Below are positions 1 through 64,000 of a stretch of 64,000 nt of DNA, piece by piece. Position 1 is the first letter of the stretch. Every line of letters begins with the position of its first letter. Both the position numbers and the translations under genes were made by a program. The notes under the pieces were generated by a model. The model ran no database searches. It was not told the origin of the DNA and saw nothing but the letters and a program-made list of their open reading frames with translations. Origin of the DNA: Paramoeba atlantica (taxonomy: Eukaryota; Protista; Discosea); contig CDRNVI010000011.1 of the NCBI GenBank assembly GCA_977017575.1, forward strand, positions 186,001-250,000, in the 5' to 3' direction.

Positions 1-300
1 CTCAGAACTAACCTCCATCCACTGTTTGTTCTCGCGGTGCTGGAAATTTATGAAACTTCCCCGAAGAGCTGTAGTTGTCATATTTCGGCGACACGCTGCA
101 ACCCCTTCCTCATGTCCCATGAAGAGAGAGTTGAGCGTTCAGGCCGACATATTTTATGCAGTTTGCCTCTCGCTCCCACCTCGACGACGAGTAGGAATGT
201 GGTAGGATGGTCGAGTTTTCGAGAGTGATATAAACTCCTGTATTTTTCTATTTTGCGCTCGTGTGCGAACTCAAAATTCTCCTCCCAAGGGCAGGTACAG
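1..300 (-). mobile_element. Relic 3' end of a non-LTR retrotransposon with restriction-enzyme-like (REL) endonuclease
   Basis: Minus strand reads TCPWEENFEFAHERKIEKYRSL...LVVEVGARG, then after a frameshift TTTALRGSFINFQHRENKQW. This matches the ELTxPWE..AHERK..KY..EVG.RG..S..W C-terminus of REL retroelements. Confidence 0.75.
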
Positions 301-329
301 TGCACCCAGTTGGTAAAGTCCCAAAAAGC

Positions 330-679
330 GGTTTTCCCAAATGGTTTACCCGCACAGACCCGCTCATGGGTAATTACCCATCGACTCGGCAGGGGTATGT
401 ACGTCGAGGAGGAAGCCAAGGCCCCGGGCCGGACACTAGAAAAGCCGACAAATTTACCAAATACGCAGAATCGGCCCGGAAAAGGGGATGCCCCTGTACC
501 CGCTAGCTTTATCTATATTCGGTGTTCCCGGCAATGCCACACTCTCCCTCCTGAGAAAACGAGCGAAGTACACAACGAATCCGAAAGGCTTTGTGGACCA
601 CACGATCATGGCAGTTGTCGTGGCCATACAGCGCGGAAATACCCAAATTTTGAACGCGGCATCGGTTCATCAAGCCTGA
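330..679 (+). mobile_element. Relic 3' end of a CRE/SLACS-like non-LTR retrotransposon (frameshifted REL domain)
   Basis: Three joined frames give VITHRL..KAPGRTLEK / DKFTKYAESARKRG / PLYPLALSIFGVPGNATLSLL...VVVAIQRGNTQIL. KY..PLA..FG..G..VAIQRGN is the CRE-clade C-terminal signature. Confidence 0.7.
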
Positions 680-1468
680 TTGTGGTTTGCGGGCTGTGTG
701 AGTTTTAAGCGTAGATACTAGTTTTTTCTACATTTGTACTATTACAAAGCATGGGAGTACTTCAATTTAAACCTACTGCATATTTACCTACTGCATATTT
801 ATGATGAAGGCGCAACTATCTAGAAATGATGACATACTTCAGAGCATCGAGAGCCCTGCGAGTGAAGCAACACTTGAGGGGACACTTACTTTTATCGAAC
901 GCTGCCAAAAGGAGATGCTTCCAGTTATCCAAGGCTTAAGGAAAGCCTCTGATGTACCTCGCCCCATCGCAGGGGGCATAAACGTAAATACTTCTGATAA
1001 AGAAATTTAGATGATCACACAACATCAAGCATTGATGATATGAACTTACTCTCCCCTTCATCTTGACGCCACCATGAATTCCAATGAATTCCAGTTCCTC
1101 TTGAGGGGAGACGTTACGTGAGTGCTCACCGAATGCCGCATTTAGAAGGTACCTTTCGACTTGGATATTTTTCGGCTGAACGTGCAATCGGGGTTTATTT
1201 GTATCAACCGTTTATGAAAAACTCTCATATGTTCAGTTCAGCTTTTCAACTGAATATGTAACACAGGGCTGTCACCTATACTGCATGTTTCCTACTTGTG
1301 CTAATGATTGTACGATTCCACAAGTGCTTGGAATGATAAATTGTATTATTTGAGAAAACCTTCCTTGGCTCCTTTTGAGCGTAGTTTAACCATTTTGATA
1401 TAAATATTATACTGAAACGTATATGCTAGTATGCGGCACATTTCTGCATAAGCCATTCAGATCGATTT

Positions 1469-2212
1469 ATGGTTCGTCGACAAATATCGCGGAACCATAA
1501 TAAAAGAGCGTACGAAGAAATTAAACCACCTGCTTGGAAACCTGCGTTATCATGGGTGGCATCACGCTGTGCTCCCTGTGCCTTGTTTATCTATGTACAC
1601 TATGCATATCCTGATCTAGAGGACCGGCTTGATCGCTGGGGAGCAAATTTCTATATTCTTCGTGGAACTCCATCACTTCACCGGGTTCTTACTCATGTAA
1701 TAGTACATGCTTCCGAACGTCATCTTTGGAGTAACGTACTGTCCTACTTTGTCGCCGTTGCAACCACGCCAAGAATGCAATCGTTACAGTGTTTTTATGG
1801 TGTATTTATTGGAGGAGCTTTATACGGGTTATCAGCCACGTACTTAGAGCACAAATATCACCGAACACGTTCGGGTAACAAGTACGGGCTTGGAATTCAA
1901 ATGCTGGCTACTGTCATTAGCTCGGCACAAAAGCTGTGGCAGGATCGCATACCTTTTTGTGGCTCGTCGGCCGGCATCTATGCTCTTCTCTGTTACAATG
2001 CTACTGTCCGTGGCTATTTCTGGGGAGCGTTTTCCATTGCTTGTGGGGAATTAGTACAATGGATGGAGCGTAACCCGGGCCTTCCTTCCTTAGCTGGAGG
2101 GTTCGCCGATCAGTGGCTCTCTCAGCGGTTCGTTGTGGGTCACTGGGCCCATTTAGGAGGAATGCTCTTTGGGGCCTTTGTGGGATGTATTCAATATTTC
2201 GTGAACTATTGA
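1469..2212 (+). CDS. Rhomboid-family intramembrane serine protease
   Basis: Several hydrophobic helices, H...N segment (HLWSN), GSSAG catalytic Ser motif and AHLGG catalytic His motif. Confidence 0.8.
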   Translation: MVRRQISRNHNKRAYEEIKPPAWKPALSWVASRCAPCALFIYVHYAYPDLEDRLDRWGANFYILRGTPSLHRVLTHVIVHASERHLWSNVLSYFVAVATTPRMQSLQCFYGVFIGGALYGLSATYLEHKYHRTRSGNKYGLGIQMLATVISSAQKLWQDRIPFCGSSAGIYALLCYNATVRGYFWGAFSIACGELVQWMERNPGLPSLAGGFADQWLSQRFVVGHWAHLGGMLFGAFVGCIQYFVNY

Positions 2213-2474
2213 TAGGAGAAAGTACGAGCGCGAAGCTTGATGTTAGTTATACATTCTCAGTAATACCATTCTCAATGCGTGCACTGTAATATGCAGTACA
2301 CCACATATTTCATATTTAGTACATACAGGTACATGTGTGGTGAAGTGTACGTATTCTTTTCTCTCATGTATGGTGAAGTGGTGAAGTGTACGTATTTTTT
2401 GTGTCCTATGTTTCGTGACAAAACTTTTGTTGCTTTTTTCATTAGAGTATGTCTTTTCCATCATAATAGATCAT

Positions 2475-3464
2475 ATGGAAGACGTCGCAACGTGGGAAGA
2501 ACTCTGTGCCATTCGTCAAAGGCGTCGACATTTGCAAGACCTTTCCCACCATGCTGTCTCGAATCATTTGCGAAGAAAAATTTCGACTCCTTGGTTTCTT
2601 AAGCCATCACCGGAGATTAAGAATGGTTCTAATGATTCGCACAACCTTGAAGAGGCCGATTCTCTCTCTTCTCCAACAAGCTTGAGTTGCAACGTTTCAA
2701 ATACTCTTGAGAAGGGTACACATATGCCATCACCAGGCTTGCATCCCATACCCCCAGGAAGTTGTCCAATCTCTGCTGACGTACTCCACTTTGATTTCCA
2801 TAGTCTCTCACGACTCGTTTCAAATTTTGACGTCATTTTGATGGATCCTCCGTGGAAGATTTTGCGCTCCGGATTCAGTCCATCTGCGAACGGAGTATCT
2901 GGCATGAAGTCCATTGTAGGGTCTTCCCGTTCTACTGCAATAAAAAAGCAAAACACGGGAAATCGGCTCCCATACCCTCAGCTTACGGATAAAGAAATCG
3001 AATCCTTACCCCTATCAAATTTACAATCTCACGGATTGCTTTTCGTCTGGGCTGTAAACAGTCGAATTCCTAAAGCACTGGACATGATGTGCAGAATTTG
3101 GGGATACGAATTTGTAACTGTGATTGATTGGATAAAATTGCATCCCGGTACTGGGCGCTTGGCTACTGGGAACGGAAATATTCTCTCCCATGGAAAAGAA
3201 AGCCTTCTCATAGGAAAGAAGAGTAGGGAGCGAAACTCATCTACTGATGAAGAAAGCGGTGCCAGCACCAGCGTCTCTGTCCCAGTTGATTATTTTTTTG
3301 CTAACCGTGGTCTCACGTCCAAGAAACCGTTGGAGGCTTACGATATAATTGAGAATATTTTTTGGAGTAGTGATTTAGAACCAAAAAATGGTCACTTTCT
3401 CGAAATTTTTGGAAGACCACATAATCTGCGTAGAGGATGGGTCACAATCGGAAACGAACTTTAG
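2475..3464 (+). CDS. MT-A70 family N6-adenine methyltransferase
   Basis: FDVILMDPPW, LFVWAVN, WGYEFV..IDWIK, GKESLLIGKK and LEIFGRPHNLRRGWVTIGNEL motifs. First ATG at 2475; the ORF track starts at 2415. Confidence 0.9.
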   Translation: MEDVATWEELCAIRQRRRHLQDLSHHAVSNHLRRKISTPWFLKPSPEIKNGSNDSHNLEEADSLSSPTSLSCNVSNTLEKGTHMPSPGLHPIPPGSCPISADVLHFDFHSLSRLVSNFDVILMDPPWKILRSGFSPSANGVSGMKSIVGSSRSTAIKKQNTGNRLPYPQLTDKEIESLPLSNLQSHGLLFVWAVNSRIPKALDMMCRIWGYEFVTVIDWIKLHPGTGRLATGNGNILSHGKESLLIGKKSRERNSSTDEESGASTSVSVPVDYFFANRGLTSKKPLEAYDIIENIFWSSDLEPKNGHFLEIFGRPHNLRRGWVTIGNEL

Positions 3465-3714
3465 CGATATACGAAAAGATTGTGATTCATAAGTAAAGTT
3501 GTACTTCTTTTAGTACAATGTAGTGCTCACTGTCTTAGGTCAACCAACCAGGTCAAGACTTTCGCTTTTATACGTTAACTTCCGTATGCTTCACAGTATG
3601 GGTTATTGGTTATGTTAATCTAAGTTGAAGTGTAGTTAATTTACTTACAATTCAGAGTTGTTTACTTGGATTTTCTTCCTACCTTGGTATTTCGAATAGA
3701 TTACCTTATTGAAA

Positions 3715-4503
3715 ATGTTTTTCCGCTCTGTTCGCCGATACAGTGGAGTCTTGTATCCGCCTTCTTTTCAAGACTTTCCCGGAATATCTACTACACAAAA
3801 GGGAGCATCTAATTCGTCAAAAGGTAAATCGAAAAGTAGTCACCCCGTATCCACTGGGACGTCCGCACCTCTATCAATGTACGAATCATCGGAAACTCGA
3901 CCAGAAATTAAACAGGAAGGTGGATATGTGGTAATGGATCCGAAGACCGTATTAGCCGTAATACGACACGATCCCGGCATGACCTCGTCGTACTACGCGA
4001 AAAAGTACTTTGGTTGTGCTCATAGAGCAGATCTAAATATGATTCTATGGGGCCGTCTTAAGAAGTTGGGTGACGTTCAAGTACGTCGAGACGGAGATGA
4101 AAATGCTTTGTGGTATCCTGGAATGGAGTACGAACGTCATCCTAATAAACTTGTTCCAAACCTTTCACACAATGAGCGCATGTCAGCGCAGTCTAAGAAA
4201 AGGAGTAAGAAGGCTCAATGGGATCCATGGTTGGACCAGACCACAGGGACCAGAAACATTCCTAAGGAAGAGCCACTTACAAAAAACGATTCTCTAAATC
4301 TGACCGATGAAACTGCTAGGGCGCCAACATTACAAGAATTGTCAGTCACTTGTCGTAGACAAAACTCATTGAACAATTCCAAGGACGTTGATTCGAAGGA
4401 CATTTCCAGTAGTTGTGGTGAAAAACTAGAAGAAATTTTGCAAATTCTTGAAACTTCGAACGACGCAGATACCAATGAAGAAAGCGTAAAAAAAGCTGTG
4501 TAG
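3715..4503 (+). CDS. Hypothetical, probably mitochondrion-targeted protein with a Z-alpha-like winged-helix segment
   Basis: Basic N-terminus MFFRSVRRY. Segment VLAVIRHDPGMTSSYYAKKY..DLNMILWGRLKKLGDV..ALW resembles a Z-alpha domain (N..LY.L.K.G....P.W). Confidence 0.45.
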   Translation: MFFRSVRRYSGVLYPPSFQDFPGISTTQKGASNSSKGKSKSSHPVSTGTSAPLSMYESSETRPEIKQEGGYVVMDPKTVLAVIRHDPGMTSSYYAKKYFGCAHRADLNMILWGRLKKLGDVQVRRDGDENALWYPGMEYERHPNKLVPNLSHNERMSAQSKKRSKKAQWDPWLDQTTGTRNIPKEEPLTKNDSLNLTDETARAPTLQELSVTCRRQNSLNNSKDVDSKDISSSCGEKLEEILQILETSNDADTNEESVKKAV

Positions 4504-5223
4504 AAAACTGACTGAAAGTGTTCTTTCTGTTAGACCCCCACGTCAAAAATATGAACAGCATTTTCTACCGTATTGAATACGATAGACTGACTACCATTCA
4601 GTCACTGGTTTCTTTTTCCTCAGAAAGAACTTGAATTGAATGGCTTGAAGGGCCAAGTACTATACGCTACCTTATTGGACAACACAGCTTTTTTACGAAA
4701 CGAAAAGCAGCCTAGAAGGTAAATTTCATGATTGAAATTGTAATTGCCAGTGTCAAAGGTGGTGGCATCCTCTTCTTTCTGAAGATGCTTCTTTAAAGGT
4801 CGCCCGATACGCCTTGAACAGCTCTTTCAGCAACGACATAAACGCAGAGCTGTTGCTTTTTTTCTGTGCGAGTACTCTGGATGAATGTCTGAATGAAGTG
4901 TCACAAGCTCACGATATTCGTTGGCTTTACTCTGAACAGTCAATATTCGGTTGTACTTGTACGTACAAAAGGATACATGTATGCGTACTCCGACAGGATA
5001 TGTGTACTCCGACAGGATAAAGTTTTATTCACGAGTTGTAAGTAAAGTCCCTTGTAAATTACAAGCGAAATTCTTCTTCAGCTTCAACACCTGATTTTAT
5101 ATGATTTATTATGAGAGGAATGGTACTTGTTTTCCTTATCTTTTATGTGTAATTCTACTTTTTTTCACTACTTATACTTGTCAACTTAGCAACAAGAGTA
5201 GGTCCTATACTGTATAGCTCTCA

Positions 5224-6969
5224 ATGCAGCTTCTGAAGCAGGAACCTTCATCTCCTACTGGACGCTCTTTTCACCTAGATGCATCAGAGTTTCCGAAAGC
5301 GGGAGTAGGCAACGAATTGCAGAATTCTACTTGGGTGGGACTATATAAAAACCGACCTCTGAAATACAACTTAATTCAACAAAATTATGATAACCTTCTG
5401 CGTCCCGTAAAAACTAGGCTTATGGAAGACAGTGTATTTCTACCCGATCTAGGGGATTTAGTTTCCGCCCGTCTCCGTTTACTTGCAGCTGTGGAAAAAA
5501 ATCGTCATGAACTTTTCAGAGAGCATGGAAGAAATGAAACCCCATTCCTTTCTACCCTAAGTTCTGTAGAAAAAGGTTTATTACAGGACTGGACTCGCGA
5601 TCATGTATCTTTCTATTTATGTTTGTTGGGGTTTTGTCACATTGATCACCTACGACAATGGTTCTCTCGGTGCGAGGAGAACCTTTTTCGCATGCGACTG
5701 CGGGAACTAACAAGCGTTGAGCAAGAATCTGTGTTCCAGGCGAACGGAGTGCCTGCACGCGTGATTCCCACACTTGCGAAGGTGAGCCACATCTCAGATT
5801 TGGGGAACACTGATGCGGATTCGGGCCATGCACTCGCATACAAAGTCACAGGCATGTCACAGCGCTATGCTACGCTGGGAGTACGAAAAATTGCCGAGGC
5901 AGCCACAGCAACCGCGAGAGCTCTTACTGGTAAAGCTTCCATATCGAGTGAGCTGCCTTCTACCGTTGTTGTTTCCTCCGGTGAGTCGGCTTCGTGGTAT
6001 CGAGTCCCATTTCGGCACGTTCTGGATGCAGTACGAAGGCGAAGCGTTTGTTTGCATCGTGGAGAGGCTGTTGTGCAGAACCGGGAGATCGTAACCATGC
6101 AGTGTAACATGTTTCAAGATAGTTTGGGAAAGCTGTTGTCTCAAGCGGTTCCTCAAAGGCTCTCACTTCAGCATTCTGCCTCCAACTATGTGATTCATAA
6201 GATAGACGCCATTGTTACAGTCGAGGCTTTTGCCCCCGGTTCCCGTTCCGATACGGAGGATCACAAACTTGGTGTTGTTCATAGTGAACAAATTGACTCC
6301 CTTGCTGCTGAACACTTCCCACCCTGCATGAAGCAGTTGCAAGACCAGCTTAACAGAGATCGCCACCTCAAATTTCATGGAAGGTTCCAGTACAGTACTT
6401 TTCTCAAACGCATTGGTTTGTCCATGGATGAGGCGATTGAATTCTTTGGTTCACGAGAGGCTATGGGGCTTGAGGCATTTAAGAGGTCAAGCTACGCATA
6501 TGCAATTCGGCATCACTATGGTAAGGAAGGGAAGCACGTCAGCTATAACGCTATGGGATGCGGGTCAATTATTATGGGGGCTCCTCCCTCTTCCTCCTCG
6601 TGCCACGGGTGCCCGTTTCGCCACTCCGAAAGCAGCAATCTGCACCGCATGCTTCGGGAGCAACTACCGAAAGGTAGCCCTCAAGAGATAGAGGATATTG
6701 TTAAGGATGCGCAGTCTCAACACTACACTCGAAGTTGCCATCGCTTTTTTATTGCAAAGCATCCCTCGTATCAAGGGGATGGTCTGTTTACCTCGCCGTA
6801 TCAGTTCTATGCGGCCAGTCGGGAACTTGCTGAACGGCGGACGGAGGTGAAATTAGAAAAGAATGATTCGAGTTTTCATGTCTCGGAGGATGTTTCTCCG
6901 GGTAGAGTTACCACTATTTCTTGTGCTCCAAGTGTGAGTTCACCCGTGAACATGCAAACCGATACGTAG
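5224..6969 (+). CDS. PRI2: DNA primase large subunit
   Basis: HFPPCM, HLKFHGRFQYSTFLKRIG, YAIRHHYGKEGK, Y...GC..I, HGCPFRH and final Cys: the 4Fe-4S domain motifs. Confidence 0.95.
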   Translation: MQLLKQEPSSPTGRSFHLDASEFPKAGVGNELQNSTWVGLYKNRPLKYNLIQQNYDNLLRPVKTRLMEDSVFLPDLGDLVSARLRLLAAVEKNRHELFREHGRNETPFLSTLSSVEKGLLQDWTRDHVSFYLCLLGFCHIDHLRQWFSRCEENLFRMRLRELTSVEQESVFQANGVPARVIPTLAKVSHISDLGNTDADSGHALAYKVTGMSQRYATLGVRKIAEAATATARALTGKASISSELPSTVVVSSGESASWYRVPFRHVLDAVRRRSVCLHRGEAVVQNREIVTMQCNMFQDSLGKLLSQAVPQRLSLQHSASNYVIHKIDAIVTVEAFAPGSRSDTEDHKLGVVHSEQIDSLAAEHFPPCMKQLQDQLNRDRHLKFHGRFQYSTFLKRIGLSMDEAIEFFGSREAMGLEAFKRSSYAYAIRHHYGKEGKHVSYNAMGCGSIIMGAPPSSSSCHGCPFRHSESSNLHRMLREQLPKGSPQEIEDIVKDAQSQHYTRSCHRFFIAKHPSYQGDGLFTSPYQFYAASRELAERRTEVKLEKNDSSFHVSEDVSPGRVTTISCAPSVSSPVNMQTDT

Positions 6970-7272
6970 CCATCTAAAAGTCAAGAAGTGGTAATTTAAC
7001 GCAGATTGTAAAAAAGACTTCTAATCATATTTTTCTTCTTCTTCTCTTCTTCTGTAAAAGAAGACTTGTAATCATTGAAGCGTGTAATCATGGATGAGCA
7101 CTATAAAATCCACAGTACTTTATTCGTCTCACCCTAACCTAAAATCGACATTACCCCCGCTCGCTCTCTTTTACCCTATTCCACTCGTATCCTGCCCACA
7201 CGCACTCACGAACTCTCCCTCTTCCTCCTTAGCCTTTTTTTCTCATCTTTTCTCTCACCACCGTTTTTTCCC

Positions 7273-8118
7273 ATGAAACTCCTCATCGCGGATCCCTCCA
7301 CCGGCGGCACCAAGAGCGTTGACATCGAGGACGACCACCTGCGCAAAGCCAACCTCTCCGACTACCGCATGGGGCAGGAGATGGAGGGCCACATCTTCGA
7401 CGAGGCCTTTGCGGGGTACAAATTCCGCATCACCGGGGGCCAGGACAAGGACGGGTTCCCGATGAAGCAAGGGGTGATGACCGCAAGCCGCGTGCGCCTG
7501 CTGCTCCAGCCCGGCACCGTGGGGTTCCAAAAGTGGCGCGCCCGGAAAGGGGAGCGCCGACGACGCAGCGTCCGCGGGTGTATCCTCGGGGGGGATTTGG
7601 CCACCCTCGCGCTGACGGTCACCAAGAAAGGGGAGAAGGACATCGCCGGGGTCACGGACGTCTCCGTGCCGCTGCGTCTGGGCCCGAAACGGGCGAATAA
7701 GATTCGTAAGCTGTTTGGGCTCACCACCCAGCCCGTGACGAAGTATGTCGTGCGACGCACGATCCCGGAGAAGGACCGCAGTGAGAAAGGGGGGAAGAAT
7801 ATTCGTTCCTACACCAAGGCCCCGAAGATTCAGCGTTTGATTGTTCCCTCGATTCTTCGACGTCGTAAGGCAAAGCTGGAGGAGAAGAAGGCACGCGTGG
7901 TGCGCAGCGCAGCCGAGCGTAAGGAATACATTTCGCTTTTGCTTGCTCGCCGTAGAGACCAGCGTCTGCGTCGTCATGATGAGCAAAAGCGAAAGCAGCG
8001 CTCGTTGGTGAAGAAGCAAGATGTGGAAATTCGAGAAGCTCGGCGCAAGGCGTATGAGCGCTCCAAAAAGGCGAGTGCGGGAAAGGGAAAATCCAAGAGC
8101 GGTATTCGACGAAAGTAA
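7273..8118 (+). CDS. RPS6: 40S ribosomal protein S6 (eS6)
   Basis: GGQDKDGFPMKQGV, GERRRRSVRGC and LGPKRANKIRKLF motifs. Confidence 0.98.
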   Translation: MKLLIADPSTGGTKSVDIEDDHLRKANLSDYRMGQEMEGHIFDEAFAGYKFRITGGQDKDGFPMKQGVMTASRVRLLLQPGTVGFQKWRARKGERRRRSVRGCILGGDLATLALTVTKKGEKDIAGVTDVSVPLRLGPKRANKIRKLFGLTTQPVTKYVVRRTIPEKDRSEKGGKNIRSYTKAPKIQRLIVPSILRRRKAKLEEKKARVVRSAAERKEYISLLLARRRDQRLRRHDEQKRKQRSLVKKQDVEIREARRKAYERSKKASAGKGKSKSGIRRK

Positions 8119-8424
8119 TGCTCTATTCTGAAAAGAAGACGAAGGTGGTATGAAAGTTGTAACTCACTGTAGGATATATCAAGTTTCGTAGTGCTATGGT
8201 TTTAAAGTATCAAAAGTTGTATTACGAAAGTTTTCTCTTATAGAATTAAATTCTCTACGTACACAATACTTTTGAGGCTTATATATTTTTACGCGGATTG
8301 GTAAGAATTATTAAATTTGTGTCTCAGCTGATTCGGAGAATGCGTTTTACTGTTCACTTTCTAATTGTACAGAATATCTCACCTTTACGATAATGTTTGC
8401 GACACATCCTGACTTTTTGTCGGA

Positions 8425-9870
8425 ATGCTTCCATATAGAACATGTGTTGTAGGATCGGGACCTGCCGGCTTTTATTTCGTTGATGCCTTACAAAAGGCAT
8501 TTGATTCCCGTAGAGCAAGGTATCCGTCTTCATGTCTCACCATGCGAACACCCAAAGGATATCGAAGTTTTGACCGACTTCAGTTTGATATCTTGGAAAA
8601 GCTACCCACACCTTACGGCTTAATACGATATGGCGTAGCTCCGGACCATCCGGAAATCCGAAATGTGGAGTCCCGGTTTGAGGAGATCGCATCTCGCGAA
8701 CATGTGCGATGGTTGGGAAATATTGAACTGGGTAAGGATGTATCCATAGAGCAGCTTCTCAATACTTACAACACTGTAGTCCTCGCCACAGGGGCTAGTG
8801 AGGTTAACAAATTACAGTGCAAAGGGTCAACAAACGCGCATGTGCACTACGCTAAGAACATTGTAGAGTGGTACAATGGATATCCTTTTAGCTGCTATAA
8901 TTTACAAGAGCCCCCTTGGGGTAACACGTCGAGTCCGAAAGAAGCGGTTATTATTGGAAATGGCAACGTTTCTTTAGATGTCGCTCGAATTTTCTTGCAA
9001 GATTCCAAGAAACTGGAAGCAACGGATATATCCTCTCCTGCATTGCGCGTATTACAAAGTTGCGATATTCAACGGATTACCATAGTCGGACGCCGTGGAG
9101 CTTTGGAATCTGCTTTTAGTATCAAAGAATTTCGTGAAATGCTTTCTTTGGAAAATGTGGATGTTTCTCTGGACAAATTCTGCTACGAATCCTCAGATGT
9201 TCCACGATCGCGAAGACGACTCATCGACTTGCTCAAGTCCGTTTCAAATCAAAGTCTATTAGATCAAACTAAGAAACGCCTTCTTAATCTGAAATACAAT
9301 CTTCGTCCGTTAGAAATACGAGCGCGTTCAATCCTTTTTGAATGTTTGGAACCCAGTCCCGGGGTAAACGCAAGCGACAATTCTGCCTCCCGCTTGGTGT
9401 GGTCCCCAAATGGAAAACAAGTTGAAATGAACGCTGATGTCGTGATTTTCGCTACAGGATATCGTGGAAGTTACATCCCTAGCGTTCCTTTGGAGGAAAA
9501 GACACGAATGATATCTCATAGTGAGGGAGCAGTTCTTTCCATTCCTCGCCTTTATACCGTAGGATGGGCCAAACGTGGGGCACATGGCGTCATTGCCAGT
9601 GTCATTCCAGATGCACTCGAAACGGCACAAACAATGTTGGAAGAAGAATGTTCTAAGCGTTTATCAGAAAATGGGCATATTCAGCCTGGTTCAGCTGCGG
9701 AAGAGCCTAAAACATGTGACTTACCCTGTTTTAAGAATGCTACAAATGTTACATTTGAGCAATGGAAACGCATTCAAAATTTTGAAAAATGTGCTGGTGT
9801 ATTACTGGGAAAATCGTCCGAGAGAATTTTGCAATATAAGAAGATGATTGCTGTAGCTTGCGGCCAATAA
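8425..9870 (+). CDS. FDXR: NADPH:adrenodoxin (ferredoxin) oxidoreductase, mitochondrial type
   Basis: VVGSGPAGFY, EKLPTPYGLIRYGVAPDHPE, IIGNGNVSLDVAR and GWAKRGAHGVI motifs. Confidence 0.95.
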   Translation: MLPYRTCVVGSGPAGFYFVDALQKAFDSRRARYPSSCLTMRTPKGYRSFDRLQFDILEKLPTPYGLIRYGVAPDHPEIRNVESRFEEIASREHVRWLGNIELGKDVSIEQLLNTYNTVVLATGASEVNKLQCKGSTNAHVHYAKNIVEWYNGYPFSCYNLQEPPWGNTSSPKEAVIIGNGNVSLDVARIFLQDSKKLEATDISSPALRVLQSCDIQRITIVGRRGALESAFSIKEFREMLSLENVDVSLDKFCYESSDVPRSRRRLIDLLKSVSNQSLLDQTKKRLLNLKYNLRPLEIRARSILFECLEPSPGVNASDNSASRLVWSPNGKQVEMNADVVIFATGYRGSYIPSVPLEEKTRMISHSEGAVLSIPRLYTVGWAKRGAHGVIASVIPDALETAQTMLEEECSKRLSENGHIQPGSAAEEPKTCDLPCFKNATNVTFEQWKRIQNFEKCAGVLLGKSSERILQYKKMIAVACGQ

Positions 9871-10562
9871 GAGCGACTAACGTCGTGTACGTTGTTGTGT
9901 CTTCAATACAAGTTAATGTGATGAGTTCTATTCGTATTCAGACGAGAGTCGCATTCGACGATCTCGCATTAATTTTGCGTAGGCTTCTACCAGCCTAACC
10001 GCCCCCATTCCATTCGGATGGCTTCCGATTAAGACGAAGAACGAAATTTCTACGAATTGGTTTACATACATGCATGTCTCCATGCTGCCAAGAGATCGAG
10101 AACTCTTTGATGTCCTCAAAAAAATAGGGTTTATCTGTTGAAGAGAAGAGGTCATCAGTCCACGCACTACCTCGAGACAAGGGAGGTAGATGTTGGGGTG
10201 TACCAGATACTAGATGAACACTACATACAATGTATGTATGTGTAGTCTATAATTTATATTTAAGCTAATATTCGTGTTTCCTACATAAACATACATTTAA
10301 TTTGCGTGTGCTTTCATGTGTTACGTCAAAGAACTGCTACCTACGTGTAAGAGTTACATTACTTTAGAAGTTCACCTAAGGGCTATGGGAGAACAGAAAC
10401 GTTATCATGTCTTTGTTTTGTGGGTGGACTTGGTATATTTGTCTGTCCTCTTTTTCTAAAATGCGTATTTGTACCTTTTGGTGTTTACCCAGATGATCTA
10501 TCTTATGAGCACAATTCTAGTTCTGCTGCAGGATCAATTGTAACATCCGTCATTTCGTGTGC

Positions 10563-12827
10563 ATGTTACATCGTAATGTAGTAGATCGTCTGCGCAAAGC
10601 ATCACTCAAACTGTTCTCAAGCCTTCCTGGAGATCCGAAAAATTCGCATTCACTTGTACACAGTGCAAATGAACCATCGGGAAGCAGCGACGAGCTTTCT
10701 TGCCATTCATCACATTTGCCTCGAATTGCGGGTGATTCTTCACTCGGATTATGGAAAGCAGCTTTAGACAAGAATTGGTACGGCGCCCTAAGAATTTACT
10801 CTAGCCTTCCGTTTCAAAAGCAAATCGACCGAAAAACTCTAACATTTATTTTGAATTCGTCCAAAAGGTCGTGGACACATGCTTGTCGCATCATTCAGCA
10901 TGTTCACAATGTTCTCCACGTTGAATATGAGGCAGAGAAATTAGAAATGATACTCGCGGAAATATATCGTGTGGATCAAGGGTGGTGGTGCAATCCCAAA
11001 TCTGTTGAAACAAGGTGTCAAACTATTAAACAAATTTTCAATACTATTATCAGACTGCGAAACGACGGGAAAACTCAACATTTAAAGGGAAATACAATTA
11101 AGCACGCGGTTACATCCCTTGCTGACTGGTGTGATGCACTGCAACTATTTCAGAATACGATTCTTACGGCAACTGATGTTGCCCCTAATCACTTCTTTCC
11201 AGCTGTAAGGTGGATTGAACACGCGCGAAACAGAGGATGTCAGAAGTCCGAGGGGCAAATTCAAGCTTTACATTCTTTACTAAACCAGTGTTGCGTCCGC
11301 AACAGATTGCTTCTACGCGGAGACAATGCTTGCAATCTCTACGAGCGACTTGTAAGATCCTACGCGCGCTACGGAAGCTGGGCAGAAATGCTTAATGTTA
11401 TTAGTAAAATGGATGTAGATTCGACTCCAAGCTGGCGAATGCTAGTGCCAACCGCTCCCACTTTTTTTGTTACGTGGGCTCTCTTAGTACGCCATCGACT
11501 CCTTGTAATGGCCCGCCGCGTCATGGAGATTTATACTAAGCTTTATCCTAATACAAGGTGGAGTTCAATTACGTCGGCACCAGATGTATCATTTGCTGCT
11601 CGAATGCTAATGCACACAACTGCACCTCTCTCCGCCTCCATTAGATTTGAACGTGAACCATGTTCTCACCGCATTATTTCACACCAGGAGAAGGCTTTGT
11701 ACCGCCGAGATAATACATGGATACATGTAAAAGATTTTTACAGGTATCATGTTGAGCGTTTCAAGATAGAATCGGAAGCCGCGCATTTACGAATGCATAT
11801 TTCTCTCAATACTAATTATATTTTTTCAGTCCTTACTAGGACGGCTCATCTTCAGTTTTCAGTATTTTTTGCCGCTCAACCTTTATTGCACGAAGATTGC
11901 TGGAGGCTTGCGTTATCAGCTTTTGTAAGAGGAACGCCGATGGAATCGACAAAATCTATTATAAGTGACACTACTGAATTTCTAGCTGAACAAGAAAAAT
12001 TTTCTGAACTTTGCCAACGATTAGCAGTGCTGATGACAAGATATTCCTCGCCTTTTCCTAAATCCATACAGAGAAACTTCTTCCTTTATTTAAGCAGAAA
12101 ATCGCCTCTCACTTCGTATGCAGTTGCTGCTGTATATGCTAGAGCCGCCTCTCTATCAGAAGCATGGGAAGATGCTCTCACATACTACTATATTTCCCTT
12201 AGCAGGCCTTTGCAGTTCGTTCGTGAGTCAGATTCCGCACAACGTGCAGTACTGCCCATTCATGTTCTAAACTCGTGTTTGATGCATGGACAATGGTCCA
12301 AGGCTTGCAAAGTTTATGGTGATACTATGCACTCGCTTTCAAAGCATGTTACCTTAGCCTCACCGGCCGCAGAATACATTTACACGAAAGAGACAAGTAC
12401 ATTAAACACTAAAATGATGTCCTCAAAATTAGGCAGTGGCATTACTCAAGAATTTGTGATTTTATTGCTGCGACGTAGAATACATATGCTTCACCTTGAG
12501 CGGTCCAGCTTGAACCAACCAAGTGAAACTGGACTTCCTGAAATAATTGTCACCCTGCTGCAAACTCACTCGAAAGTAAATGATCTAGCTAAGCAATTGC
12601 TAGAGGAATGCATAGAGCTTGAAAGAGATGAGTCCCATAGGCAGAAACTAAGCCAATGTTTGAGCATTTTCGGGATTATTGCTGAATATCGAACAAAGAA
12701 CCCCAAAGTCACCCAGTCTGTGAATGTTCACGGTACACCCAATGCCTTGGATGCGAAGCAACCCCCCAAGAGATACTCGAACACGGCACACTCTAGGAAT
12801 ATCCAAATACAGCTTACGCTTACGTGA
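10563..12827 (+). CDS. Hypothetical helical-repeat (PPR-like) protein, possibly mitochondrial
   Basis: 756-aa ORF with PPR-like segments (YERLVRSYARYGSWAEMLNVISKM; LNSCLMHGQWSKACKVY) and an Arg/Ser-rich N-terminus. Confidence 0.4.
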   Translation: MLHRNVVDRLRKASLKLFSSLPGDPKNSHSLVHSANEPSGSSDELSCHSSHLPRIAGDSSLGLWKAALDKNWYGALRIYSSLPFQKQIDRKTLTFILNSSKRSWTHACRIIQHVHNVLHVEYEAEKLEMILAEIYRVDQGWWCNPKSVETRCQTIKQIFNTIIRLRNDGKTQHLKGNTIKHAVTSLADWCDALQLFQNTILTATDVAPNHFFPAVRWIEHARNRGCQKSEGQIQALHSLLNQCCVRNRLLLRGDNACNLYERLVRSYARYGSWAEMLNVISKMDVDSTPSWRMLVPTAPTFFVTWALLVRHRLLVMARRVMEIYTKLYPNTRWSSITSAPDVSFAARMLMHTTAPLSASIRFEREPCSHRIISHQEKALYRRDNTWIHVKDFYRYHVERFKIESEAAHLRMHISLNTNYIFSVLTRTAHLQFSVFFAAQPLLHEDCWRLALSAFVRGTPMESTKSIISDTTEFLAEQEKFSELCQRLAVLMTRYSSPFPKSIQRNFFLYLSRKSPLTSYAVAAVYARAASLSEAWEDALTYYYISLSRPLQFVRESDSAQRAVLPIHVLNSCLMHGQWSKACKVYGDTMHSLSKHVTLASPAAEYIYTKETSTLNTKMMSSKLGSGITQEFVILLLRRRIHMLHLERSSLNQPSETGLPEIIVTLLQTHSKVNDLAKQLLEECIELERDESHRQKLSQCLSIFGIIAEYRTKNPKVTQSVNVHGTPNALDAKQPPKRYSNTAHSRNIQIQLTLT

Positions 12828-13035
12828 GTCTTCTTAGAGCAGAGAAGTGCACCTTTTTTCCTAATCGTTTCATATTCAAATAAGGTCACACTAGTGTAAC
12901 CTCACTGTTTCCAGAAAAGCCTTGAAAATACATAATATTCAAGAGTAGCAGATGTTCTTGAATGGATAAGGCTTAACACCTGAACAACATTTTCGTTCTT
13001 AGTCATATTTACATTTATTTTTCGCTTGCATCAAC

Positions 13036-14154
13036 ATGGAAGACGAACTCAACTGCTTTTTCGGCGCTCAGGTAGAACCCGGAGTAGAGTTCAAAACAAC
13101 CCCCAAGATCGGATTCCTCCACGTGAGTCAGGCGGCATTGGCGGGTGATTCTGAAAAGTCCGGGAATGTTACGCTCTACATCACCGTCCAAGGCAAACAA
13201 TTCGCCCTAGGGACGCTCTGCTCGAAGCATGGCAACTTCCAAATGGCCCTTGACCTCAATTTCATGCCCGACCAGGAAGTGAAATTCACAGCCAAAGGGG
13301 ACAAACTCAAAATCCATCTCACCGGATATTATGAAATGGACGACATGGATGATATGGACGACCTCGAGGACGACGAAGACGACGAGAGTCTGGAGGAGGT
13401 GCCAGCGAAAAAGGCTCTGGAAGCGGTTAAAGTCTCAAAGACTGTTGTGGATAAAGTGGGGATTAAGACGGTGCCTGTGAAGACCTCACCCTCCGCTCCC
13501 CCTGCGGCCGTGAAGCCTTCTTCTGCCTCACCCGCGCTGGCCTCGAAAGCTGCCCCTAAGCTCGATGAAGATGATGAAGACGACGAAGAGTCGGACGATG
13601 AGGAAGACGAGATGATGGAAGAAGACATGGACATGGATGATGACAGCGAGGAGGAGGAAGACGACGAGGAGGAGGAAGAGAACATGGGGGAAGGAGAGGA
13701 GGACGAAGAAGATGACGACGAAGAGGAGGATGAGGACGACGATGAAGAGGACGACGAAGAGGACGAGGTTCCGGTGAAGAAACCCAAGTTCGACCCTTCC
13801 GCAAAGCACGGGGAGAAGTCGAACAAGCCCCAAGGTGGCCAACGCCAGGAGTTTCCTAACCGTCCCTCCCATGGTGGAACCCCGCAGAATAGGCCGTTTT
13901 CCCCCGGCCAGCAAGGTAGCGGGGGACGCCAGCATGGCAGCGGGGGTCACTTCAAGCCAGGGGGTCACACCCCCCAGCAGGGAGGTCGACACAGCGGTGG
14001 GGGTTTCCAGCAGCAGCGTAACAGCTTCGGGGGAGGAGGTGGCAACCGAGGAGGTCAGTTCAGCCGAGGTGGTGGCCGCGGGGGCAACTTCCGTGGGGGG
14101 AGAGGCGGGGGCCGCGGCGGACGCGGAGGTGGTGGCTTTCGTGGAAAGTTTTAA
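13036..14154 (+). CDS. Nucleoplasmin-like (NPL) histone chaperone / nucleolar protein with acidic tract and RGG tail
   Basis: N-terminal FFG..V.PG..LHVSQAAL..LGTL..Q..LDL.F..V.F..G..IHLTGY domain, long D/E tract and Gly/Arg-rich C-terminus. Confidence 0.85.
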   Translation: MEDELNCFFGAQVEPGVEFKTTPKIGFLHVSQAALAGDSEKSGNVTLYITVQGKQFALGTLCSKHGNFQMALDLNFMPDQEVKFTAKGDKLKIHLTGYYEMDDMDDMDDLEDDEDDESLEEVPAKKALEAVKVSKTVVDKVGIKTVPVKTSPSAPPAAVKPSSASPALASKAAPKLDEDDEDDEESDDEEDEMMEEDMDMDDDSEEEEDDEEEEENMGEGEEDEEDDDEEEDEDDDEEDDEEDEVPVKKPKFDPSAKHGEKSNKPQGGQRQEFPNRPSHGGTPQNRPFSPGQQGSGGRQHGSGGHFKPGGHTPQQGGRHSGGGFQQQRNSFGGGGGNRGGQFSRGGGRGGNFRGGRGGGRGGRGGGGFRGKF

Positions 14155-14669
14155 GGCAGATGATCTTTGAAAGATGAGCCGAAAGAAAGCATTATTTTTT
14201 ATCCCTTAGGATGCTGTCGCTTGGCGGAGTTGAAGTTATTCAAGTGGAACATAAAACACGTGAAATGAACAGAGAAGATTGAAGGTGAAAGACAGGAATG
14301 GGCGCCAGGACTTGTTTCGAATCATATATTGATAAGGTAAATATCCTATGTAAAGCAGGAAGGCAAGAGCTTTTTGATTCTTATACTCATTACCAATGCT
14401 AAAAATTACTAATAGATTAATCTTTTTTTATACAAAGGACCTTGTACCAAGTAACTCCCCATACGAATTAAGTTGCCAAATATGGCAATGCGGAAATCTA
14501 CCAAAAAAAGTGAATCAGTAGTTTCTTGCAATTGTATCTTACGTGAGTAATGAAATATCGCAATTATTTAACCGTTTAATCGAGTAGTGTAGAAATAAGA
14601 TGGTCCTGCGCGCAAAAATCTTTTTTTCTGGTATTTACCTTTCCGTGTGGCTCAACCCAGGCTGAGCAA

Positions 14670-16943
14670 GTGACAACGTCAAATCTTTGGCGACTTGAAT
14701 ATTTCTTTGAAGGTTCTGACAGAGCTTTGCACATCATGTCATCTGAGACGCTGCGACATTGCCTTGATCTGGCGAGCACAGGCAATATGGATAGGTATGC
14801 AGCGACTCATATGCTACATCATCATTGGCGTGAGCGTTCCTCTTTTACAGTAGAATTATGGGGTCCCAATGGGAGTGGCAAGAATGCGCAGCTCGAAGTG
14901 TGGTGCGACCAGATATCGAAATACGCGCATTCTTATGAGGGCAATATTAACAAGCGATACTGGGGCCCGAAACGGACTTACTTCTTGAAGTTTGACAACA
15001 GTGACTACCCCCGAAACATCAGCGTCCGTGATTACACACATAGATTTTTTCAGCATCTATTGAAAGTGCTCGGTTCAACTTTCTTTTCTGACTCGTCCTC
15101 CTCGGAGACGAATATTTGGCGTGATAGTTCAGACTCTGAAAGCACAACTCCTTCTTCCGTACTTTGTTCATCTAGTGAAGTAGAAACCATATCACCTGAA
15201 CACATGGAAGGTCACGAATCGTCAGAATTTTTAAACGAGTCCTCTTTACGCATTAAGTTGCGCAAGCGCAGAAAACAAGTTTGCCGAAAGAAAATAAATT
15301 TTGGCTTGAATGCATTTAAGGAGCCCGACCTTTCAGATGACGATTTTGGGGGACTGAGCGATTGTTCTACTAATTCGCGGTCACAAAGTTCCTGTCACAG
15401 TGATGATCTTTTTGAAAAAGGTCATACGCATACGTTGCGCACTAACTCTGTTGTACGTCGGCTTGTTGCAATCCTCGAAAGAATTTTCATCAACGGAGAG
15501 ATGATAGTGATTTGTCTTAGTCGTATGGACTTGTGTCTATCCGCTTCTCAAAAGATTTTGTACGGGATTCTTACACATATGGCAGATGCCTCCTCTTCAG
15601 TTTTGCTGATAACAACCGTTCTTCACACGAAGTCGCTTTCGTTTGAGAAGCGTATTTACAGCCGGTATAATCCTTTTCATGTAGCAATGTTTTCGAAGGT
15701 TGACGTTGCCAATTTATCTAGTGCTTTAAATCTTCTTCTTCCTCAGCAGAAAATACCATCAAATTCAACTTGTATTGCAGCTTCTCAAACCGCAGAAAGC
15801 CTAACAGATTCCTTACAGAAAGCTATCGATTCGGGTCAAGGATTTTCTCTACTTCAGCATTGCGCTGATAATGCCCGTTCTTTTTCGGAGATTTGTTCAG
15901 AACAACCTTTATTAGCAGGAAATAATAGGAGAAACAAATCAAAAAACTCGAAGTTTCTTGTAGTACGAAGAGTAGAATCCAATGAAAAAGAATTTTCCGC
16001 GTCACGCACGACCCACACTGTTTCTAGTTCTTTGGTTGCCCTTCTGGATCCAGGTTTTCGCTCTTTATCTTCCATTTCCCTCCCGAGATTGCAGGAATCG
16101 GTGATTGGTGGCGCACCTGTTCAGTTGCTTTGCCATCTTTCATCTTGGATAAATCGAGTACGCAAAGCTGTTTATGACTGCATTATATTAGCTGCTGCTG
16201 CTGTCCTTTCATGGGAGCAAGCAGAGGCTCACTACCACAAACACACTGTTGCTCCTGCATCATCTTCAAAGGATACCCTGCCAAGTTTCACCCATGCGTC
16301 ACGGAGCGCACGTGTCCCAATGCAAGGCGCGTTGAAGTCGCCTCCTCTCCCATTTAGTTCCATGTGCTTCACCTCTTGCTCTGTGTTGCGAATTATTGCA
16401 AGTCGCGACGGGGGTATGTTCCCTATGTGTGCCCCTTCCTTTTTAGACAGTATCGTCACCGAGGGCAAAGGAGATGAAAGGGGTGAGTATCATTCATCGG
16501 ATTCTGTTTTGTTTAGTGCGACATGGGACGAATGGATTCATGCAGCCCTCAGAGATGTAGAAAATGGGGAAAAGCATACACTACACTCCTCACATGGTCA
16601 TTCTTCTCAGTTCAATATGTGGTATGAATCTCTAGGACGCCTGACGACTGAGCTCGGACTTCTTTCACATTTCACAGGTACCCTTTTATTTTTAACTCTT
16701 CCACCTACCCAGACAACCAGCTTAGTAGTCACTAGGCTCTCTAATATAGTGAGTCATGTTGAAGCGCAGCACGAGGCGTGGTGTGCTTCGAGATACAGGC
16801 CTCTAGAAGATGTGAGTGAGAATGATCGTACTCAACTATTTACCCGGCGCCTTGTATCGGGAGTTTTAGCGGATGTAAAAGAGGTACAAAAGCGATTTGT
16901 TATGCACTCAGAGAGTACTATTAATCGAATGCAGCAACTCTAG
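14670..16943 (+). CDS. ORC4: Divergent origin recognition complex subunit 4-like AAA+ protein
   Basis: Walker A-like GPNGSGK, then SQKILYGIL..VLLIT..SFEKRIYSRY matching the ORC4 QTLLYNLFD..LEKRVKSRF region. Long Ser-rich insertion. Track start is GTG; first ATG at 14736. Confidence 0.65.
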   Translation: MTTSNLWRLEYFFEGSDRALHIMSSETLRHCLDLASTGNMDRYAATHMLHHHWRERSSFTVELWGPNGSGKNAQLEVWCDQISKYAHSYEGNINKRYWGPKRTYFLKFDNSDYPRNISVRDYTHRFFQHLLKVLGSTFFSDSSSSETNIWRDSSDSESTTPSSVLCSSSEVETISPEHMEGHESSEFLNESSLRIKLRKRRKQVCRKKINFGLNAFKEPDLSDDDFGGLSDCSTNSRSQSSCHSDDLFEKGHTHTLRTNSVVRRLVAILERIFINGEMIVICLSRMDLCLSASQKILYGILTHMADASSSVLLITTVLHTKSLSFEKRIYSRYNPFHVAMFSKVDVANLSSALNLLLPQQKIPSNSTCIAASQTAESLTDSLQKAIDSGQGFSLLQHCADNARSFSEICSEQPLLAGNNRRNKSKNSKFLVVRRVESNEKEFSASRTTHTVSSSLVALLDPGFRSLSSISLPRLQESVIGGAPVQLLCHLSSWINRVRKAVYDCIILAAAAVLSWEQAEAHYHKHTVAPASSSKDTLPSFTHASRSARVPMQGALKSPPLPFSSMCFTSCSVLRIIASRDGGMFPMCAPSFLDSIVTEGKGDERGEYHSSDSVLFSATWDEWIHAALRDVENGEKHTLHSSHGHSSQFNMWYESLGRLTTELGLLSHFTGTLLFLTLPPTQTTSLVVTRLSNIVSHVEAQHEAWCASRYRPLEDVSENDRTQLFTRRLVSGVLADVKEVQKRFVMHSESTINRMQQL

Positions 16944-16955
16944 TTATTCTTTTTA

Positions 16956-17711
16956 CACCCCTGTCCATCTTCATTTACCCCCCCCCTACAGGTCCTATAG
17001 TTTCTTCGATTTTGGAAATATTTAGCGTGCGACTGTTTTTCGACCCAATCGTCTCGAATCCGCCGTCCTTTTCATGATTGGAAAAAACAAATTACTAAAA
17101 TGACATGACAATTTTTGAGGGGGTACACTTTTTTTTCTAATTTTTTTCATATTCTTGGGAAATTTTTTATGCTTTTAAAAGTATAAATCGTGCTTGGATA
17201 ACGCAAAAATGACGCTAGATATGTATTCAATATCCAATATGGCAACCTTTCTTTTCTATCACAAACTGAAGTCGTTTGCGACAGTTTTTGAATGGATTTC
17301 TTAATTCGTCAACATGTTCTCCTGTTAAAAGGTCGGATGTTTGAAACATAGCGTCTCGTATTTCGTGTCTATTCTTTCTATCTAAAGCGCGCAAGGATTA
17401 TAGTTCCTACCGTGCTATGATCAGGGTTCGACTTTCCGGTGGATTACGCTGATTTGGGAGAAGAGGAAGCCAGTTATCTCTTGGCCATTAAGGAAAAAAC
17501 TGAAAATAATGAATTTTTTAGGGTAGGCAAAACAAAATCGGGTTTTTCGACAAAAATTTTAAGGCCTCGGAGGAAAAAGGATCGCTCGAGTGAAAAGGAC
17601 AGCGGATTCAAGACGATTGGGTCGAAAAACAGTCCCATGCTAAATATTTCCAAAATCAAACAAAATACAAGACCTGTAGGGGGGGGGGGTAAATGAAGCT
17701 GGACAGGGGAG
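16956..17711 (-). mobile_element. Deleted Tc1/mariner-type DNA transposon with long (about 115 bp) imperfect TIRs and TA target duplication
   Basis: TA|CACCCCTGTCCATCTTCATTTACCCC... at left and ...GGGGTAAATGAAGCTGGACAGGGGAG|TA at right. Inverted similarity continues for about 115 bp; internal transposase remnant. Confidence 0.85.
17227..17472 (-). pseudogene. C-terminal remnant of a Tc1/IS630-type transposase
   Basis: One frame with two stops: WLPLLPNQRNPPE...NRHEIRDAMFQ...NCRKRLQFVIEKKGCHIGY*. This resembles LP..SP..NP.E and R+..VI..KG....Y* at Tc1 C-termini. Confidence 0.65.
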
Positions 17712-17751
17712 TATGTCTACTGCTCGGGTTCTTCTTACCATTCTCAATATA

Positions 17752-18450
17752 CCGTATACCCCCCCAGTAAGAGAGATTTGGCCCTTTTTGGGCTGACCCC
17801 CAATAAGAGAGATTTGGATCGAGGGCCCCGCAGGAAGCGTATAGGGGGTAGGGGGTGAGTGTCCGCATGTCGGGGGGCTCGGGGGTAATCCAAATAAGCG
17901 TTTTATCACGTTTTCAGAAGCAAAAATAGAAAAATTGGTCAAAAGGACTTTTTTCCCCCAAAAACTTTTAACTTCGTACTTCCCTTGATAAAATGTACCA
18001 AAAAAGAAAATTTATGAGCTCTACCTTGGTTCCGGTTCTGAGCCTGGACAATAATTTCAAATTCCTTAAACAGCGGATTACAAGAACTCCTCAATTCACA
18101 TCGTACGGTACAGGCTTCTATCATCACGTCATCCAAGATTCCCAACTACAAAAAGTGGTACTGTCATACATTTTACAGCCTGTGCACAGAAAAATGATAG
18201 AGCGGAGTCGTGTAAGTAGCAAAAATACGATGTTTAATCACTCGCTTGGATAATACTGAAATTTTTTTTGAGAAACCACCATGAAAAAATTTAAGTTTTT
18301 TTTTCGGGGGGAAAAAGTCCCCTTTCACCGAAAAAATTGTCTAAAAAGGTGGAAGAAAGGACAAAACTGGCCAAAAAGGTATACCCCCCTAGTAAGAGAG
18401 ATTTGGCCATTTTGACCCAAAACCCATTCTCTTACTGGGGGGGTATACGG
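17752..18450. mobile_element. Non-autonomous TA-flanked element (pogo/Tc2-like CCGTA termini), family A
   Basis: Perfect 23-bp TIR CCGTATACCCCCCCAGTAAGAGA (17752-17774 and 18428-18450), TA on both sides and repeated subterminal A(G/A)TAAGAGAGATTTGG motifs. Confidence 0.9.
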
Positions 18451-18619
18451 TAATTCCCCTCAAGTAAAGCTTTAGTATAGTCTGTGGCATTACTCACAGC
18501 TTCGCAGGTTGCTTTTGTACCTTGTAAATTATAAGTAAGCATAATGTGTTTCATCTTGTAAAATAATTTTTGAGTAATAATTTACTGTTTTTGTATTTAC
18601 ATGTTGTTGGTTTTATGTC

Positions 18620-19150
18620 ATGCTACGTAGCTTGCCATATCTGCCTCTATTCTTCCTGCTTTGTTCGAACTATCATGGCAGTTTGGTCTGTGCAGTAAGT
18701 ATTACCTACCCTCCGTCATTAAGACGCCGACTTGGTTTTGCACCGGCCACTTTCGGATGCCCATATTATACTGCAGGAAGATACACCGGAAGTTATCCGA
18801 TTATATTTTCTTCTCCAAGGTGTGGGTGTGACTCACTAATCGAGAGATCGCACGAAAACAATACGTATAGCGATAAGATAGTTGTAGTTTTCCGAGGGGA
18901 ATGTACATTTGTTACCAAAGCGCAAGTAGTTCAGAAAGCAGGCGGAGTAGGACTTCTGGTCATTGATGAAGACGTTAGGCGCAGTGAAGACCTTATGATA
19001 ATGACTGATGACGGTGACGGTCACAAAGTGCTTATTCCTTCTGCTCGAATATCATTTAGAGACGGACAAAAACTTCGCCGGGTGTACCAAGATTCTCTCA
19101 TCCGTTCTGTTCTTCGTCTTTCGTTGACACATGATATGACATCGGCGTAG
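18620..19150 (+). CDS. Secreted PA (protease-associated) domain protein
   Basis: Signal-peptide-like N-terminus; GC...KIVVVFRGECTFVTKAQVVQKAGGVGLLVID is the PA-domain consensus. Confidence 0.8.
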   Translation: MLRSLPYLPLFFLLCSNYHGSLVCAVSITYPPSLRRRLGFAPATFGCPYYTAGRYTGSYPIIFSSPRCGCDSLIERSHENNTYSDKIVVVFRGECTFVTKAQVVQKAGGVGLLVIDEDVRRSEDLMIMTDDGDGHKVLIPSARISFRDGQKLRRVYQDSLIRSVLRLSLTHDMTSA

Positions 19151-19505
19151 TTATTGTATTCGGATTCTGAATTTGAATACTATCGCTTTCCCTTTATACT
19201 GCCGCCGGTTCGGGGGGTCTTTTTGGGGGAAAGACATTGCGCTTCGCCAAATTTGCATTTCGTCCATCCAAAACCGTACTTGAATCGATGGCATGTTTCC
19301 TCTTTCGCCTTCTCAGACAGGTCGGCTCGAAAAATGGCATGCTCCTCCATCAAACGTAAAACGATATGCTTCATGATCGCTCGCATTCCCTCCAGTTCGC
19401 CCAGGAGGATTTCGCATGAGGAGATACATCATCTATCGATAGGTACAACTGCAGGTCAACTATCTGTCCTGTAGGTACAACGACAGGTAGTATTATATAC
19501 AACTA

Positions 19506-19581
19506 CACCCCCGCTAATATATTTTTTTAAACGGGTGATTTTTCGACTTTTATAATTTTTTATAATTAATTAGCGGAGGTG
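19506..19581. mobile_element. 76-bp mini-MITE with TA target duplication
   Basis: TA|CACCCCCGCTAAT ... ATTAGCGGAGGTG|TA: 12/13-bp inverted termini around an AT-rich core. Confidence 0.6.
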
Positions 19582-19780
19582 TATGCAAGTATGCAACTAT
19601 TACTTCCGAATTATACTGAGTGTAAATTTACATATAAAGTACATTTATTTAGTATGGGGAATGACTAGTTTTCGTCTGAGGCAAGAATTCGTTTCTCTAC
19701 TATGCAACTTTCATGGGCTTCATCATTTTTGAACCTTGAAGCGTCAAATTTCGAATAAACGAATTGTGAGAAAACTTTTA

Positions 19781-22222
19781 ATGTCCAAAGTATTCGTACA
19801 TCAGGTTTCAAAGTTCATAGATACGATACGACGACCGTGGAAGTCGCATCTGGTATTATTTGGCAAACGTTTTCAACATGAAAACGCTATTACGTCCAGT
19901 ATATCTCCAACAGCAGATGCCTTAAAAAGGCATTTCGGTGCGGAGGATTCCACAATGAGCGACGCTTTGAATTCCGATATACCCTCCACAACATCGAGAA
20001 CAATTACACAGCAACGCACGTCTACAGAACATGAGATGGTGGTAGAAACACCTCTAATGGAAAACGCGGTGTTAGATCCTCGTAGTGACACTTCTATAGG
20101 GCCCCTGAAGGACTCGGAAGCACTGACGTGCGCCCTAACTCCACTTGACGTTCTGAAAGCGGAGGTACAGGCAGGTATACAGGACGAAGCCGCTCTGCAG
20201 AGGTCGCGACGGATGCAGATTCTGTATGATATCACTCATCCCAGACCTCAAGACTACACTTACAATGGTAGACTGGTCCCACCCCCACCGGTATCATTTG
20301 GCGTACTCACTGAAGAAAGCGCTCAGATTGCACACAAAATGATAGTAGAGCCCCAGTATCAGCTTGTGCATCAAAGTACAATGTTCGACTATCATTTCGA
20401 GATTAATGATCTCTATCTGGAGATCGCATTCACAGGAAGAGCTAACAGTGGTAAGAGCTCACTACTCAATGCTCTACTGAGCCAACCTCGCGCTTGTAAG
20501 AGTTCCACTACTCCAGGATCGACAAGACACATTAGCTATTATCAATCTGTGCACTCCGCGAGTTTGCAAAATTTTCAAATGCGACATCCAAATCGGCTTG
20601 TAAAGCTGCCAGGAGGTGGTTTACAGTTTACTTTTGTAGATCTGCCGGGCTGGGGTTTACAAGGAATGAAGCCGACTTGGTCAGAGCACGCACTTCAGTG
20701 TAACCAAAATTATCTTGGGACACGAAGATCGCTGAACACTGTAATTTTCTGCAAAGATGCCAGCGTAGAATGGAATTCTACTGATGAAAAATACTTCACT
20801 ATGATAAATAACAGCCACGGACGCTGTTTTGTGGTGCTTACAAAGTGTGACACAGTCGGACACAGTCTTTTGTGCAAGCGAATTCATGATTTCTATGTTA
20901 TGATTACTGCTAAAAAGAATTCTTACCGCGCATATCCTCTTATTATACCGACCAGCAGTCGAGGATGGGATCCTGAACGTCACCATGGAATTGATTTTTT
21001 ACGAAGACTCATTGTTGAAACCTCGGGAATGATACAGGGAAAACGAATGCGTTGGCTGGCTTATTCTGAGAGAGCCAGTAGAGCAAAATCGGGGATTCAG
21101 AACTCAAACGCCTCGCCTCTCTCAGTCACTGACCCGGATCGGAGGGTACAAAAGGAACCTTTTTTCATAAAATCTGGTTCAGATCTTATGAAATCCTCTT
21201 CACATCTATCCCTAAATTCGGATGAAGAGTGTGTTCTGGCGTGCAAAACTGTGCCTCACAAGGATAGAAACATAGGCAATGATTTATTATGCAAAGCCTT
21301 TGTAGAGGATTCAAGTAGAAAATCTGATGTGCTGACAAGTGATTTGGTTGTACTCAATTGCCACAATCATAGTGACGAACAGATGAAGAACCTTGATCTT
21401 TTCAGGGAGGCGAGAATGGGAACTCGGGATGATCACTCAGGAAGTCGAGAAATCGCTTCACCAGAGAAGAATTGTTCGGTGAAAATGGCCATAGATACCC
21501 CCTATGGTAAAGTACGCGCAGGATTCGGAGGGAGTAATAACTCCTCAAAAGACATTACATCTTCAACATCTGATTTACAAGACCCCAGCGCCCATGTACC
21601 GTTTCCATCGCCTTTGCCGAAAAATGCGTCAGAAGAGAAAGATGGTTCGGTGAGGAAGAAGCCGAAAAAAGTAGAACGACGGGAAGTGCTTATGCAATCC
21701 ATGAACAAGCTTGTCAGAAGTGAGGTACAAGCAAAACGCCATGGTTCGGGTGCCATTGCCGAAGGAGATTTAGACGGAAGTATACGAGGATACTATCTTG
21801 CAGGCACAGACGTTAAAACTTTGGGATGGAGAGACGTTAAAACAATCAATGCTTGTTATAGGCAAGGTATAGAAAAGAAGGAAATCGATGCTGTATTGAA
21901 GCAACATTCACCTGACAGAAAAGTTAAACTTCGAGAAATGACACAAAAACAGCAACAAGCATATGCAAAATTTTCTGGCACTACCTTGCAAGGAAAACAG
22001 TGGGATCAGTATGTTTCTGTTCATCGTTCACATGGGTATTGTCCTGTAACAAAAAGAAAACTTTCTCGTTCTGAATCTTTGGCACTCAATAAAAAGTACG
22101 GAAGCGATCCGGATCCGCACGTAGATGGAAGACTTCGGAGATATGCACATCCTCCTGGTTTATTTCGCGATTATGGAAAGACGCACGAAGCATCAACGTT
22201 TTCTAATGTCATTGGTGTTTGA
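19781..22222 (+). CDS. EngB/YihA(YsxC)-family GTPase with long extensions, probably a mitochondrial ribosome assembly factor
   Basis: IAFTGRANSGKSSLLNAL (G1), TPGSTR (G2), FVDLPGWG (G3) and VLTKCD (G4). First ATG at 19781. Confidence 0.85.
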   Translation: MSKVFVHQVSKFIDTIRRPWKSHLVLFGKRFQHENAITSSISPTADALKRHFGAEDSTMSDALNSDIPSTTSRTITQQRTSTEHEMVVETPLMENAVLDPRSDTSIGPLKDSEALTCALTPLDVLKAEVQAGIQDEAALQRSRRMQILYDITHPRPQDYTYNGRLVPPPPVSFGVLTEESAQIAHKMIVEPQYQLVHQSTMFDYHFEINDLYLEIAFTGRANSGKSSLLNALLSQPRACKSSTTPGSTRHISYYQSVHSASLQNFQMRHPNRLVKLPGGGLQFTFVDLPGWGLQGMKPTWSEHALQCNQNYLGTRRSLNTVIFCKDASVEWNSTDEKYFTMINNSHGRCFVVLTKCDTVGHSLLCKRIHDFYVMITAKKNSYRAYPLIIPTSSRGWDPERHHGIDFLRRLIVETSGMIQGKRMRWLAYSERASRAKSGIQNSNASPLSVTDPDRRVQKEPFFIKSGSDLMKSSSHLSLNSDEECVLACKTVPHKDRNIGNDLLCKAFVEDSSRKSDVLTSDLVVLNCHNHSDEQMKNLDLFREARMGTRDDHSGSREIASPEKNCSVKMAIDTPYGKVRAGFGGSNNSSKDITSSTSDLQDPSAHVPFPSPLPKNASEEKDGSVRKKPKKVERREVLMQSMNKLVRSEVQAKRHGSGAIAEGDLDGSIRGYYLAGTDVKTLGWRDVKTINACYRQGIEKKEIDAVLKQHSPDRKVKLREMTQKQQQAYAKFSGTTLQGKQWDQYVSVHRSHGYCPVTKRKLSRSESLALNKKYGSDPDPHVDGRLRRYAHPPGLFRDYGKTHEASTFSNVIGV

Positions 22223-22506
22223 TTCCTGTACAGCCCAAGACAGTTTGGGCCAAGATTATTTTGGCAACGAATTTCTTGACATGACAAATTTTCCTTGGAT
22301 ATACATTTCCTTGGATAGTCTTCAGAAAATTACTGTATCATCTTCCAAAACTTGAAAGATCATTTCCCGTGAACGGTGGATACATACTTCTACTACTAGG
22401 AAACTATTTTTACTACAACATTGTTTTAGTTATTAGATGGTTCGATTTTACATTTAACTTTATGAATGAATGAAACTTCTTGTGGTTTTTGATCAGCTGT
22501 TATGAA

Positions 22507-23472
22507 ATGAGCTTACCTGGGTATGGATCGCAGAAACCTGTGTACTTCAAGCATGACACGGACTACTTAGGGGTGAGTGGTTTAAATGAGATTTCAAACA
22601 ACATTCTATTGAGTTTGCTTGTGCGGTTCGTGTTGAACGTACCCGTGGAAGATCGTTCTTCTTGGCCACGCTTGCTCTACCACGTGCAGGAAGCATATTA
22701 TTATTACTGTGATGGCAGCGCTGACGCTTTCAACGAAGCTTCAAGCGAAGTTGATGTTAGTGCAGGCGAAACATCGGTAACTCTTCAGAAATCATGTCCT
22801 CCGCAGTTAGGTAGTACAAGTGTAGAAACATTACACTCACAGGTTCCATTCCCGTATTTTGCTCGCTCTCTTTTGGGATTGTTGCCCACGATATCGACGG
22901 ATCATATAACGTACGGATTATCTCAATTTTTGAAATACAACCAATCCATCACGGTATGTGGAGTTGTTCTGCTGGACCGTAGCAAAACTCATGTTCTTAC
23001 CGTATGCGCCCATGCGTCCTCTCCTTGGGTGTTTCCGAAGGGAAAGAGGGCAGCGGGGGAGACAGAGTACTTATGTGCCTTACGTGAGGCGAAGGAGGAG
23101 ATTGGATCTGACGTGTCGGGATTTCTTTCAAAGTCACCTCTCGTTCGACGCAGCAGTAGACAGGGACGGGCGCCTGTTGTCTTATTCGGTGGTGTGGGGC
23201 CCTGGGACTCATCGACTATAGCACTCTTTTATCCACAATGCATTGGTGAAATTCATGAAATCAAATGGCAGTCAATAAATAAAATTAAGCAGGCATATGT
23301 AAAGTTGGTGAGAAATATGCGAAACGAAAGACTAGGGTTAGCTTCTGATTCGACCAAGGATTCTGGTACTTTGGATTCTTCTGAGACTACAAGTTCTCGA
23401 TTGGATTGGATAGTTTCGTATTATCCAACAATATCGGCTCTTGTCGCTGCGGAAAAGGATAAAAAGATGTGA
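22507..23472 (+). CDS. DCP2: mRNA decapping enzyme Dcp2 (Box A + Nudix)
   Basis: RFVLNVP.E.....RL..HVQEAYYYYCD resembles Dcp2 Box A. WVFPKGKRAAGETEYLCALREAKEEIG is an intact Nudix box GX5EX7REUXEEXG. Confidence 0.8.
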   Translation: MSLPGYGSQKPVYFKHDTDYLGVSGLNEISNNILLSLLVRFVLNVPVEDRSSWPRLLYHVQEAYYYYCDGSADAFNEASSEVDVSAGETSVTLQKSCPPQLGSTSVETLHSQVPFPYFARSLLGLLPTISTDHITYGLSQFLKYNQSITVCGVVLLDRSKTHVLTVCAHASSPWVFPKGKRAAGETEYLCALREAKEEIGSDVSGFLSKSPLVRRSSRQGRAPVVLFGGVGPWDSSTIALFYPQCIGEIHEIKWQSINKIKQAYVKLVRNMRNERLGLASDSTKDSGTLDSSETTSSRLDWIVSYYPTISALVAAEKDKKM

Positions 23473-23750
23473 CGCTTAATCTGTACTTGTACTACAGTAT
23501 TCTTACCTGCGTCTTTGTAGAGTTCCTTTAGCTTGTGGACAAACGTCTGAAAGAAAAGATTTTTATATTTGGTACACAAAGTGTTGAGTCTCTAATGATA
23601 TTGGTCTCTTAATTGATTCGATAATGCGTGGTGCATTCTATTATAGTGAATACATTCAAATTCGTGACCATAGCTCTTAAGAAAAGTCAGATTTTTTTAA
23701 TCCAGAGTTTATTCCCCAGTACGTTCGGTAATTTAACTTTTAACTAGAAA

Positions 23751-25427
23751 ATGAAACTCGACGACAACGCTTCGCATTCCGACTCTTTGGCTAGCGAAGT
23801 TGAGCATCTTGTGTCAGAGTTAGACGAAGTAAGGTATGACCCATATCTCTTCCATGCATTACTAAACCACTCAGGTCACGTCATAACACGTGTGCATCTT
23901 GAGGGGTTTGATCGGCATACGAAACATCATTTCGTACAGAACTCTGTCAGAGGTTTAGAAAATGCGACGAGCATTCCAGAAATTATGCTGCGATGCGAGG
24001 AACTTAGAGAAAGGTTTATGGAGACGGGTCTGTTTAAAGATATTGATTCACGAGTGGAGCCCGCGCAGGAAGGGGGAAACTATGTAGTGGTTCGGCTCAT
24101 TGCGTCCGAATCGGCTGGCAGAAAGCAAGCAGGCATTTCTACGGACCTTACGGGTAGTCCAGAGATCAAGATTTCTGCTGCAAACATTATGAGTTCACCC
24201 TACACTGTTGTCTTTGAGTACCTTCCTACGAATCTCACTCGTAGTGTTTCAGCTCTAACAGGAAAATTACAGTCATATGACTCATGGTTAGGAAGGTTTG
24301 CGGAGTACAGCATTAGTCAAGGCTCTCACGATCACGGTAGGCTTCATGCACTGGACAACGAAGTCCGTGCGGAGGCCAAAACATCAGTACACTTTGGTCC
24401 CAACCGAAACCGATCCATTTTGTCTCTTAGTGCGACTCATTCCTCTCTGAACTGCACCTCAAAGTCCCGCTCTGTGCCTCACGAACTTGCCCCCTACAAA
24501 GATACCCTGCGCACGCGACTGGCTGCAAGATACGAATGGGCAGTGTCTACGCTCCTATCTCATTCGACTCCCCACCTTCGTAAGCTGTACGCTCACCCCG
24601 TTCAGGGACACGATTTTCGAATACGGTGTGAGCTAGCTGGTGGGTTGCCTACTTCAGAGAGCGCCAAACGGACGACAGACAGCTCTGGGCTGACAACGAT
24701 GAATAAGCGCATACGACAATGTCTATCCCTTGGTGGCACGCTCACCGACCTTCGTCTTGACTCATGGTGTTCAAAGCATTTTCTGATTCACCCGCTTGTG
24801 ACCGCCGGGGTTTGGCTACGAACTGGTATGATTTTTCCACTTGGGGAGGAGTCACCCTCTCACAAAACAAAGAGCCGGGGATGTGACATTCACCTCCTTG
24901 ATCGTTACTTCATGGACGGGACCTACGTGCGGGGGTACAAGTTTATAGGCCCTCACCGCTTTACGAATTCGAAGCATTTTTCCGTCCCGATTGATAGCAC
25001 AATACGAAATACGGAATTTACCTCCAAGACACTCGATCAGCTGGGAGGTACATTGCTCGTTGCCCTCAGCTCGTGTGTAAGTTTTCCTCTTCCTCTCTCA
25101 GGAGGTTTGTTTGCCGGTCATGTGTTTGCGAATGCCGGAACGGTACAATACATACCAGATAGTATGCGATCTCTTTTTCATCCGCGTCATGGAAGTCAAA
25201 TTCGTAGAGACATTTTTTCGGCTGAAAATTGGTACGCATCTATCGGAGCTGGTCTTCTTTTAAACGAAATACCGGTTATCGGATCCTTAACATTCGGAAG
25301 GCTAGAGATAAATTTTTCAATCCCTTTCCAATTGAGGAATTCTCAACACCGTGGAATCGTATGGAAACCAAATTCTTACGTTTTTGATCGGTTTAGATTT
25401 GGATTGAATTGGGTGTATCAGGATTAG
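23751..25427 (+). CDS. SAM50: Mitochondrial outer-membrane SAM50/Tob55 (Omp85 family)
   Basis: N-terminal POTRA-like region, then RYFMDG..VRGY, LGG..L, HVFANAG, SIGAGL, GRLEINF and a terminal F.FG beta-signal. Confidence 0.85.
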   Translation: MKLDDNASHSDSLASEVEHLVSELDEVRYDPYLFHALLNHSGHVITRVHLEGFDRHTKHHFVQNSVRGLENATSIPEIMLRCEELRERFMETGLFKDIDSRVEPAQEGGNYVVVRLIASESAGRKQAGISTDLTGSPEIKISAANIMSSPYTVVFEYLPTNLTRSVSALTGKLQSYDSWLGRFAEYSISQGSHDHGRLHALDNEVRAEAKTSVHFGPNRNRSILSLSATHSSLNCTSKSRSVPHELAPYKDTLRTRLAARYEWAVSTLLSHSTPHLRKLYAHPVQGHDFRIRCELAGGLPTSESAKRTTDSSGLTTMNKRIRQCLSLGGTLTDLRLDSWCSKHFLIHPLVTAGVWLRTGMIFPLGEESPSHKTKSRGCDIHLLDRYFMDGTYVRGYKFIGPHRFTNSKHFSVPIDSTIRNTEFTSKTLDQLGGTLLVALSSCVSFPLPLSGGLFAGHVFANAGTVQYIPDSMRSLFHPRHGSQIRRDIFSAENWYASIGAGLLLNEIPVIGSLTFGRLEINFSIPFQLRNSQHRGIVWKPNSYVFDRFRFGLNWVYQD

Positions 25428-25817
25428 TTCTTTGCGTTTTTCTAGGAGATACTCCGGAGAGTGTGCTCACGTTTATCTACAGGTCATTGATTTTTAAGTA
25501 TTTCCTCTATTAAAATTTTCTCGCGTGATGCACTCATTCATAGAACATGTATACATGTTCATCTGTATATCAGACAATTTTAAAAGATAATATTTAAGAG
25601 GGGGTAAATTCTGAACTACAACGTTTATAAACGTTGTTACGCACTCGTCGGGATAAAACGAATATATCTGTGTGCAAATATGCGGATGTAACTTGTCTTT
25701 TATAACGTATTTTTTAGAGTACAATACCGTGCATAAATATTGTACACTACATTTTCGGAAACAGACACATAACAAACTCGTTAATATCAAACGCTGAATT
25801 TTTAAATCTACAATCCA

Positions 25818-26306
25818 ATGAATACAAATCCTTCTCTTCATTTCAAGAGAATGATTATCGGGAGCGATCATGCTGCCGTCAAAGAAAAAGAAGAACTAAA
25901 AACTTTGCTATCGTCGCTTGGGATGGTGGATATCATTGATGTTGGCACACATGATGCTTCACGGGTGGACTATCCCGATGTGGCTCACAAACTATGCGGA
26001 CAACTCACGCAGGAGTGGTCAGCGAAAGGTCCCATTGCTGGAATTCTTCTCTGTGGAAGTGGAATTGGTATGTCAATCGCTGCGAACAAATATCGGGTTG
26101 ATCCGAAACTAGGTGCTTCAATACGTGCAGCACTTTGCCATAATGAGTACACTGCGCGCATGTGTCGGCAGCACAATGACTGCAATGTGCTATGTCTTGG
26201 GACACGAGTGCTTGGGATGGAAGTGATTAAATGCATTGTGGAAACTTTTGTAACAACGGCGTTTGAGGGAGGGAGACATGCTGAACGTCTTGCGAAGCTT
26301 CAATAA
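25818..26306 (+). CDS. RPIB: Ribose-5-phosphate isomerase B
   Basis: IGSDHA, VDYPD, GILLCGSGIGMSIAANK, IRAALC, HNDCNVLCLG and FEGGRHAERL motifs. Confidence 0.95.
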   Translation: MNTNPSLHFKRMIIGSDHAAVKEKEELKTLLSSLGMVDIIDVGTHDASRVDYPDVAHKLCGQLTQEWSAKGPIAGILLCGSGIGMSIAANKYRVDPKLGASIRAALCHNEYTARMCRQHNDCNVLCLGTRVLGMEVIKCIVETFVTTAFEGGRHAERLAKLQ

Positions 26307-26659
26307 TAATATCTGCATCCTTGTACATTTCGATCAACATTGTAGACAGTTTACTAACGCCGACGTGGGCTTCTATTTTGAGCACTTGAGCGACAACGCA
26401 CCTCGCGAATAGCGTGTACACGTGTATGTACTACGCGCATAAGATTGTACTGTACACTATGATTGATGAGCAGTTTTCAATGATCTTCCGGTTGGGCGGA
26501 AAATTGCCTGATTTGTATTGTTGTATTTCTCTACTTGTTCTTTAAGCCTTCTACTTTGTTTTATTCGATGTTCGTTTTTCGGCAACCTACAAATTTTAAA
26601 TGCTACTCTAGCAATCTTTGTTGTCTGCTTTCTTGTAGCATCTACATAACCTTGTATTT

Positions 26660-27880
26660 ATGAAGGTTCAAGAACGGTATGCTCCCCCCTCTGCTAGTGC
26701 TGAAGTCGGTCACAAGTCGGAATCAAGCACATCACACCTACTACAACAATCACTTTCTTTTAGTGACCGTTCTCTTTTTCGCTATTACTTGATAGCGTCG
26801 CTGCTCAGCAACAAATCAATCAATTTGAAGCTACCAACACGAATACAGACACATGAGGCAAATTTCTTACATTTTCTGTCACGACTCACGAGTGGGACCA
26901 AATTTGAGGTGTCACCGGACGGGCGCTCCGTAGCTATGCGCCCTGGCGTAGTTGAGGGTGGAACTTTAACACACACCTGTTGTGGGACACGTGGCCTTGG
27001 CTACTGGGTTGAGGCCGCCTGTATTCTCTGTCCCTTCGCAAAATCCAGCACTGAAATTACCCTGACCTCTGTTGTCACAAACCACAGTCTGGATCTTGGC
27101 ATTGACGTCCTCCGCACGGTTACACTCCCACTCCTTCGGAAATTTGGTGTGGAGTGTTCCCTCAAACTTATTCAGCGCAGTATTCTTTATAACGAGACGA
27201 ACCCTACGCCGAGCCGTGACTCCACGGCCTCTGAAACCGAGTCCAGAGGGAAAGTCGTGCTCACCATCCAAAACGTTCGTTTCCTTCACCACATTCAACT
27301 CACTCACCGAGGAAAGGTCAAAAAGGTTCGAGGAATTGCCTACGGCCTGCGGGTCGCCCCGGATGTGTGCAACCGGATGGCGACGGGCGCCAAAGGACGG
27401 CTTCTCCCCCTTCTCTCGGATGTCTATGTCGTCACCGATGTGGGAAAAGGGGGGCAGACGTCGATGCAGGCCCCTTCTTCTTCCTCCTCTTCCGCCGGTT
27501 TCGGGATTTGTCTCGTCACGGAGTCCACGACGAAGGAGGCGACGTGTACGGCAGAGGTCGTCGCACAACGCGGACAGGTCGCGGAGGAGATAGCCACAGA
27601 ATGTGCGGATGAGCTGCTGGATCAAATCGCACGGGCGGGGTGTGTCGATGTGCATCATGTCGGGATGTGTGTGTTTCTCATGGTGCTGTCCCAGAGTCTG
27701 CCGTCACAGGTGCGCGTGGGTGGGGAGATCTCACCGAGAACGAGAAGGGTGATGAATTCCGTTTTAAAGTCCTTTTTTGGGGTGGCTTTTTCGGTAGTCG
27801 AGGATACATCGGATGAGCGGAGTGCTATAATTACGTGTGTGGGAATTAAACTTTTGAACTCATCGAAGAGAAGTTCTTGA
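26660..27880 (+). CDS. RCL1: RNA 3'-terminal phosphate cyclase-like protein
   Basis: FRYYLIASLLSNKSI, HEANFLHFL..LTSGT, PG...GG...H.C...RGLGYW.E..L.PFAK and GKVKKVRGIAY motifs. Confidence 0.9.
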   Translation: MKVQERYAPPSASAEVGHKSESSTSHLLQQSLSFSDRSLFRYYLIASLLSNKSINLKLPTRIQTHEANFLHFLSRLTSGTKFEVSPDGRSVAMRPGVVEGGTLTHTCCGTRGLGYWVEAACILCPFAKSSTEITLTSVVTNHSLDLGIDVLRTVTLPLLRKFGVECSLKLIQRSILYNETNPTPSRDSTASETESRGKVVLTIQNVRFLHHIQLTHRGKVKKVRGIAYGLRVAPDVCNRMATGAKGRLLPLLSDVYVVTDVGKGGQTSMQAPSSSSSSAGFGICLVTESTTKEATCTAEVVAQRGQVAEEIATECADELLDQIARAGCVDVHHVGMCVFLMVLSQSLPSQVRVGGEISPRTRRVMNSVLKSFFGVAFSVVEDTSDERSAIITCVGIKLLNSSKRSS

Positions 27881-28129
27881 GGATCATCCTTTTCAAGAAT
27901 TGCTCAATTCGATATTATTTTTGTGTTAGTGTGTTCTGCTCTTAAAAATTGTTGAATTTCTGAGTATCCTCAAAAATTTGAGGTATCCTTACTTTCTACA
28001 GTTAGATATCCATACTGGCACAAATTACAGGTTCTATTCGCCGTCCTGATACATTGAGCGTATTTGTTTTCCGCGATTATATTCCTTATCCATCTTCCTT
28101 TAATTTATTGCCTTTCATGTTAATAACGA

Positions 28130-31100
28130 ATGGAGGTGCTGTTATACATGTACGATTTATCTCGTGGCACCGCCGCGTTGCTTAGCCAGTCCCTGATTGG
28201 GCATCACTTGGATGCGATCTGGCACACATCCATTGTTCTTGGGGGTATTGAATGCTATTTTGATGCGCACGAGGGGATTGTGCAAGGCCCTGCTGGAAAG
28301 ACTCGATTCGGGAAACCGCTTCGAATCCAAAGTTTGGGCATTACTACTCGATCTGTAGACGAATGGAACGTTTACGTACGGTGTCACACAATGTCACGAT
28401 TTCACAAAACAAAATATCACCTCCTGGAGAATAATTGTAACCACTACACTGAGGAAGCTACTTCTTATCTTGGCGTACAAAGTCTTCCAGCATGTGTCCG
28501 TGAAATGATGAATATTGTTCTTTCCACGCCATGGGTCCGAGCCTTTTTCGACTCGGCCAGTGCTTCGAACTCGTCTACAACCTCTGCAATAGGTAACATT
28601 AAAGTTGCTGAAGATACACATGACTGCAATAGTGTATTGAAAGAGGGAATTTCACCAATAGTATACGACGCAAACATGTTCATATCCAAAGTCAAGCAAA
28701 TTTTACAAGCGTCACCTGGGTCGCATGGCTTCATAATTGCAATGTCAGTTTGGCGGTCACTGGAAGGTTTTTTGGAGGAATTTCAAGATATAAATTACGG
28801 TGTTCTGCAAATTGGTAAGGAGTGGACGCACGTACAGAACGAGATTGTCGAAGCTTTGCTTTTGGTTGGCTTTACGAATGGACCAAATAACGAAAATACC
28901 TCTTGTTCACTTCGGTTTACGAAACTTGAAGGTACGCTGTCAATCCCAATGCTTATTTCCGCAGTCTCGGAAGAAATAATTCAAGAAGAACTAGAAGAAG
29001 CCTTGATGATTTCTGTCAGTGGCACCGTAAACGTGGACGCCAAAAATGATGTATCAGAAAGAACTTTACCAGAAAGCACTTTTGACATGGCTGTCGGAGG
29101 TCCAGTGAAAGCACGTTTGAAATTGAATGAAGCCCTGATATCAAAATCTTCGATAAACATCTTAAAACTTTCTATGAGCAGTGGAATCGATACTATGAAA
29201 GAGCTCATGGATTGGATTCCTCCTTCAGTTATTGCCAAGTCGCACGTCAAATTATTGCTTTCCACCCAGAGGACCTTAAAATGTTCCACTCATTCACAGG
29301 AAAGAGTTCTTGCTTCGAGTCGCACTCTCTTGTGTCACGATTGTCGTGGTGGCTACTTAGAATCCGACCGTTATCCTCAGGGTAAGGACATCACCTTATC
29401 TACAGAAAATCCTTTTCCCGGCTACTTATTTCGTCATTGGCAATGCATTGATACGTTTGTCTATTTTTCCCATCATCGCGTTACAATTCCCCCCGCTGTG
29501 TGGATCGATGTGGCTCACAGTAATTCAGTTCCTGTCTTGGGAACTTTCATAACCGAGTGGTCAGAAGGGGTTGATGAGTGCTCAAATTTCTTGAATAGCG
29601 AAGCAAACGTTGCTCATGTTGCAAGTCAATTGGCTAATATTGCGATGTATTACAACTTCGACGGATGGCTGGTGAACATAGAAAATCCTGTTTCTCCTAG
29701 AGGTGTAGAGCATCTCCTGCATTTTCTTTCCCTATTAACCGCAACTATGCATAGTTTGCATCCCGCAAGTCATGTTCTTTGGTACGACAGTGTCACAGTG
29801 CAAGGCAAATTACAATGGCAATCCTGTCTCAGTTCACTGAATAGTTCATTCTTTGAGCTTTGTGATGGCATTTTTACTGATTATCACTGGACGGAAGCTC
29901 ACTTGCAACACAGTATAAAAATGGCGGGAGAACTATCCCATAAAGTTTACGTGGGTATTGACATATTTTGTCGCAACTCCCCTCGTCAGAAGCCCTCAAT
30001 TGAACTCGTCGCAGAGTCTTATCGCGCGGTGACCGATACTAGATCCCTTTCGTCGGCACTTTTTGCGCCCGGTTGGACGTGGGAAACGAGTTCGGGGATG
30101 CAAATCAACTGTGATGGAAGTTCACAGGGAACCGGGTTTATTTCTCGCGACAATTTATTGTGGTCCACTTTGTTTCCTACACATGTAACACCTTGTATCA
30201 CAAGTCTTCCGTTTTCCACAAATTTCAACGCAGGATTCGGTATCCAAACTTGTCGTTTCGGCAGTCCTGTAGCTGAGGCACTCCCATGGCAGCATCTTTC
30301 ACAGCAAGAGTTGTGCCCTATAGGTGAAGACAAAAAAAATTCGGAAAAGGGGGCACCATACATAGAGTCACAACCCTGCATGAATCGAGCTTTTCATGGG
30401 GGGTGCAGTTGGGAGGGTAAATTGCACTATAACGATATCAGTTGTACTTTTTCAGAATCGGATTCCCCAAGGTTAGCAAAGACAACAATGTTTGGATGTT
30501 GCGTAAATTTGAAAAACTGTAAATGTAACAGTAGTGAAAGTGGTAATCTTATTGTTGAGGTCGTTTTTCATAAACCAACAACTTTAGCGTCTAATTGCGC
30601 TCTTTCGTTGGTTGTGCGTACTGATTGCGCAACACTGGTACAAGCAGACGAAACGCGTATTCCGGATGAAAGTTGCGTAACCGAATTGCTTTTTCCTTTC
30701 TCAGAGGACGCGAGATTTCATAATCACAAGGATTTACGGGAGTGTGAAGTTCATCTTCCGAGTACGATTGCGTCTAAATCCGTCTCTTGTGCTGACTATT
30801 TGTCATCGGAGTGGGATGTTTTGAACTTTTCTGTACCCATCAGTCACATAGTATCTGAGGGACATACTGTTCTAGACGGTATTAGCCTCGTGCTTATGGA
30901 ATCGTTCCCCCTTTCTACAAAGAATTCGCATGATTTCATAGAAATAGAAAAGGCCGCAGTAACCTTGGGTAGGCTTGCCCTTTGGATAGATGAGACAGGT
31001 GGCGCTAAAGAAGGCATATCATCTCCTAGTTATGAAACGACGGGTTTTTCGAAATCTCTGGTTAGGCACAATTCTTTGCGAAAGCCCGTTCTGAATTTAA

Positions 31101-31447
31101 GTTTGTTAAATTTCGTAGCACCTAACTTTCAAAATCTCTCTCACATCAATTTTATTCCCGGTATACGATACTATGAGGTGTGGATCCTAACACTAGAAGA
31201 TTTGAACGATTTTGTCTTTTCTTGTGATGAACACATTTTACTTGCAGATCTCGTTGTAAAGATAGGTGACAAGGAACACACTTTTCACTATGCAGGAAGG
31301 GCGTATCATACGTATTTTTCTTTAGCAAGTTGCATGTACCCGAGCATTCGAAACAAGCTTGATAACTGTAATCAAGTCATGTCTTTGCTCATTCCTTTTT
31401 CATATAACGATATCGAGCAAACACCTTGGTATTTTGCACAAGTATAG
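28130..31447 (+). CDS. Fusion protein: PPPDE/DeSI-type isopeptidase + linker with UIM-like motif + GH85 endo-beta-N-acetylglucosaminidase (ENGase)
   Basis: N-terminal LYMYDLSRG..IWHTSIV..YF..YHLLENNCNH (His/Cys dyad). EEELEEALMIS at about 28976-29017. LLCHD..GGY, FVYFSHHRVTIPP, GTFITEW, FDGWLVNIEN, WYDSVT..G.L.WQ and DGIFTDY.W are GH85 motifs. One uninterrupted 1105-aa ORF. Confidence 0.85.
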   Translation: MEVLLYMYDLSRGTAALLSQSLIGHHLDAIWHTSIVLGGIECYFDAHEGIVQGPAGKTRFGKPLRIQSLGITTRSVDEWNVYVRCHTMSRFHKTKYHLLENNCNHYTEEATSYLGVQSLPACVREMMNIVLSTPWVRAFFDSASASNSSTTSAIGNIKVAEDTHDCNSVLKEGISPIVYDANMFISKVKQILQASPGSHGFIIAMSVWRSLEGFLEEFQDINYGVLQIGKEWTHVQNEIVEALLLVGFTNGPNNENTSCSLRFTKLEGTLSIPMLISAVSEEIIQEELEEALMISVSGTVNVDAKNDVSERTLPESTFDMAVGGPVKARLKLNEALISKSSINILKLSMSSGIDTMKELMDWIPPSVIAKSHVKLLLSTQRTLKCSTHSQERVLASSRTLLCHDCRGGYLESDRYPQGKDITLSTENPFPGYLFRHWQCIDTFVYFSHHRVTIPPAVWIDVAHSNSVPVLGTFITEWSEGVDECSNFLNSEANVAHVASQLANIAMYYNFDGWLVNIENPVSPRGVEHLLHFLSLLTATMHSLHPASHVLWYDSVTVQGKLQWQSCLSSLNSSFFELCDGIFTDYHWTEAHLQHSIKMAGELSHKVYVGIDIFCRNSPRQKPSIELVAESYRAVTDTRSLSSALFAPGWTWETSSGMQINCDGSSQGTGFISRDNLLWSTLFPTHVTPCITSLPFSTNFNAGFGIQTCRFGSPVAEALPWQHLSQQELCPIGEDKKNSEKGAPYIESQPCMNRAFHGGCSWEGKLHYNDISCTFSESDSPRLAKTTMFGCCVNLKNCKCNSSESGNLIVEVVFHKPTTLASNCALSLVVRTDCATLVQADETRIPDESCVTELLFPFSEDARFHNHKDLRECEVHLPSTIASKSVSCADYLSSEWDVLNFSVPISHIVSEGHTVLDGISLVLMESFPLSTKNSHDFIEIEKAAVTLGRLALWIDETGGAKEGISSPSYETTGFSKSLVRHNSLRKPVLNLSLLNFVAPNFQNLSHINFIPGIRYYEVWILTLEDLNDFVFSCDEHILLADLVVKIGDKEHTFHYAGRAYHTYFSLASCMYPSIRNKLDNCNQVMSLLIPFSYNDIEQTPWYFAQV

Positions 31448-31711
31448 AATTAAGATTTTTAGGCACCTTGGCAGGTGTAAGAATTTGTGTTTCAGGTTCA
31501 AGATCTCACTGTATCCTTTAATGGCAGATGATCTTTCTTTATTTTGTTTTATGCCTTCACCTTTCCCTTGTCTGTTCTTGTTTGTTTTGAAGTTTCGCAA
31601 GTCTTAGGTTTATCTTACTAACTACTAAAGCTTACTACTAAAAAATATATATCATATCTTACTTCTACTACTACAATAGATCCTATATAATAGTCCAATC
31701 TTTTTAATTTA

Positions 31712-32056
31712 ATGGTGCGTTTGTTCCAACGGGCAGTGATGACAGGGTTTCGCCGCAATCAAGCTAATCAATACAACGACCAACCGATACTTCATATCAA
31801 CGAAGTCAACAGTACTAAGGAGGCAAGGTGGTATGAGGGCAAGCGTGTGGCGTATGTCTATCGTGCTTTGAAGCGACGAAAGTGCTTTCGAAGCCGGCAG
31901 GTCCCCTCACGTCGGTCTCATATTCGCGTCATATGGGGCCGAGTCGTGAAGCCTCACGGAGGGAGTGGCGCCGTGCGTGCCCGATTTAACCCCAACCTAC
32001 CAAGTCAAGCAATCGGGAAGAAGTGCCGAGTCTACATGTTCCCAAGCCGAATTTAG
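31712..32056 (+). CDS. RPL35A: 60S ribosomal protein L35a (eL33)
   Basis: WYEGKRVAYVY, RVIWGRV..PHG.SG.VRARF..NLP and RVYMFPSRI motifs, with the KRRKC..SRRS insert seen in kinetoplastid L35a. Confidence 0.97.
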   Translation: MVRLFQRAVMTGFRRNQANQYNDQPILHINEVNSTKEARWYEGKRVAYVYRALKRRKCFRSRQVPSRRSHIRVIWGRVVKPHGGSGAVRARFNPNLPSQAIGKKCRVYMFPSRI

Positions 32057-32284
32057 AAAAGCGGATTATCTGTGTTTTAAGCTGGGTAAGACAGAAGTGT
32101 AAGAAGATTTTCCCATGACTATTTTTTCACATTCGATTTTAATGAAATGAAGGAAAATTTAAGCTTATCAAACAAAGCGTTTGCAAAAACTAGAGTTGAG
32201 CTAACAAGGGTTGGGCTCGGTTTAACTTCTCCTATCGTTTTAGCTTGTCTTACAGATAATTTGTCTTTACTCCCTTCATTTACT

Positions 32285-32872
32285 ATGGTGAAATCTTCGA
32301 AGGCATCGGAGAATCCGATGCGCCAAATCAAAATTGAAAAGCTCTGTATCAATATTGGTGTTGGGGAATCTGGTGACAAGCTTACAAAGGCTTCTCGCGT
32401 ACTTGAGCAGTTGTCGAGTCAAAAGCCCGTACACGCCAAATCGAAGAAAACCATTCGAAGCTTCAGCATTCGTCGAAACGAAAAAATTGCTGTGTACGCC
32501 ACAGTACGAGGCGAGCGTGCTCGGGAGATCTTAGAGCGCGGACTGAAAGTCAAGGAGTTCGAGCTCTATGCAGATAACTTTAGTAACGAGGGCACTTTTG
32601 GGTTTGGAATCAGCGAGCATATTGATTTGGGACTTAAGTACGACCCCAGCACAGGGATCTATGGAATGGACTTCCACGTAGTGTTGAAACGCCCAGGCAC
32701 TCGTGTCAGTCGTCGACGCCACGCCCCAGGGGTTGTTGGCTTGCACCACCGAGTAACGAAGAAAGAAGCGCAGGACTGGTTCAAAAAGGAGTTCGATGGC
32801 ATCCTCTTGAAGAACAAGCCTGTGTCGGAGCGACCCAAGAGCAACTGGAAAGGCAAAAAGGGGAAAAAATAA
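32285..32872 (+). CDS. RPL11: 60S ribosomal protein L11 (uL5)
   Basis: [27 protein letters not shown] and [20 protein letters not shown] motifs. ATG at 32285. Confidence 0.98.
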
Positions 32873-33140
32873 CCACTATGAAGGGAGTTAGTGTTAAGAT
32901 CAAGAATGTCGAAGTGTTGCAAAGTCTTCTTAGGATTTGATTAGGAAAATGTATTGTTTTTCAAATGGAAGAGAACACTAAACACGATACCATTATAAAT
33001 TGTTGACTAGCATTATTGGCTAGGACATTGGAATATTCCTTTTCAATGAGCATCGAGGTTCATAAGCAGATATTATTTTATCCTTTCGGTCACGGGGGCC
33101 AATGATAATCTATATTTTATCTTATTCTTACTATTTGCAT

Positions 33141-34517
33141 ATGACTGACTTCAAGCAAACTGACAGAAACAGTGAGAGTGTTCGCACAGCAGCTTTCTAC
33201 TACGGAGCAGGTGACTTTCCTTTATCGCACGTCATATACGATATCAAGCACAAAATTGTGTCACAAGGTGTACGACTAAACAACCAACAACAGCGAATTC
33301 TTTCTCCACAGGATCGATATGTCGTTCTTGTTTCGCACAAAGGCAAAGCTTCTTGTCTTGAAATACGGGGAAATGAAGAAGAGGTTTTGCCTATCGCTTC
33401 TCAGTCGAAATTAGAGCTGACAAATGCTGAAAAAATATCATCCGATTTTCCTCACACGTTTGATAATTCTGCATGCTCCGAAGACTCAAGCTTTTGTGAT
33501 CTTGTGGATGTGCATACCTCGCACAGAAAAGTGGATATCCCGGGACCTATGGGTCATCTTTCCACTTTTCAATGGTTTATCAAAGAGTGTGTGGGTGATG
33601 CGTCATCGTTAACAGCACTTTACTTTAGTTCTCATGCCAAAGGTTTGCATCTTTTTATGGATGAGGGTGTACATGATGTGAGTCAGGCTCTGAGCATCCG
33701 TGATATTGCCGATACTCTGCGCGCACTTGGTCCTCTACCCCACCTAAATGCTATTTACTTTGATGCATGTTGCTTAGCTCATATTGAAGTACCAATGCTA
33801 TTCAACGGTATCTGCCCTTACAATGTTGCTTTTGAAACTTTCTGTCCATGGGAGGGGCTTATCTCATACGATAATATGGTACATGCATGTGCACAGGATA
33901 TTGCGCGACAACACATAGAGCGATATGAATCAAGAGAAATGCTTCCTGATGAAGACCCTTCCGATGTCTCAGTGCTTCGCACCGAATGGGATCCTTCAAT
34001 TTTCAAAGCTCTTCTTCAATTACTTGTTTCAAAGGATTTGTTTCAAGATATAAGGGCCAACCCTGAATATCCATATCATCAGAATCTTGACGATGACGAT
34101 CCACCCTTGTTTATACCTTTTTTTGAGGATAACTCAAAGAAGTTCTCCTTGGGAAACGAAATTGGTACTCAATTGGTTCTGTCACCTCCTTACGACTACG
34201 AAATAAGAGAATGTACAGAAAGTAATACCATACTACCCGACTCCTCCGGGCCGAGACCTCGGGGAGATAATCCAAACGTTAAATATATTTGCGTCCCTCC
34301 TCACGCGACTTATGATATTATATCTGCGTTATCAGACATACCTGCGCAAGACACACGCTATAACGACGCACAAATGTTAAAAAAACGTTTTGCAGAAAAA
34401 ATTATTTTTTATTTTCGTACATCACGTCATCACAAACTTCGAACCAATGGTGTGGCGATACGTCATAGCATCATGCACGACAAACTGTGTGCGGCTGGTG
34501 ATACCGTTTTCAAGTAA
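33141..34517 (+). CDS. Clostripain-family (peptidase C11) cysteine peptidase-like protein
   Basis: ALYFSSHAKG (His) ..MDE..LSIRDIADTL..AIYFDACCLAHIEV (Cys) ..VAFETFCPWEG follows the C11 HG..FDAC.M...EV..ASE...P..G pattern. Confidence 0.65.
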   Translation: MTDFKQTDRNSESVRTAAFYYGAGDFPLSHVIYDIKHKIVSQGVRLNNQQQRILSPQDRYVVLVSHKGKASCLEIRGNEEEVLPIASQSKLELTNAEKISSDFPHTFDNSACSEDSSFCDLVDVHTSHRKVDIPGPMGHLSTFQWFIKECVGDASSLTALYFSSHAKGLHLFMDEGVHDVSQALSIRDIADTLRALGPLPHLNAIYFDACCLAHIEVPMLFNGICPYNVAFETFCPWEGLISYDNMVHACAQDIARQHIERYESREMLPDEDPSDVSVLRTEWDPSIFKALLQLLVSKDLFQDIRANPEYPYHQNLDDDDPPLFIPFFEDNSKKFSLGNEIGTQLVLSPPYDYEIRECTESNTILPDSSGPRPRGDNPNVKYICVPPHATYDIISALSDIPAQDTRYNDAQMLKKRFAEKIIFYFRTSRHHKLRTNGVAIRHSIMHDKLCAAGDTVFK

Positions 34518-34873
34518 ACGTCAGCGATGTTTGTAACCAGTCCGTTTTTAAGGCTTAAACAACTAAAATGCGAAAGGTTGCCGAAAGGTTCCTTCTTTGA
34601 CAACTCCGAAGCACGTACACATAAACCTGAGGTTTATGTGAGGTTACCTCTATTCTTATTTGATATTATTTCACGCTTGCGCCTTGTTTTCCGTTTAAGA
34701 GAGGGTGGATTATCATATCCAGTGCACCAAGTTATCATATCCAGTTCACCAAAAGTTTTTAGATTATCATATCCAGTGCACCAAAAGTATATTTTTACAA
34801 TTTCAATTTACATATCCAACTTACTTATTCAATTTAGACATTTCTATTACTCGATTTTTTTCCTTCCTTCGTC

Positions 34874-35672
34874 ATGACAAAGTATAAGCGGCTCAGTGAA
34901 GGAGAGAGACGCACAATACAAGAGATGTTCGAGGCGGGAGCCACGCGACGTGAGATCGGCACGGCTATCGGAAAATCACATAGCACCGTTAGCCTTGAGC
35001 TGGCCCGAAACGAAAAACGGGGTCGGCGGTACGAGGCCAGCCGTGCTCAGAGAGTATCCAAGAGACGCTTGGAAAGCAAGCCCGTGCGCCCTCGCATGAT
35101 CTCTGGGCCCGTGGAGCGCCACATCAAGAAGCGCTTAGGGCAGCTTCACAGTCCAGAACAGGTTGCCAACACTTTAGTTGTCGGGACGCAAGAGGCGTCG
35201 GTATGGGGATTGAGAAGCAGACCTCGTGGAAGGGCATAATCACTCAGGCTACATTTTGACTTTGTGTGAGCGGAAGAGCCGATTCCTCGTTCTGCGTGTT
35301 CTGCGATCGAAGCATGCCGAAGAAGTGGCGAATCAAATCATCAAGGGATTAAGAAAGTACAAAACTTTTACTATCACTTATGACAATGGAACGGAATGTA
35401 CAAAGCATGAAAGAGTGAATGAAAAACTGGGCTGTAAATCCATTTTCTGTGCCCCGTATCACTCGTGGGAAAAGGGGGCGGTGGAAAATTCAAATGGTCT
35501 TACCAACATTCGCCAATATCACAAGGTGAGTGAGTCGTTTGAGACACTGAGCCTCAAAGAGGTGAACAAGACAACCAAGAAGTTGAACAAACGGCCCAAC
35601 GGGCAAACCATTGAAGAATATACCAATCATTGTAGCATCGTACTAAACCCTGTTCCGGGATATTGTGCCTAG
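34874..35672 (+). pseudogene. IS30-family transposase, internally deleted, frameshifted, with in-frame TGA
   Basis: N-terminal HTH YKRLSEGERRTIQEM..REIG..IGKSHSTVSLELARN..Y.A..AQ..SPEQVA. Second frame RKRRRYGD*EADLVEG..ILTLCERKSRF..TITYDNG..CAPYHSWEKGAVENSNGL..RQY..LNKRP, with D(53)D(33)E spacing. Confidence 0.92.
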
Positions 35673-36013
35673 AGCCAGTTATTGTGCAGGGGGGGCACAA
35701 TAAGTGGAAACGACCACTATTATTGTACCCCCCTCCAAGATATGGCGCCGCGAAGCGGCGCCTCACTTTTTTTGCGGGTTTTTTTTCTCATTTTCTCGGA
35801 ATTAACGTTGCTGGTTCAACAACGCACTCGTTAAATAGAACTATTTCTGCATATGAACATGTTTGTCCGTAAAAAAGGCGCCGTGAAGCGGCGCCAATTT
35901 TTTTTTACCCTTTTTTTGGTTTTTTCTAATATTTAGTTATTGTGCCTAGAGCCAGATATTGTGCCTAGAGCCAGTTATTGTGCAGGGGGGGCACAATAAC
36001 CCGGAACAGGGTT
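35646..36013. mobile_element. MITE-like insert nested inside the IS30 element
   Basis: TA|AACCCTGTTCCGGG(A/T)TATTGTGCC inverted termini |TA, a 43-bp direct repeat near both ends (35661-35703, 35957-35999) and two GGCGCCG(C/T)GAAGCGGCGCC hairpins followed by T-tracts. Confidence 0.7.
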
Positions 36014-36496
36014 TAGGTTCATTTTTTTTTATTCTTGGTGCACTGGATATGAGAAAATGTTTGACACCTGGAACGGGATGTAATTTTCGCGTTTTTGGTG
36101 CACTGGATATGATAATCCAGGGAGTAATATTTTACTACTCATAGATCCCCCCTTAGGTATTCAAATCTTGTAGAGCATATTCTTGAATATTGAAGTCATG
36201 TGTTAACATGACTCCTGTCTTAATCGTGTCTTAATATAAATCATTTTTTTTTATTTACTGTCTCCCCAATTTACTATTGAGTGCTCTACCCCCCCCCCCT
36301 ATTTAGTGTTGAATTTTAGACTTGGCACGCACGTATGAGTAATCCTTTTTACCAAAGAATGGCCGTAATCACTTCACGCCCGTAATCATACCTATTGAAT
36401 GAATACCGATGCGTTGATCTATTTTCGTTTTCCTGGACATTAGCTTCATGCAACGCGAATTTTTACGATTTTCTTGGTCACTAATGTTCGACTCGA

Positions 36497-37984
36497 ATGG
36501 ACTCTAGAGTATTCTTCGTAATAGGATCGACAGGCTCAGGTAAGTCGAACTTCGCCATGCGATTGGCTCAGCATGTTTTCTCCACTTTTGATCGTCCTTG
36601 CGAGATAATATGTGCCGATGTAATGCAAATGTGTCCGGGACTACCCATTGCATCCAACAAACCTACTGAGGCTGAGTTGCAAAAGGTGCATCATCATTTT
36701 TTAAACTCTATTCAGAACGGTGCAATCAATACCTGTGAAGTGGATCTAACTTACGAAGTCAGCGTTCATAGCTTTGTCAACAAAGCTCTCCCACTCATCC
36801 GAAACTTGCTGAACGATGGTAAGACCCCGATTGTATGTGGCGGTACCAACTACTACGTACAGGCTCTCATGTGTGAGTCCATAATTGAATCTACAGCAGT
36901 GAGCTCATTTTCTTCATTAGACTCTCTTTCAGCAAGTACCGAACAAGGGACTTACATGACATTAAAAAATTACTCTACTTTACGGGATTTGCTTCAAAAC
37001 AATGCTGAAATGCCTGACACATATTACAGACGTTCATTGTTCCGCATACTTGATGCACTTTCGGCGAAATCGCTACACGAAGAATTATCCCACGTAGATT
37101 CTAATATGGCAATTCGATGGCACCCGAAAGATACGAGACGTATTCGGCGGAGCTTGGAGGTCTTCTATCTATCTCGAGGGAAGGTAAAACATAGCGACCA
37201 TATTATTGAGCAAAGCGAGCATGATCCAATACGATGGATGAACCATGTAACATTTTGGTGTGATTTTGACGGTGATGAACATATGGACAATGTCATTAGG
37301 GAAAGAATTAATTTCATGGAAACTCGCGGACTACAGCGTGAAGTGGAAGACTATTTTCTTCTTTTGAAAAATCATCCTTTATTGAAAGATCACGTTTTGA
37401 ATAGAAGAGCATTAAACTCAGGAAGTCGATTTCCGTTGCTTGAAGCCATTGGTTTTAAAGAATTTCTTCCGTTTCTCCGGTTGAAATGCTTGGACATAGA
37501 AACAGAATTTGATATACCATCAGCGAATATAAATGCGTGCGAAATATGGCAATCGTGTACAGAAGATTTATATAGGGCTACACGAAAATATGCGAAGAAG
37601 CAACAGCAGTGGATACGTCATCGATTCGCCACGCACCCTTATGTAAATCTTTTTAGAGTTATTAATGAGCGTGGCGCCTCCGCTTTTAATCATAGAAATC
37701 TAATTTTGACTCCAAAACAAGCCTTTGCTTTATCCTCTTTGCCCTTGCCGGACATTCTTACCCATGAATATCGCCATAAGATCCTTCCGGGTAGAGCTTT
37801 CGAACAAAAGCAATGCGTCACAACTTGGTGTGATGTGTGTCAAAAGTCATTGAGAGGGCCTTCTCAGGTGGAAGCGCACATGAAATCACGAACGCACCGA
37901 ATGCTTGTGCGGAGACATAAGCGACAAGAAGAAAATCCTTTTTTACGCAAATTCAAAACTGGGGTGCAGTCTTCAACTTTTTGA
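36497..37984 (+). CDS. TRIT1: tRNA dimethylallyltransferase (isopentenyltransferase) with C-terminal zinc finger
   Basis: IGSTGSGKS, EIICADVMQ..GLPIASNKP, PIVCGGTNYYVQAL, HPKDTRRIRRSLE, AIGFKEF, TRKYAKKQ..W and CDVC..H..SRTH motifs. Confidence 0.95.
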   Translation: MDSRVFFVIGSTGSGKSNFAMRLAQHVFSTFDRPCEIICADVMQMCPGLPIASNKPTEAELQKVHHHFLNSIQNGAINTCEVDLTYEVSVHSFVNKALPLIRNLLNDGKTPIVCGGTNYYVQALMCESIIESTAVSSFSSLDSLSASTEQGTYMTLKNYSTLRDLLQNNAEMPDTYYRRSLFRILDALSAKSLHEELSHVDSNMAIRWHPKDTRRIRRSLEVFYLSRGKVKHSDHIIEQSEHDPIRWMNHVTFWCDFDGDEHMDNVIRERINFMETRGLQREVEDYFLLLKNHPLLKDHVLNRRALNSGSRFPLLEAIGFKEFLPFLRLKCLDIETEFDIPSANINACEIWQSCTEDLYRATRKYAKKQQQWIRHRFATHPYVNLFRVINERGASAFNHRNLILTPKQAFALSSLPLPDILTHEYRHKILPGRAFEQKQCVTTWCDVCQKSLRGPSQVEAHMKSRTHRMLVRRHKRQEENPFLRKFKTGVQSSTF

Positions 37985-38023
37985 TTTCACATCTTAAGCG
38001 ACAGCATTCTGTACTGCCGTATA

Positions 38024-39065
38024 CAGTAAACGTCACTATTCTCAGAATGCTCAGTTGTACGTTGACACAGAAAAAACGGCTTTTTTGTCGTTTTTCGTCA
38101 CTATTCTCAGAATTGGTCTGTTGAACGTTGACAGGCACTTTTTTATGAGGTCAAATCATAATTCTCATTTTTAAAAAAGAAAATGTTTTGCAAAAAAAAT
38201 GTTAGCAGCGGAGCAGCAGGCCTCTTTGGGTGCATAAAAATGACCCCCAGAGATCTCCCACTACCTCCTTGGTTTGCAGAGTCGCCGCTCTATCAGAAGA
38301 ACACCACGCAGTCAAACAGCAAGTTTTCCTATTGTGTATTAGCGTTTTGTTTTCAGAAAAACAAAGTTTCATTACTCGTAGTCACCTAAATCAGTGTTTT
38401 CATTGCTTTTTTTGGTCTCACTAAGACATTTGTGTGCCTTTCATGAATGGAAGAAGAGAAGGGACAACGATAAAAATGATCTCCAGTGATCCTCTGTGAC
38501 CCCCATCTATCTCCACCTACCTATATGTATACCCCCCACAGTAATAGAATCGATTTTGGACCATAAAGGTCAAATCCTTGTTACTGGGTGGGGTATGCTT
38601 TTTCGGTGGGCAAAGGCCTTTTTCGTTCATGAGTGCGTTGATTTTCTGTACAGCCAACCCAGAAACCACGCGATTCGCTACTGCACAACCACCCTCATCC
38701 CGTCCAGACACCCCCCCTCCAACCACCCTCCCCAGACAAATCCTTGTTACTGTGTGTCGGCCCAAAAATGGCGAAATCTCTGCTACTGGGGGGATCCATT
38801 ACTGGTGGAGTATACGGTATCCCCAGTGATTTCCACCGATCTCTCGCATACTCTCCAGTTAGTGAAGATGAAGCAGTGAGTCAATCGGTGAGAGAACGAA
38901 AGCGTTTTTTTTCAATTCTCATTTTTGAGTGTAAAATTGAATTGAACGTTGACACATGACCGAAGCTCCATTCTCATTTTCCAAGGTGCATTCTCATTTT
39001 AGCCATTTGTACGTTGACAGCCCAATTCTCATTTTTAGCGACTCTCAGAATAGTGACGTTTACTG
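38024..39065. mobile_element. CAGTA-ended (pogo/Tigger-like) non-autonomous element, family D
   Basis: TA|CAGTAAACGTCACTATTCT ... AGAATAGTGACGTTTACTG|TA perfect 19-bp TIR, with repeated subterminal (A/T)ACGTTGACA and ATTCTCATTTT motifs. Confidence 0.85.
38526..38817. mobile_element. Older diverged family-A MITE copy nested inside element D
   Basis: TGTATACCCCCCACAGTAATAGA ... TTACTGGTGGAGTATACGG|TA, collinear with 39066-39385. Confidence 0.7.
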
Positions 39066-39621
39066 TACCCCCCCCCCAGTAAGAGAATGGGTTTTGGGTC
39101 GAAATGGCCAAATCTCTCTTATTGGGGGGGGTATGCTTTTCTGGCCAGTTTCCTCTTTTCTCCCAACTTTTTTGACTATTTTTTTCTATTTTTTGCTTCT
39201 GAAAACGTGTTAAAACGCTTCTTTGGGTTACCCCCGAGGCCCCCAACATGCAGACACCAACCCCCTACCCCCTATACGCCTCCTGTTGGGCTCCCAAGCC
39301 AAATCTCTCTTACTGGGGGTCAGCCCAAAAAGGGCCAAATCTCTCTTACTGGGGGGGGGGTACCTTACTGGGGGGGGGTATACGGTAATGTATTAGTACG
39401 AAACTAATATACTGTACTAGTATGTTTTTTATGTCTGATACAATTAAGAATCTCATGTTGCTAAAATTCTCGAGAGCTCTGACGCTCGAGGGTATAGCAG
39501 CCTTGTCAAGAAATGTTCATGTGTTTTCCTTTAAAAGTTTTGTGCCACCTTTCATTTTATATCTAAAAGAAACGTTTTCTCTTTCGCTACTTCACCTAGT
39601 TAAGCCCTTTCGTGCGAGGAC

Positions 39622-40146
39622 ATGCTTCGTTGCACTGTCATCCGTGCGCTAAAGAGCGGACTGGCACCTCGCATGGCAGCCGTCACAACGCAATTTTCGT
39701 CGCAACGAGTTCATGCTGCGACTCCGCTGCTCGCGCAGGATATTTCTCATCTCAATCTTCTTGCGATGCGTCACGCTTCATGCGGACCAGAGAATGATTT
39801 GGGTGTTCCGAGTCCACGATCCGTATCCTCACCCAAGTTCATCCAACCGTCAAGATTTCTTCCCCGCCAACGCTGGCCTCCCGTCGCAGCTCCTTGTTCT
39901 TTCGAAAGTGTCCCACTGCCCTCACCGAAGCCAGCGGTGGTCCCGAAGCCATCAGCTGCTCCGAAGTCTGGAAGCGCAACGCACCTGACAAAGGATCGCT
40001 TGAAGGACTTCTATTTAGCCAGTTCGTCCGTTCTGAAGCGTCTCACTATGCGACTTCGTAAACGTCAGGAACGAGCGTCAGTTCAAGAGGTCATAAATGA
40101 ATCAAAGAAAGGAGACAAAGCAATGAAGAACAAAGAACAAAAATAG
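39622..40146 (+). CDS. Hypothetical protein, likely mitochondrion-targeted
   Basis: 174-aa ORF with presequence-like MLRCTVIRALKSGLAPRMAA, a Pro-rich middle and a basic C-terminus. Confidence 0.5.
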   Translation: MLRCTVIRALKSGLAPRMAAVTTQFSSQRVHAATPLLAQDISHLNLLAMRHASCGPENDLGVPSPRSVSSPKFIQPSRFLPRQRWPPVAAPCSFESVPLPSPKPAVVPKPSAAPKSGSATHLTKDRLKDFYLASSSVLKRLTMRLRKRQERASVQEVINESKKGDKAMKNKEQK

Positions 40147-40586
40147 AAAAATGATTTTTTGCTTGTTAGGAACTTACAGTTGTATTTTTAGTGGAACTTG
40201 TTGATGGATACATTCTTTTCGTTCTTTTTCTATTTTTCCGCTTTGAATTTTAATGAAAAATCACTTTTTGGTGTGCGAAGAATTGTTACTTTTTTATATG
40301 TTTAGGTAAAGCGCCTCTGTACATAGGATGAAAATGGGGAGTGGAAAATACTTTCTATAAACTATTCTCAAATGCCTAAGAAATAAACAAAACCTCAAAC
40401 TTGAATGCATCTTCTACATGCATAACCTGGCTTTTCGTTTTTTATGCCTTGACTTTAAAAGGAATGCCGTTGAACATTTACAAAAATACACAAAGTACTT
40501 TGCAAGGGTTGTCATATTGGCCCTGACATTGGAGTCCCTTATAAAACAAACTCCTAAACTCTTCTTTCTATATTTTACATACAATT

Positions 40587-41219
40587 ATGAGAACTGAGAC
40601 GCTTTCCCCATTTTGGCGCTTCGTGCTTTTATGTTTAGGAAGTGGACTGTCGTGTACAAATTGTCGCAACGACCAAAACATGCCCGCTCTTCCTTTGCTC
40701 TCGGTTGAAAAAAAGGTCGACCGGTCTCGCGTCATAGTAGGCGGGGAAGTTCGGTTTGACATCATCGTAACCAACATTGGAGAAGCGCCAGCATACCGAC
40801 TAGAAATGCGCGATCTATTTAAGAATAAGGAATTCATGCATAAAATTGATACACTTGCACCAGGTAGGAGCTCCAATCTCACGTATACCGTGCAGCTTAC
40901 AGAGAGAGGTGAAATTCTCACCGGAATGGCCACAGTTCGATACTCACTTCGTCAAAGTCCTGCAGCAGATACCTATACTGCTTATAGTACACAGATACAG
41001 GATGGGATTCCTGGAGCAGGAGAGGCCAGTCGCACGCCCTTTGTTACAGTACTAAGTCCTGCAGAGTATCGTCGAACACAAGAAACAGATTCCAGTGAGT
41101 GGATTCTCCTTGCCTTTATGCTGCTCTTTCCGCTTGCTTTTCCTCTGTATATTTCCACAAAGAGAAACAGAGAACTCGCTCTCTTGGATAACCGGAAACA
41201 CGTTGCAAAAGCTTCTTAA
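40587..41219 (+). CDS. SSR2: Translocon-associated protein beta (TRAP-beta)
   Basis: Signal peptide, LLSVEKKV....V.G.EV....V.NIG..PAY...D..LAPG.S...Y.V and a C-terminal TM helix. Confidence 0.75.
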   Translation: MRTETLSPFWRFVLLCLGSGLSCTNCRNDQNMPALPLLSVEKKVDRSRVIVGGEVRFDIIVTNIGEAPAYRLEMRDLFKNKEFMHKIDTLAPGRSSNLTYTVQLTERGEILTGMATVRYSLRQSPAADTYTAYSTQIQDGIPGAGEASRTPFVTVLSPAEYRRTQETDSSEWILLAFMLLFPLAFPLYISTKRNRELALLDNRKHVAKAS

Positions 41220-41889
41220 ATTTTTAGAGAGTGAGTATTATCAAGCAAATTTTGTGCGGACTTTGTCATTAGTCTGATGCTGACAGTTTTTTTAGCAGTT
41301 TAAGTGGGATGAAACTTAGTTTGTCACGAGATTTTTGAACCGTATTGACTACATTGTATAATAGTAGGCCTCTTCCATTAATCCTATTATTGTTTTGTTT
41401 TCTTGATTTCAGCAACGTAATAACATCCGATCGAAATTATCTCGTACATAGGCGATTATTGAATAGAAGCATGGTATTTTTGATTCAAGGGAAACGTAAT
41501 TCAGGGGAACGTATTTTTATCGAACTTATTCTGCTGGAATAAGTTTCTTTCGTTATTTCATTCCTTTCTTATGGGCTTTTTTAGCAGGACCAGCATTGTC
41601 TTTATTTGTTCTAAATACTTTCTTCGGCACGTGATGCAAGCTAGCTGTTTACCCTAAGATAAACTCTATCAAACGAAAATAATCTATTAGATACACTTAT
41701 CCTTTTATCTGTTACACCTTTTGCTTTGCATTAGTATGTATTTTTTCCATAATAAGGCACTAACGCTTACGGACGTGAACGAACTTTCTACTTTACGGAA
41801 GTAGTTAGCTGTTTAATGGTATTTAGCGTTTAATTATCTACGGCGGTTTCTAGCCGTTCTTGTATCTGGAGACATGTAGATATAAGGTA

Positions 41890-43416
41890 ATGTGGCACTC
41901 CCTTGGCGGCTTAAATGTACGAAACGCCAAATCTTTGTTTCGGGAAGATTGCGTAGAAAATGAAAGTTCGGGCGCGAAACTCTTTCCAGAGGATACGCAT
42001 GTAGAGAGTAGCACGCTCAATGTGTTACAAATAACAGATTCGACTTCAGCATTACCTGGGGAAATTTCGAGTTTTTCTTGCCTCATTCTGAGCATTGGAG
42101 GATACGGGGATGATGAAATACTGGGTTCTTACTACATAACAGCCTCGGTGTCAATTCTTGCTCAACAAGATTCAACAAATCCATGCTCAAGCCTTGATTG
42201 GTGCAGTCCTGCTAGAGTATTAAAGTTTGAGAAGTTAACTCAGTGGTCTTCCGTGCCGTGGAAATCAGAGAAAGATGAACATTGTGGCATCAGAAAAGAT
42301 TGTAAAAAATTAGGTTCTGAGCTTTTGTTGGAGGGGCACACGGCATGTAAAGTAGGACAGTATGGAAAAACAACCTGTAACACCAAATACAATCCCTCAA
42401 CGTCTTGTAATGAAAATGTACTGAGACTTTTTCTCACTCAAAACATCGTAATTTTTGGTGGAATGGATGAGAATTATTCAATGAAGAACGATCTGAACTT
42501 GATAACGATAACTTGCGGCTGCAATGATCCGGTGCAGTCCTCCCTTCATTTTGTTCTTAAACCTAAGATTTCACAGTACGGTAGAGTGCCGTGCCCGCGA
42601 TATCGTCACGCCGCTTGTGCAACGGAGACTCACATGTTTGTATTTGGCGGAGAATGTGAATCCTCCGACGGCCTTTCAGATTTTTATACACTACATTGTT
42701 TTGATCTTGAATCGTTTATCTGGAGCAATATCGAGCTTCCCACTTTCGTGCGTCAAAATATTTTCTCCAAAGACACTTTGGAGCTAGATATTCAAGAGTA
42801 CGTGTCTTGTTCAATCAGTCGGCTGACAAAATCGGAACTACTGATCTTAGGAGGTGTGAACACCAGCAACCGAAATTCAGCTGCTCAATTGATCAATGGA
42901 ATTCCTCTCTGCTTCATCTATGACATGGAAAATATGATTTGGTCACTTCCTCAGCTCGCTGAATCGCAACCGATTTCTCAAATCATTCAAGCCACTCACC
43001 GCAATGGACATATTAGTGTAGCGTGCGGCCAAGGATGGGTAGCATGGATGGGCGGCAAGACAAATCATAGTGCAGTTGCTCGAAACACAGATGTATGTGG
43101 TGAAGACAATGGAGAAATTCACTTTTTAATGAAAGATAGAAAGTCAACCTCCTCCTTGCCGGAGTTGTCCTATCAGTTAATAAAGAATTCGAACCACGCC
43201 TCTATGTGTTCTCCTAAGCGACTCTATTTGCCTGCGGCAGATTTACTTGTGATACGCCGTCAATTCTTCGAACAATTCACTTGTCAAAATTCACTTGCTA
43301 CATATCAGATTTCCCTACTTTTTCTCCTGGGTGGTAACCGTCGTCATCCCGAATTATGCAACGGGTCTCAATGCTGGATACGTGAATGGAGCATGTTGAA
43401 AAGTTCCGAAACGTAA
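41890..43416 (+). CDS. Kelch-repeat protein
   Basis: Repeated GG motifs: LSIGGY, LEGHTAC, IFGGMD..NDL, PCPRYRHAAC..MFVFGG, LILGG and WMGG. Confidence 0.7.
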   Translation: MWHSLGGLNVRNAKSLFREDCVENESSGAKLFPEDTHVESSTLNVLQITDSTSALPGEISSFSCLILSIGGYGDDEILGSYYITASVSILAQQDSTNPCSSLDWCSPARVLKFEKLTQWSSVPWKSEKDEHCGIRKDCKKLGSELLLEGHTACKVGQYGKTTCNTKYNPSTSCNENVLRLFLTQNIVIFGGMDENYSMKNDLNLITITCGCNDPVQSSLHFVLKPKISQYGRVPCPRYRHAACATETHMFVFGGECESSDGLSDFYTLHCFDLESFIWSNIELPTFVRQNIFSKDTLELDIQEYVSCSISRLTKSELLILGGVNTSNRNSAAQLINGIPLCFIYDMENMIWSLPQLAESQPISQIIQATHRNGHISVACGQGWVAWMGGKTNHSAVARNTDVCGEDNGEIHFLMKDRKSTSSLPELSYQLIKNSNHASMCSPKRLYLPAADLLVIRRQFFEQFTCQNSLATYQISLLFLLGGNRRHPELCNGSQCWIREWSMLKSSET

Positions 43417-43659
43417 CGAAAGACAGGAAGTTATTTTATCGTAATACAACAATTGGACAACGCTTCATTGTACAACAAATTCTTCTCTTCTTTTTTGTAT
43501 TTTTTGTAGAAAAGTGGTGCAACAATTGTTGAGTTGATCATGTTGCAACAATCGAATTATTCCATAAAAAAGCTTTGCGAGTGCTATATAGTAAAGCAGT
43601 ACAGCGGGTAGATAGATAGTCGGAGATAATGTTTATTAGCACTATAGTATTCTTTCTAA

Positions 43660-44364
43660 ATGTATAACTCACAGAGTAGTTCTGTACCTTTGGAGCTTTA
43701 CGATCTGAGCACCTACAGCAAAGCGGTGGAATTTGGAAAAGCTGTGGGGCAAAAAGTATTGCAGACTGCTTCCACTTTATCATATAATGCTGATGAGAGC
43801 AGGAACGTGTTGGAAAAGAGGAAAATAGATCCCAGTCGCATTGCGGCGTTCACGAGAGAGATTTTAGGGCTTGTAGAGGACCCCAATGAAATCGACAATT
43901 TACTCAAAGTCGTTGACTGTACACAGGAATCTTATTTGCAAAGGCTCCGAGAAGCACTTGCACAGGCGGCGAACAAGCAGAAACGTAGAGGCATACTGAA
44001 TACAAGTGAAGGCGCAGATAGTTTTGATGATTCCGAAGACGATACATCTGAAACAGGTGCTAAAAAGCAAAACGCAATAATTTCTTCCACTCAAACTCCA
44101 GTAACATGTGAGGTAACCGAAGAAATCGTAGAATTTGACATGGAAGAACTTGAACGATTGGCTGAGCTAAAGAGGGTAGCCGATGAAGAAGAAAGAAAAA
44201 AAGAGTCAGAACGTGAAAAAGAACGGTTGGAGGAAGAAAGATGTCGAGAAGAATTTTTGAAAACTTTTCAATCGCAAAAACGAGAGGTTTCTAACGCAAT
44301 ACCACAAGGGTTTACAGTGCTATCGAAGGGCGATGTTAAGAAAAATAAAGGGAAGAGACGATGA
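43660..44364 (+). CDS. Hypothetical charged coiled-coil protein
   Basis: 234-aa ATG-initiated ORF with a helical N-terminus, E/K/R-rich C-terminus and a terminal basic cluster. Confidence 0.55.
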   Translation: MYNSQSSSVPLELYDLSTYSKAVEFGKAVGQKVLQTASTLSYNADESRNVLEKRKIDPSRIAAFTREILGLVEDPNEIDNLLKVVDCTQESYLQRLREALAQAANKQKRRGILNTSEGADSFDDSEDDTSETGAKKQNAIISSTQTPVTCEVTEEIVEFDMEELERLAELKRVADEEERKKESEREKERLEEERCREEFLKTFQSQKREVSNAIPQGFTVLSKGDVKKNKGKRR

Positions 44365-44669
44365 AAATCTTGAGTGCAGAATTTCTGCTTGTTACGAGCT
44401 TATCATTCCTCGCAGGCACAAGCATTTCATGACATTGAGAGAGAATGTACTTATTTTCTCTCCCGACATTTTGGAAATCCAACCATATTTATATGTGTCA
44501 TCGTCCCCATGCAACTGTTTAAATAGAAGTTTAAACTGTAGAATAGCGGACATGTTACATTACATTTTCTTTGCTTTATACATCACGGCACAACGTGCGT
44601 TGTATGTACATTACAACTGGGGCTACGGATTCTGTACAACTCTATTATTTTTTCATAGATCTTTTCTAA

Positions 44670-45965
44670 ATGGTAAGTACTGAATACAAAGACAAGGGTC
44701 TTGATGCTCTGTCGTGTTATTTATCGTTGTGTGGTCCCAATCAAAGTACGAGCACATTAAAAACCTTACCAGGCAATAAACACGTTGCATATATTGTTGA
44801 GCCGATTCTGAAGCAATGGCAAATTTCAGTAGACGATAAAATTGTCGATGCGGCACTCATCACAGGACCGCACGATGGACACAAACAAATTTGTGATAAG
44901 GAGAATCAAAAGGTCGATAGTCCCCCATCAGGACGCGTGCTGGTGCTTCTTTACTCTGGTGTCGTTCAAGAGGTGTGCCTCAAACTTCAAAAAATTATTA
45001 ATACATACGAATCTGGGGCCGTATCTGTGCTTGACTATCTTTTACGTGGTATTCGAACTCATCCACTGCTAGCTCATCTGTTCTTAACTTTTTCTGACAC
45101 CGGAGTATTTTTTTGGAATATTAGTGAAGATTATTCTTTAGGCGAGGCAACAACTCAAATATCTGACGTATGTTCTATCACAGGTTTATCTTTTTCCTCC
45201 GTGAGTGATGCACAATTTTCTTCTTCTGGGGAGTGGATCTCGGCAGTGGACGAATGCGGACGTCGCATTGTCGTTATCCGAACGGATACGTACAGTAAGT
45301 TTCTCGAATGGGGCTTCACATTCTCAAGTAGAATTAGCTGTATTCAGTGGGTGGGATCGAACGCAAATACCCCGCTTTTCTCCGACACAAATTTTGATAT
45401 CGGGCACATCGCACTTGGCGTGGAAAATGGAGACCTGCTGCTTCTAGCAGTGGAACGCGATCGAATGGTTTTGCAGCATACCATCACTTGCACCTCCCCT
45501 GGGGCACCAATAACATGCATGGAGGTATCGTCGGAAGGAAAATATATTTTTGCTCTTGCTTATGATACTTCATGTCAGGTCTTTTCCAGTAGCGGTTTGC
45601 TTCCCGAGGGAGCATTCTTTAACCATCTCATGCAGACCGCCTACGCAATATGTCGTATCACACTAAAGGGACATCCTTGTTTAGCAGTTCTTTACGGTAC
45701 AACAGAAAACTCACTTGTTGTTCAAATTTTGCGTATACCTGCTTTATCTAAGCTTACCTCCCTTGTATTACATACATGTGGGCCTTTTATCAAACCCCCA
45801 CGTATGTGCTGGATTTCTCATTGTAACATGCTCTGCGTCATGGGGTTGCCTACACGATTAATACAGCTGGAGGGAGCACACGGAACTTATGCGACTCTCA
45901 GACAAAGTCGGACACATTTCTTCCTTGGTGGAGAAACATTTGAATTTGTTAACGAGCGCAGGTGA
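44670..45965 (+). CDS. Hypothetical beta-propeller (WD40-like) protein
   Basis: 431-aa ORF with propeller-like blades (FSSSGEWISAV, ISCIQW, ITCMEVSSEGKYI). Confidence 0.5.
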   Translation: MVSTEYKDKGLDALSCYLSLCGPNQSTSTLKTLPGNKHVAYIVEPILKQWQISVDDKIVDAALITGPHDGHKQICDKENQKVDSPPSGRVLVLLYSGVVQEVCLKLQKIINTYESGAVSVLDYLLRGIRTHPLLAHLFLTFSDTGVFFWNISEDYSLGEATTQISDVCSITGLSFSSVSDAQFSSSGEWISAVDECGRRIVVIRTDTYSKFLEWGFTFSSRISCIQWVGSNANTPLFSDTNFDIGHIALGVENGDLLLLAVERDRMVLQHTITCTSPGAPITCMEVSSEGKYIFALAYDTSCQVFSSSGLLPEGAFFNHLMQTAYAICRITLKGHPCLAVLYGTTENSLVVQILRIPALSKLTSLVLHTCGPFIKPPRMCWISHCNMLCVMGLPTRLIQLEGAHGTYATLRQSRTHFFLGGETFEFVNERR

Positions 45966-46149
45966 AGACCAAGCAATCCGTGAGATTGGTTGGATTAATG
46001 TGCACCCTCCTAAAAATATATTTTCTAGATACTTATGGATAGATCTAGATATTTTATAGATGTGTATTTATCTGCCGTAATTGGTAAATTGGTAAAGCGG
46101 TTTTCCTTTTTCAATGTTTCTCTGATTTTCAACTTTCTTATCATCTTCC

Positions 46150-46689
46150 ATGCGCCCCTTAACAAAAGAAGAGTCCGAGAAGCTCTTTGCGAAACTTGCG
46201 AAATATATTGGGTCGAATATGAGTCGTTTACTGGATCAAGGTGGTGAAGAGTGGGTTTTCCGCATTCATGCTAAGCGCATCTGGCTTATTCCAACAGCAC
46301 TAGAAAAAGTCGCCAGCCAGATTCACCGCAAACATCTTGTGGGGATCGGAACCGCTCTCGCTAGGGTAACACATCATGGAAACATTCGTATCATAATTAC
46401 AGCCCTGGATATTTTGGCGAAATACGCTATTTTTAAAGTATGGGTGAAACCAAACCAAGAACAATCTTTCTTGTACGGAAATAATATAACGAGAAATGGA
46501 TTGGGTCGCATAACGGAAAATACCCCTCAACACGCGGGGGTCGTTGTGTTTTCTATGTCTGACCTCCCATTAGGCTTCGGGGTCACAGCGCAGAGCACGT
46601 TGCAGTGCAGAAAGTGCGAAAGCAACGCCATTGTTCTCTTTCATGAGGCAGACGTTGGGGAATATCTTCGAGGGGAGGACAAACTTTGA
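46150..46689 (+). CDS. NIP7: 60S ribosome biogenesis protein NIP7 (PUA domain)
   Basis: MRPLT.EE...LF.KLAKYIG, ITALD.LA.YA..KVWVKP..EQSFLYGN and H.ADVGEYLR.E motifs. Confidence 0.97.
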   Translation: MRPLTKEESEKLFAKLAKYIGSNMSRLLDQGGEEWVFRIHAKRIWLIPTALEKVASQIHRKHLVGIGTALARVTHHGNIRIIITALDILAKYAIFKVWVKPNQEQSFLYGNNITRNGLGRITENTPQHAGVVVFSMSDLPLGFGVTAQSTLQCRKCESNAIVLFHEADVGEYLRGEDKL

Positions 46690-46880
46690 ATACGTACATA
46701 CTAGAAGAGTTTATGAGTGTCAAATTTCCTATTTTACATTGTATTTCTTTTTTTTAGTATTTCTAGTTTTGAATTTCTTTCTTTCTTTCTTTCTTTTTAA
46801 AATACTCCGAATAATAATATTGTATGAATCATAAAAGCTTTTTTCCACTTGCCCCATTACATTTTTCTTATTTGATGTAA

Positions 46881-47693
46881 ATGTCAAGAAGTAAGACACC
46901 TCCTCTTAGAAACCCTGGACCTTCGGATTTTGCGTTTGGTGAGCAACTTGAGACACTGAGGGCCAAGGAAAGAGAATTGGAAAGTTCGGATCAGAGACTC
47001 CGAGAGCTTCGACAAGTAGTGCAGGGAAAGAATAATGAGACAGAGAATATGAAACAAGAGATTTCTCACTTGCAAAACATGTTACAGCAAAAACAAATGA
47101 CAAGAAAAAGGTACATCGCTTTGTGCGAGTCACAAAAGGATGAAATCGAGAGACTCGAACAAGCGCTTGAGACTCAACAAAAAGCATACGAAGAAGAGCA
47201 CCGCCAATGTACCGCTCATGTGTCTCGAGTGCGGGAAGAATATGCCCAAATAGAAGGTACGCATGCGGAAGCCATTTCCAGTCTTACTGTTCAGAAGAAC
47301 GCACTTGCGCTTGTGTTAGACGAAAAAGACCGAGAGATCTCGTTGCTGAAACAAAAATTGGAGGTGCTGACCCAAAAGCGACAAAAAGCATATGAAACCG
47401 AGCGTTACATGAAGGAATTATATGCGAAAGAACGTATTTTATCAGAGGAAAAAGCAACGCTGGACGAACAATTAGGGAACGTTGTGCGCGAGCGGCGAAA
47501 GGCACAAGTTTCGATACAAGATATGCAAGAAAAGATTTCTGCCGTGCGTCGCGAACAGCAGTCTCTCTCCAGTGAGCAATCAGAATGCCTTTCTCGTGTA
47601 GAAAGCTTAGAACGCTTGCTAGGTGAATCGAATGAGTGTCTTTCTAAGACGGATGAGATCAGAAATCAATTAGATAATCTTCACAAAATTTAG
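46881..47693 (+). CDS. Hypothetical coiled-coil protein
   Basis: 270-aa ORF dominated by E/Q/K/L heptads. Confidence 0.6.
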   Translation: MSRSKTPPLRNPGPSDFAFGEQLETLRAKERELESSDQRLRELRQVVQGKNNETENMKQEISHLQNMLQQKQMTRKRYIALCESQKDEIERLEQALETQQKAYEEEHRQCTAHVSRVREEYAQIEGTHAEAISSLTVQKNALALVLDEKDREISLLKQKLEVLTQKRQKAYETERYMKELYAKERILSEEKATLDEQLGNVVRERRKAQVSIQDMQEKISAVRREQQSLSSEQSECLSRVESLERLLGESNECLSKTDEIRNQLDNLHKI

Positions 47694-47938
47694 ATAGATG
47701 TACAGAATTGATAATTCTGTAAGAAAAAATACAAATGTATTTTTGACGTACACATATCGTATCTAAAAGTCCAAAATAATACACTCAGTTTATTAGTGGC
47801 GTTTTTACACAATCAACTATTTTTTGAACACATCTTTATTATTGGGCAGTACATCATTCTTCATATTTTTATTACTTTCACTCGAACGGGGAACCACAAA
47901 AGTACATATTATCTGTTGCTTCCTCGGACACACAACGT

Positions 47939-48958
47939 ATGATACCTCAGTCGACACCCCATACACAGGCAGAATCCCTATTCGATGTCCTTACAATCCA
48001 GTACCCAAAAATAGTATCTCAGAGTACCGGGGCGCTAACGAGCGCGAACGTCAATGCAATTAAAAGTCACGCCACTTTACATTCAGCTGGAAAGAAACAT
48101 CACTTAGCTCATCCTAATTCATCTTCTCACCCATACCTTTCTGCCTCCCCACAGGCCGACAAGCGACGACACGCTGATCCCCAGTACGCCGCAGAGTATA
48201 TGAAAGATATTATGTCAAGTCTAAGACACGCCGAGGAACAACTTTCGCGCGACCCCTACTTGAGTCATCAACCGGAGTTGAGCGAAAAAATGCGAACCAT
48301 TCTTGTTGACTGGCTTGTCGAGGTACACCTGAAGTTCAAGTGTCGGCCCGAGACACTCTTCCTTGCCGTCGATATTGTTGACCGATACCTCTCCGTCGCA
48401 CGCACCACTCGATCTACACTTCAGCTTGTGGGTGTTACCGCGATACTGCTCGCGGCTAAATATGAGGAAATATGGCCACCTGAAATTAAAGACTGTGTGT
48501 ACATTAGCGCGAACACGTACTCCCGAGAAGATATTCTCACTATGGAACGACTTATTTGTGGAGCGCTTCACTTCCGACTGACAACTCCGAATGTAATGCA
48601 CTTCACATGCCGTCTGTTAGACGTGATGGACGCCGACACTTCATTGACACATGCCACCTTTTACTACTCGGAGATATCCCTACTGAGCTACGCGATGTAC
48701 GGATATTTGCCGAGTCTAGTGGCTGCCGCCTGTGTGTATCTCGCATGTCGTACGCGGGGCCACACGGAGCCATGGACTCCTCTGATGCAACACTACTCGG
48801 GATACACTCTACCCGATGTCTTTAGTGTCGCTCAGCAGTTATTGGAGTACGCCCACGTGTTGCTGAGCAGCAAGTACACCGCGGTGAAACGGAAATATGA
48901 TACGGATAAATACGCAAATGCGGCATCTTGTTCTCTTCCACAGAGGGAAGATTTTTAG
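47939..48958 (+). CDS. Mitotic-type (A/B-like) cyclin, copy 1 (unique N-terminus)
   Basis: DPQYAAEY, MRTILVDWLVEVH.KF...ETLFLAV.IVDRYLS..LQLVG..A..LAAKYEEI cyclin box. Confidence 0.92.
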   Translation: MIPQSTPHTQAESLFDVLTIQYPKIVSQSTGALTSANVNAIKSHATLHSAGKKHHLAHPNSSSHPYLSASPQADKRRHADPQYAAEYMKDIMSSLRHAEEQLSRDPYLSHQPELSEKMRTILVDWLVEVHLKFKCRPETLFLAVDIVDRYLSVARTTRSTLQLVGVTAILLAAKYEEIWPPEIKDCVYISANTYSREDILTMERLICGALHFRLTTPNVMHFTCRLLDVMDADTSLTHATFYYSEISLLSYAMYGYLPSLVAAACVYLACRTRGHTEPWTPLMQHYSGYTLPDVFSVAQQLLEYAHVLLSSKYTAVKRKYDTDKYANAASCSLPQREDF

Positions 48959-49335
48959 CTACACTGTATGTCGGTAGAGCTTATCCTTGGCATATTGTAT
49001 GAGTGATTCTATAGTAGAATCACTTCATTAGTTAAAAAGTAGAACTAGATTTTAGAAGCAGTAAGCCATTGTTCCTCGTAGTAGTAAGTGTTACCACGAG
49101 GTGTGTGACTCCCTATTCCAAAAACCAATGAGAAGGAACCAAAAGGGTTTTTGGTTTCGTAGCGCCAGATTCTTTTGTCTTCTGGAATTCCGATTTCTGT
49201 TGAATGTAATGTTCCTCCGCCTGTTGTAAACTTTATTAGGCACTCGCCGATGTAAGTCATGTGCTTCAGAAATATTTCTTGTAGTACACGTAAGTAACTC
49301 AGTCTATTTAATAACACGTTAAATATTTTGTGTGA

Positions 49336-50877
<1,542 letters not shown>

Positions 50878-51401
50878 AAATCTTTATTTTCGCTTTGTTC
50901 CACACTATATTGGAGAAGTCGTCCGTGCACCACTAAGAAAAGATATTAAGTAATGATACCACCAAGTAATGATCTTTATTGACTTTGGTTCATCGCATTG
51001 ACTTTCCCGCCTGCATGAATGGAAAGTTGAGGTTTCTTCTTTTTTCCGACCTTCATTGGTATTAATGAGAGATAGTACACTGTGGACTGTAGTATTGGTA
51101 AAAGACGAATAATAGCAGTACAAAACGTTATAATTCCACAATTGTCAGAGTTTTGCATTTTCAGCTGTATTAGTTCCGCGTTACGCATACTGGTACCCCT
51201 GTATACATGTGCTGGGCTTGACATTGTTCAGAGTTTCTTTCTTCAGACGCCACTACAAATATAGCACGAGTTTTTAGCATATAGATTTTTTTATATAGCT
51301 TTTAGTAAAAGCTATGAAGTCGGTAAAATTTACCGACTGTTTCGAAACCTTATACTACCATCACACAAACAGGCTTATTTTATTATTTTCTATATCTGTT
51401 T

Positions 51402-52439
51402 ATGCCCCGCGAAGCAGCGCTTTCTCTTTCCCAGCAAGAAGTTGCACTCTCCCAAAATTCTCAGCCATCCAAAGGATTATCCCAACGTACGATGCCTTTA
51501 GCTAAAGCAGATGTCAATGCGATTCCAGTTCTCAGTCAAGCAATCAAGGCTTGTCCTTCCCTTTTTCTTCAAAAAGAAAAGATTCTAACCCAATCCGTAG
51601 AACAGTCACAGCCGTACCTCTCTGCCTCCCCACAGGCCGACAAGCGACGACACGCTGATCCCCAGTACGCCGCAGAGTATATGAAAGATATTATGTCAAG
51701 TCTAAGACACGCCGAGGAACAACTTTCGCGCGACCCCTACTTGAGTCATCAACCGGAGTTGAGCGAAAAAATGCGAACCATTCTTGTTGACTGGCTTGTC
51801 GAGGTACACCTGAAGTTCAAGTGTCGGCCCGAGACACTCTTCCTTGCCGTCGATATTGTTGACCGATACCTCTCCGTCGCACGCACCACTCGATCTACAC
51901 TTCAGCTTGTGGGTGTTACCGCGATACTGCTCGCGGCTAAATATGAGGAAATATGGCCACCTGAAATTAAAGACTGTGTGTACATTAGCGCGAACACGTA
52001 CTCCCGAGAAGATATTCTCACTATGGAACGACTTATTTGTGGAGCGCTTCACTTCCGACTGACAACTCCGAATGTAATGCACTTCACATGCCGTCTGTTA
52101 GACGTGATGGACGCCGACACTTCATTGACACATGCCACCTTTTACTACTCGGAGATATCCCTACTGAGCTACGCGATGTACGGATATTTGCCGAGTCTAG
52201 TGGCTGCCGCCTGTGTGTATCTCGCATGTCGTACGCGGGGCCACACGGAGCCATGGACTCCTCTGATGCAACACTACTCGGGATACACTCTACCCGATGT
52301 CTTTAGTGTCGCTCAGCAGTTATTGGAGTACGCCCACGTGTTGCTGAGCAGCAAGTACACCGCGGTGAAACGGAAATATGATACGGATAAATACGCAAAT
52401 GCGGCATCTTGTTCTCTTCCACAGAGGGAAGATTTTTAG
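51402..52439 (+). CDS. Cyclin, copy 2 (chimera: N-terminus of copy 3, core and C-terminus of copy 1)
   Basis: Same cyclin box; N-terminus MPREAALS.. shared with copy 3 and C-terminus ..LPQREDF shared with copy 1. Confidence 0.92.
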   Translation: MPREAALSLSQQEVALSQNSQPSKGLSQRTMPLAKADVNAIPVLSQAIKACPSLFLQKEKILTQSVEQSQPYLSASPQADKRRHADPQYAAEYMKDIMSSLRHAEEQLSRDPYLSHQPELSEKMRTILVDWLVEVHLKFKCRPETLFLAVDIVDRYLSVARTTRSTLQLVGVTAILLAAKYEEIWPPEIKDCVYISANTYSREDILTMERLICGALHFRLTTPNVMHFTCRLLDVMDADTSLTHATFYYSEISLLSYAMYGYLPSLVAAACVYLACRTRGHTEPWTPLMQHYSGYTLPDVFSVAQQLLEYAHVLLSSKYTAVKRKYDTDKYANAASCSLPQREDF

Positions 52440-52816
52440 CTACACTGTATGTCGGTAGAGCTTATCCTTGGCATATTGTATGAGTGATTCTATAGTAGAA
52501 TCACTTCATTAGTTAAAAAGTAGAACTAGATTTTAGAAGCAGTAAGCCATTGTTCCTCGTAGTAGTAAGTGTTACCACGAGGTGTGTGACTCCCTATTCC
52601 AAAAACCAATGAGAAGGAACCAAAAGGGTTTTTGGTTTCGTAGCGCCAGATTCTTTTGTCTTCTGGAATTCCGATTTCTGTTGAATGTAATGTTCCTCCG
52701 CCTGTTGTAAACTTTATTAGGCACTCGCCGATGTAAGTCATGTGCTTCAGAAATATTTCTTGTAGTACACGTAAGTAACTCAGTCTATTTAATAACACGT
52801 TAAATATTTTGTGTGA

Positions 52817-54358
<1,542 letters not shown>

Positions 54359-54882
54359 AAATCTTTATTTTCGCTTTGTTCCACACTATATTGGAGAAGT
54401 CGTCCGTGCACCACTAAGAAAAGATATTAAGTAATGATACCACCAAGTAATGATCTTTATTGACTTTGGTTCATCGCATTGACTTTCCCGCCTGCATGAA
54501 TGGAAAGTTGAGGTTTCTTCTTTTTTCCGACCTTCATTGGTATTAATGAGAGATAGTACACTGTGGACTGTAGTATTGGTAAAAGACGAATAATAGCAGT
54601 ACAAAACGTTATAATTCCACAATTGTCAGAGTTTTGCATTTTCAGCTGTATTAGTTCCGCGTTACGCATACTGGTACCCCTGTATACATGTGCTGGGCTT
54701 GACATTGTTCAGAGTTTCTTTCTTCAGACGCCACTACAAATATAGCACGAGTTTTTAGCATATAGATTTTTTTATATAGCTTTTAGTAAAAGCTATGAAG
54801 TCGGTAAAATTTACCGACTGTTTCGAAACCTTATACTACCATCACACAAACAGGCTTATTTTATTATTTTCTATATCTGTTT

Positions 54883-55923
54883 ATGCCCCGCGAAGCAGCG
54901 CTTTCTCTTTCCCAGCAAGAAGTTGCACTCTCCCAAAATTCTCAGCCATCCAAAGGATTATCCCAACGTACGATGCCTTTAGCTAAAGCAGATGTCAATG
55001 CGATTCCAGTTCTCAGTCAAGCAATCAAGGCTTGTCCTTCCCTTTTTCTTCAAAAAGAAAAGATTCTAACCCAATCCGTAGAACAGTCACAGCCGTACCT
55101 CTCTGCCTCCCCACAGGCCGACAAGCGACGACACGCTGATCCCCAGTACGCCGCAGAGTATATGAAAGATATTATGTTAAGTCTAAGACACGCCGAGGAA
55201 CAACTTTCGCGCGACCCCTACTTGAGTCATCAACCGGAGTTGAGCGAAAAAATGCGAACCATTCTTGTTGACTGGCTTGTCGAGGTACACCTGAAGTTCA
55301 AGTGTCGGCCCGAGACACTCTTCCTTGCCGTCGATATTGTTGACCGATACCTCTCCGTCGCACGCACCACTCGATCTACACTTCAGCTTGTGGGTGTTAC
55401 CGCGATACTGCTCGCGGCTAAATATGAGGAAATATGGCCACCTGAAATTAAAGACTGTGTGTACATTAGCGCCAACACGTACTCCCGAGAAGATATTCTC
55501 ACTATGGAACGACTTATTTGTGGAGCGCTTCACTTCCGACTGACAACTCCGAATGTAATGCACTTCACAAGCCGTCTGTTAGACGTGATGGACGCCGACA
55601 CTTCATTGACACATGCCACCTTTTACTACTCGGAGATATCCCTACTGAGCTACGCGATGTACGGATATCTGCCGAGTCTAGTGGCTGCCGCCTGTGTGTA
55701 TCTCGCATGTCGTACGCGGGGCCACACGGAGCCATGGACTCCTCTGATGCAACACTACTCGGGATACACTCTACCCGATGTCTTTAGTGTCGCCCAGCAG
55801 TTATTGGAGTACGCCCACGTGTTGCTGAGCAGCAAGTACACCGCGGTGAAACGGAAATATGCCTCATCAAAATGCGGTGAGGTTTCCGATCAGCCGCTCC
55901 CGGAGCTAAGCGATTCACTTTAG
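54883..55923 (+). CDS. Cyclin, copy 3 (unique C-terminus)
   Basis: Cyclin box with two amino-acid changes (S>L, C>S) and a distinct tail ASSKCGEVSDQPLPELSDSL. Confidence 0.92.
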   Translation: MPREAALSLSQQEVALSQNSQPSKGLSQRTMPLAKADVNAIPVLSQAIKACPSLFLQKEKILTQSVEQSQPYLSASPQADKRRHADPQYAAEYMKDIMLSLRHAEEQLSRDPYLSHQPELSEKMRTILVDWLVEVHLKFKCRPETLFLAVDIVDRYLSVARTTRSTLQLVGVTAILLAAKYEEIWPPEIKDCVYISANTYSREDILTMERLICGALHFRLTTPNVMHFTSRLLDVMDADTSLTHATFYYSEISLLSYAMYGYLPSLVAAACVYLACRTRGHTEPWTPLMQHYSGYTLPDVFSVAQQLLEYAHVLLSSKYTAVKRKYASSKCGEVSDQPLPELSDSL

Positions 55924-56670
55924 CTAATATTGCAGTTTTGGGTGATTGAAGCAGCTTAGGGGTTTCTCTAGTTTAGAATGTTTGTAGAATATTGGTTTTT
56001 TTGTTCTAGATATGCGATTCACGAAGTAAGAATTCTTTTAGAGTGCATTCTTTCTTAACGTTGTTTTCACAACGGCGTGGATCTGTGCTTCATTGATTTG
56101 TTTGTTTATTTTTACTTCCTTTTAGATTGAAAAATAAGATAAAAATATGATAGATCTTAAGATTCACGAAAACATGCAAAGAACCTGATGCTTGTGCATA
56201 TTATTTTTTTTGGTAGTACAGTCACATTTCTCATAGTAAGATTTCTCACATTTGTTTCCTTTTCTCACTTTATTAATTTTTTTCTTACTATCTTCGTGTA
56301 AATGATGAATCAGGGGTTTCAGCCTTCAATCTTAAACACATGAGGAGACACCCCACCAGCGCTGAAACTGCTCACACGTAGAATCGAATTCTTGGAATCA
56401 TTATGGAGGGCGCACTGTAAAGGCCCTTATGAGTTAAAGGAAAAAAAATTATAATTTTTCGCCGAGCATGCATTTTTCGGTACATTGAGTAGGCTTCTGT
56501 TCCGTGGTTCACAGTTATTGTACAGCATGGTATTACGGAATAAGGTTAAGATTTGAATTCAATTTGAGAGGCAATGTGTTGCTACTTTGCCTAATACGCA
56601 TCTCTGTGAACTATGACTCCCATAATTTTCTTTTCTTTTCATGTCACTTTATTAAACTGAGTCACGGTGC

Positions 56671-57969
56671 ATGTCGTGCGTGGATTCCGCGGGACTGCGG
56701 TCAGTGACAACTGCCGCAATGCGAGTAAATCGGTCACTGGTCCCATTTTCTACGGAGGGGTCGATTTCCGCTGATTCTTTTTTGCCTCACATAGGGGTTC
56801 CAATTACGCATTGTTTGAAGGTGCAAAATCACGAGACTTCATGCAGAGGAATAGACATTAGCGCAAAGTGTGGTAATGATAATTCATGGATGGTGTCTGG
56901 AGCGATGGACGGAAAAGTTCATCTCCATTCGATATCTCGGCCAAATGGGGTGGGCAATCCTTCTCAAGTGTTAGAGGGTCTTCCTGGATACGACGGAGGG
57001 CCGGTCGTAGGAATCACAGATGTAGCATGGCGTTCGAGTTTCGCGAATGACATTGGCGACGGAAGGAATATATTGTTAGCGGGAACAGAGGGTATTAATT
57101 GTCGACTCTACCAACTGAATGAAACCTCTACAGAGCCTTTGTCACTCTGCGCCGTCACCTCCCTGGGTGTGGCTACTGTACGCGATGCGTATCGAAACCC
57201 CGGACATACATCTTCGATTTCACAGGTGGGGTGGGTGAAAAATGCCTTCGAATCCACGAAACGGTTTTACTCGTCCTCGATGGACGGAACTTTACGGCTC
57301 TATGATATTTCCGATGCCAGTTCTTTCATTGTTTCTAGAGCCGTGATCAAACATGGAGAGAGCAACCCTCTTGCCGCGCGCGTGCCTATTACCGCCGTGA
57401 GTTCCCAACTCTACGGAGGAACGACGCATTTCGCGACCGGGGGACAGGATGGAGCAGTTCAGCTATGGGATAGTGAGAGGTTGCACTCTAGGAAACACAC
57501 TTCCCGCACAGAAGTTTCCCAAGAGGGTATTTGTGGATTATCATTACTGGAGCATTACATGGCCGTGCGAACATACTGTGGGGCTGTGGTGATATACGAT
57601 CTTCGCAAGATCAAGGAAAATGCTCACCTCTCGCGTTTTGAGGGTCTCGAAACCCTAACCGAGGGCCCGTGTGACATCATGTTGTGTGGAAGAGCGGCGA
57701 GCTCGGTGTGTGCCGAGCCACTTGTGCTTACCTCTGCTTGGGAGAGTGGGTCTCTTACATCCCACCTTGTAGTTTGTTCCCCCACAAGCAAACAGTGTCT
57801 GCTGGAGCTTGGAAGATCACCCCTGCGACGAATTTGGTGCCGCCCTGGAATGATGCAGGGAGTAATGGCTATCAGTGACGACAGTGGAGCAGTACAAATC
57901 TTACACGATCAAAGAGGTACATACCCTCCCGGGGGTATGTGGGAATACTTTCGAATAAGGAACAAATGA
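56671..57969 (+). CDS. WD40-repeat protein (WDR70-like)
   Basis: MVSGAMDGKV, GHTSSISQVGW, SSSMDGTLRLYD and ATGGQDGAVQLWD repeats. Confidence 0.7.
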   Translation: MSCVDSAGLRSVTTAAMRVNRSLVPFSTEGSISADSFLPHIGVPITHCLKVQNHETSCRGIDISAKCGNDNSWMVSGAMDGKVHLHSISRPNGVGNPSQVLEGLPGYDGGPVVGITDVAWRSSFANDIGDGRNILLAGTEGINCRLYQLNETSTEPLSLCAVTSLGVATVRDAYRNPGHTSSISQVGWVKNAFESTKRFYSSSMDGTLRLYDISDASSFIVSRAVIKHGESNPLAARVPITAVSSQLYGGTTHFATGGQDGAVQLWDSERLHSRKHTSRTEVSQEGICGLSLLEHYMAVRTYCGAVVIYDLRKIKENAHLSRFEGLETLTEGPCDIMLCGRAASSVCAEPLVLTSAWESGSLTSHLVVCSPTSKQCLLELGRSPLRRIWCRPGMMQGVMAISDDSGAVQILHDQRGTYPPGGMWEYFRIRNK

Positions 57970-58217
57970 ACCGTACAATTCGTGTTGTACATTCAGAAAA
58001 ACGTCTTTTCGGGGGCACATTGAATTCTAAAAGAAATGGGGGGCACCACTTTCGCGCGGCTTCAGCTTCTTGATTTTTTTATGTGCGATGTGATTAGGAT
58101 TTGTGGGTTGCATTGATATTTCAACGAATCATGTGCCACGTACCCAATTTTTTGATGCCTTTTTTATGTCTACAGTGAGATTCGTTTTCTACCACACTCT
58201 TTATTTCCTTCATCTTT

Positions 58218-59138
58218 ATGACTGAACCGGTGCGAAAGACTAATTTCTCCTCCTTTCGCTTTTACGAAAAGGCGGTGCCAGATTTAGATGACCTCGTCAT
58301 GGTAAAGGTCAAGTCGGTCGGGGACTCTGCAGCGTACGTGTGGCTCATAGAGTACGATCACCTAGAGGGAATGGTTCCTTTTACCGAACTCTCACGTCGT
58401 CGAATCCGTTCTATTTCGAAACACATCAAGGTTGGATCAGTGGAAGTTATGACCGTAATTCGTGTCGACAAGGCTCGCGGTTATGTAGATCTATCAAAGA
58501 AAAGGGTCAGTGAGTCTGACATGAGGCAATGTGAGGAACGCTACACTCGCGCCAAAATGGTCCATGGCATTTTGCAGTCTACTGTACAGCGAAATCCGAA
58601 GTACTCCACCGAAGAACTTTATAAAGTTGTGGGATGGCCCTTGTACAGTCGCTATGGTCATGCATATGATGGGTTTAAAGTTGCACTAAGCAGTCCTGAA
58701 AAAGTAATTTCGGTCATTGGACTCACTGTTGAGTCAGAGCCTATATTTCGAAGTCTAATGGAGGAGGTCAAGCACCGTATGAAAGCCTCCGCCTTTCGTA
58801 TCCGTGCCGAAGTTGAGGTAACATTATACACTCCCGAAGGGATTCGAGGTATCAAAGAAGTATTTGCGAAGGCTGAAATGTTGGAGATCGACCAAGATAG
58901 CACAATAAAGGTTCATGTTGTTGCAGCACCGCACTATACTGTCCGGACTCAGATGATGGATAAAGCGGAAGGCATTGCATTAGTACAGAAGGCTGTCGAT
59001 CTGATCACTGAGGGTATGGAAGAGAAGGGTGGCGAATGTGTCGTGCGATCACCGCCGCAAGTTATGGAGGAAGACGACATCGCCTCTCCGACTACAAACC
59101 AACGTGATCAGGACGAATCAGACGAAGAAAGCGAGTAG
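58218..59138 (+). CDS. EIF2S1: Translation initiation factor eIF2 alpha
   Basis: RFYE..P..DDLVMV.V, ELSRRRIRSI and VIRVDK.RGYVDLSKKRV motifs. Confidence 0.97.
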   Translation: MTEPVRKTNFSSFRFYEKAVPDLDDLVMVKVKSVGDSAAYVWLIEYDHLEGMVPFTELSRRRIRSISKHIKVGSVEVMTVIRVDKARGYVDLSKKRVSESDMRQCEERYTRAKMVHGILQSTVQRNPKYSTEELYKVVGWPLYSRYGHAYDGFKVALSSPEKVISVIGLTVESEPIFRSLMEEVKHRMKASAFRIRAEVEVTLYTPEGIRGIKEVFAKAEMLEIDQDSTIKVHVVAAPHYTVRTQMMDKAEGIALVQKAVDLITEGMEEKGGECVVRSPPQVMEEDDIASPTTNQRDQDESDEESE

Positions 59139-59427
59139 TGTGAACGTATTCCTATGTTCCTTAGGAATTCTGAACTAAATTCTTTGTGTTGAGCTGATTC
59201 CTGACTTTGAATGGGCTGAATGATCATACATGTATAGAATTTCTTTTGAAGAAATATTCCCCTTTCAGATTCGAAATCCCTTAGACAGGCATGATATCTT
59301 TTTTATTTCTACATGCAAAAGTTTGAATTGATATATAACGCCCAAATACGAACTAAACATGATACCAACGAATTTTAGTCAAGAATACATAGTTTTCATA
59401 AGGCTATCTTTGTTTGCATAGTAGACA

Positions 59428-59901
59428 ATGTCGGACGACGAAACCTTTGAGTCCACCGATGCGGGCGCGTCTCTGACCTTTCCCGTTCAGGCTGGAAATG
59501 TTAAAAAGGGTGACGTTGTTCTTTTGGATGGCTTCCCATGCAAAGTGGTTGATATGTCCACAAGCAAGACTGGGAAGCATGGTCACGCAAAAGCTCATGT
59601 GATCGGACTTGATATCTTTGAGGGCAAGAAGCACGAAGAAGTATGTCCCTCATCTCACAACATGCAGGGTGTTGTGATGAAGCGCACGGAGTACAAGATT
59701 ATGGATATCCAAGCAGACCAACTTACGCTAATGCTGGACGACGGCTCAATGAAGGAAGATTTGGATCTTCCCAAAGATGCAGATCTCGCGGACAAGATTC
59801 GTAAGGCTCATGAAGGCGGGGATGATGTGAGTGTAGTGGTGATTACTGCAATGAATCGAGAAGCCGTGGTTAGCTTCAAGGATGACTCTGGACGCAAGTA
59901 A
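59428..59901 (+). CDS. EIF5A: Translation factor eIF5A
   Basis: Hypusine motif STSKTGKHGHAK. Confidence 0.98.
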   Translation: MSDDETFESTDAGASLTFPVQAGNVKKGDVVLLDGFPCKVVDMSTSKTGKHGHAKAHVIGLDIFEGKKHEEVCPSSHNMQGVVMKRTEYKIMDIQADQLTLMLDDGSMKEDLDLPKDADLADKIRKAHEGGDDVSVVVITAMNREAVVSFKDDSGRK

Positions 59902-60378
59902 ATGGGTCGCAATGTATCGGCATTAATATTATTTATTTTGTGCTAGGTGGGCTAGAGAAGCACGGTGTTTTTCATTTCTCTAGCCGCTTGTATTAGGATG
60001 CAAAAAAATAATTCATCTTGTGCAAGTTATATTATTCTATTTGAAAGGCATAGACTCTTTAAAGCGTTTCTTAGAAACATATTTTGAGGGTTTATTCCTA
60101 TCTTGTCTAATTCGATTCCATAATTTACTGAGTTTTCCTTATGGTCATTAGAAAAATGCTAATTGCTAAGAACTAATTTCTCTTAAACAAAAATGTTGTA
60201 TTAGTATTCATTAAGCTATAGGATCTAAATACGACTGCTGGTAGTCGCAATTTATCTTTTCACATTAAAGTTTAGTAATTTAATCCTCTCCCGTAATACT
60301 ATTTTGGTTGCATTCGTGTGGATACAATTTTAGTTTATAAATCCACTTTATTACTAAGCGATTCATCAACAACTACTC

Positions 60379-60753
60379 ATGTTTTTCGGGAGCTCGAATA
60401 ATCCTTATAAAACGACTCGTGAATTACTTGCCTCTTATAATTATTTGCATAGCGAAAACGACTTACACGGTGTAACTGCCCAAGCATTCCTGAAATGTGT
60501 TCTTCCATCAAGTGTAAGGGACACTGAGATGCTGCCTTATCGTGGACAGGCCTCATCAATCTCAGATACTCAATCCACAACATTATCGGTAGACGAAATG
60601 ACATGTATTGAAGAATATGCCACATTGTACGCCACGTTCGCCGAGAGTGCGTACAGTCAATTTAGTAAAGGGTACGAAAAAATGGCTAGGGATGCAATGG
60701 TAAAGATGCGTCAGGCCGAAGAAATACAAAAGGGTAGGGGTCCTTCACGATAG
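60379..60753 (+). CDS. Hypothetical small protein
   Basis: 124-aa ATG-initiated + strand ORF in an otherwise AT-rich spacer; no motif recognised. Confidence 0.45.
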   Translation: MFFGSSNNPYKTTRELLASYNYLHSENDLHGVTAQAFLKCVLPSSVRDTEMLPYRGQASSISDTQSTTLSVDEMTCIEEYATLYATFAESAYSQFSKGYEKMARDAMVKMRQAEEIQKGRGPSR

Positions 60754-60953
60754 TCTGCCACACTTCTAATTGTAATTGTAAAAGAATCTACTCAAGCTTA
60801 ACGTACAACTTCGCATAGTTTTCTACGTGGAATGGATGAATTTGGCATGACAATACATCGTATTTCTTCAAAGATTGAACATTACTGCATTCAATTGTAT
60901 TTTGAACATTTTTTGCCTAATTTATTTTTTGTGCTTAAATTTATCAATTTGAA

Positions 60954-62132
60954 ATGTCTTTGGCATTAGCATCCATGGTGCGCCAGTACCGACGTGAAGG
61001 GTTTCTTCACCTAAAACAAGCTGTCCCGTGCGAGCACTTAAGTGGCATCAATACGCTATACAATTCTGCGGCAAAAGAGCGAGGGCAATCAATGTATCCT
61101 GGTGCCCTACAGAAAATGGAGGGGACATTATGCACTATTCAGGTCGCGCCCCCTGGTGCGATGAACAGTACCGACGATGGACTCAGCAGAGGCTCAACTT
61201 CGTCTGTGCCCTCACGAGGAAATCGTACTTATTATGTTAAGTGCCGCTCTGAAAAGCATCGTGATCGTTTGATAAAGCGCTTTCAAAAGAAATTTGGTCC
61301 TCGTATGATGACCGAAGAGCAAGCGAAAGCTACTATGCAGGATAAGAATTGGATGAATAATCCAAAGTTTTATGAAGAGATGAGAAAAAGATATTACTAT
61401 GACGAGTTCCATGCGTATATTCGTAGCATGGGAACTCACCATTATAACCTATTTCAATCTTGCGACACCATTCGAAGGCATGTTCTTCTTGCGAACCCAT
61501 CCGTACTTCCTTTCGTCACTGCGGCACAACTCACCGGCTGTGTGGGTCTACGTCTCTGGTGTGAAGACTTATTCGTAAAAGAACCCTTTAGTAATGCACT
61601 ACCTTTGCATTGCGTTTTACCTTATCTTGGTCTTAGCAATACACGAGGGGAGGTGGAGTCAAGGGGATGTACTATGTGGCTGTTTCTTCAAGACGTTACA
61701 ATGACGAATGGCGCCCCGTGTTTGATCCGAGGAAGTCAGGAAGTGATGCGAAATGAGTTTCCCACAATGGAAGATATCCATAGGCAACGCACTCAGCCTG
61801 TCAGCTTTGATTTCGGTCTGTGGTACCGACATTACAAGCTTGGGGAACAAAAAATAATACCGCACGACAACGATAATTCTCAAACAAACATTCAACCGAT
61901 ATTTCCCAAATCCGGTGATATTTTACTGGTGGATCACTCTACTCTCATGGGCATAGGAGCTAACGTTACTTCTCATCGTTGGTCAGCCGTATCATATAGT
62001 TTAATTCCAGAAGGTTCTACTTTCACCGGTTTAAGGAGTACATGGATTCCAAAGAACTTGCTTAATAAAACTGCTCCTGGTACAGTTTTGAGGGATGATA
62101 ACAATTTCCCATTACTACACACGGAGCTCTAA
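60954..62132 (+). CDS. Phytanoyl-CoA dioxygenase (PhyH)-fold protein, metal ligands apparently lost
   Basis: YRREGFLHL, TMWLFLQDVT..NGAP..IRGSQ and GDILL.DH..L....AN.T...W motifs; HxD reads HCV. Confidence 0.65.
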   Translation: MSLALASMVRQYRREGFLHLKQAVPCEHLSGINTLYNSAAKERGQSMYPGALQKMEGTLCTIQVAPPGAMNSTDDGLSRGSTSSVPSRGNRTYYVKCRSEKHRDRLIKRFQKKFGPRMMTEEQAKATMQDKNWMNNPKFYEEMRKRYYYDEFHAYIRSMGTHHYNLFQSCDTIRRHVLLANPSVLPFVTAAQLTGCVGLRLWCEDLFVKEPFSNALPLHCVLPYLGLSNTRGEVESRGCTMWLFLQDVTMTNGAPCLIRGSQEVMRNEFPTMEDIHRQRTQPVSFDFGLWYRHYKLGEQKIIPHDNDNSQTNIQPIFPKSGDILLVDHSTLMGIGANVTSHRWSAVSYSLIPEGSTFTGLRSTWIPKNLLNKTAPGTVLRDDNNFPLLHTEL

Positions 62133-62340
62133 AAACAAACGTCGTGCACCGCACATTATTTGTCAGTTGTACGCTTACATTACATTTCGGCCGATTGATA
62201 TCTCATTCGTGGTACGCACTGTTTTTACCAAAGTAATTTTAATGTAAAGTCATTTTGAAGCGAAGAAAGATAATTCATAGATTTCTTTCATACCATCAAT
62301 GGTCCATGATAGTGTAATTCTCTTGTTCTACACCAAATTA

Positions 62341-62500
62341 CTCCCCCCTCCATAAGTAATTATAAATACACCTTGAACTAGCACTTTTACTCCCTTGCGA
62401 CTTATAATTCCTATGCCTTTCATAAGTAATTATAAATACAACTTCGATCGATTCGATCGATATTTTTTGTCGCGTTTTTTTTATTTTCTCTTTTTTGTCA
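62341..62500 (+). mobile_element. Probable left end of a TA-flanked DNA transposon
   Basis: TA|CTCCCCCCTC, then a 20-bp motif CATAAGTAATTATAAATACA twice (62351, 62421), hairpin TCGATCG-ATT-CGATCGA and a T-tract. The right end is not in the window. Confidence 0.4.
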
Positions 62501-62688
62501 TTTCTATTTATTTTTAGTGTCCTGTCACTACTTCACTTAATCCTTCTCAAAGATGTCTCGAAAAAGGTCATCAAGCGGGTCTTCTTCAATAGCCGACTTA
62601 TCTCGGTTGGCGGTAGACCATCAAAAAGGTGGGTTGAGAAAAAGGTTCTCTGGTTTCACTCCATATTCGAAATGAGTGAAATATTTAG

Positions 62689-63158
62689 CATAACAATTTT
62701 AGTGCTATACACTGTATATACCATCACCCTGTTGGCTGGTATTTTATTCTGTACCTTGTTGACACCCCCCATGTGCCCCTTCTCCCAGCCACGCTCCCCG
62801 CCACGCTTGCCACCGCGCGACCCGCCGCTCTCCCCGCCACGCTCACCACTGCGCTCCCCCCGCCCCACCCGCCGCGCTTCCGCCTCGCTACCCGACGCGC
62901 CACCCGTAGCTCTCCCCACCGCATTTTCCGAGTATGGAGCTACCCGGCGTCAGCACAAGACGTCAAGAAACTGCGTCTCTTGCTCCCATCCTGAATGAAG
63001 GTCAATCGCGGCGATCTGCGATTGGCTATGCAAACTGCTCCGAAAGGAGCGGTGACGGCTCGGAATATACCTGAGCTGTCAGCCACCTCATCTGGATGGT
63101 TGAGGGCCCACAGCCTTTCGAGGCCAAATGGGCGGCTGACCATGACCATACATGTATA
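62689..63158 (+). pseudogene. Unidentified interrupted reading frame with LPAT 12-nt repeats
   Basis: ORFs 62773-62994 and 62995-63177 are the same frame, separated only by TGA. GC-rich 12-nt repeats; truncated by the 63159 element. Confidence 0.3.
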
Positions 63159-64000
63159 CTGTGACCCCCCCCTTTAATATGGACAGGGGGTATCCCCCCC
63201 CTTTATTATGGACAAATCCGACCGGGCGCCGCGCAGCGGCGCCAATTTTTTTTTTTGACGTACCCTTTTTTTTGTCTCTTTTTTTCTGTTTTTTAGGGTA
63301 TCTGTAGCTAGGTAATTTTATCAGCTTTCACATAGTTCGTCATGTTCATATATTTCAGTCATTTTTCAACCTAATGAATTCCGTGGAAGGACCCTTAACC
63401 TCTTGGATTAAGGCAACACCCCCAAAGCCACAGGTAGGTAATCCAACAATGTTGATTACAAATGAGCGCAATGTCCACGCTTCTTTAGATATCCACGTGA
63501 AAGAGAAAAGGGGACGAACTGAGCTTAATATATACGAGAAGCGCGAAATCTGCCGATCGACTCTCTCGGTAAAAAGAATCCGAGAAAAATACGGAATTTC
63601 GCGAAGCGGAGTATATGAAATCCGTAGCCACGGTATGAGCTACTTTCAAAAACTCATTGATCGTTCCATGGGGAGCAACCACAGGAGACTCCTCCCACCC
63701 TGGTTGATACGTGGAAAAAATTTCGACGTCCCAAAAGCTGTCTTACCACGCACGCGGTGGATCAGCTCTGCCAAAACGTAATGGAGGTATATCGGGAATT
63801 GCCTAATGCAGACAGGCATCTCATGTTCCTAAATACCGGACAGACGCAGTTGATGTTAGGCCTGGGCCGCGAGCCAAAACAGCATATTACATCGGTTCGT
63901 CGAATAGCCGCGGCTTTAATTTTTAATGGGCATTTTATCCTTGTCAATTTCCAGAGGTTTGGGCTAACTGTTTTCGACAGTTACGAAACATATTGTCCCT
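63159..64000 (+). mobile_element. Left part of a TA-flanked transposon encoding a CENP-B/psq-type HTH and, in the -1 frame, a Ulp1-like cysteine protease
   Basis: TA|CTGTGACCCCCCCC, duplicated CCCCCCCCTTTA(A/T)TATGGACA, GGCGCCGC-GCA-GCGGCGCC hairpin and T-tract. ORF KRGRTELNIYEKREI..SVKRIREKYGISRSGVYEIR. Frame 63661-64000 reads SCLTTHAVD..MFLNT..NGHFILVNF..LTVFDS. Confidence 0.65.

Follow-up and report, generated by a model that had tools for sequence, protein, structure and literature searches.

The animal PNGase NGLY1 carries a PUB domain, a transglutaminase core and a PAW mannose-binding domain on one chain (PMC9102325). PNGase is reported to be absent from Trypanosoma brucei, in which the endo-β-N-acetylglucosaminidase TbENGase has been proposed as the ERAD deglycosylase and ubiquitin was undetectable on a stalled ERAD substrate (PMC6233060). 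In the papers searched, the trypanosome ENGase is handled solely as a glycosidase (PMC6233060), and a survey of Leishmania VCP cofactors reported three PUB proteins (PMC7403338); judging from chromosome size, none of these appears to be the enzyme described below. The cytosolic ENGases of animals and plants consist of GH85 and PF25529 domains and have no PPPDE, PUB, UIM or DM9 elements. The PPPDE proteins DeSI-1 and DeSI-2 (PPPDE2 and PPPDE1; PDB 2wp7, 3ebq) stand alone, have about 170 aa and a His/Tyr/Cys triad, and their physiological substrate is disputed (PMC9012467). Deubiquitinase or deSUMOylase activity is set against S-depalmitoylase activity in this dispute, as human PPPDE1 and PPPDE2 acted in vitro as strong S-depalmitoylases or thioesterases with weak DUB and deSUMOylase activity (PMC9012467). 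DM9 proteins are mannose or high-mannose lectins (PMC5712788, PMC4932603).

Here we describe a 1105-aa open reading frame in the window, the whole 64-kb stretch of DNA that was analysed. It very probably codes for the orthologue, in a deep-branching kinetoplastid, of the cytosolic ENGase of euglenozoans, for which an ERAD-linked role is proposed. By itself the protein adds little, being one more orthologue; the fusion family to which it belongs is, as a whole, under-described, and the literature searched held no experiment on any of its members.

One open reading frame with PPPDE and GH85 domains

As claimed in the first-pass annotation, the forward strand at 28130..31447 holds one uninterrupted frame of 1105 aa with no internal stop. 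Its features are as follows.

28130..28552, + strand: PPPDE / Peptidase_C97 domain (DeSI-type), residues 1-141 (Pfam, phmmer, alignment A1)
28553..28654, + strand: Ser/Thr-rich linker, residues 142-175 (AF2 pLDDT <50; aligns with low-complexity linkers of relatives)
28655..28924, + strand: putative PUB-like remnant, residues ~176-265, including EALLLVGF (alignment A1)
28982..29020, + strand: UIM-like helix QEELEEALMISVS, residues 285-297 (motif match, predicted helix)
29021..29179, + strand: linker, residues 298-350, site of DM9 in relatives (gap in A1)
29180..30244, + strand: GH85 ENGase catalytic region, residues 351-705, Pfam match 425-705 (Pfam, phmmer)
30245..31447, + strand: C-terminal region, residues 706-1105 and stop codon (Pfam-negative)
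30564..30568, + strand: T5 homopolymer; T6 in the other public assembly breaks the frame

Alignment A1 comprises 20 proteins, the 1105-aa protein and 19 high-scoring matches of an exhaustive HMMER scan. The start methionine lines up with the N-termini of all relatives and is invariant. The N-terminal domain matched Peptidase_C97/PPPDE (PF05903) over residues 2-141 with 94.7 bits (E 6.5e-27; cut-off 29.2), and phmmer matched the DeSI structures 3ebq and 2wp7 (E 5e-21), His32 and Cys103 being aligned with His38 and Cys108 of DeSI-1. Tyr96 lies seven residues N-terminal of Cys103, in the position of Tyr101 in DeSI. Thus the dyad noted earlier (His at 28223, Cys at 28436) is intact and, together with Tyr96, aligns with the DeSI triad; at least 90% of the A1 proteins share each of the three residues. 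The GH85 domain noted earlier as complete matched Glyco_hydro_85 (PF03644) over residues 425-705 with 280.1 bits (E 3.4e-83; cut-off 22.2) and Endo-A (3fha) by phmmer (E 2.3e-24). In the latter alignment Asn516 and Glu518, both invariant in A1, correspond to N171 and E173 and Tyr552 to the tyrosine of the WYDS motif. Residues 351-424 match an N-terminal extension common to eukaryotic ENGases that have GH85 only. The earlier coordinates proved exact for His32 (28223), Cys103 (28436) and the catalytic Asn516-Ile-Glu518 (29675-29683). An open frame of 1105 codons with two such strong domain matches is far beyond chance, and we establish here the frame, the two domains and their catalytic residues. 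The PUB-like and UIM-like assignments are far weaker.

The region after GH85 gave no Pfam match over residues 706-1105, and PF25529 of the animal and plant enzymes was likewise not found in it. A tail of 250-440 aa is present in all family members, with few conserved columns (W895, G947 among them), and was predicted by AF2 to consist mainly of beta strands (residues 700-1105; pLDDT 44, a model that is unusable).

The other public assembly bears on the concern, raised with the first annotation, that a stop masked by sequencing might split the gene. Its contig (ENA L006) has one additional T in the run at 30564..30568, which reads into Val-Val-Phe-Ser-stop, and its gene models for the locus are two, 814 and 302 aa long, that overlap each other. 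A split is therefore on record, but the break lies 3' of the GH85 domain and so does not part PPPDE from GH85. Moreover, two read contigs cross the run without an indel and give T5 (X1, record 2; X3, record 6, at a depth of 88), and the T6 assembly also breaks the adjacent 471-aa frame into 244 and 213 aa, as happens in long-read contigs prone to error. The relatives from Papus and Diplonema each come from a single assembled transcript, the genomic relatives are single frames in same-strand gene arrays, and the long tail occurs in every relative. The reading that two genes or two mRNAs are present, whether divided by an undetected frameshift, by a stop or by a spliced-leader site within the frame, is therefore very improbable, and the split gene model of the public assembly is hereby corrected.

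Polypyrimidine tracts were considered as a proxy for internal trans-splicing and did not discriminate, 18 of the 43 in the window lying inside open frames; the one within the 1105-aa frame, at 29713-29733, falls inside GH85. Loose ends of the X4 contigs were considered as spliced leaders and rejected, the one before 29503 having 178 bases, too long for a leader; we take them for chimeric or repeat joins. None of the sequencing runs is registered as RNA, and all of them consist of contigs; one run guessed to be RNA yielded a sole contig of 173 bases, at 30935-31107. Synteny with one relative (P0002) was not found, the downstream 241-aa genes being unrelated.

A family of fused euglenozoan ENGases

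The first annotation did not recognise the architecture and named its being already common in kinetoplastids or other protists as a point against the proposal. It is in fact common in kinetoplastids and diplonemids and was already in public records: trypanosomes, Leishmania, Papus and Diplonema carry PPPDE-PUB-GH85. PPPDE and GH85 were both found in 18 of the 20 proteins of A1, PUB in 14 and DM9 in 9. The fusion is present in T. vivax, T. rangeli, T. conorhini, T. melophagium, T. cruzi and T. cruzi marinkellei, with T. congolense as a seventh Trypanosoma whose gene model has no N-terminus, and further in Porcisia, L. donovani, L. martiniquensis, L. mexicana, Leptomonas, Papus ankaliazontas and Diplonema japonicum. 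By inference from these relatives, TbENGase of T. brucei (Tb927.9.3400) would have the same architecture. In public records the proteins are named as ENGase, "PUB domain" or "peptidase PPPDE 5". No paper dealing with both PPPDE and endo-beta-N-acetylglucosaminidase was found in the literature searched, as would suit a novelty specific to this lineage; such a novelty is refuted, as the same domain order recurs in at least 17 clusters (50% identity) and in many named proteins from trypanosomatids, prokinetoplastids and diplonemids.

On the GH85 tree the fusion label changed 2 times, against 15-17 in shuffles, and a monophyly constraint on the fusion GH85 domains was not rejected (p-AU 0.80). The fusion GH85 domains thus group with one another, in keeping with a single origin. 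The 1105-aa protein has PPPDE and GH85 collinear on one chain, its GH85 falls within the fusion cluster, and its sister on the tree is Papus (support 97). Since the fusion is the standard ENGase of kinetoplastids and diplonemids, the 1105-aa protein is an ordinary orthologue; this orthology and the distribution of the family are likewise established here.

The nearest relative, from Papus ankaliazontas (PhM-4, Prokinetoplastina; EP00760_P005294, P0034, annotated K01227 ENGase), is 49-50% identical to the 1105-aa protein in both PPPDE and GH85 and has an identical domain order. It shares the UIM-like helix after PUB, and its PUB is likewise Pfam-negative. Papus, however, retains a DM9 repeat (E 3.4e-18) in a linker about 130 aa longer, where the 1105-aa protein is gapped. 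The trypanosomatid ENGases (T. vivax KAG8344658.1; L. donovani CAJ1992225.1, "peptidase PPPDE 5", and AYU82220.1) begin with PPPDE and have GH85 in their C-terminal half, and the two catalytic centres are conserved, as in the 1105-aa protein. Their PUB is Pfam-positive and preceded by an acidic UIM-like helix, whereas the PUB of the 1105-aa protein is degenerate and this helix is missing; in addition, the Leishmaniinae enzymes have DM9 and the 1105-aa protein does not.

Relations outside the family are looser. The animal and plant ENGases have a homologous GH85 (36-49% identity over the aligned part). DeSI-1 and DeSI-2 belong to the same PPPDE fold family and share the His/Tyr/Cys centre but stand alone, in contrast to the fused 1105-aa protein. 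NGLY1 follows a similar logic, combining in one polypeptide a PUB that binds p97, an enzyme that removes glycans and a module that binds mannose. Nevertheless its transglutaminase-fold amidase is unrelated to the GH85 glycosidase, its lectin is PAW instead of DM9, and it has no peptidase domain. The likeness to PNGase is one of functional analogy, not membership.

The region between the two enzymes

The linker following PPPDE (residues 142-175) gave no Pfam match. The degenerate PUB-like region proposed for the next segment is borne out in part. The stretch EALLLVGF (residues 241-248, 28850-28873) is present, and its L243 and G247 sit in family-PUB columns conserved in at least 90%. On the other side, PUB (PF09409) was not found in the 1105-aa protein by Pfam at E up to 1. 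In PUB domains the p97 tail is bound by the conserved stretch NP...KYR...N..F. This stretch is present in the PNGase PUB structure 2hpj; when it was looked for in A1, a lone Tyr was what was left of it in the 1105-aa protein, along with the later L...GF. With hhalign, the match to the family PUB profile reached a probability of 2.2% for the 1105-aa protein alone and 9.7% when Papus was added (E 0.0033, 64 columns).

An AlphaFold model of the linker, suggested as a check in the first annotation, was of low confidence (residues 142-400; pLDDT 57). Its order of secondary-structure elements is compatible with PUB, the input alignment having held PUB-bearing relatives, and Foldseek gave PNGase PUB structures only as weak matches (2hpl: probability 0.35, TM 0.43, E 0.33), with no match significant. 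From the residues that are left, the PUB of the 1105-aa protein seems to be no more than a remnant that lacks the motif for p97 binding; recruitment through p97 is therefore doubtful.

The UIM-like motif was reported as EEELEEALMIS; the letters are QEELEEALMIS (residues 285-295). The motif is nevertheless present, and residues 285-297 fit the core hydrophobic-x-x-Ala-x-x-x-Ser with acidic residues ahead, within a long helix predicted by AF2. The same motif occurs in Papus (BLASTP HSP, E 0.007), and an A-x-x-x-S helix follows PUB in about half of the aligned family. The motif is short, with chance matches estimated at about 0.2 per protein of such size, and the Pfam UIM profiles PF02809 and PF23625, run on excised 31-aa segments, did not match the 1105-aa protein, one relative reaching E 0.087. 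The first UIM-like acidic helix of the trypanosomatids, before PUB, is missing.

Between this helix and GH85, A1 has one long gap in the 1105-aa protein, at the place taken by DM9 in Papus, Diplonema, Leishmania and other relatives. Pfam found no DM9 between PUB and GH85 in the 1105-aa protein, while nine relatives have it there. Judged by the aligned sequences, the protein is a reduced copy, in which DM9 and the first UIM-like helix have been lost, PUB has decayed and one UIM-like helix is retained.

Proposed role in ERAD

The family order is PPPDE, UIM-like helix, PUB, UIM-like helix, a variable DM9, GH85 and the C-terminal tail. The role in ERAD, the binding of p97 and ubiquitin and the PPPDE substrate set out below are what we infer. 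GH85 most likely would cut glycans at their chitobiose core, both N-glycans attached to glycoproteins and free ones, in the cytosol after retro-translocation, and the fusion enzyme would thereby stand in for PNGase. In the ancestral form, PUB would recruit the enzyme to p97/VCP, UIM and DM9 would bring it to ubiquitylated, mannose-bearing substrates, and the Cys-His centre of PPPDE may strip a ubiquitin-like or acyl modification off the same substrate. The 1105-aa protein keeps both catalytic centres and one UIM-like helix.

The idea that a ubiquitin module is coupled with deglycosylation in ERAD had been put forward for this single protein. It is strengthened by the protein's relatives, in which a Pfam-positive PUB and repeats of the mannose lectin DM9 lie between PPPDE and GH85, and by the profile of the family PUB, for which the PNGase PUB domain is the top match (E 1.7e-10). 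Indirect support comes from T. brucei, given its reported lack of PNGase and the ERAD role proposed for TbENGase (PMC6233060). The protein's own PUB remnant, its profile-negative UIM and the disputed activity of PPPDE weigh on the other side.

A bolder version, which we hold only tentatively, is that the euglenozoan ENGase is a PNGase substitute that finishes ERAD all in one, with PUB as its p97 dock, UIM and DM9 reading ubiquitin and mannose, and an isopeptidase of its own. In the prokinetoplastid copy the dock would have decayed, leaving recruitment to the UIM-like helix alone. If true, such an enzyme would explain why ubiquitin was undetectable on stalled ERAD substrates of T. brucei. In parasites without PNGase, a deglycosylase that also bears a peptidase, a PUB like that of PNGase and a mannose lectin offers a direct and testable handle on the completion of ERAD.

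The placement of PPPDE beside PUB and UIM-like elements of the ubiquitin/p97 system in the relatives argues against its being an S-depalmitoylase or another thioesterase instead of a ubiquitin/SUMO isopeptidase. Such an enzyme could take both glycans and acyl groups off membrane proteins that have been retro-translocated, or its two activities could be unrelated. The activities measured for human PPPDE1 and PPPDE2 (PMC9012467) speak for this reading, and the 1105-aa protein has the same triad; the thioesterase data, however, come from artificial probes only, and we consider the reading rather unlikely.

It is improbable, furthermore, that the protein has no part in ERAD and is a housekeeping ENGase for the catabolism of free oligosaccharides, its N-terminal domain having in this lineage a regulatory function or no activity. 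The degenerate PUB and absent DM9 would be in keeping with such a role, as would the animal and plant ENGases, which function without these modules. Against it, the PPPDE catalytic triad is intact and conserved throughout the family, and the fusion has apparently been retained across kinetoplastids and diplonemids. Moreover, two haplotypes or strains of the open frame differ by 9 synonymous and 7 non-synonymous changes, with no stop in either.

A fused PPPDE-GH85 reading frame on the forward strand

The locus and its immediate surroundings comprise the following features (residues are those of the 1105-aa protein).

28130-31447, + strand: one ORF of 1105 codons with zero internal stops
Residues 2-141: Peptidase_C97/PPPDE domain (Pfam, E 6.5e-27)
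Residues 425-705: GH85 domain (Pfam, E 3.4e-83)
Neighbour: Omp85/Sam50-like gene, ordinary housekeeping
Neighbour: RpiB, ordinary housekeeping
Neighbour: RNA 3'-phosphate cyclase-like gene, ordinary housekeeping
Neighbour: ribosomal protein L5, ordinary housekeeping

All ORFs of at least 150 aa in the window that are not nested in a longer one lie on the + strand, a layout resembling a kinetoplastid polycistron. The window also holds a tandem duplicate of a two-gene unit (49354-52439 and 52835-55923) in which a gene for a pyridine-nucleotide disulphide oxidoreductase (507 aa) is paired with one for a cyclin (345/346 aa), as well as two ORFs at 10557-12827 (756 aa) and 14670-16943 (757 aa) that have no Pfam match and may be paralogous.

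The PPPDE and GH85 domains proposed in the first-pass annotation proved correct and the feature real, both by Pfam and by alignment of the catalytic residues to structures; its coordinates for His32, Cys103 and Asn516-Ile-Glu518 were exact on re-reading of the ORF. The N-terminal domain aligns with the DeSI structures 3ebq/2wp7 (E 5e-21), placing H32 on His38, C103 on Cys108 and Y96 at Tyr101 of the DeSI triad His38/Tyr101/Cys108 (PMC9012467), and the GH85 part aligns with Endo-A (3fha, E 2.3e-24), placing N516 on N171 and E518 on E173. Since these residues fall on the DeSI and Endo-A catalytic positions, both centres look intact at the sequence level. Residues 142-424 and 706-1105 gave no significant Pfam match; the C-terminal 400 aa fold poorly in structure prediction, and a tail of this kind is present in all relatives.

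The locus is annotated as two overlapping genes (814 and 302 aa) in L006, an ENA contig of the same locus, because the T5 run at window positions 30564-30568 has one extra T there (T6, 4025-4030). Such a break would fall downstream of GH85. Read contigs of two sequencing runs span 30564-30568 without an indel (depth 88 in one), and the L006 assembly splits the next ORF as well (471 aa into 244 and 213 aa). That ORF, at 33102-34517, has a weak Peptidase_C11 (clostripain family) match (E 4.4e-4, under the curated cut-off). Furthermore, the variant haplotype or strain in run X3 differs from the fusion ORF at 16 positions, 9 synonymous and 7 non-synonymous, with no stop. Judging from the uninterrupted ORF and the transcripts of relatives, the fusion is probably expressed from a single mRNA. 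Short contigs of a further run, X4, leave into unrelated sequence at 29503, 29832, 31250 and 31505, within or just past the ORF; these loose ends, one of them 178 bases long, are probably chimeric or repeat joins rather than splice sites.

A conserved euglenozoan family

The architecture had not been recognised initially, and its being common in kinetoplastids or other protists had been named as evidence against the proposal; it is in fact common in kinetoplastids and diplonemids, so the architecture is not new. A word-based search found PPPDE, PUB and GH85 together in two proteins. When the T. vivax protein served as query in a second one, further members came from T. rangeli, T. conorhini, T. 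melophagium (record name "PUB domain"), T. cruzi, T. cruzi marinkellei, T. congolense, Porcisia, L. martiniquensis, L. mexicana and Leptomonas, all with an identical Pfam string, the Leishmaniinae having DM9 besides. Among the best 150 matches of an exhaustive HMMER scan, about 17 cluster representatives (at 50% identity), 1000-1430 aa long, each had two matched stretches. When the window protein was aligned with 19 high-scoring matches, Pfam identified PPPDE and GH85 in 18 of the 20 proteins, PUB in 14 and DM9 repeats, placed between PUB and GH85, in nine. Named members include T. vivax, L. donovani (one record being called "peptidase PPPDE 5"), the prokinetoplastid Papus ankaliazontas and Diplonema japonicum, the last two known from transcripts; three more genomic members are each one ORF within a same-strand gene array.

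In GH85 trees the fusions group together (2 label changes vs 15-17 in shuffles), the tree constrained to one fusion clade had the better likelihood and was not rejected (p-AU 0.80), and the window protein is sister to Papus (support 97). This clustering and the spread among kinetoplastids and diplonemids fit a single ancient fusion, which would have arisen in their common ancestor. The window ORF is an orthologue of this conserved family already in databases, here reduced.

Reduction of the linker in the window copy

In the 20-protein alignment the window copy has one long gap at the place of DM9 and, in contrast to trypanosomatid ENGases, lacks the acidic UIM-like helix before PUB. As to the possible degenerate PUB-like region, its EALLLVGF coincides with the conserved L...GF of the family, whereas Pfam finds no PUB there and a lone Tyr is left of the p97-binding stretch NP...KYR...N..F (family PUB, 2hpj); the region is, to go by this alignment, a remnant. 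In hhalign against the family PUB profile its probability was 2.2% alone and 9.7% with Papus added (E 0.0033, 64 columns). The AF2 model of the linker/PUB region reached pLDDT 57 and is biased towards PUB by its input alignment, and Foldseek with this PUB-biased model placed PNGase PUB structures among the top rows, none significant. On these grounds, the PUB assignment is tentative and p97 binding by the window copy doubtful. The reported UIM-like motif is present, although it reads QEELEEALMIS, not EEELEEALMIS. It matches the core motif and lies within a predicted long helix, is common to the window protein and Papus, and A-x-x-x-S occurs at the same place in about half of the family; it has no profile match, and we estimate about 0.2 chance occurrences per protein of this size.

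Possible function of the family

The family PUB profile matches PNGase PUB best (2hpj, E 1.7e-10), above UBXD1 and HOIP, and proteins with DM9 are lectins for mannose or high-mannose glycans (PMC5712788, PMC4932603). By this combination the ancestral euglenozoan ENGase follows the logic of NGLY1, although the catalytic and lectin parts of the two are unrelated and PPPDE is extra in the euglenozoan enzyme. T. brucei is reported to have no PNGase, and TbENGase (Tb927.9.3400) was proposed as its ERAD deglycosylase in a study that failed to detect ubiquitin on the MG132-stalled substrate and makes no mention of the enzyme's N-terminal domains (PMC6233060). An active cytosolic ENGase is likely. What is published on T. 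brucei, together with the domain context, suggests that it may act in ERAD as a PNGase substitute. Human PPPDE1/2 have weak DUB/deSUMOylase activity and work well as S-depalmitoylases on artificial probes (PMC9012467). In relatives, the nearby PUB and UIM elements make a ubiquitin-like molecule the more plausible candidate substrate of the PPPDE domain. Judging from chromosome size, none of the three PUB proteins given in the Leishmania VCP interactome (PMC7403338) appears to be the PPPDE-PUB-GH85 ENGase. Our literature search found no paper combining PPPDE with endo-beta-N-acetylglucosaminidase, and Tb927.9.3400 cited by PMC6233060 only. While the locus itself is of modest interest, an experimental look at the family in T. 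brucei or Leishmania would be worthwhile.

In addition, a GH85 ENGase is joined to an FBA domain in two proteins of other protists, P0031 (1510 aa) and P0116 (Diphylleia rotans, 986 aa), the latter additionally bearing a concanavalin-like domain. FBA is the sugar-binding domain of Fbs F-box proteins, which recognise ERAD glycoproteins, and these fusions look like an independent case of an ENGase with a glycan-reading ERAD module.

Follow-up and report, generated by a model that had tools for sequence, protein, structure and literature searches.

The mobile unit at 34704-36121 of the window (the whole stretch of 64,000 nucleotides that was analysed) is very probably a dead, non-autonomous member of a family of transposons that resides in the nucleus of a deep-branching kinetoplastid and that has inherited both its transposase and its ends from bacterial IS30 elements. 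The original prediction had proposed that this could be a copy of an undescribed eukaryotic family derived from IS30, and our analysis supports this; no such lineage was found in the literature that was searched, Repbase and Dfam being outside that search.

The perfect 25-bp terminal inverted repeats that had been predicted are present, 34706-34730 and 36095-36119 being fully complementary, and shuffled sequence gave 0 matches. On the other hand, the predicted limits of the element, 34706-36119, and the predicted GGG target duplication had to be corrected, because the mobile unit has two more bases on each side, the GG on each side is part of the element, and the true duplication is the 3-bp GAG (Table 1). 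The 98%-identical block that two other copies, L007 and L090, have in common is limited by GG...GG, its left limit being one base further out by a coincidental match. A 3-bp repeat lies outside the GG...GG ends in all five protist copies that are unambiguous, in the arrangement X-GG-element-GG-X, where X is GAG in the window, TTA in L002, CCT in L007, GAT in L090, and ATC in L008. Since the GG pairs lie within the L007/L090 homology block and the three bases outside match in these five copies, GG as the duplication was rejected. In a sixth copy, L089, the duplication is ambiguous because the palindrome AACGTT was the target. An inverted-repeat search in L003 and L004 found no ends, and the limits given here are those of copies other than L003, L004, and clade B (see below). 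The ends of the window copy (25 bp perfect, 27 bp when the non-complementary GG is included) fall within the range of ~20-30 bp of the IS30 family, and the duplication of 3 bp, found in all five protist copies that are unambiguous and in six copies from bacteria, falls within its range of 2-3 bp. The outermost GG/GG is non-complementary, which is unusual for inverted ends, and the same is found in one bacterial relative.

Table 1. Features of the IS30-derived element and of its surroundings, in coordinates of the window
Feature	Position	Strand	Evidence
Upstream host gene, weak clostripain/C11-like match	33102-34517	+	Domain search
Left copy of target-site duplication, GAG, 3 bp	34701-34703	.	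Identical 3 bp at 36122-36124
Whole mobile unit, 1418 bp, degenerate, non-autonomous, IS30-derived	34704-36121	+	L007/L090 homology block and left ends of bacterial relatives
Left inverted repeat, GG + perfect 25-bp repeat	34704-34730	+	Terminal octamer GGTGGATT
Inner part of the inverted repeat (~20 bp), two additional direct copies in subterminal position	34732-34752, 34764-34784	+	Repeat mapping
N-terminal part of transposase in its own reading frame, HTH_38 and start of IS30 profile	34874-35188	+	Pfam; NCBIfam IS30 positions 1-65
Junction of 179-bp internal deletion, CAAG microhomology	35189-35192	+	BLAST and alignment with L002
DDE catalytic part of transposase gene	35190-35643	+	NCBIfam IS30; 53/33 spacing
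In-frame TGA at the W codon of the GDWEADL motif	35211-35213	+	TGG in L002; translation
Nested 368-bp MITE with inverted ends, TA duplication at 35644-35645 and 36014-36015	35646-36013	.	Empty site in L002
Two copies of 8-bp GC hairpin + T-run inside MITE	35744-35762, 35877-35895	+	Repeat comparison
Inner part of the inverted repeat, subterminal copy on the right side	36034-36055	-	Repeat mapping
Right inverted repeat, perfect 25-bp repeat + GG	36095-36121	-	Repeat comparison; L007/L090 block
Right copy of target-site duplication, GAG, 3 bp	36122-36124	.	Match to 34701-34703
Downstream host gene, eukaryote-type tRNA isopentenyltransferase with C-terminal zinc finger	36497-37984	+	Pfam IPPT 5.5e-43 and zf-met

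The transposase gene has the predicted N-terminal helix-turn-helix and the predicted IS30-type catalytic core. Pfam HTH_38 matches residues 3-46 of the ORF at 34874-35239 with 4.7e-13, and the ORF at 35226-35672 matches positions 142-265 of the NCBIfam IS30 profile NF033563 with 115.8 bits, the cut-off of this profile being 80 bits. The D(53)D(33)E signature is also as predicted, with D at 35220-35222, D at 35382-35384, and E at 35484-35486 and with 53 and 33 residues between them, and this spacing is found in P0152 as well. With the same profile the L002 ORF scored 183 bits and the intact relatives P0152, P0274, and P0270 scored 245-251 bits over its full length. What was not correct is that the element is complete, because the window copy carries a 179-bp deletion with a frameshift, a stop codon by change of TGG to TGA, and, in the 3' end of its transposase gene, a MITE. 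Compared to its sibling L002, ~60 residues have been lost by the deletion and the frame is shifted, and there is an 8-bp insert adjoining the MITE. A genetic code in which TGA is read as Trp was considered and rejected because L002 has TGG at this codon and the host genes use ordinary stops. A single intact ORF that fills most of an element of ~1-1.4 kb is absent from the window copy and is present in L007, L090, and L089; thus, the window copy is a dead member of the family and not a non-member. The transposase has been under purifying selection during the divergence of the protist copies, with a dN/dS of 0.13 for the L002/L008 pair and of ~0.6 for L002 and the window copy; this ratio was calculated only for closer pairs because synonymous sites are saturated in more distant ones.

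The element lies, as predicted, between two co-oriented genes of a cluster, 33102-34517 and 36497-37984, both on the + strand, and all 42 ORFs of at least 150 amino acids with recognisable genes are on one strand of the window. These genes include those for the DNA primase large subunit, uL5, and RNA cyclase, and the dihydrolipoamide dehydrogenase is closest to that of the prokinetoplastid PhF-6 (70%), followed by those of other kinetoplastids and of diplonemids. Comparison of uL5 with solved structures showed it to be too conserved for placing the host, and Rfam and tRNA scans of the window gave no match. Judged by these genes the host appears to be a deep-branching, kinetoplastid-like eukaryote, and the prokaryotic host that is a feature of the IS30 family is not found here. 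The nested MITE is real and, as had been noted, its 8-bp GC hairpin with T-run is found again at 63225-63243. This third hairpin copy is within another transposon. The site of the MITE is empty in L002, where it reads CGTAC-TA-GGTTC, contigs without the MITE are present, and the depth at the MITE ends is ~30-fold.

This is not a single-copy element; besides the contig with the window locus, nine more contigs of the assembly contain copies. They are at other eukaryotic loci with distinct flanks and with their own 3-bp duplications: the L002 copy adjoins a gene of the V-ATPase c-subunit type (Pfam ATP-synt_C), the L004 copy is between the PIG-P and HSP90 genes, and further copies are in L003, L005, L007, L008, L089, and L090. 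Some copies are intact and have moved recently; L007 and L090 carry intact 315-aa copies that are 98.1% identical and are at different sites. Two clades can be distinguished among the copies, and several subfamilies, with identities of 43-76%. The family has the features by which eukaryotic superfamilies of the ISxEU type are known, namely, multiple copies in a eukaryotic nucleus, ends and duplications of its own, clear kinship to one prokaryotic IS family, and diversified subfamilies. A single assembly and a single sequencing study are the source of all these copies. In the only older run under the species label almost none of the stretch is present.

That the IS of a prey or co-cultured bacterium was wrongly joined to protist DNA, either by contamination or by chimeric assembly, might be thought of because the transposase is bacterial in type. 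It was predicted that the element resides in the nucleus and is not a contaminant, and the eukaryotic flanking genes, the TA-duplicating MITE nested inside the element, and the further copies among eukaryotic genes all bear this out. Both junctions occur not only in the window but also in another public contig of this locus, which has the same insertion with both flanks and is 99.69% identical over 6447 bp, and a 1970-bp short-read contig spans the right junction with zero differences. In the short-read contigs the left junction is unbridged; those on that side reach 24-26 bp into the repeated end and none reaches at least 31 bp into the element. No empty allele of the window insertion was seen among the contigs examined. 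Moreover, in the searches described below no bacterial sequence was more than 50% identical. The probability of such an artefact is practically nil, and we regard contamination and chimeric assembly as excluded. It is also highly improbable that a lone IS, once acquired by horizontal transfer, has never moved within the eukaryote and that its copies are segmental duplications. There is a precedent for this, since most of the eukaryotic IS607-like copies are products of segmental duplication (Gilbert and Cordaux, PMC3673617), but here each copy has unrelated flanks and its own 3-bp duplication, the similarity of L007 to L090 breaks off precisely where the element does, and no flanking homology was seen between copies. 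In three samples the element is covered several times more deeply than its flanks, and in three samples loose element ends with differing flanks were found. Finally, the orientation shared with the host gene cluster would suit a host gene domesticated from an IS30 transposase. This explanation has next to no probability because the reading frame is broken three times, the inverted ends and the target duplication have been kept, and the element is multi-copy with polymorphic sites.

A more serious alternative, although still an unlikely one, is that related bacteria donated these elements several times, for example, that clades A and B entered separately. We searched for bacterial relatives with the pieces of the window transposase and the 258-aa ORF of L002. 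A near-identical bacterial IS was not found; the best matches were 45% in plasmids and 47-48% among 5.8 billion proteins, and in 185,579 species genomes the best was 45% over the full length and up to 50% on partial matches. The nearest bacterial proteins are 41-48% identical and are mostly from Verrucomicrobiota. Clade A, which includes the window copy, has a support of 100 in our tree, which came from a quick search; the sister group among bacteria is poorly resolved. When the tree was left free, the two protist clades and the bacterial/metagenomic clade formed an unresolved three-way split, and clades A and B are 43-45% identical, which is as distant as either is from the bacterial proteins. 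Both of these speak for several transfers. Against it, the likelihood is higher for the tree in which the protist copies form a single clade, and this tree is not rejected (p-AU 0.81), and no bacterial sequence in the tree is nested in either protist clade. The protist copies make up one or two clades.

The descent of the family from bacterial IS30 is seen not only in the enzyme but also in the DNA ends. The closest relatives are bacterial IS30 elements from Verrucomicrobiota/Akkermansiaceae and from Planctomycetota MAGs (L020-L022, L039-L041), and IS4351-type elements are more distant. These relatives and the protist family have in common a single ORF of ~315-330 aa that encodes HTH_38 at the N-terminus and the D(53)D(33)E core, a GGYGGATT terminus, an inverted repeat containing an AGTGCA(A/C)C box, 3-bp duplications, and a length of ~1.1-1.4 kb. 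The terminal octamer GGTGGATT is identical in the left end of the window copy and in the Verrucomicrobiae/Planctomycetota IS, and in the bacterial relatives it is the left end directly after the duplication. In L006, a 1.7-kb contig with the nearest metagenomic relative, no clear ends were found. The protist family differs from the bacterial relatives in that each end carries 2-3 copies of the inner part of the inverted repeat instead of one, the host is a eukaryote, some copies have decayed, eukaryotic MITEs are nested in them, and the sites are between nuclear genes.

In the protist family the inner ~20 bp of the inverted repeat has been multiplied to 2-3 copies per end, and the window copy later suffered the 179-bp deletion, acquired its stop codon, and was invaded by the TA-duplicating MITE. 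The N-terminal helix-turn-helix of the transposase would bind the repeated end motifs, and the DDE core would, like that of bacterial IS30, cut and join with a stagger of 3 bp. Transposition of IS30 is known to proceed through a circular intermediate or one with abutted ends, and such a route may be used here. The joint of the two ends (36121 to 34704) was not found among the contigs, which cannot reveal rare molecules. Kinetoplastid genes are without introns and are transcribed in long polycistronic units, and therefore the element may not need its own promoter for expression. This polycistronic, intron-free expression would make it easier for a bacterial ORF to become established. For the window copy itself to move, its ends would still have to be recognised by a related intact transposase. 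It is conceivable, and we put it forward tentatively, that these copies constitute a new eukaryotic superfamily, "IS30EU", which is still active because two intact copies 98% alike are at different sites, which possibly moves by copy-out-paste-in via a circle, and whose establishment was enabled by kinetoplastid polycistronic, intron-free expression. To our knowledge, a replicative DDE mechanism has not been established for eukaryotic inverted-repeat transposons.

Few links between bacterial IS families and eukaryotic superfamilies are known, and within the literature searched IS30 is a new one. IS30 is absent from the links that have been listed (PMC10045372, PMC3673617), Gilbert and Cordaux in 2013 did not find it when they surveyed all 24 IS families in 431 genomes (PMC3673617), and our literature searches on IS30 with kinetoplastid, Prokinetoplastina, or Repbase, and on "IS30EU", gave nothing relevant. 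Here the enzyme and the DNA ends, namely, the octamer, the inner box, and the 3-bp duplication, can be traced from bacteria to the protist copies, and this makes the transfer and the later remodelling with its multiplied putative binding sites unusually readable. The family is a testable system for the function of an IS30-type enzyme in a eukaryotic nucleus, and the value of the window copy is that of a dated insertion, being common to two haplotypes or assemblies and later hit by a MITE.

Among known systems, the IS607-like sequences are similar in that a bacterial IS family is found in eukaryotic nuclei through horizontal transfer, but they encode a serine recombinase and their eukaryotic copies are without inverted ends or duplications (PMC3673617). 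The resemblance to families of the ISxEU type is closer: in these too a prokaryotic IS gave rise to a multi-copy inverted-repeat transposon family in a protist, with autonomous and non-autonomous members and with a duplication of the same length as in the bacterial kin. They differ in the parent IS family and in their hosts, which are parabasalids, animals, and plants, whereas here the host is a kinetoplastid. Merlin relics in Bodo saltans and Perkinsela are also DNA transposons of kinetoplastids, which for a long time were believed to be without them (PMC8101967). The Merlin relics have no detectable inverted ends or duplications (PMC8101967), whereas in the IS30-type family the ends are sharp, duplications are present, and there are intact copies that have moved recently, and with it kinetoplastids gain DNA transposons that are sharply defined and recently mobile.

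The insertion is genuine, and its host is a eukaryote. The window genes lie on one strand; among them are those for DNA primase large subunit, cytosolic uL5, RNA 3'-phosphate cyclase, a tRNA isopentenyltransferase of eukaryote type, and a dihydrolipoamide dehydrogenase that is duplicated in tandem. The T. cruzi enzyme is the closest solved structure to this dehydrogenase, while among named sequences prokinetoplastid PhF-6 is closest (70%), followed by Neobodo (64%), Diplonema (63%), Trypanosoma brucei (63%), and Bodo saltans (61%). The tandem unit consists of two genes, the 507-aa dehydrogenase and a 345-aa ORF, and its two copies span 49354-52439 and 52835-55923. The locus is also present on another public contig (ctg3946l), which is 99.69% identical over 6447 bp and carries the same insertion with the deletion, stop, and MITE described below. 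Between window 32227-38672 and this contig there are 19 differing positions and one gap per 6447 bp (0.3%), which is consistent with two haplotypes or with two assemblies of one organism. The reads also contain an allele with a 3-bp indel at 34699. The window stretch was also found in short-read contigs of three samples. Of the two junctions, the right one is spanned with 0 differences by a 1970-bp short-read contig, but the left one is not, because the left-side short-read contigs end 24-26 bp inside the repeated end and so were not counted as bridging. Neither an empty allele, among the short-read contigs of the three samples, nor RNA evidence of expression was seen.

A perfectly complementary 25-bp repeat, TGGATTATCATATCCAGTGCACCAA, opens and closes 34706-36119, as was originally predicted, and shuffled sequence gave 0 matches to it; a third copy with one mismatch is at 34760. 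The original prediction had also placed a GGG duplication on both flanks, and this is refuted by comparison with other copies. The pattern common to the compared copies is 3 bp - GG - (T/C)GGATT ... AATCC(A/G) - GG - same 3 bp. Contigs L007 and L090, which carry intact 315-aa copies at different sites, share a 98.1% identical block bounded exactly by the two GG pairs, one further matching base at its left limit being coincidental, and their flanks are unrelated. Since the block ends at the GG pairs, these are part of the element. On this alignment the mobile unit is 34704-36121, 2 bp wider on each side than had been predicted, and the target-site duplication is the 3-bp GAG. By our own arithmetic the chance of five 3-bp matches is about 1e-9. 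For the copy on contig L089 the duplication is ambiguous, its target being palindromic (AACGTT). The left 90 bp of the element are common to contigs of the three samples and are then followed, from window 34796, by unrelated sequence (GGAAATTCG...), which suggests internally replaced, non-autonomous derivatives on the same ends.

Features of the window copy and of copies on other contigs (L002, sibling copy; L007, L008, L089, L090, other copies)
Feature	Location	Strand	Details
HTH part of transposase ORF	34874-35239	+	Pfam HTH_38 4.7e-13; NCBIfam IS30 NF033563 positions 1-65
DDE part of transposase ORF	35226-35672	+	NF033563 positions 142-265, 115.8 bits
Nested MITE	35646-36013 (368 bp)		24-27-bp inverted ends
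Flanking 3 bp, window copy	34701-03 and 36122-24		GAG
Flanking 3 bp	L002		TTA
Flanking 3 bp	L007		CCT
Flanking 3 bp	L090		GAT
Flanking 3 bp	L008		ATC; right GG mutated to CG
Inner ~20-bp repeat copies	window		left 3, right 2
Inner ~20-bp repeat copies	L002		left 2, right 3
Inner ~20-bp repeat copies	L008		left 2, right 3
Inner ~20-bp repeat copies	L089		left 2, right 2

The transposase is recognizable in two parts (table; the curated cut-off of NF033563 is 80 bits), and the predicted N-terminal HTH is found in the first. Translated in the second ORF's frame, the sequence gives GD*EADLV ... TYDNG ... WEKGAVENSNG ... LNKRP, with exactly 53 and then 33 residues between the catalytic D, D, and E. 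Therefore, the IS30 motifs and D(53)D(33)E core that had been named are real. The description of a complete element did not survive alignment to L002 (~95% DNA identity). Compared with L002, the window copy lacks 179 bp at 35189-35192, with CAAG microhomology, which shifts the frame and takes out some 60 residues that would follow the helix-turn-helix region and precede the first catalytic D. It has TGA at 35211-35213, the W codon of GDWEADL, where L002 has TGG, and it has an additional 8 bp close to the 3' end of the transposase gene as well as the 368-bp insert. An alternative genetic code was rejected for this TGA in favor of plain mutation, given the TGG in L002. L002 is likewise dead (GAA>TAA within SWEKG). 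As its sequence reads, the window copy can make no transposase and could move in trans only.

The 368-bp insert is a true MITE, as predicted: L002 keeps the empty site, CGTAC-TA-GGTTC, and in the window the insert is flanked by TA on each side (35644-45 and 36014-15). Among short-read contigs of the three samples, forms of the IS30-like element are present without the MITE, and MITE-end depth is ~30x flank depth. Twice within the MITE an 8-bp GC stem closes a 3-nt loop and is followed by a T-run, and the predicted recurrence of this hairpin was located at 63225-63243, inside another transposon. The motif seems common to unrelated elements of the genome. That separate transposon, at 63159-64000, has C-rich ends (TGTGACCCCCCCC...) and the same GC hairpin and T-run. 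Runs of at least 10 C recur in intergenic DNA and transposon ends (window 36280-36300 and 63165-63215).

When 1.84 billion representative proteins were searched, the hits were the window's own 148-aa ORF and closer relatives, and every closer relative looked up belongs to a single public assembly, ENA ERZ24900291, on whose contigs it lies. The element is multi-copy and not single-copy, with copies beside or between eukaryotic genes on other contigs. In L002 these are a V-ATPase c-subunit-type gene (Pfam ATP-synt_C) and a gene for an RRM protein, in L004 genes for kinesin, PIG-P, and HSP90, and in L007 a gene for an LRR protein. Intact transposase ORFs are P0152 and P0287 (315 aa), P0274 (317 aa), and P0270 (330 aa), all scoring 245-251 bits on the IS30 profile. 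Between L002 and L008, which represent protist subfamilies, dN/dS is 0.13 (dS ~1), and therefore the enzyme was under selection during their divergence; between L002 and the window copy it is ~0.6, as expected of dead copies. By these comparisons the family is resident, diversified, and recently active in the protist. The copy at L008:3853-8480 has grown to 4.6 kb through an insertion of foreign DNA, and it still has the matching ATC duplication at its ends; on the opposite strand the insert contains a 733-aa ORF, for which no Pfam hit is recorded.

When the protist copies were placed in a tree with 75 relatives from bacteria or metagenomes, the window copy fell within a protist-only clade of seven (clade A, support 100), and three other members form a second protist clade (clade B, support 99). 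These two clades meet a third, bacterial/metagenomic one at an unresolved node; the third clade's 90%-identity cluster contains an Akkermansiaceae protein, and the probable sister group of the protist copies is Verrucomicrobiota-rich. Constraining all protist copies to one clade gave a better likelihood (p-AU 0.81). The ends of clade B seem to be built differently from those of clade A. One clade B IS30-like ORF is preceded, at L005:1513-1975, by two palindromes that are near-perfect and have arms of 86-88 bp.

In the species genomes, plasmids, and proteins searched, a bacterial IS nearly identical to the element was not found. Scanning each prokaryotic species through one genome gave 557 relatives, the best in Verrucomicrobiota (Verrucomicrobiales, Akkermansiaceae) and then in Planctomycetota and others, with identity to P0152 of at most 45% at full length and up to 50% in partial matches. 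The best plasmid match was 45%, and among 5.8 billion proteins none outside ERZ24900291 exceeded 48%. A Verrucomicrobiae MAG has three identical 1214-bp copies that start GGTGGATTCA and have 3-bp duplications CTG, ATA, and GTT. Copies on a Planctomycetota chromosome start GGTGGATTCAAATTCCAAGTGCAAC, end ...AATCCAAG, and have 3-bp duplications and, as in the protist, non-complementary outermost bases. Both the terminal octamer and the inner box of these bacterial relatives are retained in the protist ends, GGTGGATTATCATATCCAGTGCACC, whereas the inner ~20-bp repeat is present 2-3 times per end in the protist and once per end in the bacterial elements. On this comparison the ends, too, are bacterial in descent and the repetition of the inner ~20 bp is new in the protist.

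At the level of sequence, the copies attest that the enzyme has an IS30-type helix-turn-helix and a DDE core, that candidate binding sites are repeated at the ends, that integration is staggered by 3 bp, and that intact copies have moved recently. Going by what is established for IS30, the helix-turn-helix region would bind the inverted repeats and the DDE core would cleave and transfer strands, possibly via abutted ends or a circle. Kinetoplastids have polycistronic transcription and no introns, which may remove two barriers to expression of a bacterial ORF. The orientation of copies relative to adjoining genes is mixed (two co-oriented, three opposed), so read-through is not obviously required.

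DNA transposons were thought to be absent from kinetoplastids until a 2021 report of Merlin relics, which lack ends and duplications (PMC8101967). When Gilbert and Cordaux searched 431 eukaryotic genomes with 48 IS from all 24 IS families, they found IS607 only (PMC3673617). The known links listed by Kojima and Bao are to IS630, IS1380, IS1595, ISAzo13, IS256, IS5/ISL2, IS3, and IS481; IS30 is not in their list, and further 'ISxEU' groups were predicted (PMC10045372). In the papers searched, we found nothing relevant on IS30 in kinetoplastids or Prokinetoplastina, on IS30 in Repbase, or on 'IS30EU'. With three corrections, namely, that the copy is dead, that the ends lie 2 bp outward, and that the duplication is GAG, the proposed eukaryotic IS30-derived family is supported: the element represents an IS30-derived eukaryotic transposon family and the window copy is a fossil member of it.
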